Shown: piece by piece, positions 1 through 64,000 of the stretch
How positions within the stretch are numbered: the stretch's first letter is position 1
Layout: each line of letters opens with the position of its first letter
NCBI GenBank assembly: GCA_965287045.1
Contig: OZ336871.1
Location: forward strand, 56,296,001-56,360,000
Reading direction: 5' to 3'
Length of the DNA: 64,000 nt
DNA from: Carcharhinus amblyrhynchos
Taxonomy: Eukaryota
The notes under the pieces: model-generated
What the model saw: the letters and a program-made list of their open reading frames with translations, nothing else
Database searches by the model: none
Told to the model about the DNA's origin: nothing
Translations under genes and position numbers: made by a program

Positions 1-1760
1 GGCCAACATTTGTTGTGCATCCCCAACTGTCCTTGAGAAAGTGGCGAGCTGCCTTCATGAACTGCTGTGGTCCATTTGGTATAGGCACATCTGCAATGTT
101 GTTAGGGAGGGTGCGCCAGTATTGTGACCCAACCGCAGTGAAGGAACAGGGAAATATTTCCAAGTCAGGATGGTGTGTGACTTGGAGGGAAATTTGCAGA
201 AAGTGGTGTTGCCATGCACCTGCTGCCCTTGTCTTTCTAGAATCTGGTGGTTATTGGTTTGGAAGGTCTTGTCTAAGGGTGGTGAGTGAGTGGAATCGGC
301 TGCCATCAGTGGCGGTAGAGGCGAACTCTCTGGGGCCTTTTAAAAGACTTCTGGATGAGTACATGGGATTTAATGGGATTGGGAGTTATAGATAGTTCTA
401 TGGCCTGGTAGGTATGGATATGATCGGCGCAACTTGTGGGCCGAAGGGCCTGTTTGTGCTGTAGTGTTCTATGTTCTAAGAAGCCTTGATGAGTTCCTGC
501 AGTACTTCTTGTAGATAATATACACTGCTGCTACTGAGCATCAGTGTTGGAGCAAGTGGATGTTTATGGATGGGATGCCAATCAAGTAGGCTACTTTGTC
601 CTGGATGGTGTCAAGCTTCTTGAGTGTTGTTGGAGCTGCATGCATCCAGGCAAGTAGAGAGCATTCCTTCATACTCTTAATGTGCCTTATAGATGGTGGG
701 CAGCCTCAGGGAGCAATCTTGCCAGCTCATCAAGTGGCAAACTGGCAAGATCAGGCGAGAGGGGTAAAACAGGGTTCACGGCCAGTTCCCCGCCTCTCAT
801 GATGCTACCGGCTCAGATCTGCTTGAGGTTGATTTAAATATTCATGATGTTGCGGGTGGAATCTAAAGGGATGTGGGCTTATGGGGAAGGGTGGGGCATA
901 AAGGGGGATGGTCCAATGAAGGGGAGCCAGTGCATTGGGGAGCTCAATAGGTGAGGATACTTTGCACCAGGAATGACTGTGGTGGTGATCAGCCGGGGTA
1001 AATGGGAGTGTTGATTGGTCGGGTGAGAGGAATTGGGGACAGCAATTTGCTGGGGAGTGCAAAAATAGAGGTGGCAATCCACTGGGGGGTGGGGTCATGA
1101 TCAGGGGGAGCAATCGGGGGCAGGGAGTGTTGGGATATCCGGGGGGTTGGGGTGTGACAGATCTCAGTGCACTGTGTACACTGAAGATCAGGGCAGCTGT
1201 GCAATAGCATTCCTACAACTCAGCAGCTAGCTTCCTGGCATGAATTGGCTCTGCCCACTCCCCCTACTGGTGACCATCACATTTTGCCTCATTAACGATT
1301 GCACCCAGATGCTCGCCCAAAATACAGGTGGGATTCTCTCCTGTTTTCATGTTCATTTGATACTTAGAAGTTATTTGTTAAGATGGCCCATTTAGACTTT
1401 GACCTGTTCTTGTAGCCACAGAATTTATATGGCTAGTCCAGTTCACTTTCTGGTCAATGGTAACCTGCAGGTTGTTGTTAGTGGGACATTCAGCGATGGT
1501 CATGCCATTGAATATCAAGGGCCAGTGATTAAAATCTCTCTTGTTGGTGACAGTCATTACCTGATACTTGTATGGTGTGAATTTTGCTTGTTATCTGTCA
1601 TCCCAAGCCTGCATATCATCCACGTCTTGCTGCATTTGGACGTGGGCTGCTTCAGTATCCGAGGAGTCGCAAATGATGCTGAACATTATGCAATCATCAG
1701 CAAACATCCCCACTACTAATGTTATGATGGAAGGAAAATCATTGAAATCCAAAATGCAAT
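1..1760 (-). mobile_element. Degraded non-LTR retrotransposon (CR1/L2-group, 'LINE family B'), RT and 3' end, interrupted by younger inserts
   Basis: Minus-strand RT motif 'VGMFADDCIMFS' (ORF 1591-1815). The 3' terminus at 1-60 is homologous to the + strand copy ending near 49790. Interrupted by a CR1 3' end (278-474) and an unclassified GC-rich insert (~700-1390). Confidence 0.7.
278..474 (+). mobile_element. 5'-truncated CR1 LINE 3' end with 6-bp TSD
   Basis: Encodes a CR1 ORF2 C-terminus (RVVSEWNRLP..VEA..FKRLLDEYM). Has the 3' stem-loop GGGCCGAAGGGCCTG and a (TGTTCTA)n tail. TCTAAG is repeated at 272-277 and 475-480. Confidence 0.9.
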
Positions 1761-1782
1761 TGGCCCCAAGAGTTTCACATAA

Positions 1783-1945
1783 AGGATAATTGTTTTGTAC
1801 TAATCTTTTCTCCAATAAAGATATCGCTTCTATTAATTTTAATCACGATAAAGATACTGCCCCATTAATCCTAAATTCAATAAAGATACTGCCCATATAA
1901 ATCCCAGCTTTAATAAAGATATCACAGTTATTTATCCATCCAAAT
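1783..1945. repeat. Degenerate 33-bp minisatellite, block 1
   Basis: Tandem units resembling AATAAAGATACTGCCCCTATTAATCCTAACCCC. Confidence 0.7.
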
Positions 1946-3107
1946 AGAGAACATAAAATAAATGAACTGGGGTAGACTATAAAGGCTTTGAGCCTCCTCC
2001 ACTATTCAGTATGACTGTGGCACATTTTCTGTCTCAACTCCAGTTTCCCGCCCAGACTCCCAGAGGGATCCACACTCTGTCTGTCTCAGGCTTGAATATG
2101 TTCAGTGATGGAACCTCTGGGTTAGAGCTCCAAAGAAATACAACATTCTGAGTAATGAAAATTCTCATCTCTGTCCTAAATAACTAGCAACTTACCCTGA
2201 GACAGTGTCCTCTACATCCATTCTAGATTCCCCAAAAAGGGGAAACAATCTTCTGGTGTCCACTCTGTCAGCTACTCTTCAGAACCTTCTAATATTCAAT
2301 GAAATTGCTTCCTGTTCTTTTAAAGTCCAGAGAGTATCAGCCCAATTCACTCAGCCTCACATTAGAGAGCAACTGTCTCATCCAAGGAACCAATCTAATG
2401 AACCTTTGCTGTGCTGGCTCCAAGGCAAATATATGCTTCCTTAGAAATGGGGACCATAACTGCACACAGTATACCAAGTGTGACCTGAGCAATTCTCTAT
2501 ACAATTAGAAAAAGACTTATTATTTTACTTCAACCCCTTTGCAATAAAGGCAAACTTGCTATTTGTCTTCCTAATTGTTGCTGTATCTGCACACTAACTT
2601 TCTACATTCCTTGTACTTGCACACTTAAGTCTCTATGGCCATCAAGACTAAAAGATTAAAATATTAACAGAATACTTTTTTGAAGTATTCCAGTTTCTAT
2701 TGTTACCACAAAGCAAATTACCTGATACTTCCCAGATTATACACTGTCTGCCACCTTGTTGCCCATTCACTTAATCTGTCAACATCTCTTTGTATCCTCC
2801 TTACAGATTGCATTTCCACCATGTACTATCAGTGAATTTGGATGCATTACTCTTGCTCTCTTCACCTTAGTTATTGAAATAGATTGTAAATAGCTAAGAC
2901 CCCGCATTGATGCATGTGGCACTCCAGCAGTTATAGCCTGACAAGGTGAAAATGCTGCATTTATTCCAACTCACTAAATCCTGTTCATTGCCCAATTCTC
3001 CATCTAAGCTAATATATTATTCCAAACACAAGCCCTTATTTTGCATATTAACCTTTTACATGGCACCTAAAAGAATTTTTATCTAAGTGTATTCTTAAGA
3101 CTTCATT

Positions 3108-3798
3108 AAGAACATAAGAAATAGGAGCAGGAGTAGGCCATCTGGCCCTTCGAGCCTGCCCCGCCATTCAATAAGATCATGGCTGATCTGTCGTGGCTCA
3201 GTTCCACTTTCCCGCCCTCTCCCCATAACCCTTAATCCCCTCTCTTATCAAAAACCCATCAACCCGCTTCTTAAAAATATTTAGCGAGGCAGCCTCCACC
3301 ACTTCAACGGGCAGAGAATTCCAGAGATTCACCACCCTTTGAGTGAAGAAGTTCCTCCTCAACTCCGTTCTGAACCGCCCCCCCTTTATCTTGAGGCTGT
3401 GCCCCCTAGTCCTACTGTCTTTTTTGAGCGGGAAGAGTCTTTCCACCTCTATCCTATCCATCCCATTCATCATCTTATACGTCTCAATGAGATCTCCCCT
3501 CATTCTTCTAAACTCTAACGAGTACAAGCCTAGTTTATTCAGCCTCTCCTCATAGCTCAACCCCCTCAACTCCGGTATCAGCCTAGTAAACCTCCTCTGC
3601 ACTCCCTCCAAGGCCAAAATATCCTTGCACAGGTGCGGCGCCCAAAACTGCACACAGTACTCCAGCTGCGGCCTCACCAATGCCCTATACAGCTGCAGCA
3701 AGACCTCCCTACTTTTATATTCAATCCCCCTCGCTATGAAGGCCAGCATCCCATTCGCCTTCCTGACCACCTGCTGCACCTGCAGGCTGGGTTTTTGC
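3108..3798 (-). mobile_element. Young 5'-truncated CR1 LINE (RT C-terminal part plus 3'UTR)
   Basis: Open frame 3198-3842 encodes CR1 ORF2 C-terminal motifs (LYRALVRPQLEYCVQFW, RRMRGDLIETYK, FFTQRVVNLWNSLP). Ends in a (TTCTTATG)n tail. Confidence 0.95.
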
Positions 3799-4258
3799 AG
3801 ATACCAATAATAGCAGATACCAACATTTTTCCAACTATTCATGTTAAGCTAACAGTATGGCCTGTATTTCCCTGCTTTTTCTCTGCCTTCTTTTTTGAAT
3901 TGTAGTGTTATATTTGCTGACTTCCAATCTAATGGGACTATTCTAAAATCTAGAAATGTAGGTAAATTATAAGCAATGAACCCAACTATCTCTGCAGCTA
4001 CTGCTTTTAGAACTCTAGGATGTAGAACATCAGCTCTTCAAGATTTGCTGGCTTTTAGCTCCATGAGTCTTTCTGATACTTTTTCAATGCTGATATTAAT
4101 TATTTTATGCTCCTCAGTCTTATTAACCTCTTTGTTACATTCTATTTCAAGATGTAATTTGAGTCATCCATTATGAAGTCGGAAACAAAAAATTTTATCT
4201 CCAATATTTTCATCACATGATCATTTTCTGTCTGTGCCTACAAGGAACCAGGAACTTT

Positions 4259-4395
4259 AGCAAAAGGCAAAATACTGTAGACGCTGGAATCTGAAACAAA
4301 AACAGAAAATGCTGGAAAAACTCAGCAGGTCTGACAGCATCTGTGGAAAGAGAATAGAGCCAACATTTCAAGTCAGGGTTACCCTTCCAAAGGTA
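4259..4395. mobile_element. Penelope-like short repeat fragment
   Basis: Same family as 11110-11530, 43893-43997, 57024-57115 and 61116-61290 (shared AAAATGCTGGAAAA..CAGCAGGTCTGACAGCATCTGTGG). Confidence 0.55.
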
Positions 4396-5067
4396 TTTTT
4401 CAGTCTACTAACTAAATTAACGATAGCCTACTCTCCTGTCATATCAATGTAATTGGCTTTATTTTTGCTTACAATTCTTATTTTGGACTCAGATTTGTCA
4501 GTCTCAAATTTAACATAGAAAAACAATTGTTTTTCTGAGGAGATCTTTTGTTTCGAGTTTATTAATTAGTTCAGAATCATTGCACAATGCTAGATCTAAA
4601 ATAATTTTGTCTCAAGTTGGTACCACAAAATATTGTTCTAGTAAGCTGTTCCATAAACAGTCTACAAATTAATCTTCCAGACTACCTTTGCTAACTTAAT
4701 TTGTCCAGTTTATATGAAGATTAAAGTCCTAATGATTATTACATTGTCTTTATTATAATCTCCAAGTGTTCTTGCTTAATGTTCTGTCTAATGGTATAGT
4801 GACTATTAGGAGATCCATAAAACATTTCCTCCAGCCTTTGTTATTCCTAATCATCCTTACTGATTCTGTTTCTTGGTCCTTTCTTTCAAGATTCTTTCTT
4901 CCTACAGTCCTTATGTTATCCTTAATTCTTAGAACTACCCCAACTCTTTTCCTTCCTGCTTACCTTTGTTGGGAGGAATCTTACTGGCCCTACAGGAGTA
5001 AGTTTGGAAGTGGTTCAGGAAACAAAATTTGGAAGTTACTTGTTGAATCAGCTCCTCAACACATTCA

Positions 5068-5976
5068 TAAGAACATAAGAACATAAGAAATAGGAGCAGG
5101 AGTAGGCCATCTAGCCCTTCGAGCCTGCCCCGCCATTCAATAAGATCATGGCTGATCTGTCGTGGCTCAGTTCCACATTCCCGCCCTCTCCCCATAACCC
5201 TTAATCCCCTCTCTTATCAAAAACCCATCAACCCGCGTCTTAAAAATATTTAGCGAGGTAGCCTCCACCACCTCAATGGGCAGAGAATTCCAGAGATTCG
5301 CCACCCTTTGAGTGAAGAAGTTCCTCCTCAACTCCGTTCTAAACTGCCCCCCTTTTACCTTGAGGCTGTGCCCCCTAGTCCTACTATCCTTTCTGAGCGG
5401 GAAGAGTCTCTCCACCTCTATCCTATCCATCCCATTCATCATCTTATACGTCTCAATGAAATCTCCCCTCATTCTTCTAAACTCTAATGAGTACAAGCCT
5501 AGTTTATTCAGCCTCTCCTCATAGCTCAACCCCCTCAACTCCGGCATCAGCCTAGTAAACCTCCTCTGCACTCCCTCCAAGGCCAAAATATCCTTGCGTA
5601 AGTACGGCGCCCAAAATTGCACACAGTACTCCAGCTGCGGCCTCACCAATGCCCTATATAGCCGCAGCAAGACCTCTCAACTTTTATATTCAATCCCTCT
5701 CGCTATGAAGGCCAGCATCCCATTTGCCTTCCTGACCACCTGCTGCACCTGCAAGCTGGGTTTTTGCGACTCATGCACAATGACCCCAAGGTCCCTCTGC
5801 ACCGTCACCTGCTGCAGTTTTTCGCCACGTAAGTAATAATCCTTCCTACCATTATTCCTACCAAAGTGGACTACCTCGCACTTGCCAACATTAAATTCCA
5901 TTTGCCATTTCCTGGCCCATTCACCCAGCCTATCTAGATCCTTCTGTAGACTCTCCACACCCTCCGCGCAATTTGC
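5068..5976 (-). mobile_element. Young 5'-truncated CR1 LINE with 6-bp TSD
   Basis: ORFs 5677-5979 and 5167-5670 are one CR1 RT frame split by a single TGA. CATTCA flanks the element at 5062-5067 and 5977-5982. About 30 differences in ~680 bp versus 3108-3798 (hand count). Confidence 0.95.
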
Positions 5977-7394
5977 CATTCAGCAGTGATGGGTAGGCAA
6001 TTGGGATCAGTTAATTGTCAATTCAACAGCATACGGAGCACTTGTATGCAGCCCAAAGACCTCTCCCCTGTGGTGTCAGCCCCTTGGCAAGTGAGCAGAG
6101 CCTTGTTAAATTTAAGGCTAAAGGCCTCACAAGTAGAAAATGGCAAGGCTACTGTCTGTCCATATTGCAGTAATGCCATTCAAAGAAGAAATTATGGAGG
6201 CAGATGTCACCCACCGATGGTCATATGCCATGAACCTTATATCCATGACAGTAATGGTGACTGCAGTTTCCCCTCGACAACACCATAATTCAGTGCTCCC
6301 ACTGGTTTCACAGTGGTGTGAGTGGGAGGGAGAGGGAGGGGCATGGTGGATGCCTTGCCTCCGTCACAGGTATCCACCTGTTGTCTTTCACTGGACTGCA
6401 AACACAGCCTTTTATTTGCCACCTCCCTGAAAAGACTCCTTCATCAGCACATCTGAATGATCCTGATGCCTACGTATGTTCTAATTGTGTATCCTGGAAT
6501 ATCCATTTCCCACCTTGAAGCCTTGTATTTGTCATCGTAATTACTGTCAACTATGCGTCTCTACTTACATCACTAAATCATTTACCCTCTTACATGCATT
6601 CAGATGAAGAGCCTTTAATTTTATTATTTTGCCAGCATTATCTGCATAGACCTTATCCATGCATTGTTATTGTCAAACTCTTCCTGCCCCATTCAGCCTG
6701 TCTTTACCCAAAATTGCTACACTGCACAATTGCCTTGACCTTTTTGTTTGAATTTCTATGTCAACGTCACTTGACCACAACCACAACCACACCACCGTGC
6801 CCCTCCCCCCCCCCACAAGCAAATTCCCACTTCTTTTATTTGGAGCTCTATCCATATCTCTAGCTATATGATTTGCCAAGATGTTGGTGCCAGCCCAGTT
6901 TAATTGAAACTCATCCTAAGGGAATGGTTCCTTCTTTCCCCAATACCGGTGTTCCAAATAATGGATACCCTTCTTCCCACACCACACTTTGATCCACATG
7001 TTTAATTCTCTAAGATGCTTAATCCCATATCACTTGGCATGTGATTCAGGTAATGATCTAAAGATGACTGCCTATGTGCTTCTGCCTTTTCATCTGTATC
7101 CTAACTGCTCAAACTCTCTCAGCAAAATATCATTCCTAGTTCTGCCTATGTAGCTTGTTCCTACATGGACCACATCAACTGAATCCACCTCCTCCCACTT
7201 CAAATTCACCTTCAGCCTTCAGGAAATGTATTTAACTCTGGCATGGGCAAGCAGCAAAACCTTTGGAACTCTCAGTCACATCAGCAGAGAACAATATCTC
7301 TTCATCAGACTATACTATCCCCTTCCACCACCTCATTTCCCTTCACTCCCAGGCTTCGTGCAACATTGTACAGTGCACCCTTTGCCTTAATCTC

Positions 7395-7736
7395 AATAAT
7401 GATACTGCCTCTTTTAATCCTAAATCCAATGGAACTCACCCTGCTATTAATCACAGCTCCATTCAAGATACTGCAGCTATTAATCCTATCTAAAAAAATG
7501 CCTCAGTAACCCTAGCACCAATAAATAAACCTTCCCATTAAACCTAACCACAATAGAGATGTTGCCACTAATAATTTTAGCCCCAACAAAAATATCATCC
7601 TTACTAATCCCAACCCAAATAAATATATTGTTTTCCTAACCCTAAAATAAGTAATGATGCCTCTTAATCCTAAACCCAATAAAAATAGTGCTCCTATTAA
7701 TTCCTAACTGTGATAGAGATAATACTCATATTAATT
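7395..7736. repeat. Degenerate 33-bp minisatellite, block 2 (~10 units)
   Basis: Units such as AATAGAGATGTTGCCACTAATAATTTTAGCCCC and AACAAAAATATCATCCTTACTAATCCCAACCCA. Confidence 0.75.
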
Positions 7737-7749
7737 ATGTGAAAAAAAT

Positions 7750-9790
7750 TACGGGTCATCATTAAAAACTAATTTGGCTCACCAGAATCCTTCAGGGAAG
7801 GAAATTTGCTGCCATTATCTAATCTGGTCTACAAGTGACTCCATAACTTCTTAACTGCCCTCCAAAATGGCCCGGACTATTACAGAAAAGTCCCTGGCAT
7901 CAACCTAGGCACCATTAGCAACAAACGAACACCAGCTCGTTCAAACCTACAAAGTCCTTAGTAACATATGGGGACTTGTGTCAAAATTGGCAGAGTTGTC
8001 CTACATGGTCATACACACCAAACCATACCCTCCATCACTGTCCTTAGGTATGCCCTGTCCTACCAGCAGATCAAACCACCAGAGGTAGTATATATTCAGA
8101 GAGAATGCCTCTGGGACTCCTCAATGTCAACTCTGAATCCCACTGTCCTCATGGCATTAAGTCAAATATGGGCAAGGAGACTTCCTGCTAGCTGTCACCT
8201 ACCGCCCTCCCTCATCGGGTGAATCAGTAGTCTTTCATATTGAATACCACTTGGAAGAAGCAAGACACAGAATATTCTCTAGGTGATGATTTCAATGTCT
8301 AATACTCATAATTGGCTCTGTGGTACCACTACTGTCTGAGTTCTAAAGAATACATCCATCAGACAGCACCTATGACAGCTGGTGGGAGAGCAAACTAGAG
8401 AGAAAAGCCTTAAAACTTATTTAAACTTACTCCCAATCTACCTATCATAGATGCATCTGTCCATACCAGCATTGGTAGGAGAGAACACCTCACAATCCTT
8501 TTGAAACCAAGCTTCTTATCCTCTATCATGTTGAGTGGCATGACCACTATGCTATGTGGTAAAGTTTCAGAACAGATCTAGCAACTCAAAACTGGGCATT
8601 CATGAGGTGCTGTGGGGCCATCAGCAACAGCAGAACTGTATTCAACAACAATCTGTAATCTCATGGTCCAGTATATCCCTGACTCCACCATTCCCACCAA
8701 GCTAGTGGTTCAGCCCTGCTTTAATGAGGAATGTAGTTAAGCCTGCCAAGAGCAGTACCAGGGATACCTAATAATGAGGTGCCAGCCTAGTGAAGCTGCA
8801 ACACAGGATGAGTTGCATCCCAAACAGTGAAAGCAGCATGAGCTAAATGATCCCACAATCACTGGTCAAATTAAATGGCGAATTGTGGCGGACAATTAAC
8901 TAACTGGAGGAGGAAGCTCCAAAAACATTCCTGTTCTCAATGATGTGGGGGGCTCAGCATGTTGGTGCAACAAACAAGATTGACACATTTACCACCATCT
9001 TCAGCCACAAGCACTGAGTGGATGATCCATCTCAGCCTTCTCCTGAAGTCTCAAACAAAACAGATGCCAATCTTTAGCCTTTCACTGCATATCATATTAA
9101 GAACTGCCTTAAAGCACAAGATACAGCAAAGAACTTTGGACCCTGCCAGTATCCAGGCTGAAGGTTTTTGCTCTAGAACAAGCTGCACCCATTCCCAAGC
9201 AACTTCAGGACAGATACAGCACTCACATTTTCCAGTCAAAGTGGAAAATTTCCAAGGTTAAATCCTGTCCACAAATCCAGTACGGCCAATTATTGCCCTA
9301 TCAATCATCGTAAAGGGGTCATCAACAATTCTATCAAGTGGCACTTTCTTATCAATAGCCTGCTCACCAATATACAGTTTGGATTCTTCCAGGATCACTC
9401 AGCACCTGACCTCAAGCCTCAGTCCAAACAGGGACATAAAGAATTGAATGTTAGAGTGATTGCCCTTGACATAAAGCAGCATTTGACTGAGTGTGGCATC
9501 AAGAATTCCTAGCAAGATTGATGTCAATGGGAATCAAGGGGAAACGCTTCATTGTTTAGAGTCATACCTGGCAAAAATTAAGAATGTTTGTTTGTTGTTG
9601 GAGCACAATCATCTCATCCTCAGGACATCACTGAGGGTGGTGTCCTAGGCCCAACCATCTTTAGCTGCTTCATCAATGACCTTTCTTCCAAAATAATGTC
9701 AGAAATGGGGTTGGTTGCTGATGATTGCACAATGTTCAGGAACATTCACAACTCCTCACCTACTGAAGCAGTCAATACCAGCATGAAGCG
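7750..9790 (+). mobile_element. Decayed LINE family B copy: 5' region, endonuclease and RT
   Basis: RT motifs 'GVLGPTIFSCFINDL..MGLVADDCTMF' (ORF 9588-9812) with EN-like remnants upstream and many stops. Confidence 0.75.
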
Positions 9791-10968
9791 AATAGTGGAG
9801 ACCCATGTCTAGATTGGTCCCCACCTCATTTCCACACTGGGAGTCTTTCCTAGGTATGGCTTTGGAAGTGGATCAATTGTGCATTCCATGAAGGAAGCGC
9901 CTCATTATGATAGTTAAAATCCCAATTAGGTTGATTTCACAACATCCATGGTAATTGCTGCCAGCGAAGCCTCACACTTCCCATGCATGGAAGACACAAT
10001 CTCCTTAGAGGGCACCATCTCCTTCTGGCAGGCCAAATAACCATCAGAACCTCAGGCTTCATGTTGCAAACAAGGGGCTGCTCTCAGGCAAGTTCACTCC
10101 CTGAGCAAAAACAGACCCAGTGGGCTAAGGGGTTTCTGCTCTGTCCCAATTAATCTATCATCTAGATCCTGGTTATTTGATGACTGATGCGCAAACCAGT
10201 GAGGGCACCTCTATGTTTTTGTTTAATTCATTCATGGGATCTGGGTTTCACTGGCTAGGCCGGCATTTATTGCCTATCCTCCAATTATCCACTCTCTAAT
10301 TGCCCTTCAGGAAGTTTAAGTATATTTATTAGTGTGACAAGTGGGCTTACATTAACACTGCAATGACATTACTGTGAAAATCCCCTAGTCGCCACACTCC
10401 GGCATCTGTTTGGGTACTGAGAGAGAATTTAGCATGGCAAATGCACCTAACCTGCACGTCTTTCAGAATGTAGAAGGAAACCGGAGCACCTGGAGGAAAC
10501 CCACACAGACACAAGGAGAATGGGGAGAATGTGCAAACTCTGCACAGAGAGTGACCCAAGCTGGGAATCAAACCTGGGTCCTGGCATTGTGAGGCAGTAG
10601 TGCTAACCACTGTGCCGCTGTACTACCATAAAGGCAACTTTGTTCTGCCCATGGTATTTCTGACCTGCGTCAAGGTGCTGAAAGGCTCCACTGACAGCAA
10701 TTACCATGAACATTCTGAAATCACCCGAACTGGGATTATAACTATCATAATGAGGTGCTTCCTTCATGGAATGGACAATCGATCCACTTCCAAAGCCATA
10801 GCTAGGAAAGACCGCTAGTGTGGGAATGAGATGGGGACCCCAGACATGGGTCCCCACTATTTGCTGCATGTGGGCATGGACTGTCCCAGCATGTGAGGAG
10901 TTGTAAATGTTCCTCAACAACCATCCCCATTTTCAACCTTATTTTGGAGGGAAGATCATTGATGAAGC
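9667..10968. repeat. Inverted duplication (arms 9667-9972 and 10683-10968)
   Basis: The reverse complement of 10683-10968 aligns co-linearly with 9667-9972 (for example TATGGCTTTGGAAGTGGATC and CCTCATTATGATAGTTA), at roughly 80% identity by eye. Confidence 0.9.
10312..10618 (-). mobile_element. HE1-type V-SINE with non-CR1 tail
   Basis: tRNA-derived head (GGCACAGTGGTTAGCACT..), V-domain, and tail ..TAATGTAAGCCCACTTGTCACACTAATAAAT. Confidence 0.85.
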
Positions 10969-10969
10969 C

Positions 10970-11720
10970 AAAATAACCCCACCTATCTTAATTTAATGCC
11001 AATAAATTGCCCTGTATAAATTTCATAGCAATAAATATACCTTGTCTGTTATTCCTAATCTCAAAAGGTACCTCTCATTTCATTCCAACCACAATAAAAA
11101 AACACCACGATAAAGGCAAATTACTGTGGATGTGGAATGTGAAACAAAAACAGAAAATGCTGGAAAATCTCAGCAGGTCTGACAGCATCTGTGGAGAGAG
11201 AATAGAGCCAACGTTTCAAATCAGAATGACTCTTCCTCAGAACTCTGGCTCTATTCTCTCCCAGTCAGAAGCCTCGCAACACCAGGTTAAAGTCCAACAG
11301 GTTTATTTGATAGTAAACGCCACAAGCTTTGGGAACGCTGTTTCTTTGTCAGGTGAGCGGAAAGAACAGCATTCCGAAAGCTTGTGGGCTTACTATCAAA
11401 TAAACCTGTTGGACTTTAACCTGGTGTTGTGAGATTTTTTACTTTGTTTACTCCAGTCCAGCGCCAGCATCTCCACATCTATTCTCTCCCCACAGATACT
11501 GTCAGATCTGCTGAGATTTTCTAGCATTTACAATAAAGACATTTCTGTAAATCCTAAAAACCCAATGAAGAAACATTCCCATCAATTTCAAACCAAAGAT
11601 CTCTACGAATCCTAACTCCATTAAAAGTGCCACTTCTATTAATCCCAAATCTACTAGACACCACCCTTAATAATCGCAAACCCAATTTAAATACCGCCCC
11701 ATTCATCATAATCCAATAGA
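10970..11720. repeat. 33-bp minisatellite blocks 3 and 4 (10970-11110 and 11530-11720), split by a nested Penelope-like insert
   Basis: The same AATAAA..ATTAATCCTAA unit lies on both sides of the insert. Confidence 0.6.
11110..11530. mobile_element. Nested Penelope-like inverted-repeat elements; the inner element (11263-11477) has a 13-bp TSD
   Basis: Outer arms are inverted, and the inner element is itself a long inverted repeat (CAACACCAGGTTAAAGTCCAACAGG / CCTGTTGGACTTTAACCTGGTGTTG). TCTATTCTCTCCC occurs at 11250-11262 and 11478-11490. Confidence 0.7.
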
Positions 11721-12103
11721 GTCTATTCATTTTGACGTTAGCGGGACGGGAACTATAAGCCCTGCTGCTTTTGACTTTCCTAAATGCTGCGAATTACTGA
11801 TCGAATAAGACACCCATTAGCTTCGTTTTTTGCTCAGTCTTAAAGAGATTCACATAAATTGATCGCACACAGAAACATCTGAACTGTTCGCTGCTGGAGC
11901 CATCCGCTCTCTTGTAGAATGAGGAACTTTTAATGACTTGGGGCAATTTGGGGGATTGTAATCCTCATTTGTGTAAAACTTGTGCCTCAACCAAGTTGCA
12001 GCGATCGAGTTGGGGTTGGTCACAAACGTAAATAAAACAAAAAAAGTCTCATGAAAATTAGGATCCTACATCATTTAGGGTGGAATATAACTCTCTCACT
12101 TAC

Positions 12104-12700
12104 CTTTTCAGACCTTTCAATTCGGCAAAGTCAATCCTAAAGCCCCTCTTGTGGTGATCCCATTGCTCTGACCTCTCATTCAAACATCAATGCAATGCTG
12201 CAGCCAAGCGAGGCTGCTTTCAATAAAAATGCCAAGATTCCCCTCTCCAGGTAATCGGCAGAATACCCAGTGCGTTTTTCATATCTTTGATCTCAGCGTG
12301 TAACGCGTGATTTGAAAAAAAAGATATTCCTCTTGTAGCCAGACAATGGGATGCGATATTTAAAATACCCAAGTGGGCTGCCGGAGCCCCCTCTCAGGAA
12401 GCTGAGAGCGACTAAGTGGCAGCGAGGAGGCGCTCACCTTCTGCAGAGCACACTGAGCACCCCCCCCCCCCACCCGCCACTGGCTGCCAGCCAACTAGTG
12501 CCAGTTCACACACACCATGCCGAGGCGCTTCTTCACAGAGTTTAAACTACATGGAGCCAATCTAGAAACAATAGCAGCAAGCAATTCAACTCAGACACTT
12601 GCCCCCTGGCCTCATGAAGTAGGAGCTGGCTAATGTGAGATACTCGAGGCTACCCTCTCCTCCTGCCCCCCCCCCCTCCCCCACCACCCCCTCCCCTGGA
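12104..12700 (-). promoter_or_regulatory. Candidate promoter and non-coding first exon of a minus-strand gene
   Basis: Repeat-free, relatively CpG/GC-rich island. Perfect donor AAG|GTAAGT with the intron starting at 12103; further donors near 12436 and 13017. No ATG-initiated frame stays open up to the donor. Confidence 0.35.
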
Positions 12701-13833
12701 CTATTGCTCGTTTGCCTCCAGAACAAATCTGTAAACAGATTTTAAAAACTGACTTGAAATGTTCAACAAAAATAAATACTCAAACTCTGAATTACGACCA
12801 TTACCGCACGCTACTCTCCCAGTACATAACTTCCTGATGCCTGCTCGGTTTCAGATAGCTGCTTGCTATCTTGGTCTAACTTTAATATAAGTGGGTCGAT
12901 GATAGTTATTTAACATTCTATAATTTCTACCACATCCTTATTTAATTTGCTTCCATACACCCAATTTTCAACAGTTTATACAGTTACTGGAGCTGTACAT
13001 TCAACAACAGAACTTACCTCTTTCAATAAAAGTGCTTGAATTTATTGCTATGGGTCTTTATTTTCCAACATGTAATTACAGATCTAATGATATCACATGG
13101 GCACCGAACTGCTGCCGCAGACCAACCTGTAAAAAGTGGACCTGAATTGTAACAATGGACCTGAATTGTATTTCAGACTGACCCAGTTGAGGAAAGTTGA
13201 ACCCTGGAAATCAATGAAGTAATGAAAACAAATCCCAGGATATTCTTGTATCCGCCCTGTTGCCTCTGATTGCACCAGGTAAACTTCTTATACATTAAAA
13301 AGCTATTATGAAAAAGACGCCGTTGCCTTCAAATCTTCAGACTGGGGTTTGAAGGGAAACAGTGAGTAAAGAGTAAGACAATTATACAGTTCTTACCACT
13401 CCACGGACCTTGATCAGTCTCCCAGGGATAAGTCCGCAGTCTACCACAGTATAAGGTTATTGATCTACTGCACCACGTAAATCTGATTTATTAAACCTTT
13501 CTATTTTATTCTAGAATTAATGGTAATGCAATTAAGTAGAGAGCTATACACAGCATGGTATTGCTTTCACTGACTTTTTTGCACAAACGAAGATTAAATC
13601 AATTTTTTTTCTCTTTCATTAAAGGCTGAAGTTAATTAATGAAAAGCTCTGGGCAAAACTGTTGACGAATTCTGATAACGCAGAAAAACGCACAGACCAA
13701 GCAAGCACAAGGGTTACACAATAGTGCCACAACATAGACTTCTGACGCAAACGTCCATCAACCAAATAATCAGCCGCTAAAGATTACATATGCTTTATAC
13801 AGGTATTGATTTGTAGAGTCCGACCGACATACT

Positions 13834-13972
13834 GGTTAGGAGAATGGGCCATGCTAAATTCTCCCTCAGTGTACCCAAACAGGCATCTGAGTGTGGCGAC
13901 CGGGGGATTTTCACAGTAATTTCATTGCAGTGTTAATGTAAGCCTATCTGTGACTAATAAATAAACTTAACT
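13834..13972 (+). mobile_element. V-SINE 3' fragment (non-CR1 tail)
   Basis: GGCCATGCTAAATTCTCCCTCAGTGTACCC..TGTGACTAATAAATAAACTT. Confidence 0.75.
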
Positions 13973-14714
13973 TTTGAATCCTAGCTTTAAGAAAGCCAAT
14001 GAGGATTCAGTTCCCCCCCAGATCTGCAATTTTTGGGGGCTGCTTCAATTGTATTTTACCAAAGAAATTACAAATTGAATGCACAAAACTGAAACTTAAC
14101 AGAAAAAAAAGCTAAATTCGTAAAAAGCATTTTGCTAGTTTATTGCAATCTATTGGAGTTATTGATATAATTGTTTATTTAAAACTTCATGCTATTCTGA
14201 TACAGAGATCAAACTTTATCTATTCAAGATAGCGTTTACAGTTTTTCAACATCAGCATTAGATTGCCCACACTGTTGGAAAATACCCATTAGCTAATTGA
14301 TTGGCAGAGTATAGGGCCATTGATTTAACTACCTTCTTACTCTTTGAAGACATACTCAGGCTTGTCACTCATGACCAGATAAAGCTGATGATAAGGAATA
14401 CTTGATAAAGCACCTAACAATATTGACATTTTTCTTATGAGGCCTGTCAATTCAGTGGAAGTTGGAGGGAAAAAAAATGATTCTATCCAGTTAAAGGAAA
14501 TCTTGTGTGCCAGGGCAGCAAACACTTATGTTCTAGTCCGGGTGATACCACGTCACATAAAACTAACTGGCATCTAAAAGAAACAATAGTGTTGGATTGA
14601 CTGAATCCTTCCTTACGGAAGCGCAAAGGAAAATTGTAGGCCATGCATCTGCATTTTATCAAAGTCTGCATGATCCATGTGAGTGCAAGCACTTCTTTTA
14701 TTCTTTCAAGGATG

Positions 14715-14922
14715 TGAGCCTTGTTACCCATATCTGATTTCCCTTGAACTGAGTTTATTAGGCTATTTCAGAGGGCAGCTAAGAGTCAACCACATTGCTG
14801 TAGGTCTGGAATCACCTGTTGTTTATATTGGCTTTAGATGGCAGATTTCTTTCCCTAAAGGACGTTAGTGAACAAGATAGGATTTTACAGCAATTGATGA
14901 TAGCTTTTATCATTACTGAGAA
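14715..14922 (-). mobile_element. tRNA-derived SINE body and tail, same family as 40150-40495
   Basis: Reverse complement contains GTTCACTAACGTCCTTTAGGGAAAGAAATCTGCC and the family B tail. Confidence 0.65.
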
Positions 14923-14924
14923 CA

Positions 14925-15900
14925 TAATAACATAAGGACATAAGAAATAGGAGCAAGAATAAATGACATGGCCATTGAGTCTGCTCTGCCATTCATTACA
15001 ATAATAACTGATCTTGGGATTCAACTCCACTTTCCTACCCTTTCCCCATATCCCTCAATTCCCTGAGACCTAAAATCCAACTTGCCCAGTCTTAAATATA
15101 TTCAACCATGGAGGGCACTAGAATACTGGATTCGAAAGGTACACTTTGAATGAAGTTAATTTCTCCATATCTTAATCCTAAATATTCAGCCTCTTATCCT
15201 GAAACTGTGCACCTGTTTTTCAGATTTCCTGATGAGTGGAAAGGACCTCTCACCATCTACCCTATCAAGTCCCTTCAGAATTTTTTAGGTTTCAAGAAAT
15301 TGCCTCTCATTCTTCTAAATTCCAGAGAATATGAGTCTAATTTACTCATGGGACAACTCCCTTATATCAGGGACCAATTTAGTGAATATTTGCTGTACCA
15401 CCACCAACGCAAGTATATCCTTTCTGCACACAGTACCCCAGATGTGGTCTCACCAAGGCTTTGTACAATTAAAGTGGGACTTCTTTAATCCTGTACTCCA
15501 ATCCCCTAGCAATTGATGCCAACATGTTGTTTGCTTTCCTAATTGCTTGATGTAGTTGCATGTTTACATTCTGCTTGTATAAGCACAGCCAAACCACTTT
15601 GAACATTCAAGTTTCTCACCTTTTAAAAAATATTCTGTTTTTCTATTCTTATGATCAAAATGAATAAGTTCACACTTCCCTATACTATACTCCATCAGTC
15701 ATCATGTCGCCCACTCACTTAACTTGTGCAGCCTCTTTGTATCCTTCCTGCAGCTTATCTTTCCACCTACCTTGAATCAATTGCAGACCTACATACGTTA
15801 TCCACTTTTTCATCATCTAAGTTATTAACATAGACTGTAATTAGCTAACGCCCTTGCACTAATCCCTTGCACTCCATGTTCACCATCAACTTTATAAAGA
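14925..15900 (-). mobile_element. Decayed CR1 LINE 3' part
   Basis: CATAAGAA-type tail repeats at 14925-14950 and RT C-terminal remnants with stops. Confidence 0.8.
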
Positions 15901-18554
15901 CATGTTTATGCATAGTCTCTATTTTCTATTTTCCCAGTTAATTGTAGCCAGTTCTCTACTCATATCTATTAATTGGCTTTATTTAAGTTTAACATTTTCG
16001 TTTGTGTTTGGAATACATCACCTTTAAACTTCACATGGAATTTACTGGTATTATTTTCACTATTTAAGAACATAATGCTGCAGACAAACTGTGTTTATTT
16101 CTTCCCACCATCTGTCCATAAGCAGAAGGTGTTTTGAATGATCTTTAAAGTATGCAGTGGCTTTTGTCTCAAACCCATGGTTTGCCTGACCCAATTTGCT
16201 AATAACCCACAGTAAACTCACGTTGTGCCTAACTCAGAAGGTTAGTTTATTTCACATTCAAAACCTGGGGAAGGAGTGTTTTCACCTTCCCACTCTACCA
16301 CAAATGCACATACTATAGGAAGTGGGGTGGGTATGTGATTAAAAAAGATTTTACAACTATGATAATAATAGTACACAGGCCACAGAAATGAGTATTAGTT
16401 CACATAATTCTCAAAGCCCAAAGTCCGATAAAGAATTCTTTCACATAGGAGCTTGAGTTCAGCTGGCTAAAGACTGAAGTTGTGGTATTCATTTTACAAC
16501 TGATGCTGAATCCACAGGATGAAGAAGGCACACAGAGATTGGATCAGTTCTGCAGGCAATGGCTGGATATCTTCCAGCAGAGACAGATTTTGATGGGCAA
16601 GCTGTTGTTCTGCCAAGGACCTACTTCTTGATGGTTCACCTGTTGGATGTTAGACTGCAGACTGACTTTAAGGCCAAAGTTGTACGGGGGGGATTGGCTG
16701 GGCCCGCAAGCTCGGATCATGAATTGTGATTACCTGAAGAATTGGGAGTAAACTGAGAAAGGGTTTTGCGCTGGGTGCCAAAGCCTCTGTGACCCTCCCC
16801 GACCACACTGCTAGCCCTAATTGGATACTTTGAAGTGGTTTGCAAAACAGCAAGTGAAATCATAGGCTGTCAATCGAGATTTTAACCTATCCACATTGTG
16901 GTCAGGATCAATGGGGTACTTACAGTGCAGTCAACTATGAAGGGAAATTGAAATAAACGCAGGTGGCTGGAGGATAATAGCCATCTATTGATTTGATAGC
17001 CAAATCTTTTAGGAGGCACTGCCATTGAACTTGTTACAGACCATAGGCTTCAAGTGCAATTGAGAGGGCTTTGACGATTTCTGCTTATTGTGAAGCAACT
17101 TCAAATCAAAGCTGTTTGCATACAATGGGGCTGACTGTTCAGTTGGGTAGACTGCAAACCACGGCCTCCCTTCCCACACAGGTGAAATTGACATATTTTC
17201 CCTATTGGAGGACTTCAAAGGGGTCTGCATTCGCATGTAGCTTCTGACAGGAAGAAAAGAAAATCTCTGTTGCAGAATGTAGCCCTTCAATGATTTAAGC
17301 TCCTACCAGGTGACCAGGGTAGGGGTGGCGAGCATGGAGGTTAAAGTGACTTGGCCACTTCAGAACTTGCACAGCTGACAGGCAGGAATGCAGAAATTGT
17401 GCCACGGTCAGTCTGCTCATCTACTTTGCGGTTCTGCTCCTCATCCACACAAAGGCAAACACCCAATACCTGTTGGATCACAGGGCTGACTGAAATCACC
17501 TTGCCAGGATGATCTTCAGGTAGGCCTGGGCTAGAAGTGGCAGTCCAGCCAAGATACCCCCATTCTAATGGAGAATGGTGAGGTCAGCCCCTTGCTTCCA
17601 GCCCGAGCCTATCAATTCCCCAGGACCCTCGAATGCATTTATACCAATTTGTTTGACACAGTCTACATGAAAACTAAAGTCACCCACAATGATTAATAAA
17701 TATCCTTTGTAAAAAAATCCCTTATTCAATGATCTGCCCAATGGTATAACTGCTCAAAGAGCGCTTGTAAACTACACGCACCAGTGTTTTCTGACTCTTG
17801 ATATTCCTAATTTCTACTGATAATGACTCCAATTCCTGATCAGAGGCCAATGTTCCTTCTCACTAATGTTCTTATGCCATCCTTTACTATAAGGGATACC
17901 CCACCTCCTTTCATATTCTGTCTGCCTTTCCAAAATATTGTCTACACTGGATTATTTATTTCGCAACATTGATCATCTTGTAACCATTGTCCTGTAATGG
18001 TGATCAGATCTGAATCACTTGCCTCTATTTGTGTCATTAATTCTATTATAGATACTTAATGCATTCAGAGAAAAATGCCAATTACTTCTATTTCCTGCAA
18101 TGACCTTATTCACCACCATCCACAATTTGCTAAACTCGCTGTCCCTTCCTGTCCCACTTTGCTTGTCTTTACCCACATCATTATACTGTTCTGATACATT
18201 GATCTTTCTCTCCTTCACCCACCCTCCCTCTCCATTAGCTTAAAACCCTGTCCACAGTTCTAGCTGTGCAATTAGTCAGGGCATGAGTCCCAGCCTCATC
18301 CCAATGGAATAGCTCACTCTTCCCTGAGTACTCACACCAGGGCCTCTTGAGTAAAAACCTTTTCTTTCCACATTAATCTTTGAGCCATGCATTTAATTCT
18401 CTAATCTGTTTAACCCTGTGCCAATTGGCATGTAGCTCAGTTAACAAACCACATATGATTCATTTTGATGTCCTGCATTTTAATTTGAACTCCTACTCCT
18501 CAAACTCTCTTAGCAGAACATTATTCCTGGTTCTACCTATGTCACGAGGAGATA

Positions 18555-19259
18555 ATGGCTGGGAACCATGAGCAGGAGGAGGTCTCAAGGGCTGAAGAGA
18601 AGGGAGGATGGACGACTGTTAGGAGGGGAAAGAGGAAGAAGAAGAGTAGTCAGGGTCCCCCGGCCTCCCCGGAGGCCCCCCAAGGTTCGTCGACAGGGGC
18701 ACAGAAAAATAGGAAGGAAGGGGAGACTGACTTAGAGGGACGGAAGGGGGCTGGTAAGGTGATAGTGGTAGGGGATGGGAGGGTCCGAGGGATTGATAGG
18801 AGGTTCTGTGGGCAGGGGCGCGACTCCAGGATGGTGGTCTGCCTCCCTGGAGCAGGGGTAAAGGATATAATGGAAAGGGTAGAGGGAATTTTGAAAGGGG
18901 AGGGGACCCAGGCAGAGGTCATAGTACACGTAGGGGAGGGGGATATAGGAAGGAGGAGTAGGGTAGAGGTCCGTAGGCAATTTAGGGAGTTGGGGGCCAA
19001 ACTAAAGAGCAGGACCTCCAGGGTGGCACTGTCTGGGTTGCTGCCCAGTACGAGCAGGGCTAAGAATGACGAGATCATGCAGTTGAATGCATGGTTGAGG
19101 GACTGGTGTAGGGTAGAGGGGTTTACTTATGTGGATCACTGGGAGGTGTTTAGGAGAGAAAGGCAATTGTACAGGAGGGGTGGGGAGGATTTGAACGGGA
19201 GGGGGACTAGTGTCTTAGCAGGGAGGTTAGCTGGGGTGTTCAGGAATGATTTAAACTAA
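18555..19259 (+). CDS. CR1 ORF1 protein, SGNH/GDSL esterase-like domain (probably 5'-truncated)
   Basis: Motifs VIVVGD, VVCLPGA, VIVHVG..D and WLRDWC..EGF..VDHW. The frame is open back to the element's 5' junction, so the true start may be missing. Confidence 0.88.
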   Translation: MAGNHEQEEVSRAEEKGGWTTVRRGKRKKKSSQGPPASPEAPQGSSTGAQKNRKEGETDLEGRKGAGKVIVVGDGRVRGIDRRFCGQGRDSRMVVCLPGAGVKDIMERVEGILKGEGTQAEVIVHVGEGDIGRRSRVEVRRQFRELGAKLKSRTSRVALSGLLPSTSRAKNDEIMQLNAWLRDWCRVEGFTYVDHWEVFRRERQLYRRGGEDLNGRGTSVLAGRLAGVFRNDLN

Positions 19260-19280
19260 TAGGGAGGGGGGGTGGGGAGG
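19250..19280 (+). promoter_or_regulatory. Candidate -1 ribosomal frameshift signal: U UUA AAC plus downstream G-quadruplex motif
   Basis: Heptamer 19250-19256 is in the ORF1 frame immediately before its TAA, and its -1 frame is the ORF2 frame. GGGAGGGGGGGTGGGG starts 5 nt downstream. Confidence 0.6.
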
Positions 19281-22136
19281 TGGCTTGGAGAGAGACGGGT
19301 GAAAGGAAAATTATAAGGGAGAAGGTGGTTCCGAGGGACGCTTGTGGGTTGAACTGTGTCTGTTTCAATGCTAGGAGTGTGGCAGGGAAAACGGATGAGC
19401 TTAGGGCCTTGATGTTTGTGAGGCAGTTAGATGTGGTGGCTGTAACGGAGACGTGGTTACGGGAAGGGCAGGACTGGCAGCTGAATGTTCCTGGGTACAG
19501 GTGTTTTAGGTGTGACAGAGGAGGGTTGAAGAGAGGTGGAGGGGTGGCACTGTTAGTCAAGGAAAACATCACAGTAGTGCAGAGGGAGGACGATATGGAA
19601 GAGATAGGGATTGAGTCGTTGTGGGTGGAGTTGAGGAATAAAAAGGGAGAGATCACATTGCTAGGGGTGTACTATAGGCCACCCAACAGCCCAAAGTCAG
19701 TGGAGGAAGGCATTTGCAGGGGCATTTTGGATAGGTGCAGGAAGAATAGAGTGGTTGTAGTGGGTGACTTTAATCTTCCAGGAGTGAATTGGAGGGGGCC
19801 TAGAGCTGGGGGTACGGAGGGAGAGGAGTTTGTGAAATGTGTTTTGGAAGGGTCGCTGGAGCAGTATGTAACTAGCCCGACTAGGGGAGGGGCTATACTG
19901 GATTTAGTGTTGGGAAACGAGCCGGGGCAGGTGGGTGAGGTAGAGGTAGGCGAACATGTGGCTAACAGTGACCACAAGTCCGTCTACTTTAGGATAAAAA
20001 TGGAAAGGGACGAGTGACGTCCGAACGGGAGTGTGCTGAACTGGGGAAAGGCGAGCTATAGCCGGATTAGGAGGGAGCTGCAGCAAACTGATTGGGAGGG
20101 ACTGTTAGCTGGCAAGTCCACGGTTGGCAAGTGGGAGGCTTTTAGGGACAAAATGAAATGGTTGCAGGGGAGGTATGTTCCGGTTAAGCAAAAGGATGGG
20201 AAAGGTAGGATTAGAGAGCCGTGGATTACGGGGGATATTGAAGACTTGGTCAGGAAGAAGAGGGAGGCGTATGTTAGGTCAAAACAAATGGGTACAGAGT
20301 GTGCGCTGGAGGAATATAGAGAGAGTAGGAGGGAGCTAAAAAGGGGAATTAGAAGGGCGAAGAGAGGGCATGAGATGGCTTTGGCTGGTAGGATTAAGGA
20401 AAATCCTAAGGCATTTTATTCCTATATTAGAGGCAAGAGAGTAGTTAGAGGGAAAATTGGTCCTCTTAGGGACAAGAGTGGAGAGTTGTGTATTGAGTCG
20501 GAGGGAATGGGGGAGCTCCTGAATGAATACTTTGCGTCGGTATTCACGAAGGAGAGGGGTTCGGAATCGTGCGGTCTCTTGGAGGGGGCGGAGGTTCAGT
20601 TGCAGGATATAGTTATTACGAGAGAGGAAGTGCTAGGGCTTTTAGGTAGCGTAAGGACGGATAAAGCTCCGGGGCCTGATGGTATTTATCCCAGGCTGCT
20701 TAGGGAGGCGAAAGATGAAATTGCTGGGCCTCTGGCGCACATCTTTGTCTCTTCTTTGGACACAGGTGAGGTCCCAGAAGACTGGAGGGTAGCAAATGTG
20801 GTCCCGTTGTTCAAAAAAGGTAGTAGGGATAACCCTGGGAATTATAGGCCGGTGAGTTTGACGTCGGTGGTAGGGAAGTTAATGGAAAAAATACTTAGGG
20901 GTAGGATGTATGAGCATTTGGAGAGTTGCGATCTGATTAGGGATACGCAACATGGCTTTGTTAGAGGGAGGTCTTGCCTTACGAATCTGGTGGAATTCTT
21001 TGAGGAGGTGACAAAAACGGTTGACGATGGGAGAGCCGTTGATGTCATCTATATGGATTTCAGTAAGGCGTTTGACAAAGTCCCTCACGGTAGGCTGGTA
21101 GAAAAGGTTAAGGCGCATGGGATACGAGGCCAGGTAGCTAGGTGGATTGAGAACTGGCTGGGAAATAGGAGACAGAGGGTAGTTGTGGAGGGGACCTTGT
21201 CGAGCTGGAGGCCAGTGACCAGTGGTGTGCCGCAGGGCTCAGTACTGGGACCTCTCCTCTTTGTAGTCTACATAAATGACTTGGAAGAGGGCGTAGGTGG
21301 TGTGATCAGCAAGTTTGCTGATGACACCAAGATGGCAGGGTTGGCGGGTACGGAACTGGAATGTCAGGTGATACAACAGGATATAGATAGGTTGGTGCAG
21401 TGGGCAGATAGGTGGCAGATGGAATTTAATCCTGACAAATGCGAGGTGATGCATTTTGGACGGAATAATGCAGAGAGGAGCTATGTGATAAAAGGTAGAC
21501 AGATTAGGAGTATAGACATACAGAGGGACCTGGGAGTGCAGGTTCACAAATCCATGAAGGTTGCGTCACAAGTGGAGAACGTTGTTAGGAAGGCTTATGG
21601 GATGTTAGCCTTTATAGGAAGGGGCATAGAGTATAAAAGCTGCCGTCTAATGCTTCAGTTATACAGAACGTTGGTTAGACCGCATTTGGAGTACTGCGTC
21701 CAGTTCTGGTCACCTTATTACCGGAAGGACGTGGAGTCTCTGGAAAGGGTGCAGAGGAGGTTTACCAGGATGTTGCCTGGCATGGGGGGACTGGGTTACG
21801 AGGAGAGATTGAAGAAACTGGGGCTATTCTCCTTGGAAAGACGGAGATTGAGAGGGGACATGATAGAAGTATATAAAATACTGAAGGGAATAGATAGAGT
21901 TAATAGTGAGAGACTGCTCCCTAGACTGGGTACGAACACGAGAGGTCATCATTTAAGGGTGAGGGGGGGGAGGTATAATTTGGAGGTGAGAAGAAGGTTC
22001 TTTACGCAGAGGGTTGTGGGGGTCTGGAACGCGCTACCGAGTAGGGTGGTGGAGGCAGGAACGTTGGACTCGTTTAAGATGCAGTTAGATAGGCACGAGT
22101 GAAACGAGAATGGAGGGATATGGTAGGGGCTATTAA
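19250..22136 (+). pseudogene. CR1 ORF2 (APE endonuclease plus reverse transcriptase) with two lesions
   Basis: EN motifs NARS, VTETW, YYRPP, VGDFN, LDLVL and SDH; RT motifs NYRPVSLTS, QHGF, DFSKAFDKV, GVPQGSVLGP and KFADD. In-frame TGA at 20015-20017. An apparent 2-bp deletion near 22096 stops the frame at 22102; the expected MEGYG-type end finishes at TAA 22134-22136. Confidence 0.93.
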
Positions 22137-22213
22137 ATAGGGTTAAACCTCGGGAGACACCGGAAGGGCAGGCTGTATGATTAATATTTTTTGTCTTTAT
22201 TCCACAGGTGGAT

Positions 22214-22326
22214 GTCCACCTCGTGTCAAGCGAGGGGCATGCACACGGCGGGTCGTGCGTGGGCTGCTCTTGGAAGTCCAGGAGTGGCCTAGTACTTCAT
22301 GTCGGTGTGTGTGCTTGATCCTGGAC
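22214..22326 (+). ncRNA. Conserved structured RNA element in the CR1 3'UTR (copy 1)
   Basis: Three-way junction (GUCCA/UGGAC closing stem, CCUCG/CGAGG hairpin, long irregular stem). Differences from copy 2 preserve pairing. Confidence 0.65.
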
Positions 22327-23746
22327 CGGTAGACGGGCGCCGCAACAGCTCAGTGACTAGCACTGCTGGCTGTGTAGACACATGGATTTGGGCCTGTGTC
22401 TGTGGGAGTTTGCGCATTCTCCCTGTGGTTGCGTGGGTTTCCTCCGGGCGCTCCGGTTTCCTCCCACACCCCAAAGATGTGCTCTTAGGCTAATTGGTTT
22501 TTACCAAATTGACACTATTTCTTCCCTGAATCTGACTCAGTAGGGTCCCATTCGTAGACATGCAGGGTAGAATAGGTGTAGGGTGATGCGGCGGCGCGGG
22601 CTCGTTGGGCCGAAGGGCCTGTTTCCCGTGCTGGGTTGTTCTTTGTTCTTTGTTCTTTGTCACCCATCACCACAACTGGATCTGCCACCTCCCACTCAAA
22701 GTTACTCTATAGCCACAAGGAGATGTCCTTAATCCTGGCAACAGGCAGGCAATACAACCATTGAGCTGTAGAGAACGGTATCCATCCCCATGGTTATACT
22801 GTTCTCTATCACAACTATAACCTCTTCACTCCGCATACCTGAATGACATCCTTCACCATGTGCCATGGTCAGTCTGCTCATCCACTTTGCAGTTCTGCTC
22901 CTCATCCACCCTAAGGCAAGCACCTCATACCTGTTGAACATGGCCAGAGGCTGATGCTCCTCCATCACGACATGTCAGGTTCCCATATCTGCAGGATGTG
23001 CAGTCATACTCCCCTATCCCTGGTCACTGACAAACTTTAAAGTTCTGCTTAGCCTTTAGGTGCACCTGGAATAAAGCATCCAAGTATTGTTCCCCATTCA
23101 CAGTGTCAATAACACTGAGCTGAAACTCCTTAAGCTACAGATATTCATGACAGACAACACTGCTGTCCAGACGCTCCCACATTCCACATCACCTGCCCTA
23201 TCATCTTTTTATATGTTAATTATGTGTTCCTTAATTCATTCATAATTAATAAACCCTATTACTCCTAATAACCCACTACTGCTAACAAATCTTATTTATA
23301 CCAATAAAACCTTGTAATTATTGATAATTTATGCACTTTTGAAAGAAAAAGGAACAAAATACTCACCAATCAATTACTTCACTGTTTCCCTGTGACCCTG
23401 TGACAATTCTTTAATTGCTGTTGGTCCACAGACTGAGCCCCCATGCTGGCTCTGCTCTTTAGTGGACTCTCTCCTCTCTCTCCTCACTCTTTAATGGACT
23501 CTCATCTATGTCTCCCCACTCTCTTTCAGGGAGTTTTGTCATTCTCTCTGCTCTTCAATGCCCTCTCTCTCCGTGCTGTTTAATGGACTCCCACCTCTCA
23601 GTGCTGTTTAACGAGACTAACTTTATATTCTAGATTACGTGATTGAATTTAAATTCTACCAGCTGCCAAGGTGGACTTTGAACCTGTGTTTCTCTCTGCT
23701 ACAGACCCAGTACTGCACATAAACCACATCATCACATGACCTTGTC

Positions 23747-24094
23747 AATCATAGAATCATAGAACCTTACAGTGCAGAAAGAGGCCCTTTGGCCCATCGA
23801 GTCTGCACCGAACACAATCCCACCCAGCCCTACCCCCATATCCCTACATTTTTATACCCACTAATCCCTGTAACCCACGCATCCCAGGACACTAATGGCA
23901 ATTTTAGCACGGCCAATCTACCTAACCCACACATCTTTAGACTGTGGGAGGAAACCAGAGTACCCAGAGGAAACCTATGCAGACATGAGGAGAATGTGCA
24001 AACTTCACACAGGCAGTGACCCGAGCCGGGAATCGAATCCAGGTCCCTGGAGCTGTGAAGCAGCAATGCTAACCACTGTGCTACCATGCCACCC
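23747..24094 (-). mobile_element. HE1-type V-SINE with CR1/HER1 tail
   Basis: tRNA head with A and B boxes, V-domain, and tail ending (TCTATGAT)n. Confidence 0.9.
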
Positions 24095-25113
24095 AAATCA
24101 CAAATCAAAAATCCCAGGGGCACGTAAATAAACAAAAGTCCTTAAACTCTACCTGACAGAACCATTTGCAAGGTTGAAATGAATAATTATCCTGCTCTCC
24201 CAGCATCAGAGTTGCAATCCCCCCAGATATACTAACTGCCTGCTGCATAAAGCTGAATTTTTAAACGTTCCCTTAAACACAAATATATTGCACCAGCATC
24301 ATCACAGAAACAAAAGGAAGCAATATTGTTTTGAGAAATATTTTTCACATTGTGTACATGCAGATGAGGTGATCAGGAGACACTTGAGGTGATTCTGTTA
24401 CTGCCTGCTGCCGATAAAGGATGGATAAAGTTCCTATTTGCTCAAACAATACTTCTTGCAGGCATAGCTGAGAGTTTGGGATTATAGAATCATTCCAGTG
24501 TGTCAGTTATTGTGGCACATCTTTAACCTTTTGCTGAAGAGCAGGTTTTGCTATTGGAATCCTTTGGTACACTTAGTTTTTGAAGGAAGAAAAGGAGGAA
24601 ACATAAAATAGTGCTTGATGCAGGCTGCACCAGAAGTGTTCAGCACCCCTTTTCACAAATCAGGTATTCTCACATTCAGATCTGCACATGAGTTGCACAT
24701 GCTAATCTGCACAATTTAGCAGAGGATTAGTTCATGCGGAGGTTCCAAATCTCAAGGGAGGTCCGGTCATGTCAGCTTCCTGATAGCATGAAAGTGATAT
24801 GTGAAAGCCTGACTAATGTTAGAAAATGCTTATGCGTACACAAATAGGGAGAGAATGTCAGAGATCTGCATCTGATTCACAGCAGGCTGGATTTTGTAAC
24901 TTCTGGTGGGCAAGAGCAGGAAGCAGTGCTGGTGTGAGTACAAGCTTAATTCCCACTGAATACTTATTGAATTCAATCTGATGCCACATGTCACATTTGT
25001 CCAAGTTCTGTCTCTAGTATTTATCTCACCAATAAAAAATAGTTCCGTGGTCTTAACCTATTTAGCTGTCCCCTTAAAACTAGTTTATAATGTACATAAT
25101 TGGGATGGAAAAT

Positions 25114-25426
25114 TAGAATCATACAACCCCACCAGTGCAGATAGAGGCCACTCAGCCCATCGAGCCTGTACTGACAACAATCCAACCTAGGCCCTATCCC
25201 TTTAACCCCACTTAATTACTCTGCTAGTTGCACTAAGGGACAATTTAGCATGGCCAACCAACCTAACCCGCACATCTTTGGACAGTGGGAGGAAACCAGA
25301 GCACCTAGAGGAAATCTACGCCAACATGGGAGAACATGGAGACATTGCACAGACAGTGACCCAAGGCCAGAATTGAACCCAGGTCCCTGCCGCTGTGAGG
25401 CAGCATTGCTAACCACTGTGGCGCCC
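25114..25426 (-). mobile_element. HE1-type V-SINE with CR1/HER1 tail
   Basis: Same head, V-domain and tail architecture as 23747-24094. Confidence 0.88.
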
Positions 25427-26471
25427 ATTCAATGTTGGTGGACGTTGAGATAGCATTATTTTTTTCTTACCTTTTCTACCATCTTCACAAAAATCGTTGT
25501 TTATGGAACCAAATAATTTTCAGGTTTCTTCTTTATTGCTATTGTTATTGTGTAACTTGCAGCTAACAAAATCCAGGAAAGGGAATCACGTGAGTTTCCT
25601 CATTGTAGTGCGTGATTTAGATATGGTGCAAAATTTCAAGAGCTGATCATCACACGTGGGTACAATGATGCCCAAGAAGGTATGGACAGAACTGCCAATA
25701 TTTTTGGAGTCATATTTATACCTGGGTATGCGTGAGAGGGCCTCTTTCCATTGCTTTTTCGTCACTAGAAGAATTGTAACTGTGCAGCTACACTACCTGT
25801 TCCAGACTAATCTTCAGACAAATGCAAGAAGTGTTGTGTAGCTGGTCATCATGCAGTAAATACCTCTGCAACAGGATCCATCCAAATCAGCCAATGCTAT
25901 CCATAGAAGCATAAAGCAATACGATGTGTTATGCTTGTAAGGAAGAACTCCTTCGCATCTTCACCTGCAATAAGGGAGCAATAGCTGGAGAGGGCATAGA
26001 ATTCTTTTCCATGTCAAACTTCCCAAGAATGTTGGCAGTATAAATGTACCCATATGACTGGACCTCATCCCCCTTTATGCAAAAACATTGCAACGTATGC
26101 ATATTTACTACCAACTTCTTATGGGTCCTTAAGATTTATGCTCTACATCACTTACGTAATAAGAGACTGCAAAGAAAATTAGGAAGGAATATCTTATACT
26201 CTTTGCATTCTATGTCCTTGAGGGTACAGTTATGAATTAGTTTTCTACCCCAATAAAAATCATAATGAATGCAATATTTGTCTGCGAGTGCTGTTTGGAA
26301 GGCCTGGAAGCATATGCACATTCTTCTGCCATATTGTTGATGGCATTAGCATGTATACAGTGACCATCTGCTGGAAGTATGCAATGCAGGTATATCATGA
26401 TGTTAATCAACGTGCAATACTGCACTGACGCCAACAGTGCCACTTCTGGGCACAATGCTGCTGCTAACATT

Positions 26472-27078
26472 CTCTCTTAACCTTGGACGAGTAACTTAGA
26501 CAGGCACATGACTGGGTTGGAGATGGGTGGATATAGGAGATTGTTTTAAATAAGGGTCATTAGCATTGGGGCATCCCTGGTAATGTAAATGGGTATGGTA
26601 TGATAATGTTTTTTCTCTTTTCATTCACAGGTTTTAAGTCGGTCCACCTCGTGTCCAACGAGGGGCATACACGCGATGGGTCGTACTGGGGCTGCTCTTG
26701 GTTGTTCGAGATTGGCCTAGTGCTTCATGTCATTAGTGTGTGCCTAAACTGGACAAGATACTGGGCAAGACGCAGCTCAGTGACTATCGCTGATTGCTGT
26801 GCAGACACATGGATTTGGGCCGGTGTCTGTGGGAGTTTGCGCATTCTCCCCGTGCTTGCGTGGGTTTTCTCCAGGTGCTCCGGTTTCCTCCCACACCCCT
26901 GTTAGGCTGATTGGCAGGAATAAATTGTCCCTAAATCAGTTTCCCTCAATCTGGATGACCATAAAACATTAGACAGGGGTCGTGGGTGGAGAGGGGGACT
27001 GGTGGTGTTGAGCTGGCGGCGCGGGCTCGTTGGGCCGAAGGGCCTGTTTCCCGGGCTGATTTTGTTCTTTGTTCTTTG
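26472..27078 (+). mobile_element. 5'-truncated CR1 of a sister subfamily, carrying the same 3'UTR module
   Basis: ORF2 end LDRHMTGLEMGGYRRLF*, then splice acceptor, structured element and V-domain. Shares an identical GGCGGCGCGGGCTCGTTGGGCCGAAGGGCCTGTTTCCCG block and (GTTCTTT)n tail with the 18546-22657 copy. Possible TSD ACATT (26467-26471 and 27079-27083). Confidence 0.88.
26642..26754 (+). ncRNA. Conserved structured RNA element in the CR1 3'UTR (copy 2)
   Basis: Folds like 22214-22326. Confidence 0.62.
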
Positions 27079-27919
27079 ACATTGAACAGGCATTGAACAG
27101 CAGCAAGGATTTTCCCCAGAGTGCTATCTAAAGGGTCCATTAACTACTTATAGGTTTTGTTAACTGTGCATTCCTTCTGGATTGTTACAATTTGGTGTTT
27201 TCCATATTTCAGTTTGCAAAGGTTGGTGAAGAATGATTGGTAATCAGCAGCTAACACAGTGCCGCAAGGTTTCTAATCTTGAGGGCAGGGATTTTAAAGG
27301 GACGAGAGCCAAAGCTAGAATTAATTAGTTGCTAATCAGCCTAAACTGTGGCTGTTGGTCCTCCAGGTAGTCGAGGCCGGGTTTCCCCCAACTTTCTGGC
27401 TCATCGTTAGAGCCTCCTGACTCAGCGTTCAGCACAGTGATTGATAGGATGAACTATGATCAGTCTTATAATATAAACTCATCAAATTAAATGTTATCAG
27501 CTTCCCATTTGAATGGCTGGAATTTCAAGGTTTGCAAAGAAAGGAGTTAAACCACTTATTCCTTTTGGGGAAATCACAGCTGTCAATCAGGTTTAGCATC
27601 TTTGTAAATATTGTGGTTAGGATCAGTGGAGGAACTTGAGATGTATTCAAGTGGGAAGGGAAATGAAAATGAACACAGCTGATTGGAGCATGAGTAGAAA
27701 TACATTGAGATCTGAGGTGAAGTCTTTTTCAAAGCACCACACATCGAAATTGACAGAGGTCAAAGATTTCCAATGTAATGGAGAGGGCTTCAAAGGTTTC
27801 AATTTGCTAGGAAGCCTCAGAAACTTCAAATCAAATAGTCCCCATGGTGGGGGTGTGCCATTGGTGGGATTGGAAGATCCCGCTGCTGTGAACGGCTTAT
27901 ATCTATTTATGTGGAACTC

Positions 27920-28450
27920 GACTCCAAGATGGTACCAGAGCAGGGCGACTTCTTGCAAGCTATGCCCAGCATACCTTCTAATTCTACCTTTTACTCTCAT
28001 TATGGCTCTTGCTCTGCCCAAGAGTGCAAGGAACTACAAAAGGTCATGAACATGGCCCAATCCATCATGCAAACCAGCCTCCATCCATTGACTCCGTCTA
28101 CACTTTGTGCTGCCTCGGCAAAGTAGCCAGCATAATTAAGGACTCCACACGCCCTGGACATTCTCTCTTCCACCTTCTTCCTTTGGGAAAAAGACACAAA
28201 AGTCTGAGATCACATAAAAAACCGACTCAAGAGCAGCTTCTTCCCTGCTGCTATCAGACTTTGGAAACGATTTACCTTGCATTAAGTTGATCTTTCTCTA
28301 ACCCTAGTTATGACTGTAACACTACATTCTGCACTATCTTGTTTCCTTCTCTAATAATGGTATATTTTGTCTGTATAGCACTCAAGAAACAATACTTTCA
28401 ACTGTATGTTAATACATGTGACAATAATAAATTAAATCAAATGAAAGCAA
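27920..28450 (+). mobile_element. Rex/Babar-type LINE 3' fragment
   Basis: Homologous to 30990-31423 (LQKVMNMAQSIMQTSL), with an AATAAA/(TCAAA)-like tail. Confidence 0.75.
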
Positions 28451-28834
28451 AGTGAATACTTAACCAATGTTCACCACTTGCTCACGCTACAAATAATATA
28501 CAATTAATAGCTTTAATTTATAAGAGAATTGGGTTGAATATTGGATTCAACTCATTTTTGGATGTGGGAGCTATGGTACAATCAATTCATGTTTCTTCAT
28601 GTCAATGATTTCAGTGTGTAGTCTGATGATTGCACATTGGTTGGGGCAGCATGGTGGCACAGTGATTACACATGGACCTGGCGCTCTGAGGCAGCAATGA
28701 CTGGTGGGCTCCTGAAATGCACCCACCTGGCAGACACTGCTAATGCCAGCAAGAAACACTCCTGTATTCCCACTGGCATGAGCACTTTGTCCCAATTTGG
28801 GAGAGTTGCAGCCATGATGTTTGTGACTGACATC

Positions 28835-29170
28835 ACGCTACCCCCTCCATCCCTCACCCCTTCCATCACTCGCCCCCATCAGTCACCCCCCCTCCATCAC
28901 TCACCCCCCTCCATCACTCACCCCCCTCCATCACTCACCCCTTCCATCACTCGCCCCCATCACTTGCCCCCCCATCACTCACCCCCCTCCATCACTTACC
29001 CCTTCCATCACTCGCCCCCATCACTCGCCCCCCAATCACTCGCCCCCCAATCACTCACCCCTTCCATCACTCACCCCCATCACTTGCCCCCCTCCATCAC
29101 TTGCCCCCCTCCATCATTCGCCCCCCCCCCATCAGTCACACCCTCCATCATTCACCCCCCCATCCCATCA
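28835..29170. repeat. C-rich minisatellite (CCATCACTCACCCCC-like, 13-17 bp units)
   Basis: About 20 tandem CATCACT(C/T)(A/G)CCCC units. Confidence 0.9.
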
Positions 29171-30685
29171 TTCAGCAGCAAGCAGGATTTATGTTTAACA
29201 ACCAGATGTTTGAAGAAAGTTTGCTGAAATTGATTAAAGTAGTGTTTGTCAACTCTGACTCAGTGTACTCCTGGAGGTTTGATCATGTGACATTTGGATA
29301 GCAGCTGGTTCCAATTGTGTGATAGGGTCATGAGCAAAGGTTGTGGGTGTGTTCCAATTCCTGCGCTGTTGCATATACAGTGATAGGGCAGAGCTATGGA
29401 ATTTCAATTCCATTACACCAGATCTTACAAGTTTGATTAGTGCGGGATGCAAAAGGTAACAGAGCAAAATTCCTTTGAAAGTCTGTTTTGTGTTCATGTA
29501 ACCCGTGCAGTGTACATTGGCTCAGTGATGGTGAGCAGTCAAATGAAGCATAAACACTGGTTGGACTGAATGGTTTGTCTCGGTGCAATAAATCCCAAGT
29601 AAATGTCTCCCACAATATCCAGACATGGGTGAATGACCTTGAATTCCTCACCATTTCTAAGGCCTGCTTCACAATGCATCGCTGTTCAACAGAAAGTTGC
29701 TGTAACTCATCACGTGCTGATCCTACCAACAGCCCAGGATATTGAGGTATTAGCACTAGATCACAGTTGGACAACGGCATACCACATAACAAACTGTGAG
29801 AAATGCTGAAGTGTTTCAAAGAGGAAATCCGAAACACGAAAGGTCAAGCAGGAAGACAGGCACATTGAGGGTTGGAAGACAACTCAAGCTGCAGCATTGT
29901 AATGCAGAGTTTGTTCAGATATGTTGTCAGGCCAAAGACTGACTGCAATGTGCTGCCTTCATTCAGATAAGAGGCACACATCCTATCACCATGAATAATG
30001 CTTTGGAGAAATGAAAACAAACCATAAAGACTCTTAAAGTGCTCTGTTTAGTACTAATTTTCTTTAGTTTAGACATCAATAAATGGAAGTTTAATTGATA
30101 TGTAAAGACAAATATTTTCAAATAAGTAGGACGATATATTCTGATTCTAATATGATTTTGAAACGATTCACGCCTCTGGTCTGTATATTCAACCAACAAT
30201 GTATCAGTCTATAGAACAAGGTGTGATCTGGGAGATATACTTGATGAAGCTTCAGAATTTCAGTTATAAAAGTGATTCATTTGAAATTCTGGGAAGTACA
30301 AGAGATAACAGGTATACAAACAATGTGAACCCACATTGCTTCCTGCACTCCATCACTCCCCTCGCCCTTCTTTTCCCATGCTCCTGTCCCTCACTTCCAA
30401 CTCAGCTCTGATTGCTCGCAACTCATGTGTTCCTCCCCCACTCCCTCTCATCTCCCACCCTTACCCCTGCCATTGTTCACTTAATCTGCTCTGAACTTAC
30501 ACTCTCCTCCCCACTCCCTCAACTCCCCTTCCTCTACCTGTTTCCTTCCCCTGCTCCCTCATATTCCTCCTTGATCCAGTCTCTTCCCTCATCCTCTCCC
30601 ACTTTCACCCTCATTCCCCTGCTCTCTCCCTCTCCCCTGGGTCTTTTCCACTCTCTTTCTCTTGCTCTCATCAGAGCTCTCCCTC

Positions 30686-31423
30686 CAATGTCAACAAAAT
30701 GAAGGAGATTGTCATTGACTTCAGGAAACTTAAAGGAGAGCATGCCCCTGTCTACATCAATGGGGACCAAGTAGAAACGGTCAAGAGCTTCAAGTTTTTA
30801 GATGTCCAGATCACAAACAACCTGTCCTGGTCCTCCCATACTGACACTATAGTTAAGAAAGCCCACCAATGCCTTTACTTTCTCAGAAGACTAAGGAAAT
30901 TTGGCATGTCAGCTACAACTCTCACCAACTTTTACAGATGCACAATAGAAAGCATTCTTTCTGATTTATCTTGGGGAGAGCTCCTGCTCTCCCTAAGATT
31001 GCAAAGAACTACAAAATGTCATGAATGTAGCTCAATCCATCATGCAAACCAGCCTCCCATCCATTGACTCTGTCCACACTTCCCGCTGCCTCATCAAAGC
31101 AGTCAACACAATTAAGGATCCTGTGTACCCTCGACATTCTCTCTTCCACTGTCTTCTGTCGGGAGAAAGATACAGAAGTCTGAGGTCATGTACCAACCGA
31201 CTCAAGACCAGCTTCTTCCCTGCTGCTGTCAGACTTTTGAATGGACTTACCTTGCATTAAGTTGATCTTTCTCTACACCCTAACTATGACTGTAATATTA
31301 CAGTCTCTCATTTCCTTCTCTATGAACAGTATGCTTTGTCTGTATAGCACGCAAGAAACAATACTTTTCACTGTAAGTTAATACATGTGACAATAATAAA
31401 TCAAATCAAATCAAATCAAATCA
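30686..31423 (+). mobile_element. Rex/Babar-type LINE RT C-terminal fragment
   Basis: KEIVIDFRK..FKFL.VQITNNLSWSSH..KKAHQCLYFLRRLRKF..FYRCTIESIL, ending in an (ATCAA)n tail. Confidence 0.85.
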
Positions 31424-32256
31424 ATTCTCTTTGACTTCAATTTTGCTCAGGCTGCTTGATACCACCCTGAGTCAAATGTTGCCTTGATGTCAAGAGTCAT
31501 CCTGACCTCACCTCTTGAATTCAGTTCTTTCGGCTATGTTTGAACCAAGGCTGTAATGAATTGTGGAGCCAAATGGCCTGGTAGAAACTGAAGTCAACAT
31601 TGTTGCAGAGTAAACACACCGAGTAGAACTGTCGACAACTTCCATCACATTCCTAAAGTCTGGGAGTAGACTGATAGCTGAAAGCTCTGTTCTGAATCTA
31701 TCTCCTTTAGCACAATGGGACTGTCACACAACACCATGGAGGGAATTCTCAGTGTGAAGATGGTTTCCATAAGGACTATGTGATTGTCATCCTACTAATA
31801 CTATCTTGGATGGACACATCCACAGAAGGTAATTGGCAAAGATGATGCCAAACAGATTTTTCCTCTTATTGCTTCTCTCACTGCCTGCCACAGGCCTGGT
31901 CTGTCAGACAGATCCTCAGGATATGGATTGTTTGGTCTGCAGTAGTGTTACTCTTATTGATGAAGTTGAATTTTCCCACCTGCAGAACATTCTGCATCCT
32001 TGATCCCTGAAGTACTTTGTCCAAGTGGCATTTAACATACTGACTCACCGCAACCTTCTTAAGACCAGGTAGGAATGGGCAATAAATGTTGGTCTTGCCA
32101 GTGAGGTCAAACATCCCATAACTGAAGACAAGAAAACTAATTTGAAGAGAAAGTATGCAATTTTGTGGCATGGTGATAGGGGTGGGAAGCAAGGAGTAGA
32201 ACAATTAAAACTTCAATGGAATGTGAGATGCGACTGTTGAATGAATAGAACATTAA

Positions 32257-32577
32257 AGTGTATAGTCCACCTGGTGTATACTAAATTAATCATCTATTTT
32301 AAAGTATGTAGATCACCCAGTATATTGAATTAGTTATATCTTCTAAAATGTGCAGGCCACCTGATCTATACTAAATTAATCATTAATTTTAAATTGTGTA
32401 GACTGTCTGGTATATACAAAATTAAACACATATTCCAATGTTTGCAGATCACTTGGTGTATATTAAATGAATCATATATTCTAACATGTGCATGCCACTT
32501 AGTGTATACTAAATTAATCATATATTCTAATGTGTACAGCCTACTTGTTGTTGCATTAAATTAATCATATATTTCTA
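32257..32577. repeat. 46-bp AT-rich minisatellite (~7 units)
   Basis: Unit such as CATGTGCATGCCACTTAGTGTATACTAAATTAATCATATATTCTAA. Confidence 0.85.
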
Positions 32578-33096
32578 TTATTTGCACCCTTTCAACATCA
32601 AACTGCCTGTGAGGAACTTTTCCTGCCAAAACGCACGTTGCTAACTCAGTTGTGAGCTTTTTAAGATTTATTGATCATTTTGGTCAGTAAATTATGAAGA
32701 GTAGCTTCAAGTTGCTACAATAATTGGGTAATGCTCTCTGTTGTAATCATGAAGTAGGGAAATTATCCTTCATTTGTAATATCAAAGGCCTGAGGCAGTT
32801 ATGCAGAGTCAGGAAATTTTCCAGCACCAACCTTAGCCTAAGTGGTTGGATCTTGATTGAGGGAGAGGGAGGGCAGGCGTGCACTCAAGTTGATGGAATA
32901 ATATTAACATTTTTTAAGCCGATATACTTGCTTGTTTACTCGAAGGAGCTGGTAGCAGAATGACCGACAGCTGAAAACCATCCCGCGATTGGGAACTGGC
33001 TATTGGGAAAAGATCCCTGGCCAGTGTTTGAGGGAAGGTAGGCCATATACCTGGTGTCCTGGCAAAATCACCAAAAACGATCAATTCATGAGTTAT

Positions 33097-33405
33097 TATG
33101 GAATCAATACAGAAGGAGGCCATTTGGCCCATTGAGCCTACACTGACAACATTCCCACCCAGGCCCTAGTCCTGTAACCCCACGTATTCACCCTGCTAAT
33201 CACTAAAGAGCAATTTATCATGGCCAACCAGCCTAACCTGCACAATGCCTGGACTGTGAGAGGAATCCAGAGCACCTGGAAGAAGCCCACACAAACACAG
33301 GGAGAACACACAAACTCCACACAGACCCTCACCCAAGGCCAGAATTGAACCTAGCTCCCTGAAGCTGTGAGGCAGCAATGCTAATCATTGTGCCACCGTG
33401 CCACC
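33097..33405 (-). mobile_element. HE1-type V-SINE with CR1/HER1 tail
   Basis: tRNA head, V-domain and CR1-like tail. Confidence 0.88.
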
Positions 33406-35564
33406 AATCTCTCATCTCTTTGTGTACTTTGTGTGTAAATTGATGTTGTGCCTGCCTTCAAACCAACAGGGAGTATTCTTCAAAAATAGCTTGTTCTCTG
33501 TAAAACTCATTGGGACTGAGACAGTAGACAGGAAAGATGCCATATAAATGCAAGTCCTTTCACTTTCATTTGTTAATGCAATTACACAGTTGATGTAAAT
33601 CCCTCTGCCAATCATGAAATACCTTTTCCATTCCTATTCTTCACAGTTTAGCATTCAGTGCAAATCTGAAAAGTTTACAGTGAATTGTGATCTTGAAGAT
33701 ATTTTTGCAGACTGGATACAGGGATTCAAGCAATGGACTTTGGAATTCACTCAGAACTCAGCCTTTACTATACCTTTACTGATAATCTGGCCTGGATTTT
33801 CACTCTGGGTCAGGGGCAGAGTCAGGAAAGTTCTCAAATCAGCAAACCACACTCGGGAGAAGTTGCCCTGGATGGTTTAATTTTTGTTCCGGGAGAGATG
33901 GATGTGTGTGTGTGAGGGATGGGAGGCAGGGGTGGGGGCAGTGCAGGTGCAAATGGAAGTCAGGTACGGATGCAGAGTGTGTGAAAGTCCGGGCTTGGTG
34001 TTCTTGGACTTGTAAGAAAAGGAATGAAACCGAATAACAGCCATCTAACTCTCACTCTTCACACCTCACACCCTCCCTATGACATGTCCATGACAAATGA
34101 TGCCACCTCATGCTCCTCAACCACTTCCCATGACACCTCATACAACCATGTCAATTCATGCCTCTCTACCCACCCACATATCACACCTTAGTACCAAGTC
34201 ATACCGATCCATGCCCCTCACCCAGCATCCTTTTCCTCTAGACCCTCTGTGCCAAATCACCCAATATTCACTTTAGGAACCGTGCTGAGATGAAATAAAG
34301 TTCTAAGTGTATATTGATGATGTAAAAAAACCTCTCATTCATAAAAACCCATTCACTATGTTTACATTCCTTCAAGTATTTAATCAATTAAAAAAGCAAA
34401 CATTTTATTCAAGTATGTAATCCTTTATAAAACAAGTATTTGTATTCATAGCCCCACACAAAAATCTTATAACGACTTAGAGCTGCCAGTCAAACTGGCA
34501 GACTCCTCACTATGATGATGATAAGTTGTTAACAGTCATGCAGTACAAATTCTAAAATGACAGCACTCAAAAATATGTTAACATACAGATTGAAATAGCA
34601 AACACTGATTTTTTTACACTTTGAAAGGCAGGAGATTTAAATGATTTGACACCTTGACCATTCCAATGAGTTCACCTACTTCTATGCATATTCATTCCTA
34701 TTTTTAACAATCAAGAAGGGCACTTGATCTCTCCGAATGGTGTCCCTGGATGTATCCAACAGGGCATCATATTTCTCCAAAAGGGCACTCTACCTCTTCA
34801 AAGAACTCCAATAAGTTTAAACCTTCTCTTAAAAATTGTAAAGCCCACAGGTAATGTCTTTGAAGACTGTTTGGGGTAATTGAGTTGGCCAGTACTTCCT
34901 TTAATGATAGACAATGCAAAACTCATGAGGTAGATATATTCATATAAAGGTGTAGCATTTATTTAATAAAAACACAAGAAGCAGCTGCTTGCTAAATCAC
35001 TAAAAGGGTTAAGCAGCTCTGGGGTAGAATGACAGAACCTCTAAGATGAATCTGATGTATACAATCAAAAACAGATCAATTATCATTTTTCTTATCAATT
35101 ATTCTTGCCTTACAAAAGTTTAAACACAATTACATTTCGTATATCCACATTAATAATAACCTCTGACATTCACCTCAGCCAATTGCATTCTACCATTCAG
35201 TATAATGACATTTCATTTGTCCATTAAATCCGGATGCTGGCTCCCAACTTGGCTAAAGTAACTTCTAGGTTGCCTGGTTACCCTAGATGCTTGCTACAAA
35301 AGTCAAAGTGGATGTTCCAGCTAGATCATTGCCAACCTGGATGAACACATGGTCCTACGATCAGGTACATCTGTGGACATTAAGTTACAACAAGGCAAAC
35401 TCTGTCAGCAAATCAAACAAGGCCTCATTTGAGGTCAGCAGTTGTGCATTCAGGAAAGAGACTAATCTAACTCTATGTCAGTTTCATAAACACTGCATTC
35501 CAGGGCTTGGCCACAGGATGAAAACAAACACAAGTTACCATGACAAACATCAAAAAACAATATA

Positions 35565-35873
35565 TGTTGACATATTATGTTAATAAGGGGGATGAATTTC
35601 TGTAAGAAAGGGCAAAAAGCTATGAATTGGTTGGTGGACTATGTATGTAAATTAAGGATTATAAATTCTATTGGTTGACAGTGCACACTTTAAGGCTATT
35701 GGTGTTTTAACTGGCATGTTCTCTCTCCTGGGCTAAGAAGTGCTATAAGTGACACTGTTTGTGGAACTCTATTAGAACACCATAGTGAAATTCACTGTGT
35801 CTGTTCTCTTTGCAGGTAATAAAAGCTTAAAAGATTTGAATACTCACCGTGCATTGTCTGGTTAATTCACAAC
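35565..35873 (+). mobile_element. Possible solo LTR
   Basis: Starts TG and ends AACA, with ATTGG boxes, a TATA-like motif and AATAAA in LTR order. No TSD found. Confidence 0.3.
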
Positions 35874-37202
35874 ACATCCTTATCCTGAGTCCAAACAATG
35901 AGTGAACCTATTTATAATGTTGCAAGATATGTTCCCTTCCCAGAAACTTTTTGATCTGAATTTTCCCTAACTACAGCGTTCCCAGGCTTGTGGCTCTGAA
36001 CTCTTCACCTTTACCATCATCCCTTACGGTAACCTGCTTTCGGCTGAAGTAAGCAATGATTGATGCAATACTCAAGATACATTTTAAATGTCCATATATG
36101 TGTTTTAAAATCATAAATACTTGTTTAATTCTTTTACTGTATTTACATATTTGTAAACCTCATTGGCTTATTGACTTTGTTTTGTGGATCATATAACTCT
36201 TTACTGGTAGAATTGACAATGTCTCAGTGTATTCTGTTATGAACGTCATTAAGTAATTAGAAACTTCCCAGTTCAACAACTCATGAGCAAAATTCAGATT
36301 TGTTTGAAGGTAACTTTTGCCAGTGCAGTGACCTTCAAACAAACTTTTGCCTGTATGAACCACAGATGTGCAAATTATAAGCTGCCCTGTTACTTGCCTG
36401 GTGAAAATGGTGGGTGCCAGGTTCAAGGGCACGACCTTTGGACTCAGGGCTCCGGCACCATTTTGGGGAACCTCTCTATCCCTACTACCTGTAATTTCAA
36501 TAATTACAAGCTGAGGCAAAACTTATAACAATATTAACAATGACACTGAGCACAAATGATCCTGACACTTCTATTTTCATTGATAACAGCTGTGACTAGA
36601 TGTCATCCATTGTAAAGCAGAAAGTCTAAAATCCACCATATTTGCAGCATTAATTTATAACTTTGTTCATCTTTCACTTTTCAGAAAATGCATTAAAATA
36701 TAGGAAGAGATTAAGAGAATAAATGGAGGCAGGTATCTTCAAGAAACGTTGGACAATTTCCCTAGATCATGAATAACAGATTACAAACAATTTTTCACCC
36801 GGGTGGGCAATAAATACAATTAATGAAGGTGAATTCAGACACATACTCCCACCTACTGGCATTGTTTGGAATAACATGAACTTGAAGTTCTCTGTTCAGG
36901 AGCTTTGCATATTTGCACTTAACTTATTTGGCAGGACCCTTTCTTTCAACAAAATCCTTCAGAAAAATAGGCATTTGGATTTCACTGAGTTTTAATCAAA
37001 ACATGATCTGCCCTTATTTCATATTGTTCCACTGAGTGGAATTAATCTGTGGTAATCGGCAAAGGCGGTTACTGAAATCTGCGACATGCTTTTTCAACTG
37101 CAAAATACGATGTGTAATCGACATCCTTGTACATTTCTACACTTTCTAAGTATTGGCAAATAACACATCATTGGTCCATCTAGTCCATCAAGTTTATTCC
37201 AC

Positions 37203-37496
37203 CACGGTGGCACAGTGGTTAGCACTGTTACCGCACAGTGTCAGGGACCTGGGTTCGATTCTCAGCTTTGGTCATTGTCTGATCAGAACCAGCCTCTGTC
37301 TGTGTGCGTTTCCTCCGGATGCTCCGGTTTCCTTCCACAGTTCGAAAGACGTGCTGGTTAGGTGCATTGGCCATGCTAAATTCTCCCTCAGTGTACCCGA
37401 ACAGGCGCCAGAGCGTGGCAACCAGGGGATATTCACAGTAACTTCATTGCAGTATTAATGTAAGCTTACTTGTGACACTAATAAATAAATTTAAAC
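37203..37496 (+). mobile_element. HE1-type V-SINE with non-CR1 tail
   Basis: A box, B box GGTTCGATTC, V-domain, and tail TGTGACACTAATAAATAAA. Confidence 0.88.
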
Positions 37497-38369
37497 TGTT
37501 TTATTAACCAAGAAGCAATTTATATTATTTCTATTCCCTGTCCTTTATCTATTTTCCATAATGATCCCATTAAAATATTTCTAAGTCTTAGAACAAGAAA
37601 TTTTAATGTGTTTAAAGGAAGAGGCTCTTGTAAAACAAAAATGGGTTTAGATTTAGTGGGAACGTATTATTGCAATAATATGGATTAATAAGTAAAATGG
37701 CCAAGATCTCCTGCTAGAAACATTCATTCTCAGCTTAATTTTAACCAAGGGCGTGACTCACGAATGTGTAGGTCAAAGGGGGCAGAGGACAGCCTGGCTG
37801 CCAGGAGGACAAAGCCCTGATTTTCAACATGTTTCAATGTCCCTCACTGAAGCTCACTCAAAACTGGCAGCAATGACATAGAGGCTGCAGAAAGTCATGT
37901 GGTTACAGGTCACAGTCAGGGATCCAAAAAAAGCCAGGTTAGAATGAGGGATCTGGGGATTCTGATGCATATGGCATGGCGGGGTTGGGGTGTGAAACCT
38001 GGATCGGAGGAGGACCAAGTTTCTTGTTGGACTGGGGGAAAATAACTGTGCCTCCTGGCATGGAGGTAATTATGAAATGTTCAATTTATAGAACCTCTCC
38101 TGGCTCGTTCCTGCTTGCTGCCAATTTTGGTTACGTTTGCAGTGCAGATCACATCACTTTTTTAATGTTAATATTTATGATTCATATGGCTCCCATCAGT
38201 CTGCAATGCTTGGCCTCCAAGCAACCCAAAAGCAAGATATTAAAATCTCGGTGTAGAAGCAGGAATGCAGCACCTACAGCTGAACACTCTCTATCTGCAG
38301 TTTCTGTCAAAGTTAAAGTTGGACCTTCTGTTACCATCTTACCTTGACTGATTACGCCTAGTCTGCTAT

Positions 38370-38860
38370 CTGGGGCAGCAGGGCATCGTCCAAGGATAAA
38401 ACACCCACCACCTTGGCAAAATTTCTGACTTTATCCTCAGCAACGACCAACGTTTGAGATAATTGCGCTCAACAAAGGAGGTAATCTGCCAACTGCTGGA
38501 GGCTCAGCTCCAAACTGAGAGCAGGGTAAGGTTTGCTTTTCCAATGGCTGGAATGGTGATCACGGTGATGAACTTTTATACATCTGGCTCCTTCCAGTCT
38601 GAAGATATTAGCAGCACCTCACGGTTCACCGTCCATTGTTGCATAAAGAAAGGCACTGAGCCTCTCTGTGTAAAAAATACACCTAGACCTCATTTCCACA
38701 TGCTAAAGGTAAACTGGCTTTAGCAGAGCTGCAGGCTTCTCCATTGTGCAGAGTGCCATTGATGACTCAGACATTAGTTAAATGCACCTTCTGTCAGCTC
38801 TGCCATGCAAGGTAGCTGAAAGGAATTCCATTTCCTCAATGTGTAGATGGTTTTCAATAT
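38370..38860 (+). pseudogene. PIF/Harbinger transposase remnant
   Basis: ORF 38463-38723 (ICQLL..MNFYTSGSFQ..DIS..VHCCIK), followed by AGF..VQ.AID and K.FHFLNV.MV. These match HARBI1-like DDE transposase motifs. Confidence 0.75.
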
Positions 38861-40149
38861 TATAAACCCGTATCCATTATGTTAACAGGGATAAAATCAG
38901 AGTAAAGGTACAGATTTCTTAAGCTGCACCCAGAAGATTTTCTTTAGCTTTGATGGGGCAAAGGCAACCACAGGAGGGACAGCTCTGGACCTAGCTTTAG
39001 GAAAATGAAGCTGGACAGGCTGAAGGGGTATCAATGGGAGAGCATTGATCATAATTCAGTCTGATTTTAGTGAAGTTATGGAAAAGCACAAGGCTAAAGG
39101 CCAATTTTGCAAAGATGAGGTGTGATTTGGCAAAACTGGACTGAAAGCAGCAGAATGTAAATTAGTATCAGAGCAGAGAGAGCTATTCAAGGAAAAGACA
39201 GAGGGAATTCAGGAAATAACGGGGGGTATTTTGCATTCCCGTTTTTTGGACTGGACTGGATCGGCAGTGGGAATGGGAAATCACGCAGCATTCTCAAAAC
39301 AGGGCTTATGCCAACGGGGTTTTCTGTTCCGATTGTTCCTGCTGCTGCCATTGACGTAAAGGGAATGCCAGCGTTGAGTATTGAGGATCTCATTTGAAGA
39401 TATTTAAATATAACTATCAGGCCTTTATGCCTGATTAGATTGTTCATTTATGCCAGCATGAATCATGATGTGGAGATGCCGGCATTGGACTGGGTTAAGC
39501 ATCGGAGGCGCACAAGTAAGTACATTTCTTGGTGGGGGAGGGGGGCAAAGAGAGTCATACCTGAACAGAACCTTGGCAATGGCCCCCGGATCTGCCCCTC
39601 TAGGCACTGCCCTCAGTCAGCATTGGTTAGGAAATGCCAAATGAACTATCCAATTATCCAGGCAGTATAGGAACTCCCATCACACAAATTTTCAAACATG
39701 TAAACTTATTCAAAGGAAGGTGACAGTTCCACTTTTAAAAAGGTAGCAGTCATATAATTTAAATATATTTACAATTAGAATTCACAATATTCAGAAACAT
39801 TTCAAACATGATGTTTCTGCTGAAGGCTGGAAAGGTGTCAGTATCCGTTGTTGGTGCCACTGGCTACAGTGGGGGTTGAGTACATACAAACATATGAAAA
39901 AGGAAAAGGAGGAGGCCGACAAGCTGTGCTTGGAGAAAAGCCTGTTTGCAAAACCAACTGTTTTATCCCATGCTGGAAGCAACCTCGAAAGATATAAGTG
40001 TGGTAGCTATTACCAGATCTTGCCTATACTTTTTAAACATTTGGGATGTTGTTTGGGAAGGTTTCATTTTCCAGTCAGGAAAATAGAGAGATTTGGAACT
40101 GTGTAAACCTAAAGACATTGTGGATAACCATTAAGGTTATGTTATGGGG

Positions 40150-40495
40150 ATGTGATGGCCTAGTGTATTATCGCTAGACTATTAATCCAGAAACTCAGCT
40201 AATGCTCTAGGACCCAGGTTTGAATCACGCCATGGCATATGGTGGAATTTGAATTCAATAAAAAGTATATATCTGGAATTAAGAATTTACAGATGACCAT
40301 GAACCATTGTTGGGAAAATCCGTCTGGTTTCACTCATGTCCCTTTAGGAAATCTGTTGTCCTTACCTTATCTGGCCTACATGTGACTGCAGAGCCACAGC
40401 AATGTGATTGAATCTCAACTACCTCCAAGGGCAATTAGAGATAGATAATAAATGGCCAGCCAATAATGCTCATGTCCCACTAATTAATAAAAAGA
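40150..40495 (+). mobile_element. tRNA-derived SINE with LINE family B tail
   Basis: A box TGGCCTAGTG, B box GGTTTGAATC, body GTTTCACTCATGTCCCTTTAGGAAATCTG, tail CAAGGGCAATTAG..AATAAATGGCCAGCC. Confidence 0.8.
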
Positions 40496-41156
40496 AGTGA
40501 CTTTCTTTTATGTGTTTTGTTGTTTAATAAGCATTTGTTTTATTTAAAATCATCACAAAATGTCTGGGACATTCTTCACTGGTTTTCACATCTTTCCTCA
40601 TATTATTCCAAATTCCAAAATATAGTTGAGAGTGGGATTGGAATATCCTAGCATTTAACATCAACTCTGCTCTAAACACTTTCCTTTCAAGTTTTTATCT
40701 CTTGGACTTAAGGGAGGGAAATATGGGAAATGGGCAGTGTGAGTACAATGAGATCACTAACAGTGTAATTATAATAGCTATTAAACTTTTGGCAACACTG
40801 CATTTATGACCTTAGGGCTTTACTTCTGCCATTGACCACTGTGGTTATCCTTACCCATTACTTTCTCATCATGTATCTTGAGGGTCTCCTGTCCCATGCC
40901 GATGTAGGACAACTTTCCTTTATTCCACCCCCTACACAACGGCCATCAATGCCACATCTGAAAACAGTGTACACCCTCCCCTAGGGTCAACCATCGCTGG
41001 CTATTATCGCACGGTACTATTCCCAATAATCTCAGCTGTTCCAGCAACCACAATGCACATTCCCTTTGAGAGATGGGTAGACCTGATTTAAGTTGCATTT
41101 GTGAGCTTTAAATAATGCAGACTAGTTTTAATTGTAGGCCAGTTTTAATAGTGGAT

Positions 41157-41428
41157 GCTAGCTTTATGTAACGCTGGCTACCTTCAGGTAGCGCAGGCTA
41201 GCTTTATGTAACGCTGGCTACCTTCAGGTAGCGCAGGCTAGCTTTATGTAACGCTGGCTACCTTCAGGTAGCGCAGGCTAGCTTTATGTAACGCTGGCTA
41301 CCTTCAGGTAGCGCAGGCTAGCTTTATGTAACACTGGCTACCTTCAGGTAGCGCAGGCCAGCTTTATGTAACGCTGGCTAGCTTCAGGTAGCGCAGGCTA
41401 GCTTTATGTAGTGCAAGCTAGTTTTAAG
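41157..41428. repeat. 40-bp tandem repeat (6 near-identical units, each made of two 20-mers)
   Basis: (GCTTTATGTAACGCTGGCTACCTTCAGGTAGCGCAGGCTA)6. Confidence 0.97.
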
Positions 41429-41439
41429 AAGTGAATTTG

Positions 41440-41600
41440 TCTGGAGCACTTCTCATGATCGCAGGATATTCCAAAACACTTTATTGTCAATGAACTATAT
41501 TTGAAGTGTTGTAATATAGGGAAATGTGGAAGCCAATTTGCCCACGGTAAGATTTAACAAACAATCCTGAGAAAATTGACCAGATTTTGTTTTAATGTTA
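41440..41600 (-). mobile_element. Ancient Deu-domain SINE fragment (similar pieces at 48040-48190 + and 56265-56480 -)
   Basis: Reverse complement resembles the Deu-domain consensus as I recall it (TGTTTGT..ATCTT..GCAAATTGGCT..TTTCC.TATATTACAAC). Confidence 0.55.
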
Positions 41601-41796
41601 TTTTAACATTGACCTAGCTAATTTTACAAGTAAATTCATAATTAATCCTTCACTCTTTCTGCCTTAGTTTGCATTCAGACTACCTCACTACTGCCTTTTG
41701 GTGTCTAACGGGTTCAACCACATAAATGTCGACCAGCTATGTTCATTCAGAAAAAAACGGACTGCTTTGTTATCCAACAGTAGCAACACTACAGGG

Positions 41797-41938
41797 GCTG
41801 AATTGCCCCTTAGTGTCAGGTGGATTAGCAGGGTAAATATATGGGGTTTCGGGAATAGGGTGTGGGTGGGACTGTTGTCAGTGCAGGCTCGATGGGCCAA
41901 ATGGCTTCCTTCTGCACTGTAGGGATTCTATGATTCTA
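41797..41938 (+). mobile_element. HE1 V-SINE 3' fragment
   Basis: Tail GGGCCAAATGGC..GCACTGTAGGGATTCTATGATTCTA. Confidence 0.8.
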
Positions 41939-44175
41939 ACACAGTTAATGACACATATTCCAAATGTCCATAATTTTTTATGATGGATATATCTCAAGTG
42001 CCCAGCTACTTGTAGTTTCTTGAATATTTAAATTATATACATAGGTTTCTGCACTTTGAGGGTATGAATAATTTATGAAGGTCAGCGATTAAACTGTTTA
42101 CATGGGAACCAGCACTCAGGTTCATTGGATGTGTGCATTTAGCTGACCATGGTAACCCCAAAACAGAGAGCTGATTGGTTCTTTAACTTATGTAAATATA
42201 TTTGGGTTAACTTTGTGAGAATGTCATTAAAACTTGAGGCTTCCCTATAATGATATACCTGAAAGTGTGTTATAAAGTATGGTTATGTCTCCTAATTCAT
42301 AAAAAAACCCATTTTTATAGCCTATTTAATGTAATGTTAATTCACAGGAACATTATAAAACATGAAGCCAAGTCATATGAGGAGGTATTTAGATAGTTTG
42401 GTCAAAGAGGTAGGTTTTAATAAGCAACTTAAAGGAGGAAAGATCGGTGGAGAGTGTGATATATGTAGGTTGGGATGCATGCTGTCCCTTTAAGAGTATG
42501 GATCAGGCGACCCCAGGGGCTAGCTGCACCCAGGGTGGAAACTGGGCAGTCAGTCAAAGGCTGACTGTGAAGCTGGGACATCTGGAATATCCCTTATTCA
42601 GTACTTTAGGCCTAACTTGTGGTCTTTTCTACACCCTACAGCAGGAGACCCAAACATAATAGAGAGATGGATAGGTTTAATGAGGGAATTCCTTAGCTTA
42701 GAAGCCAGTCAGCTGATGGCACGTCCATCAGTGGTGGAGTGATTACAGAAAGAAGTCTCACAACACCTGGTTAAAGTCCAACAGATTTGTTTGGTAGCAG
42801 AAGCCACTAGCTTTCGGAGCGCTGCTTAGTGCCACTCCACTGCCTTTTTCCTACACCCCTTCACACTGTTTCTATTCAAATAATCAACAAATGCCCTCTT
42901 GAAAGCTCAATTGAACCTGCCTCCAAAGTGGACTTCTAAATCCATATTCTATGAAAGATGTAGTACTAGAGGTAATCTCTTGTAGCATTTGACTCAACAG
43001 GCAAAACAGTGGAAGCCAGAGGCTATTCATAACACGAAACAGGTCATTTTCATGAACCATTTGAGCGAAGGATCATAGGAAAGATTAAGTGACCTTTAGC
43101 AATAGTCCATTAGATCACTTCATTATACATCATTTGGAACACTGTGGTGCCCCTTTTCAATTGTTCTGCAGCGACTACTTCAGAGAATCTTCTCGGGCAT
43201 CTTTTTCTCTTCTAGCGTGTCAGTGTGCGGCCTTTGAAATTGCTGCTATAATCATTTCAGAATGGTTTCCTCTCATTTCTTCGGGAAAGGCTGCATTCAA
43301 ACTGTGACCCATTCTGGCATCTCTGAGCAGCAGCATGGTGCCACTGACAAGATTGTAAAATGATAATGGCCTCTCGGTGTCCTGCAGCTGATTTCCTCAC
43401 ACAATTCAACAAACCTTCCGAGTTACCAGCCAATCAACACCTTCTACATTTAAGATTGTTAAAGATTTGAGTTTACAAAACATCAAAATACGCGGATATG
43501 GAAGAATTTGGATTGGAATTATTCTGTCTCAGAATAACATAAGGTTATTGCCCCATTCCAACTTGGTTGTTAAAACCATACAGTTACATTGTCATTAACC
43601 CTATTGTCTGCATACATACTGCTGCTTTGCACTTGCTGTCTTTAATGTAAGCAATGTTGAATAATGACACAATAATTAAAACACAGTTTAACCAATTATT
43701 TTGCAACGGATCTGACTGTTTCATTGAGCAAGTTGTCACAACTTCCCAATACATGGAATGTGCATTGGAAAGTGCAGGTCTATGTGGGGTAGAAAAGTTG
43801 TTAAAAGTTGTACCATAGATTAGCAAAAGTGATTAAAAAGAAATAAAAAAGAAGCTTTCTTTCAGGTGCGACAGAACTGAAAAATAGGGAGATAAAAGCA
43901 AAATACTGTGAATGCTGAAAAATCTCAGCAGGTCTGACAGCATCTGTGGAGGGAGAATAGAGCTAATGCTTCGAGTCAAATGACCCTCCATCAGAGCTTT
44001 TCCGTTTTTTGTGTGTGAGAAATAAGGAGATTATGCTAAATGTGTATCAAACATTGGTCAGACCACACTGAGAGTACTGTGCGCTGATTTGGCCTTTATC
44101 TCATAATGTGACAGTGTTGAAAAAACATGTTGAAATTATGGAGGTTCTACATTATGGAGGTTCTGCATCGTAGGA

Positions 44176-44468
44176 ATTATAGAATCCCTACGATGCAGAA
44201 GGGGGCCATTCGGCCTATCAAACATGCACTGACAACAATCCCACCTGGGTCCTATCCCTGTAACCCCATGTGTTTATCCAGCTAATCCCCCTGACACTAA
44301 AAGACAATTTAGCAGAGACAAACCATCTAATCTGTACACCTGAGAAGAAACAGGAGTACTTGGAGGAAACACATGGCGACATGGGACGAAAGTGTAAACT
44401 CCACACAGACAGTGACCTGAGGCCAGAATTGAACCCAGGTCCCTGGCTCTGTGAGGCAGCAGTGCTTA
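44176..44468 (-). mobile_element. HE1-type V-SINE
   Basis: B box, V-domain and CR1-like tail. Confidence 0.82.
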
Positions 44469-47400
44469 GAGACCAATCAGTGACCCATAATTCAACTGGC
44501 CTTGAATATATAAGTACACTCATAAAAATTTTTATAAAGAAACAAATATCTCTCAGTAGATGGTCATTGTCTTGGCATCCCAAATTCACAAGCACCCTTG
44601 AGAGCTCCACTCCTTACTTTGAATCAGCAGCATTGTAGACTCGTCTGCTTAACAATGGGAAGGATGCCTTGCTTGCACCAAAGTGAAGACTTGTGATTTT
44701 GAATGCTTCACTTTGGGGATAATGCAGTTTTACCTTCAAGTTTTTGGATGATTTGCTGGAAGTCTCTTGGCTGAATTTGTCCTCCCACTGTGGCTCCTCA
44801 CAGCACATGCCCCAAACCCTGAGCAATTGCAGGCCAGAGATAACTGACTGGCTGCTCTGTGTGTGTTTCAATAAACAGTGGCTGCAGTTTCCAGCCCAGT
44901 CAATCCAGCACTCAGTCCTTTTCTTCTGTTCTCCCACTCTGAGGCTCCTTCCCTTCCTCTCCACGCTGCCTCAGAGCCTCCTTGTCCACCTGCTCACATT
45001 AAAGGCAACTTGAGGCCTCTGTCTCCTCCCTCACAATCCCACCATCAATACTGCTCCATTCTCCAAAGAGATCCTTTGGGCACAAAGACAATTCCCCTGC
45101 CTGGGCTTCTTCCCTTACCAATGCCACATGATGGCAGGGATCTGGCTGACAACTACCAGGGCAAATGCTGGGCCAGCATAGTGTCTCCCCATTGTAATCT
45201 AAAGGATATAGAAACTCTGGACAAGGTGCAGAGAAGAGTCACAAAGTTAATCCCAGAAATGTATGGACATGCATATCAAGAAAAGATTAATAGGCTGCGT
45301 CTCGCCCCCAAAGGGCACGAGGCTGATTAACGTATTTTAAATAGCATAGCCCATTCGATGCCGGACTCTCCCAGCTCTTCCAGGGATCTTCCAACCCTCA
45401 GGCATTGCGAGAACCCGGTGAGAATTACTACTGGTCTCCGTTAGCGGAGACCAGGCATGATGGCCACACCAAGAAGCTCAGAGATTATTGAAGGCACCAG
45501 GTGGTTGGGAACATGGCTGGGCAGTGCCAATTTGGCACACAGGCACTTCCAATGTGCCATGGCAGTGCCAAACGGATGGGGCTACGTAGGAGGTGCTATG
45601 ATAGGGGGGCTATGAAGGGAGGTTGTGAAGGGGTGGGGCATGGTTGGGGCACCAAGAGGTGAGGCATGAATGGCACAAAGGGGTGGGGCATAGAGCAGGG
45701 TTATGTCAGAGTTCATGAAGGGGGACCCAGTGGGAGGCCTCCAATGCTGGTAATCCATGACTGGGGGGGGTGGTGGAGAAAGATGCTGCCAATGACGGGG
45801 TGGTGGTTTTGATGGCTGTGGGGGAAGGAGGGAGTCTTCCAGTCCACTCTCCAGACATGGCGAGACAACAACAGCTTGCATTTCTGTAGCACTTTTAACA
45901 GCAAAGCATTCCAAGGAGCTGCACTGGAGGATTGTAAAATAATATTTTGCACCAAATTAGGGGAGGTGACCAAAACTTGGTCAAAGTGCTAGACTTTAAG
46001 GGATATCTTAAATTATGAGAGCGAGGCAGAGTTGTTGATGGAGGAAAAACATGGGGGGGGGGGTTGTAAAATGAGACAAGAGGTACCAAGATGGTCCTTC
46101 CTTCCTCAGGGAAGCAGCTTCTTTGCCCTCCTATGTCAGTCTAATTAGGATATCGCACTCGTTCCATGGCCTGTCAGAAAATCTTGAAATGAATGTACTA
46201 AACCCCCAGCATCATGGGAATTTCAACAATTTTTCATCGACTTTGTCCTGTGATCCCAGGACAAGCAAAGGGAAATTGATCCTTTTACCAAATCTGACAT
46301 GAATGGAAATTGTAGATTAGCAGACTGATTTGCAGACACAAGGTCAACCAGCTTTTACATCGATGAACAAAGGATAATCACACACCAATCCATCAGCATG
46401 CTGCAGAATATTCAACCGTGCAATCCTAAACTTTCTCTCTGCATTGATGCCACTAGATTTAACTTTTAGTTTTTCAACTGATCTGTTATCTGACATTCAA
46501 GAAAATGTCACCGACAATGAAGTAATGAATTATAAAGCATGGGATAACAGATCTACATTAAGGAAAGGTCAGTAATTACCTTGACAAGTGACAATCTTCG
46601 CAAAAATGTTCAGACACCACAATGACTGCATTGGTCTGAATGTTTACACAGATGGAGAAGTGCAAAATTGCTAGCAGAGACCTGAACCTAACACTTCCAC
46701 CTCCAAACCTGGCCTTCACCATTTCCGCCAAGGAAAGGGGGCTTTGGGGGTGGGATTGATTGGGGAATGGGTGAGAGGGAGGAGATTATAAATGACATAT
46801 CTCTGGTTTCCAGGGCTGTTGGCCATATAAATCAGCAGGTGCCTCCATTCCTGTGATTTAAATAAGGCAGGTGTCTGAAGTTCAAAGTGTGCAGGTTAGA
46901 CCTGGTATGAGCAGGTCTGAACTTTGTAGATCTGTTTGGATAGATAGGAAACACTTTCAGAGAGGGTATACACCCTTTGGGGTAGATCAGCTGCCCTTTG
47001 AGATTGTTAAACGTTGGTATGATTGCCTAAGCTCATTGGAAATGGCAAGCTGTCAAAGAACTGTCAAAGCTGTTTGCTTGTCAAACCTTCAAACAATTGC
47101 CAAAGTTCATTGATACTGAAAAAAAATCAAGGAATATAACTCTACTGGGCTTTAAATTTATAAAGTGAGGGATTTACAAAAAAAAATCAGTGCCTGCTCT
47201 TTTGCTCTGTCAGTTGACATAAACCTAAAGCCTATAATTACAAGATTTTTTGCAGTGTAATCAATTTTACAACCTAATATTATCATAGTGGCGCACCTGT
47301 TAAGTGAACAGTTTGATTGACAGCTCCAAGTGGTTCTAGAATAAAAATATTTGTTTTCATAAGAAAGTAACTGAAGGAATTTTAAAGTATTGAATGTTTT

Positions 47401-49134
47401 TTAATGTAGCTGCTTAATGAATGGGTCGGCATGAGTTGGTACTAATTTGGCCAAGGGGTTAAAAAGATCGATGTAGTTGCCTGACGGATATGGGTTTTCA
47501 TAGGTAGCATGAGGGGAAATGAGGTGGGTAAAGGGCATAGGGTGTCATGGGGTGAAGGCCCATGGTGGGGGGGGAAGAGGGGCATATGGCAGCATAGAGA
47601 TTCTGAAGGTCAATGGGTTTGTGTAGTAGGGCATAGTTTGACATTGGGATATGGGGGCATTGGGAGTGGGTAAAGGGATATTGGATGATATAAAAGCTAT
47701 AAGGGGTCATGAGGGCCTAAGGTGGCATATGTTGGCATGGGGAATATGTATGGAGGCTGAAGAGTGAGGACTGGAGGGATATTTTTTGTTTTTTAGTAAT
47801 TTTTAAACTAATTGCAACACAGTGTCTGAGCACAGAGGTAAGTCTTCCACCCAGCTCAGCACCACACATGCCTGCCTCCACATGCATTGCAGGGACAATG
47901 AGGCCGGCTTCTTATCCAGTCTGAAAGGAAAATCCAATCATCTGGGCCTTTTTTCCCTGCACTGGGTTGGCAGAACCAGAAAATGCTCCACGTCTACAGA
48001 GTATTTTCTGTCAGAAACAAACCAGTTGCTGGATCTAATTTTGTCCCTACTATCTAGTCATTTATTTCACGGCTGTTTTGTGGCACTTTGCAGCAGTTGG
48101 CAGCCATCTTATCCTACTTGACAACAGTGCCTACATTCCAAAAGTCCTTCAATGGTCATCTGATGTGATATATCAATGTAAGCTTCTGCTTGAAGTATTT
48201 TTTCCCAAGACGTGTCCACCTTCTGTGTTTAAAAAAAAATTAACAGTAAAACTTGAACAGTTTCCTGCATCAATTACAATGGCTAGCATCTGGAAATAGA
48301 TTACTTTTTAGACTAATAACGTTTCCATTTTAAAGGATTAGTTCTCTGCAATATGAAAGTTTCAGACCCCTGAAATAACACTTGGTTAGCCATTTTATTT
48401 CATTCCCTATCAATGATACGTCACGCTCATTAAAAATGGGCAAGAGATTAATTTGTAATTGTCAAGCTGTTTAATTTGCATTATTACACCTTCCATTTGA
48501 TTGGAAGTTTTCACTCACAACTGGTGGTAAATTAAAAGTAAAACTACCAAAAATGATGAGCTAACAGTTGGGCAGAATGTATAGGTAATTACTGCACAGC
48601 TATCACTAAAATTGGCATGTGGCCCCAGGATGTTTCTTTATTTTGTTTTTCTAAGATGGCTGCATTCAAGCGACATTGCACAAATTTAGCAACAGCAGAT
48701 GACAGCAAAAATGTTATTTTTCATTTTAAGTTCAATTAACAGAACTATCCAGATAGCATGGAGATGTTAACAATTTTGATTTGAAGCTAAGGTAGTTTTG
48801 TAAATGTTGATCTGATTTCTGGGACCACCTGACCTTGAAAAAAGAAACATGGATTTCATCTTTCTTAACCTTAATCTGGCACGAAGTCAAGGCATCCAGC
48901 AACAGTGGCTTCACCAAGCAAGATAAGCAGCAACATTGAATAATTCTCACAGGTAGCAAATCAGGAATTAAAATGCTCTGATTACCCTCCTTTTCTATCC
49001 ATTTTCCTGACAGCAAAATAAAGATTGCGCATACACATTACAGAAAATTATGGAATTGTTATTACTGAAAGAATTGACATTTATGTAAATATAAAAAATA
49101 GTTGTTCAGGATTAGAGAGGTTCAACATCAGAAG

Positions 49135-49790
49135 TCAACATCTTTGGGGTTACCATTGATCAGAAACTCAACTGGACTGGCCACAAAAACACAGTGGCTA
49201 CAAGCGCAGGTCTGAGGCTAGGAACACAGTGGCAAGAAACTCACCTCTTGACTCCCCAAAGCCTATCCACCAAGGCACATATCAGGAGTGGGATGAAATA
49301 CTCCCCACTTGCCTGGATGGGTGCTGCTCCAACAACAATCAAGAAGCTTGACACTATCCAGAATAAAGCAACCCGCTTGATTGATGTCACATCCACAAAT
49401 ATCCACTCCCTCCACCACGAGCTCAGGTGCAACAGTCTGTACTAGCTACAAGATGCACTACAGCTATTCACCAAAGACAGCACCTTCCAAACTCATGACC
49501 ACTTCCACCTAGAAGGACAAAGGCAGCAAAAACATGGGAACACTACCATCACCAGCAAGTTCCCCTCCAAGCCCTCAGCATCCTGGCTTGGAAATATATC
49601 ACTGTCCTTTCACAGTCATTGGGTCTAAATTTTGGAATTCCCTCCTACTGGCATTGTGAGTCAATCCACATCACATGATGCAGCAATTCAAGAAAGCGGC
49701 TCACAGCCATCTACTCAAAAGCAACTAAAAATGGGCAACAAATGCTGGCCAGCCAGCAATGCCCATCTCCCATAAATGAATAAAAAGAAA
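49135..49790 (+). mobile_element. LINE family B 3' portion
   Basis: KAHIRSGMKYSPLAWMGAAPTTIKKLDTIQNKA (RT C-terminal region) and the terminus GGGCAACAAATGCTGGCC..AATGAATAAAAA. Confidence 0.8.
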
Positions 49791-49924
49791 GTAGTTATGA
49801 CTTAATGCAGTAGTAAAAACCCAGTTACAACTCATGAACGAGCTATATCATTTTTGGAGTGAGGGGAATTTAACAATGGCATTAAAAGGGAAAGTTCTCA
49901 TTAATTCAGTGATTTCTAAAGATT

Positions 49925-52020
49925 GACATCTGTGGAGACTTTGACACTGCACCCTATGGAGAAGAAGGGAATCATTGACACTGACTTCTGGATTTTGTCA
50001 GATGCTGAGAAAAAGTACCGGCCAATCAACAAAGAAAACGTAGCAGTCAACTCTGCAGTGAAGGAATTTCACCGGCACATCTATGGACACTGTTTCACTA
50101 TTGTGTTGGATCATAAGCCATTGTTGGGTCTTTTCCGTGAAGATAAGCTAATGCCACCTATTGCCTCAAGCAGGGTGCAAAGATGGGCCTTGCCGCTGGC
50201 AGCATATAGTTATACCTTCCAGAATAGGCCGGCAATATACACCCTTCAAATGCAGACGCACTAATCTGCCTCCCACTGCCACAAAGCATATCATTGCCAC
50301 CTGTTGTGCAGGAGATAGCGTTGGCTATGCAAGGACACCTTGCCTTTCTCAGCCACCCATATTAGCTCATGGACAGATTGGGACAGATATGTCAAAGGTC
50401 CAGAGAATGGTACTGACGGGTGGCACTTCGACAAGGTAGAGCAAATATTTTCAATGCAGGAATGGCATAATCTGCAAAGATAAAGTGATATTGTGCAGGG
50501 TGAGAGGGTGGGGGGGGAGGCATTTCACTTTACCACCCTGGGCAACTGTCACTGCTCCAAGAGCTACATTATGCCCATTCAGTTCAGAGCAGAATGAAAG
50601 TGTTAGCCAGAAATTACGTCAGATGGTTTGGCATTGACAGAGAAATAGAGCTAATGATTGGGCTGTGTGAAAGTTGTCAGACTCAGCAAACATTACCATC
50701 ACCAGTGAGCATGCATCCCTGGGACTGGTTGGGCTGTCCGTGGTCACAGCTTCATGTAGGTTTTGGGGCACATGTTCCTGACCCTAGTAAATGCCCATTC
50801 CATCTGACTGGACATTCAGCTCATGAGATCCACCACAGCTATGCTTAATATTGAGAAACTGAGGTAGATCTTCACGATCCATGGTCTTCCTAATGTGTTG
50901 GTAATGGATAATGGAGCGGTATTCATGGCTGATGTGTTTCAGATTTTCGTTATGACAAATAGTGCTCACAATGCTAGGGCAGTCCCCTACCATCCTGCCT
51001 TGCAGGTGCTGATGGAACAAGTCGTGCAGACATTCAGGGCTCCTACAAAATAGTAGGCTCTTAACAGTTACCTTTGTGATTAGCCAGTTTTTTGCTGTCC
51101 TACAACACCACACCTGGAGCCACCACTGGCATGATGCCTGCAGAATTGCTAATGGGTTGGTGCCAACATACCTGTTTGGACTTGGTGTTCCCAAATTTGT
51201 CAGGGAGGTTGGAGGCTAGGTAAGCCTCTCAGAAAGAGTATCATGACTCTCAGGTAGAGGACAGATCGTTTCATGTGGACGACCTCATTTTGGCAAGGAA
51301 TTTTGGTGGTGGATCTGCATGAGTGCCAGGCAGAGTTGCAGAGAAGACTGAGCCAATTTCATATAGGGTGGAGGCACAGGGCTGTTGTTGACCACGTATG
51401 CAAGAGAGTAGAGCCAGCTTCAGGAGACAAGCAAATGTGCCCAGCATCCAATTCATATATACCAACCTCTGAGCTAGAGATTTGGATGCCTGTAGTGAGG
51501 TAATGGCCACTTCTAGCTTTGGTGGCTGAGACAGAGGAAGAGGCTGGCAGGGACCTAGCTCCAGAGATAGTTAGCATGCCTGCTCTATCTGTGTCATTGG
51601 CTGCTGAAGAAGCCCTGACAGAGTTGCAGCGTTCTCAAAAGTTTGGAAGTCACCTGCCATTAGGAACTGATGTCCCTCCAGTAAAATTGTTGTGTGCCTG
51701 CATTTGTGTTGACTGTTTTGTTTTACCATAAGTAGTGCAAGATGTTGGGGGGGGGAGAGGAAGCATGGCCCTTTAATTGGTGACCCTTTTTTGGGCCATG
51801 CTACTGGGCCAGAACCAATGGAGCATGAGTGTGTGAAGGTGGGCCTTTTGGGAGCAAGAGCACTTACCCCCAGGGCTGGAGGCTGCTATTGGAGCCAAGG
51901 CATTGTCAAGAGTAGACCTGTATAGTTGTGCTTCTAATCCCTTCATTGTATATAGCTCTTCTCAATCAATAAATCCTTTAGTTTGTTACTTGTCACATTG
52001 TGTCTCTTCGAGTTACTACA
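49925..52020 (+). mobile_element. Ty3/Gypsy LTR retrotransposon remnant (RNase H, integrase, PPT, 3' LTR)
   Basis: RNase H LSDAEKKY..KE..A..VKEFH..FTIVLDHKPLL..RVQRWAL; integrase Zn-finger region MKVLARNYVRW.GID..C..CQ..HPW. Polypurine tract at 51747-51763, then an LTR-like segment with AATAAA ending ACA at 52020. Confidence 0.88.
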
Positions 52021-52529
52021 CCTACTGTTTTCACTGGGAGTACGAATGGGTCTGTATCAGGATACATACATTTGTGTGTGTCACATAATCAGTGCCCATG
52101 AAATCAGTGGTTGTCTTCACTCATGTGTAATCTTGGTGTGAGATGTTGCTGAAACTCGCTGTGAACAGCTATAACTTGATATGGGCAGGTCTGAAGTTTG
52201 AGAATCATCAGGGATTGTCAGGGAGCTCTTTTAGAGGGTTGAGGTATCCCTTTGAATACAACCTTGTGACATCTAGGAAGAGGTCAGCTTCCTCTTTGGG
52301 AGAGGTCAGGTGCCCTTTGTTATTATAACAGTATGTCTGGATGTGTGTAAAAAGTGCATGAACACATTAGAACTGTCAAAACCAATTCTCAGGAATGTCA
52401 AGATGAATTATCAAAAGCTAGAGTGGGATTTTACAACCTTGTCTGGGTGAGATCAGAAATTCCCGCTCAAGGTCAATGGAGATTTATGTTGTCGGGTCCT
52501 CACCCGACCTTAACATTCATTCCCATAGA

Positions 52530-54835
52530 AAGGAGAATTGATAATGGAAAACAAGGAATGGCAAATGAATTGAACAGGAATTTTGCATTGGCCTTCATCA
52601 GAAATAGCTGTAAATCAGGAATTAGAAGGTAAGGAGAAACTCAAGAAAATTTATAATCACCATGGAAGTGGTTCTGAGACAATTGTTGGACCTGTGGGAT
52701 AACAAGTCCTGAGGCCCCGATAGACTTCATCCTAGAGTCTTAAAAGAAGTGGCTAGTGAAATATTTGAAGTGCTAGTATTAATTTTCTAAAATGTGCTAT
52801 ACTTGGGGAAGGTCCCATTAGTTGAAAAATAGTATATTGAACTCTTTTATTCAAAAAGGGAAGGTGTCAGAAAGAGGAAACTACAGATCAGTTAGTTTAA
52901 CCTTTGCATTGGGAAAATGTTAGAAGCTATTATTAAAGATGTTGTAACAGAGCACTTTGGTAAATTTGAGGTAATCAGGCAGAATCAATATAGTGTTATG
53001 AAAACAAAATCACGATTAACCGACATACTGGAGTTCTTTGAGGAAGTAACATTCTGTGGATAAAGGGAAACAGGTGGACATACTGTACTTAAATTACCAG
53101 AAACATTCAATAAGGTGCCACATCAAAGATTATTGCAGAAAATGAAAGTTCATGTTGTAGGGAGTTACTTACTGACATGGAAAGTAGGCATAAATCGATC
53201 ATTTTCTGTTTGGCAAGATGTAATGATTGATGGGCCACAGGGATCAGTACTGGGACCTCAACTGTTTACAATTTATGTAAGTGACTTAGATAAAGTGACT
53301 GAAGGGATTGTTGGTAAATTTACTGATGACACAAAGATAGGCAGAAAAATAAGTTGTGAAGAAAAAAACAGGGAGGATACAAAGTGATATAGATAGATTA
53401 ATTATATTGGTAAAGATTGGCAAATGGAGCATAACGTGGGAAAAGTAACATTTTCATTTTTGGAATGAAGAATAAAAAAGAAGCATATTATCTAAATGGT
53501 GAGAGATTGCAAAGCTCTAGGATGTGTCTCAATGCATGATTCGCAAAATGTTAGACTGCAGTCACAGCAAGTAAGTAAGGAAACTGATAAAATGTTATCA
53601 TTTATTGCCAGGGGAATTGAATACACAAGTAGGGGGGTGTTATACTTCAGTTATACATGTGAGACCACACCTGGCGTACTGTGCACTGTGTTGGTCTCCT
53701 TATTTAAGAAAGGATGTTAATGCATTGGGAGCAGTTCAAAGTTTTACTAACCTAATGCCTGGAACAGGTGAGTTGTCTGATGAGGAAAGGTTGGACAGGC
53801 TAGGCTCATATTTGATTGAGTTTTGGTGAGAGGCAACTTGACTGAAATATATAAGAGCCTGATGGGTCTTAATAGGGTGGATTTTTTAAAAAGTCATTTA
53901 TGTGATATGGTTGTCACTGGTTGGTCCAGCACTTATTGCCAATCCCTAATTGCTCTTGAACTGAGTGGCTTGCTAGGCAACTTAGGAGTCAGCCGTGGAT
54001 CTGGAGTCACACGTAGACTAAACCAGGTAAGGACAGCAGATTTCCTTCTCTAAAGGACAGCAGTGAACCCAGTGGATCTTTACAACAATCAACAATGGTT
54101 TCATGGTCATCATTAGACTTTTAATTCCAAATTTTTATTGAATTCAAATTTCATCTTCTGCCATTGTGGGATTTGAATCCTGGCCCCCAGCGCATTACTC
54201 TCAGTCTTTAGCTTACTTCTGCAGTGACAATACCACTGTGTGGAAAGAATGCTTCCTCGTGTGGGAGAACCTAGAAATAGGGGTCACTGTCCAAAAATAA
54301 GAGATGAGGAGACAAAATGTAATGAATCCTTTGAATTATCTTCCTCAAAAGATATGGGCGATGTGGTGGCACAGTGGTTAGTACTGCTGCCTCACAGTGC
54401 TGGGGATCCAGGTCCAATTCCAGCCTCGGGTGACTGTCTGTGTGGAGTTTGCACATTCTCCCCATGTCTGTATGGGTTTCCTCCCACAGTCCAAAGATGT
54501 GCAGGTTAGGTTGATTGGCTAGGCTTAAACTGACCCTTCTATCATGGGCATTGGCAGGGTTATGGGAATAGGGCCTGGGTGGGATTGTGGTCAGTGCACA
54601 CTTGATGGGTCGAATGGCCTCCTTCTGTAAAGTAGGGATTCTATGATTGGAAGTAGAAGCAGGGTCTTTGAATATTTTTAAGGCAGAGGTGGATAAATTC
54701 TTGATAAGCAAGGTGACAAAAAGTTATTGGGGGTAGGTTGGAACGTCGAGTTGAGGTTACAATCAAATCAGCTGTGATCTTATTGAATGGCAGAACAGGC
54801 TCATGGGGCCAAGTGGCCTACTCCTAATTCATATG
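52530..54835 (+). mobile_element. Decayed CR1 RT and 3' end, with inserted SINEs
   Basis: GPQGSVLGPQLF..KFTDDTKIG and RPHLAYC..WSPYLRKD. Contains a tRNA-SINE (53880-54237, minus) and an HE1 SINE (54356-54648, plus). Confidence 0.85.
54356..54648 (+). mobile_element. HE1-type V-SINE with CR1/HER1 tail
   Basis: Complete head, V-domain and tail. Confidence 0.9.
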
Positions 54836-55564
54836 TTTAAATGTTCAACAACTCATTGTATTTATCAGAACCTCAGAAGACAGAGTTGTCAATTGAGCCA
54901 CTTTCAAAAACAAAATGGAATATTTTGAATACATCACCATTCAAAGAGCAATGGTTCACATTTCACCAAAGCCTCATGTTCACACACTTTTCTTTTAAAT
55001 ACAGTGCATATTTCCACAATGTTACAACTGAGATTTAAGTGACATTGACAAAGCAGTATTTATTGCCCATCGCTTGTTGCACTGAAGGCAGTAAGAGTGA
55101 ACGATGTAATGTGGGACTTTAACCACGTGTAGCCAGACAGATGTAGCATCATTTCCTGAAGGATATTAATGAGCCATAACAAAAATCTAGCACAGATAAT
55201 GCAACACAGCCCACAAATTGCCAGGTTTTTTTGGACTAATTCCATAACTTTCGATGGTGGGATTTGAACTCATTAATCTCTAGGTTACCAGCCCAACATC
55301 ACAAAGAGAGGGTAGACAGGTAATTGAGGGAGAAAAGGATAGAGGACATTCCAATTGATCAGGTGAAGAAGGAGAGGAGGAGACTCACGTGGAGCATAAG
55401 TGGCAGCACAGTTGGCCTGATTGGTCTTTTTCTGTAGATTCTATATAATTCTATGTAGTAACTATTAGGTTACTATATTTTTTACAACACACAGAGTTTA
55501 GATTTAGTCACAAGAAAGGAAGCAGAAAAGGAGATTTGGACTCTTCAATCATGTTGCTGATGTT

Positions 55565-55877
55565 GAATCATAGAATCACAGAATCATAGAATCTCCACAG
55601 TGTAGAAGAGGCCATTCGGCCTCCATCAACTCTGTCATAGTATCTTACCCACGCCCTGTCTACCACATCATCCTTGTAACCACACACATTTCCCATGGCT
55701 AATCCATCTAACCTACACATCTTTGAACTATGGGAGGAAACCAGAACTCTTGGAGGAAACCCATGCCGGCAAGGGGAGAAAATGCAAACTCCACACAGAC
55801 AACCAAGGCTGCTATTGAAGCTGGGTCTCTGGTGCTGTGAGGCAGCAGTGCTAATCACAGAACCACTGTGCCGCCCA
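55565..55877 (-). mobile_element. HE1-type V-SINE with CR1/HER1 tail
   Basis: (AGAATCAT)n tail on the plus strand, V-domain and head. Confidence 0.85.
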
Positions 55878-57447
55878 CAGGAGGTTATCTGTCAAGAAAA
55901 CCTTAATAATTCTGTTGTAGCTGTTGGGTACTGGATCCTGCTAGTTTGACTGCTTTGTAAGTTGCAGTTAAAGGAATATATTTCTATTTGGATTCAAAAG
56001 ATTCCCTGGGCTTCTTAAATAACATATTCAGAATTTGTACTTTCTCAATGACAGAATAAATGCAAAGGAAATCGGTACAAAATAAAGTTTTTCTGGTAAC
56101 CCACATTGCATTAGACAATGAATCTTGCCTGATTCAATAAAGTTATTTTTCTATAATATAAATGACTTGTCACATTGCCATCACTATTGTCTTTTATCCT
56201 ATATCATTGACTTGCTTATCTAACATCAAGTATTGAATTGTTCAAAATTTTCTTTGATAGAAAGGCCTTGCATTTCTGTAACATCTTTCACATTATTTGT
56301 GTGCCTCAAATTGTTCTGAAACAATTGAATTTCTTTTGAAGTGCAGACAACATCATGCATGTGGCAGCCAATCTGGACACAGTGAAGTCCCACAGGTACT
56401 AAGTGATATAAACAGCTAATTATTCAGCTTCAGTGTTGTTAATTGAGAAATAATGTTGACTAGAACTTGAAGGAGTATTTCTGCTTTTCATTCTTTGACC
56501 TACTTGTTTGGAGGATGTGGGTGTTGCTGGCAAGGCGAGCATTTACTGCCTGTCCCTAATTGCCCTTGAGAAGGCAATGGTGAGATAACAGCAAAATTTC
56601 ACCACCTGGCCCACCATGGGAATCAGAGTGGGTGAGGAGTGAACAATGGAAAGTTCTGTCGACCCCAGGCAGGATTTTACTGTTTCGGAATGAGTGAGGC
56701 AACACATGCAATCCATGTGGTGTAGAAAAACTCACAGTGCTGTTATGAAGAGAATTCAAGGATTTTGACCCAGTGACAATAAAGTGACAGTGATATAATT
56801 CCAAGTCAGGATGGTGAGTAACTGGGAAGGGAGCCTGCATGTGGTTGTGTCCCCATGCATCAGAACTAAAGACAAAGGCTAGAATGTTGCTAATAGTGTC
56901 CATTGAGAGATTGGAATGTGTAAGTGATGGGAAAAAGGTGCAGAGTGTCAAAAGACAACCTGTTGAATGTGGCAGATGGCTCTAGTGAAGTGTTGGTGGG
57001 AGGATGGTGGGGTTTTGTTTATAGTGCTGACAAAGGGTCATCCAGACTTGAAACATAAGCTCTATTCTCTCCCCACAGGTGCTTCAGACTTGCTGAGATT
57101 TTCAAGTATTTTCTGTGTGAGAAGTATTATGGGATGGTCTGCCCGATGCAAACCACACATGTAGGTAAATAATAGAAGGTTCCCTAAATCAGTTTGTTCA
57201 GCACAGAGCCACCACTCGAGTTTGACAAGGATTGGGTGTGTAGTGGAGGAATAGGGCTATAAGAGCTTGAAACAGGTTTGTCTGGAATGGATGGATGGAT
57301 GGAAGCAAACATGTTGCACTGCATTAATAACAAGTAGCAGTAAATGAAGATAGCACTTTACAAATCAGAAATCAATCCTCAAGGTACGTTGGCATTTTGG
57401 TTGGAGAATACTAGTGACTTAGATCATTTGAGATTCCAGAAACCTCA

Positions 57448-57733
57448 GGGATGGCATGGTGGCACAGTGGTTAGCACTGCTGCCTTGCAGCACCAGGGAC
57501 CCGGGTTCAATTTCTGGCTTGGGTTACTGTCTGTGTGGAGTTTGCACATTCTTCCCGTGTTTGTGCGAGTTTCCTCCAGGTGCTCCGGTTTCCTCCCACT
57601 ATCGGAAAGATGCGCTCGTTAGATGCATTGATCCGAACAGAGGCCGGAGTGTGGCAACTAGGGGAAGTTCATAGTAACCTCATTGCAGTGTTAATGTAAG
57701 CCTTACTTGTGACTAATAAATACACTTTACTTT
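57448..57733 (+). mobile_element. HE1-type V-SINE with non-CR1 tail
   Basis: A and B boxes, V-domain, tail TGTGACTAATAAATACACTT. Confidence 0.88.
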
Positions 57734-57944
57734 GGAAAAGATGGAAGAATATGTTAGCAGCAGACCCTAACGGAAATGAAAAGTTCAATCTCAAAACTGA
57801 ATGAAACTTAAGGCCACTGTGAGCATGTAGACCAATAGAAGAACAGGCATACCAGGATCCAACCAGCCAGAATCCTAAAGGGTGACATTACAAGCTTAAA
57901 TATTTAACTATTGCAAGGGTTCAGTGTACAACCTCCCGTAGCAT

Positions 57945-57999
57945 GACAACAAAAGCACGCATACAAACAGGATTTTTTTTTCAAGATTTCTTTTTTATT
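57945..57999 (-). terminator. Polyadenylation signal with downstream GU/U-rich element
   Basis: Minus strand AATAAA (57999-57994), an A-run at the expected cleavage distance, then TCCTGTTTGTATGCGTGCTTTTGTTGTC. It sits at the boundary between TE-rich and TE-poor sequence. Confidence 0.6.
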
Positions 58000-60900
58000 G
58001 AAAGCTTCTTCAAAGAAAACAGAATTTTAAACCTAACATCCACTGATCTACATAAATCTCCAGGAGCAAACAGATAATGAAAGAACAGCCAGACAAAGTG
58101 ATGCCTAGCATGTCTGTGGCACAACTGAAACACAAATTTAAAAAATTAACTTTCTTGATCTTATAGACATCTCTATGAGTTTTTCTTAAATGAAAAGAAC
58201 TGTACAAAATAAGGTCTTCATAAATTAAAAAAAAGTTTCATAATTTAATGACTGGTGAAACAATCCCGGTCCAAGACCAGGTTACAGAGTTTCCCTGTGC
58301 AGGTTTGTAACAAATGAAAAAAAGTAGTATCAGACAGAAGGAAATGGCATTTAACCCTCCAAGTTCTATAGTTTTTTTCCCCCCTACATGGTAAGAGGCA
58401 ATATTAAAACAAGCTAGTTGGACGTTGAATGTTTGATTACCGGTAATCTTTCTGTTTTGTTTGGCTTAAATGTCCATGGGCTATGGGGCACTCACTTACA
58501 CTGTTGGTGGCTCTGAAGTAGGACATTACTGTCGCTTGCTTCTGCAAAAAGTCATTTTCCCTATTTCTTGGTCATCCTGACATATTTTATTTTACTGATC
58601 AAATTACTTTTTGACTTCCAATTTAGGACAATATTTGTAGCTTCATCGCTGTTAAGATTCTTTCTGAAGGACATGTGTTACATTAATTTCTCCATGAATG
58701 ATATTGAGAAATTCACTCAATGTTGACAATGAATAACCAAACAACAATGACCCATTATTTGTACTTGAGCCAAATAATGCCATCCATTTGCTACATTCAA
58801 AACAAAGACATGATACTTTGAATTTAGATTTAGACCAAGCAACAGATTTTGTTGGAACTGTTCTGTAGAAATGCCATCACTTTTTTAAAAAAAAATCCAT
58901 TGAACTCAAAGGTTAAATGTTGTTTTGGACTGAACTGTGTCTGACAAACTAAAAAAGACAGAAAAACATTTATTCTGTGAGGTTATAAATGATGAAAACC
59001 TTTGTGTCTGAACAAAGCAGCATAGATCTGAATTGATACACAGAGCAATCTCAACATCTGCACATAATAATGTAGCTTGGTTATCAACTGGTATGTCAAT
59101 GTACCCTCTTGAAGGATTTCAAACTGGGACCTTCTCCAGTAATCTGATGCCACAGCATGATACTCAGTGTTGATATTACACCCACAATAGGAAGTGAATT
59201 TTTCACATTCCAGTTATTCACCGCATCCTTTGTTAAAGAAACGTGAGCCTTCTTAGGAGTCTCTCATTTCTGTCAAACATGCCGAGTCAATTTTGAAATG
59301 TTTCAAAGGACTAAACCCTGAGCCTGGGCAGAATCTCAGAAGTCTGGCTTAAGGTTCTTCAAGCCAAAGGTCAAGCCCAAACCCGAGACCATATTTGTGT
59401 CAGTCAAATATTGTTCTCTGTGGTTTGAAAACAGATCACTGGGCACTTCGGTTATTAACTAAAAGGCAACTTGGACGGGAGTTTCCCTTCAGAAATGTTA
59501 GTATTTTGCTACTTATAGCTTTTTGTGGATGTAACATTGACACTGCAACTGGAGGTTCGTTAGCAGAAAATAACCCCATGATAACACTGGATAGGGACTG
59601 CCAGAGCAAACAAAAAGTTTAAAGCTAATTTTGATGTGCATGTCTTGTGTGCAAATTGTTTAAAGCAATATAGTTTCTTATTAGCATTCCTTTTTTGTGA
59701 TTTGTATTCTCTTTACATTGATGAAAAACAAGGATACCAATAACAATACAAATATCTCTATACTAATTAGATACAAATTCAGGGATAAGTGCTTTGAAGT
59801 GCCTCAGAAAGGCAATAGTGTCTCTCTTGCATACACACATATACGCACACACTTTAAAATAAAATTTCATGATTGGTTAGCAGCACTATGATATATCACA
59901 TGTCCATATTTGGAAATTCAAACAGAAGTACCACTCTGGTTCACCAAAAGCCAATGATTTTTTTTAAAAAAGGGTATCGCTAGTACTGTATTAATATATA
60001 CAGTATAGACCTGTCTAAATAGGCCACCATTGAGGGACTACTCCTCAAGTAATGACCTTGATTCACAGGTACTGAACAGAGGTGATGCATCAATTGTGTA
60101 TCTTAAACGTCAATATCAAAAGGTGATCCTTCAACCTAGAAATGTACACTTTGGGACAATTAAACTCGGTGGAGCCACATCTATAATGGATCATTGGTTA
60201 AAATGATTGGAAAGTAGATTGCCAAGGACTCACTGTTCAATAGAGATGAATTCTAACTCATTCCTTGAGCAGTTTTGTCTCTCCAGAAGGAAATGGTACA
60301 TGATTGTGGTCCTCAGAGCAACTCAGTGATTGGGTTTTTTAAAAAATAAGTTGTATATTGCACTCATTCCATTTCATTAGGTTACAATTACATCCTTGTC
60401 AGTTTCATTAATAATGGTAAAAAAGGCCATCGGATAAACACAGAAAAGAAAGGACCAAAGCTTCAACTTCTAATCTCTTATCAACAAAACCACATTTGTT
60501 TAGGAGTTCACTTTGTTCTGAACAGGTACGTAATTTAGTCCTGCATATTTCAGTGATGCAGTGCGAGGTTCTGGTAAGCTCAGTCATTCATTATCAGAAA
60601 ATGGGAGAATTAAGAATCCAATTCCTATTGTGAAAATAAGATATACATTTCTACATCTGCACAAATTCTACACAGATTTATGTGATTTCCATGAAAACAA
60701 AATTACAGACCTTTGAAATATTAAACATTACCTTTTTCAAATTTATGGGGAGAAATTTGTTTATGCCTGTATTCGGGCCTGGGATGATCAGCATGTCCTC
60801 AGCACGAGCTGTAAGCTGGAAGCCCAGGGATTGTTTTATATCGTAGCTCAGACCTCTTTTAAATAATAAGTGAGCCATAGGAGCTTGTTTGGCCTATTGA

Positions 60901-63900
60901 GGCAGCGTACTGCACCAATCTGGGTCAGCAATAGTAGCTCTCTGATAATCCTGATTAGGGGAAGGGTTCATAAACAAGAAGGGCCCAAGTGTGGGCTGGT
61001 TGCAGCCTACAAAATTAATGAGGAGCTAATTGGGTCTGTCTAGTGTTGACCTCCTGCAGTTCTCTTGAAGGAGTGTTGGTTAGGCCAAGGATGGAATAGT
61101 TTATAACATATAACCGAAAATGCTAGATAAACACAGCAGGTCTGGCAGCATCTATAGAGAGAAACAGTGGCAGTATTTCAGCACAAAAAATCTGTTTCTC
61201 TCTACAGATGCTGCCAGACTTGCTGAGTTTAGCCAGCATTTTCTGTTTTTATTTCAGGGTTCCAGCAGCTGCAGTATTTTGCTTTTATTTAATATCATGA
61301 TGGAATAGTTTAATTGAGCACAGTACGCTGGCTAATGCTCTGCTTGGAATCTGACCAATTTTGGAGAGGGTTTTTTAAAACAGACATTTGGAATCTCATT
61401 AGTATATGCAAGGGACCTAGTGCCAGTTTGAGGTGGCTGCCAGGAAAGCTTTAATATTACCCCAGCCGATACAGTGCTTAATGTAGCCCTGCAAAAATTA
61501 TACTTTGGCAAGAAAAGGGTAAAACAAGGTCCAATTTCATCCCCATAGTCTCACTTCTGTTGTTTAAATGTTGGGAATTATTAAAACAAAAATATATAAT
61601 ATTTACTTTCCAAATATCTTACAAGAAGTTTGAAAAAATATTAATTGGATTAGGCTTAAACAACAGGGCTTTGTAATGTACACAATTAAAAAAAATCTGG
61701 ACACTATTCAAGTAGCCATAAAAAAATGAGACAATTGAAAGTGGCTTTTCTGAGAAATTACTCTCTAGGCATTCTGAAGAGACTGAGCTATGGTTTAAAA
61801 TGTATATAACATAAATTGAATTAGAAATATGATTGAAATCCATCTTGGATAGGCTGACACAAAAATTTACAGTCTCACGAACAATATTTCAGAACTGTGG
61901 TGAGAGCTGCCACCTTAATTGTGTCTTTAGAGAGGAGGTGAATTGCTTATTGGTCATTACAGGACACTTTCTTTTGGTTATGTTCATTGGTTGATATGTC
62001 CTAAATTTAATTTCAAGTACATTAATCACATATGCCAACACTCAACCCTTGCCCTCCTGATTTTCTCCCCCTCCTTGTAGTCCCTGATTGTCAGCAATAT
62101 CTTTCATTTCTCGAAATCAGAAGGGAAAGGGTCATTTTTTTAAATATAAATCTATTACATTTAGATTGTTAATAATCAGAACCAGCCTTTACCCAATATT
62201 GTTCCCTTTCTTCTTTCCCACAACATTCCATCGGAACATGGCCATGAAATGAATGACTGTGGTACTAAATGACAGCAGTGGCATGTTGCAGTAGCAATAT
62301 TTACCTTTCAGAATGGGAAACACAACTCTGTATTTTGCACAGTATATTTGTGTTGTGCTACAACACAGACAAATATCAAAGACACAGAGACATTTTTTTC
62401 CACCACTAAAATGGTGTCATTTCTTGTCTGGACCCCCAAATGGAGTCTATGATCTGCTTGACTTGACAGTACACATACTATCAATATAGCTCCAGCACAA
62501 AGTCATTCCTTTGACTTACAAAGAAAGCATATTTGAACATTTTAATATCAGGTTTCGATCTTAGTAGAGTATAAAAGTGGCTAGTCACTGGGGCAGTGGC
62601 TGACTTTCCTGCCACCATTGCGTGCAGGATTAATTAATAAAATCTCTCAAGTCTGGGCATACAGCAACTATTTCTAGACTGCTAATGACCTGATGTGTAC
62701 CTGTACATCTCATCAATGTCCTGTTGAGGCAATCTGCACACAAGAAACGCTGGGCACGTTTTAAAAAAAAGGGGAGGAAATATTGAAGCTTTGCAAAATG
62801 CTGGATAACAGCTGCTCAGCACACTAGGAGATGGCATAGACTGAGGTAGATAAATGAGCTATCCAGATGCAGAAAGTATGAAGGAAGACTGAAAAAGTAA
62901 TACACTTTGCAAAGATAAACACATAATGCACATTTACAAACACATTAAGGCCAAAGTCAGGACAGAAAAAAAAAATCGATATTTTACAGAATTAATCCTT
63001 CTTTCGATGTACATGGATTTCTTCCCTCCCCCCCCCACCCCTCAATACCAGTGCACCACCAATAAATTTTTAGATAAACATTCTTACTGTGTATGAGTTA
63101 TTAGAGAGTAACCAGTGGAAGAAAAGTTTAAAGAAAGTAAAGTAAGAACTGGTCCGGCCATGTAGGTCAAATAAAGATTTAAAAAACAACAGAAAAAATC
63201 TCTAGCTTCTTGACTGCTTTAGGGTGTCACTTCATCTTTGGTATAAAATAGGCCATCCTTAGGCTGCATTTGATCCACAACTATGAAAATTAAAGACTAC
63301 AGAAATTGTCCACAATTTCTTCAATCTATTGCTTTTGCTTTGATTTCGTTTTAACCATAAGCTCCTATCTATCTAGTTCGCACCTTTTACTCTTTAGCTT
63401 GCATCTGCAAGGTGACAAGCAAAGCAGACTAAAAACATTTTAAGCTAATAAAAAAGATTGCAAATATAAAGCACTAATTCTGCTGCTAGCAATTATGCTT
63501 TGTAAATAAAACAATCTGCCTTAAGCGATAAACTGCATTCTGTACAATGCAGTCACTTTTTTTTTCAAAATCGCAAAACGCTTCAGCCTTCTGCAAGTTG
63601 TCAGTTTCCACTGCTTTAAGACAAAATTCATTAAAAGTCTCAGCAATTTTTTTAGATTTTGTCAGTTGTCCTTGTTCTTTATCAATAAAACCATGTTCTT
63701 CTGCAAAAGAAGACAAGCACATTTTTTTTTGTTTTTTTTTGTTTTAACCTGTACAGCTTATTAGCATTTACCTCCCTATAAAGTTAAGCTTTTATCAAAT
63801 TCTTGCACCAACCACTTGGTCCAAGCACATAATTTCAATCTAGAATTTCTAACGCAATGTTGACAGCTGGCTTTGAGAGCCTGACGTCTTCAAAATTAAG

Positions 63901-63904
63901 GCAA
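57975..63904 (-). other. Probable long (~5.9 kb) 3'UTR of an unidentified host gene
   Basis: AT-rich and almost TE-free, unlike the rest of the window. Bounded by a splice acceptor with a short coding tail at one end and a poly(A) signal at the other. Confidence 0.55.
61116..61290. mobile_element. Penelope-like inverted-repeat element
   Basis: Arms 61116-61167 and 61192-61243 match at 47 of 52 positions. Confidence 0.7.
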
Positions 63905-63946
63905 TTAAGAGTCAAGATAAATCTTAGCTAAACGTTTCTGAAAAAC
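63905..63946 (-). CDS. Candidate coding part of a terminal exon (VFQKRLAKIYLDS* if phase 0)
   Basis: Strong acceptor CTCTTTTTTTCATGTCTTTTATTAATTTGTAG| ending at 63947. All three frames stop within 14 codons. The phase is unknown and I do not recognise the protein. Confidence 0.4.
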   Translation of the reverse strand, partial: VFQKRLAKIYLDS

Positions 63947-64000
63947 CTACAAATTAATAAAAGACATGAAAAAAAGAGTAGCTTAATATCAGAGGAAGAC

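What the first reader, a model, noticed from the sequence alone, without database searches (positions are those of the whole stretch)
19240..19414. CR1 ORF1-ORF2 junction looks like a G-quadruplex-stimulated -1 ribosomal frameshift
Seen in sequence: ORF1 ends GAT TTA AAC TAA, which puts U UUA AAC (19250-19256) in the X XXY YYZ register. The -1 frame (TTT AAA CTA ATA GGG..) is the ORF2 frame and opens only at 19250, after a TGA at 19247. After a 5-nt spacer (UAAUA) comes GGG-A-GGGGGGG-U-GGGG, which can form a three-tier G4 with 1-nt loops. The first in-frame AUG of ORF2 is at 19412, downstream of the endonuclease NARS motif, so AUG initiation would truncate the EN domain. An older, diverged CR1 in the window keeps a decayed version of the signal (minus strand TTTTAAGCTAATGGAGAGGGAGGGTGGG, 18245-18218). 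Established: UUUAAAC is the coronavirus slippery site, and RNA G4s can stimulate -1 frameshifting in reporter assays. Inference: ORF2 is made as an esterase-EN-RT fusion (..DLN-LIGRGGGEVAW..), as in gag-pol, rather than by the re-initiation described for L1. I cannot check whether this has already been reported for CR1.
Basis: partly seen in the sequence, partly recalled or inferred. Interest (0 to 1): 0.85.

Follow-up and report, generated by a model that had tools for sequence, protein, structure and literature searches.

The report
CR1 jumping genes keep frameshift signal
CR1 jumping genes in this genome and in a distant relative keep a virus-style "slippery" sequence exactly where their first gene ends, so their copying enzyme is likely made by a programmed ribosome slip that fuses the two proteins; a G-rich element follows the site, but the proposed three-tier G-quadruplex is almost confined to this one family.

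Summary
Observation confirmed; interpretation partly supported. The window holds a 5'-truncated, dead copy of a young CR1 LINE. U UUA AAC sits in register directly before the ORF1 stop, and ORF2 is in the -1 frame with its first AUG inside the endonuclease domain. The heptamer is exact in 104 of 118 in-register copies. It is the commonest sequence in all 8 multi-copy lineages of this genome, while only 3 of 48 other invariant, degenerate ORF1 residues keep one codon. ORF1 homologs from sharks to birds end in Leu-Asn-stop. A distant lineage swaps the site to G GGA AAC, another canonical -1 heptamer (2 of 2 loci reaching the stop). Linker lengths vary by multiples of three. A -1 programmed frameshift giving an ORF1-ORF2 fusion is likely (~0.85) but untested. 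The three-tier G4 occurs in only 5 of 104 copies. What is conserved is a G5-NN-G3 core 10 nt downstream, extendable to a two-tier G4 in about half. No held paper reports this for CR1, but the classic CR1 papers were not readable. The scan noted the same signal before on other DNA (e1-9568866, e1-7814081).

The parts
18543..19259 (+). ORF1 remnant of a 5'-truncated CR1 copy (SGNH esterase fold, catalytic Ser/His lost in this family; Cys-rich N-terminus missing in this copy)
   Evidence: ZfL2-1 esterase 4c1b, E 4e-36 with the A1 profile; match to other copies starts at 18543
19250..19256 (+). slippery heptamer U UUA AAC in X XXY YYZ register, last two codons of ORF1
   Evidence: conservation
19257..19259 (+). 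ORF1 stop, directly after the heptamer (TAA here; TAA, TAG or TGA in other lineages)
19262..19277 (+). G-rich element; three-tier G4 motif in this family. The cross-lineage core is G at 19267-19271 (+11..+15) and 19274-19276 (+18..+20)
19256..19360 (+). 35-codon linker, open in the -1 frame, between the shift site and the endonuclease
19361..22102 (+). ORF2: APE endonuclease (NARS 19367-19378) and reverse transcriptase; interrupted in this copy by a private stop at 20015-20017
19412..19414 (+). first in-frame AUG of ORF2, inside the endonuclease domain (about L1 EN residue 31 by alignment offset)
18218..18245 (-). decayed junction of the older CR1 copy into which the young element is inserted

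Best explanation
CR1 LINEs keep a slippery heptamer directly before the ORF1 stop with ORF2 in the -1 frame, and they likely make ORF2 as an ORF1-linker-endonuclease-RT fusion by programmed -1 ribosomal frameshifting, as in gag-pol. Shown: the heptamer, its register, the -1 frame, the open linker, and a conserved G5-NN-G3 core 10 nt downstream. Inferred: the Leu and Asn tRNAs on UUA AAC re-pair with UUU AAA (Gly and Asn on G GGA AAC in the distant lineage). A minority of ribosomes would continue as ...DLN-LIGRGGGEVA... while most stop at the adjacent stop, giving much ORF1p and little fusion. The G-rich element would be the pause signal. It could act as a G4 where four tracts exist (three-tier in this family; two-tier starting 6 nt after the site in lineages 11, 12, 14 and part of 9). 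Otherwise it could act as a linear motif bound by a protein. My split for the stimulator: G4 of some form about 0.45, protein-bound linear G motif about 0.3, no real stimulator (Gly-x-Gly peptide or G-rich composition) about 0.25.
For: (1) Non-circular anchoring 8 codons upstream of the stop: 118 of 146 distinct copies have a stop at the predicted place and 104 of these have exact TTTAAAC. All 7 bases are the commonest base in 8 of 8 multi-copy lineages, while the stop varies (TAA/TAG/TGA). Of the 28 out-of-register copies, 17 have the exact heptamer plus stop shifted by upstream indels, 10 have one edit and 1 has none. (2) Empirical codon null over 160 ORF1 columns: the same codon in all 8 lineages at 3 of 48 invariant degenerate residues, and the same third base at 7 of 109 variable columns. 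At the junction TTA is 8/8, AAC 8/8, and third-base T 8/8 across Gly, Asp, His and Thr. TTA is 13% of Leu codons and AAC 39% of Asn codons. (3) 13 of 14 homologs end in LN; the 14th (Xenopus) ends earlier. Among 94 distinct C-terminal tails of 50%-identity representatives, 65 end in Asn, of which 49 are LN and 10 GN. The residue before LN is one that cannot have a T-ending codon in 1 of 49 (16 and 18 of 49 one and two positions further up); before GN it is Gln in 9 of 10. LN-stop proteins are named from snake, Komodo dragon, turtles, swallow, turaco, Xenopus, eel and sturgeon. (4) DNA of GN-type relatives reads G GGA AAC TAG in register in L282 and L283, with ORF2 in the -1 frame in L282. Both heptamers are listed among the shiftiest mammalian -1 sites (PMC5009743, passage). 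(5) The endonuclease motif is in the -1 frame in 66 of the 80 copies where it was found (of 104 examined). The linker is stop-free in 61 of 66 against 1-5 stops in the other frames. Modal lengths are 105, 117, 129, 132, 141, 147 and 150 nt, all multiples of 3. No Met lies within 15 codons upstream in the -1 frame. (6) No AUG or near-cognate start is shared by all lineages in the first 12 codons. (7) In 4 runs from related organisms, differences of 10% or more lie at 19235, 19241, 19245, 19247 and 19249, and none at 19250-19265.
Against: There is no experimental test: no reporter, ribosome profile or peptide. Lineages share ancestry, so counts and p-values overstate independence. The protein search profile included the LN end, which favours LN hits. 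29 of 94 distant tails do not end in Asn, so the signal is not universal among esterase ORF1s. 37 of 66 linkers contain a Met; lineage 12 has AUG three codons after the shift site in 18 of 26 copies; L282 has AUGs just upstream of the heptamer and just before its endonuclease. ATA or ATT overlaps the stop in 4 of 8 lineages, resembling UAAUG stop-restart. 14 of 80 copies have the endonuclease in another frame (taken as later indels, not checked one by one). The canonical three-tier G4 occurs in only 5 of 104 copies, and a compact two-tier G4 is absent from lineages 3, 8 and 10. There is no conserved Watson-Crick stimulator. The 10-nt distance of the conserved core exceeds the 6-8 nt optimum measured for G4 (PMC3919603, passages). 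The G-x-G core also encodes Gly-x-Gly, and GGG is 43% of Gly codons.
Confidence: 0.85

Rival explanations
1. Termination-reinitiation: ribosomes stop at the ORF1 stop and restart in the -1 frame at an overlapping or nearby AUG or near-cognate codon, as in SART1 (UAAUG) or mammalian L1. The G-rich element would then help retain the ribosome.
For: SART1 uses UAAUG with a downstream structure, and L1 ORF2 uses unconventional, AUG-independent reinitiation (PMC5972666, PMC3894237, PMC5009743; passages). UAAUA, UAAUU or UGAUU overlaps occur in 4 of 8 lineages; lineage 12 has an AUG at codon 3 in 18 of 26 copies.
Against: It does not explain fixed synonymous codons, the fixed third base before TTA, or the swap to G GGA AAC. 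The four TAG lineages have GAT, GTT or GAA at the overlapping codon. TAATG/TGATG follows the stop in only 3 of 24 old-family junctions. No start codon position is shared by all lineages.
Confidence: 0.1
2. The conserved end is a protein constraint (a C-terminal Leu-Asn needed by the esterase fold), and the -1 overlap and G-richness are by-products of ancestry and strand composition.
For: The sense strand is G-rich (GC skew +0.32 to +0.44). The lineages are related.
Against: Other invariant residues do not keep their codons (3 of 48). Leu is replaced by Gly together with the matching upstream base. The G core is present in 84 of 98 copies against 0.1-2% at other offsets of the same elements.
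Confidence: 0.03
3. The frames are joined at RNA level (splicing, polymerase slippage or editing).
For: A G7 run lies next to the junction, and one contig in one run skips 19270-19393.
Against: The G run is 3' of the ORF1 stop, and that skip has GG..AC ends. By cis preference (established knowledge, recalled) the RNA that makes ORF2p is the RNA copied into the genome, yet 30 of 30 young copies keep the unfused junction. No joints were seen at 19200-19310 in 4 runs (contigs only).
Confidence: 0.02

Closest known systems
-1 PRF of retroviral gag-pol and nidovirus ORF1a/1b (X XXY YYZ heptamer plus 3' stimulator)
   Same: Canonical heptamer in register at the end of the structural ORF, polymerase ORF in the -1 frame. 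U UUA AAC and G GGA AAC are both among the most shift-prone mammalian sites (PMC5009743).
   Different: The host element is a non-LTR retrotransposon with no protease domain detected. No pseudoknot or hairpin is conserved. The stop always follows the heptamer directly, and the 3' element is a G tract.
G4-stimulated frameshifting in reporters (PMC3919603) and codon-repeat frameshifting in human genes (PMC12809536)
   Same: G4 placed 5-8 nt after UUUAAAC gives up to about 7% -1 shifting. Here compact G4 motifs start 5-6 nt after the heptamer in 45 of the 47 copies that have one.
   Different: [quoted passage not shown] A natural heptamer plus G4 was 'not currently known' in 2016. Most CR1 lineages offer at best a two-tier G4, and three offer none.
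Arterivirus (PRRSV) protein-stimulated frameshifting
   Same: [quoted passage not shown]
   Different: The motif there is C-rich and bound by nsp1beta/PCBP; here it is G-rich and no binding protein is known.
ORF2 expression in SART1 and L1 (termination-reinitiation)
   Same: Bicistronic LINE RNA; ORF2 begins at or near the ORF1 stop.
   Different: Those give a separate ORF2p. CR1 has no conserved start codon, but does have a conserved slippery site.

Membership tests
CR1-group LINE (canonical CR1) | ORF2 with APE endonuclease and RT | tested here: met
   PF03372 E 9e-16, PF00078 E 4e-34; weak match to L1 EN structures
CR1-group LINE (canonical CR1) | esterase-type ORF1 | tested here: met
   SGNH-type Pfam hits, Lipase_GDSL_2 below its cut-off and OSK above; 4c1b E 4e-36; catalytic residues lost in this family
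CR1-group LINE (canonical CR1) | RT groups with vertebrate CR1 rather than L2 | tested here: inconclusive
   47% identity over 379 aa to a swallow esterase-plus-RT protein, and birds are reported to have CR1, R2 and RTE only. No tree was built.
canonical -1 PRF signal | X XXY YYZ heptamer in zero-frame register | tested here: met
   G GGA AAC variant
canonical -1 PRF signal | downstream ORF open in the -1 frame from the site | tested here: met
   66 of 80 copies in -1; 61 of 66 linkers open
canonical -1 PRF signal | pseudoknot or stem-loop 5-9 nt downstream | tested here: not met
   0 consensus pairs in 15 sequences; most fold z-scores near 0. Pseudoknots were not searched separately.
canonical -1 PRF signal | measured frameshifting and fusion product | not testable with these tools
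   needs reporter, ribosome profiling or mass spectrometry
G4-stimulated -1 frameshift | four G3 tracts with short loops 5-8 nt after the site | tested here: inconclusive
   met in this family (29 of 30 copies by sequence) but in only 5 of 104 copies overall; two-tier version in 45 of 98 copies, none in 3 of 8 lineages
G4-stimulated -1 frameshift | RNA folds into a K+-dependent G4 that controls shifting | not testable with these tools
   needs CD or RT-stop assays and mutant reporters
SART1-type stop-restart | conserved UAAUG (or other start) overlapping the ORF1 stop | tested here: not met

The most novel reading that the evidence does not exclude
CR1, the dominant retrotransposon of most non-mammalian vertebrates, expresses its polymerase as a Gag-Pol-like fusion through an ancient -1 frameshift whose stimulator is an RNA G-quadruplex (two-tier in most lineages, three-tier in this family). 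It would be a natural heptamer-plus-G4 recoding signal, kept from sharks to birds and, with a swapped heptamer, in a distant lineage.
Probability: 0.35. Interest if true: 0.92.

Novelty: new variant of a known kind. Interest (0 to 1): 0.8.

Why it matters
How LINEs translate ORF2 is described as an open question (PMC3894237), and the worked examples are reinitiation (SART1, L1). A conserved -1 frameshift would give a third, retrovirus-like answer for a superfamily that covers 22-34% of shark and ray genomes (CR1-group elements, PMC13343379). It changes where ORF2p begins, so annotations that start at the first AUG cut the endonuclease. It ties the polymerase to the ORF1 particle and fixes the ORF1p:ORF2p ratio. 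The whole signal is under 30 nt and can be tested in a standard reporter, with natural variants (three-tier, two-tier, no G4; U UUA AAC versus G GGA AAC) as built-in controls.

Tried and rejected
The 30 closest copies (99% identical) were uninformative for conservation, so diverged lineages were sought with homolog proteins. The 27 further young copies were left out of the lineage counts, and duplicates were removed (193 loci to 146). Old-family copies are too decayed for codon tests: 24 of 53 have the heptamer plus stop within one mismatch, against 0.9% in shuffles. Viral contigs gave nothing relevant: no locus, and one weak hit whose locus looks phage-like by its ORFs. The metagenome scan gave only 3 loci; L284 ends before the ORF1 stop and L283 ends 26 nt after it. 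No DNA of amniote or teleost junctions was obtained, so those rest on protein ends only. No RNA holder was listed and only contigs were available, so expression, splicing and strand were not assessed. A conserved hairpin was rejected, as was UAAUG coupling as the general rule. Literature: 10 searches listed no paper proposing frameshifting for CR1. Kojima 2005, Alisch 2006 and Kapitonov & Jurka 2003 were not held. Haas 1997/2001, Kajikawa 1997 and Repbase reports were not looked up and may comment on the overlap. No supplements were read.
Full report
The observation. The element is a CR1-type LINE in a 2.9-Gb genome, and its named closest ORF1 relatives are from sharks and rays. ORF1 has an SGNH fold. 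ORF2 has APE endonuclease and RT domains, and its RT half is 47% identical to a swallow LINE protein. This copy starts at 18543 inside ORF1, is nested in an older opposite-strand CR1, and has a stop at 20015-20017 that the 29 other copies examined lack. The family is young: 1394 candidates, best hits 99% identical. The heptamer is present in 30 of 30 copies, which says little at that identity. The first -1-frame Met is at codon 52 in 28 of 30. By alignment offset this corresponds to about residue 31 of the L1 endonuclease and lies 16 residues into the Pfam match, so an AUG start would cut the domain.

Conservation inside the genome. I searched the genome with five diverged ORF1 homologs and fetched further hits. 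Junctions were located from ORF1 protein matches that exclude the last 8 codons. Of 193 loci, 146 were distinct. 118 have a stop at the predicted place and 104 of those have exact TTTAAAC before it. Clustering on upstream DNA only (27% cut) gave 16 lineages, 8 with two or more in-register copies. In all 8, every heptamer base is the commonest base, while the stop is TAA, TAG or TGA and the codon before TTA encodes Gly, Asp, His or Thr but always ends in T. As an empirical null, only 3 of 48 invariant degenerate residues of the esterase keep the same codon in all 8 lineages, and 7 of 109 variable columns keep the third base. The constraint is therefore on the RNA, not on Leu-Asn. The 28 out-of-register copies mostly carry upstream indels: 17 exact sites, 10 with one edit, 1 without. 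The lineages are related, so these are not independent trials.

The -1 frame. The endonuclease motif was found in 80 of the 104 copies: 66 in the -1 frame, 11 in frame 0, 3 in +1. In the -1 group the linker is stop-free in 61 of 66, whereas the other frames average 1-5 stops. Modal linker lengths (105, 117, 129, 132, 141, 147, 150 nt) are all multiples of three. Upstream of the heptamer the -1 frame closes after 0 to 37 codons in the classes listed, with no Met within 15 codons. Single copies of lineages 3 and 14 also reach the endonuclease in -1. Against a simple 'no AUG' argument, 37 of 66 linkers contain a Met somewhere and lineage 12 has one at codon 3 in 18 of 26 copies. No start position is shared by all lineages.

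Beyond this genome. 13 of 14 homologs end in Leu-Asn. A profile search returned 150 representatives at 50% identity (the profile included the LN end). Re-anchored without that end, 87 finish 3-14 residues after the anchor, 52 in LN and 10 in GN. Among 94 distinct tails, 60 of the 65 ending in Asn have Leu, Gly or Lys before it, the residues allowed by X XXA AAC (background 0.29). The residue before LN avoids Glu/Gln/Lys/Met/Trp, which have no T-ending codon (1 of 49, against 16 and 18 of 49 at the next positions). Before GN it is Gln in 9 of 10. 29 tails end otherwise. LN-ending proteins are named from snake, monitor lizard, turtles, birds, Xenopus, eel and sturgeon; their DNA was not seen. 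For the GN group, two of three metagenome loci reach the stop, and both read G GGA AAC TAG in register, followed by G tracts. In L282, whose RT half is 42% identical, ORF2 is in the -1 frame, though AUGs are available there. U UUA AAC and G GGA AAC are both named among the most shift-prone heptamers for mammalian ribosomes (PMC5009743, passages). A swap between two canonical heptamers is the strongest single argument for tandem tRNA slippage. In contigs of four runs from related organisms, common differences lie immediately 5' of the heptamer and none within 19250-19265.

The stimulator. In this family the G element is the most G4-prone window of the coding region. Across lineages the three-tier motif is rare, at 5 of 104; long-loop versions occur in 32 and two-tier versions in 52. 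In one related organism the G7 run is one or two bases shorter in about a third of the depth. What is conserved is G at +11 to +15 and +18 to +20 after the heptamer. This core is present in 84 of 98 copies against 0.1-2% at other offsets of the same elements. A compact two-tier G4 is possible in 45 of those 98 and in none of lineages 3, 8 and 10. Where one exists it starts 5-6 nt after the site in 45 of 47 copies, close to the 6-8 nt optimum reported for G4-stimulated shifting on UUUAAAC (PMC3919603, passages). No Watson-Crick structure is shared. A linear motif about 10 nt downstream resembles the protein-bound CCCANCUCC motif of PRRSV. The G core also encodes Gly-x-Gly with GGG codons in 8 and 7 of 8 lineages (GGG is 43% of Gly codons). 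I rate G4 of some form at about 0.45, a protein-bound motif at 0.3, and no real stimulator at 0.25.

Rivals. Termination-reinitiation (SART1, L1; PMC5972666 passages; PMC3894237 parts 1-2 of 3) remains possible, notably where ATA, ATT or ATG lies at or near the stop, but it does not explain the codon fixation or the swap. A protein constraint fails the codon null. RNA-level fusion is unlikely because inserted copies keep the unfused junction (this uses cis preference, recalled).

Literature. Ten searches listed no paper proposing frameshifting for CR1. Term look-ups found no 'frameshift' in two CR1 surveys and the esterase structure paper (PMC13343379, PMC4316615, PMC3905857; passages), and only decay-type frameshifts in PMC4255032 and PMC1925062. 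PMC8557442 notes a frameshift with pseudoknot in some Penelope-like elements (figure legend). PMC12809536 reports natural G4-assisted shifting at codon repeats (passages). PMC11835228 was seen in passages; only the first 300,000 characters of it and of PMC5009743 are held. Three key papers were not held, the original CR1 descriptions and Repbase notes were not seen, and no supplements were read, so an earlier remark cannot be excluded. The scan itself noted a CR1 frameshift signal twice before on other DNA; those notes are not evidence.

Verdict. This is a real and deeply conserved feature. A -1 programmed frameshift producing an ORF1-ORF2 fusion is the best explanation (0.85, untested). The G4 part is plausible for this family but is not the conserved rule. 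Novelty: new variant of a known kind. Interest 0.8.

Noticed in passing
window 18543-19259; L001-L030: ORF1 of this young, abundant family has lost the SGNH catalytic residues (GDS to GDG where the frame reaches it; DGLH to GGED in all 30 copies), so its 'esterase' is a predicted pseudo-enzyme.
   Followed up: partly
proteins P0102, P0099, P0116, P0068: Some distant ORF1 homologs end in ..GFLGRV..RFFR..EFFR or ..QFFH, compatible with a U UUU UUA/U-type heptamer, a possible third swap; DNA not seen.
   Followed up: no
lineage 12, e.g. L124, L128 versus L125-L127: A young subfamily has an AUG three codons into the -1 frame where older members have TTG, yet keeps the heptamer; a natural test case of frameshift versus reinitiation.
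   Followed up: partly
L123 (G000:C11:51485639-51489541): A natural copy in which a one-base shift near the ORF1 end joins ORF1 and ORF2 into one 831-codon open frame; it appears to be a private change.
   Followed up: partly
window 6800-7302, minus strand: A second old CR1 ORF1 end with a decayed junction followed by a run of ten G, and further CR1 ORF2 fragments at 1400-5950 (minus) and 52650-53820 (plus).
   Followed up: partly
window 18626-18632: A second heptamer-like sequence (G GGA AAG) lies in ORF1 register upstream; its conservation was not tested.
   Followed up: no
window 22350-22500, 23870-24130, 25200-25430: Several copies of a short interspersed repeat, apparently a SINE, judged by eye from similar translations.
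   Followed up: no
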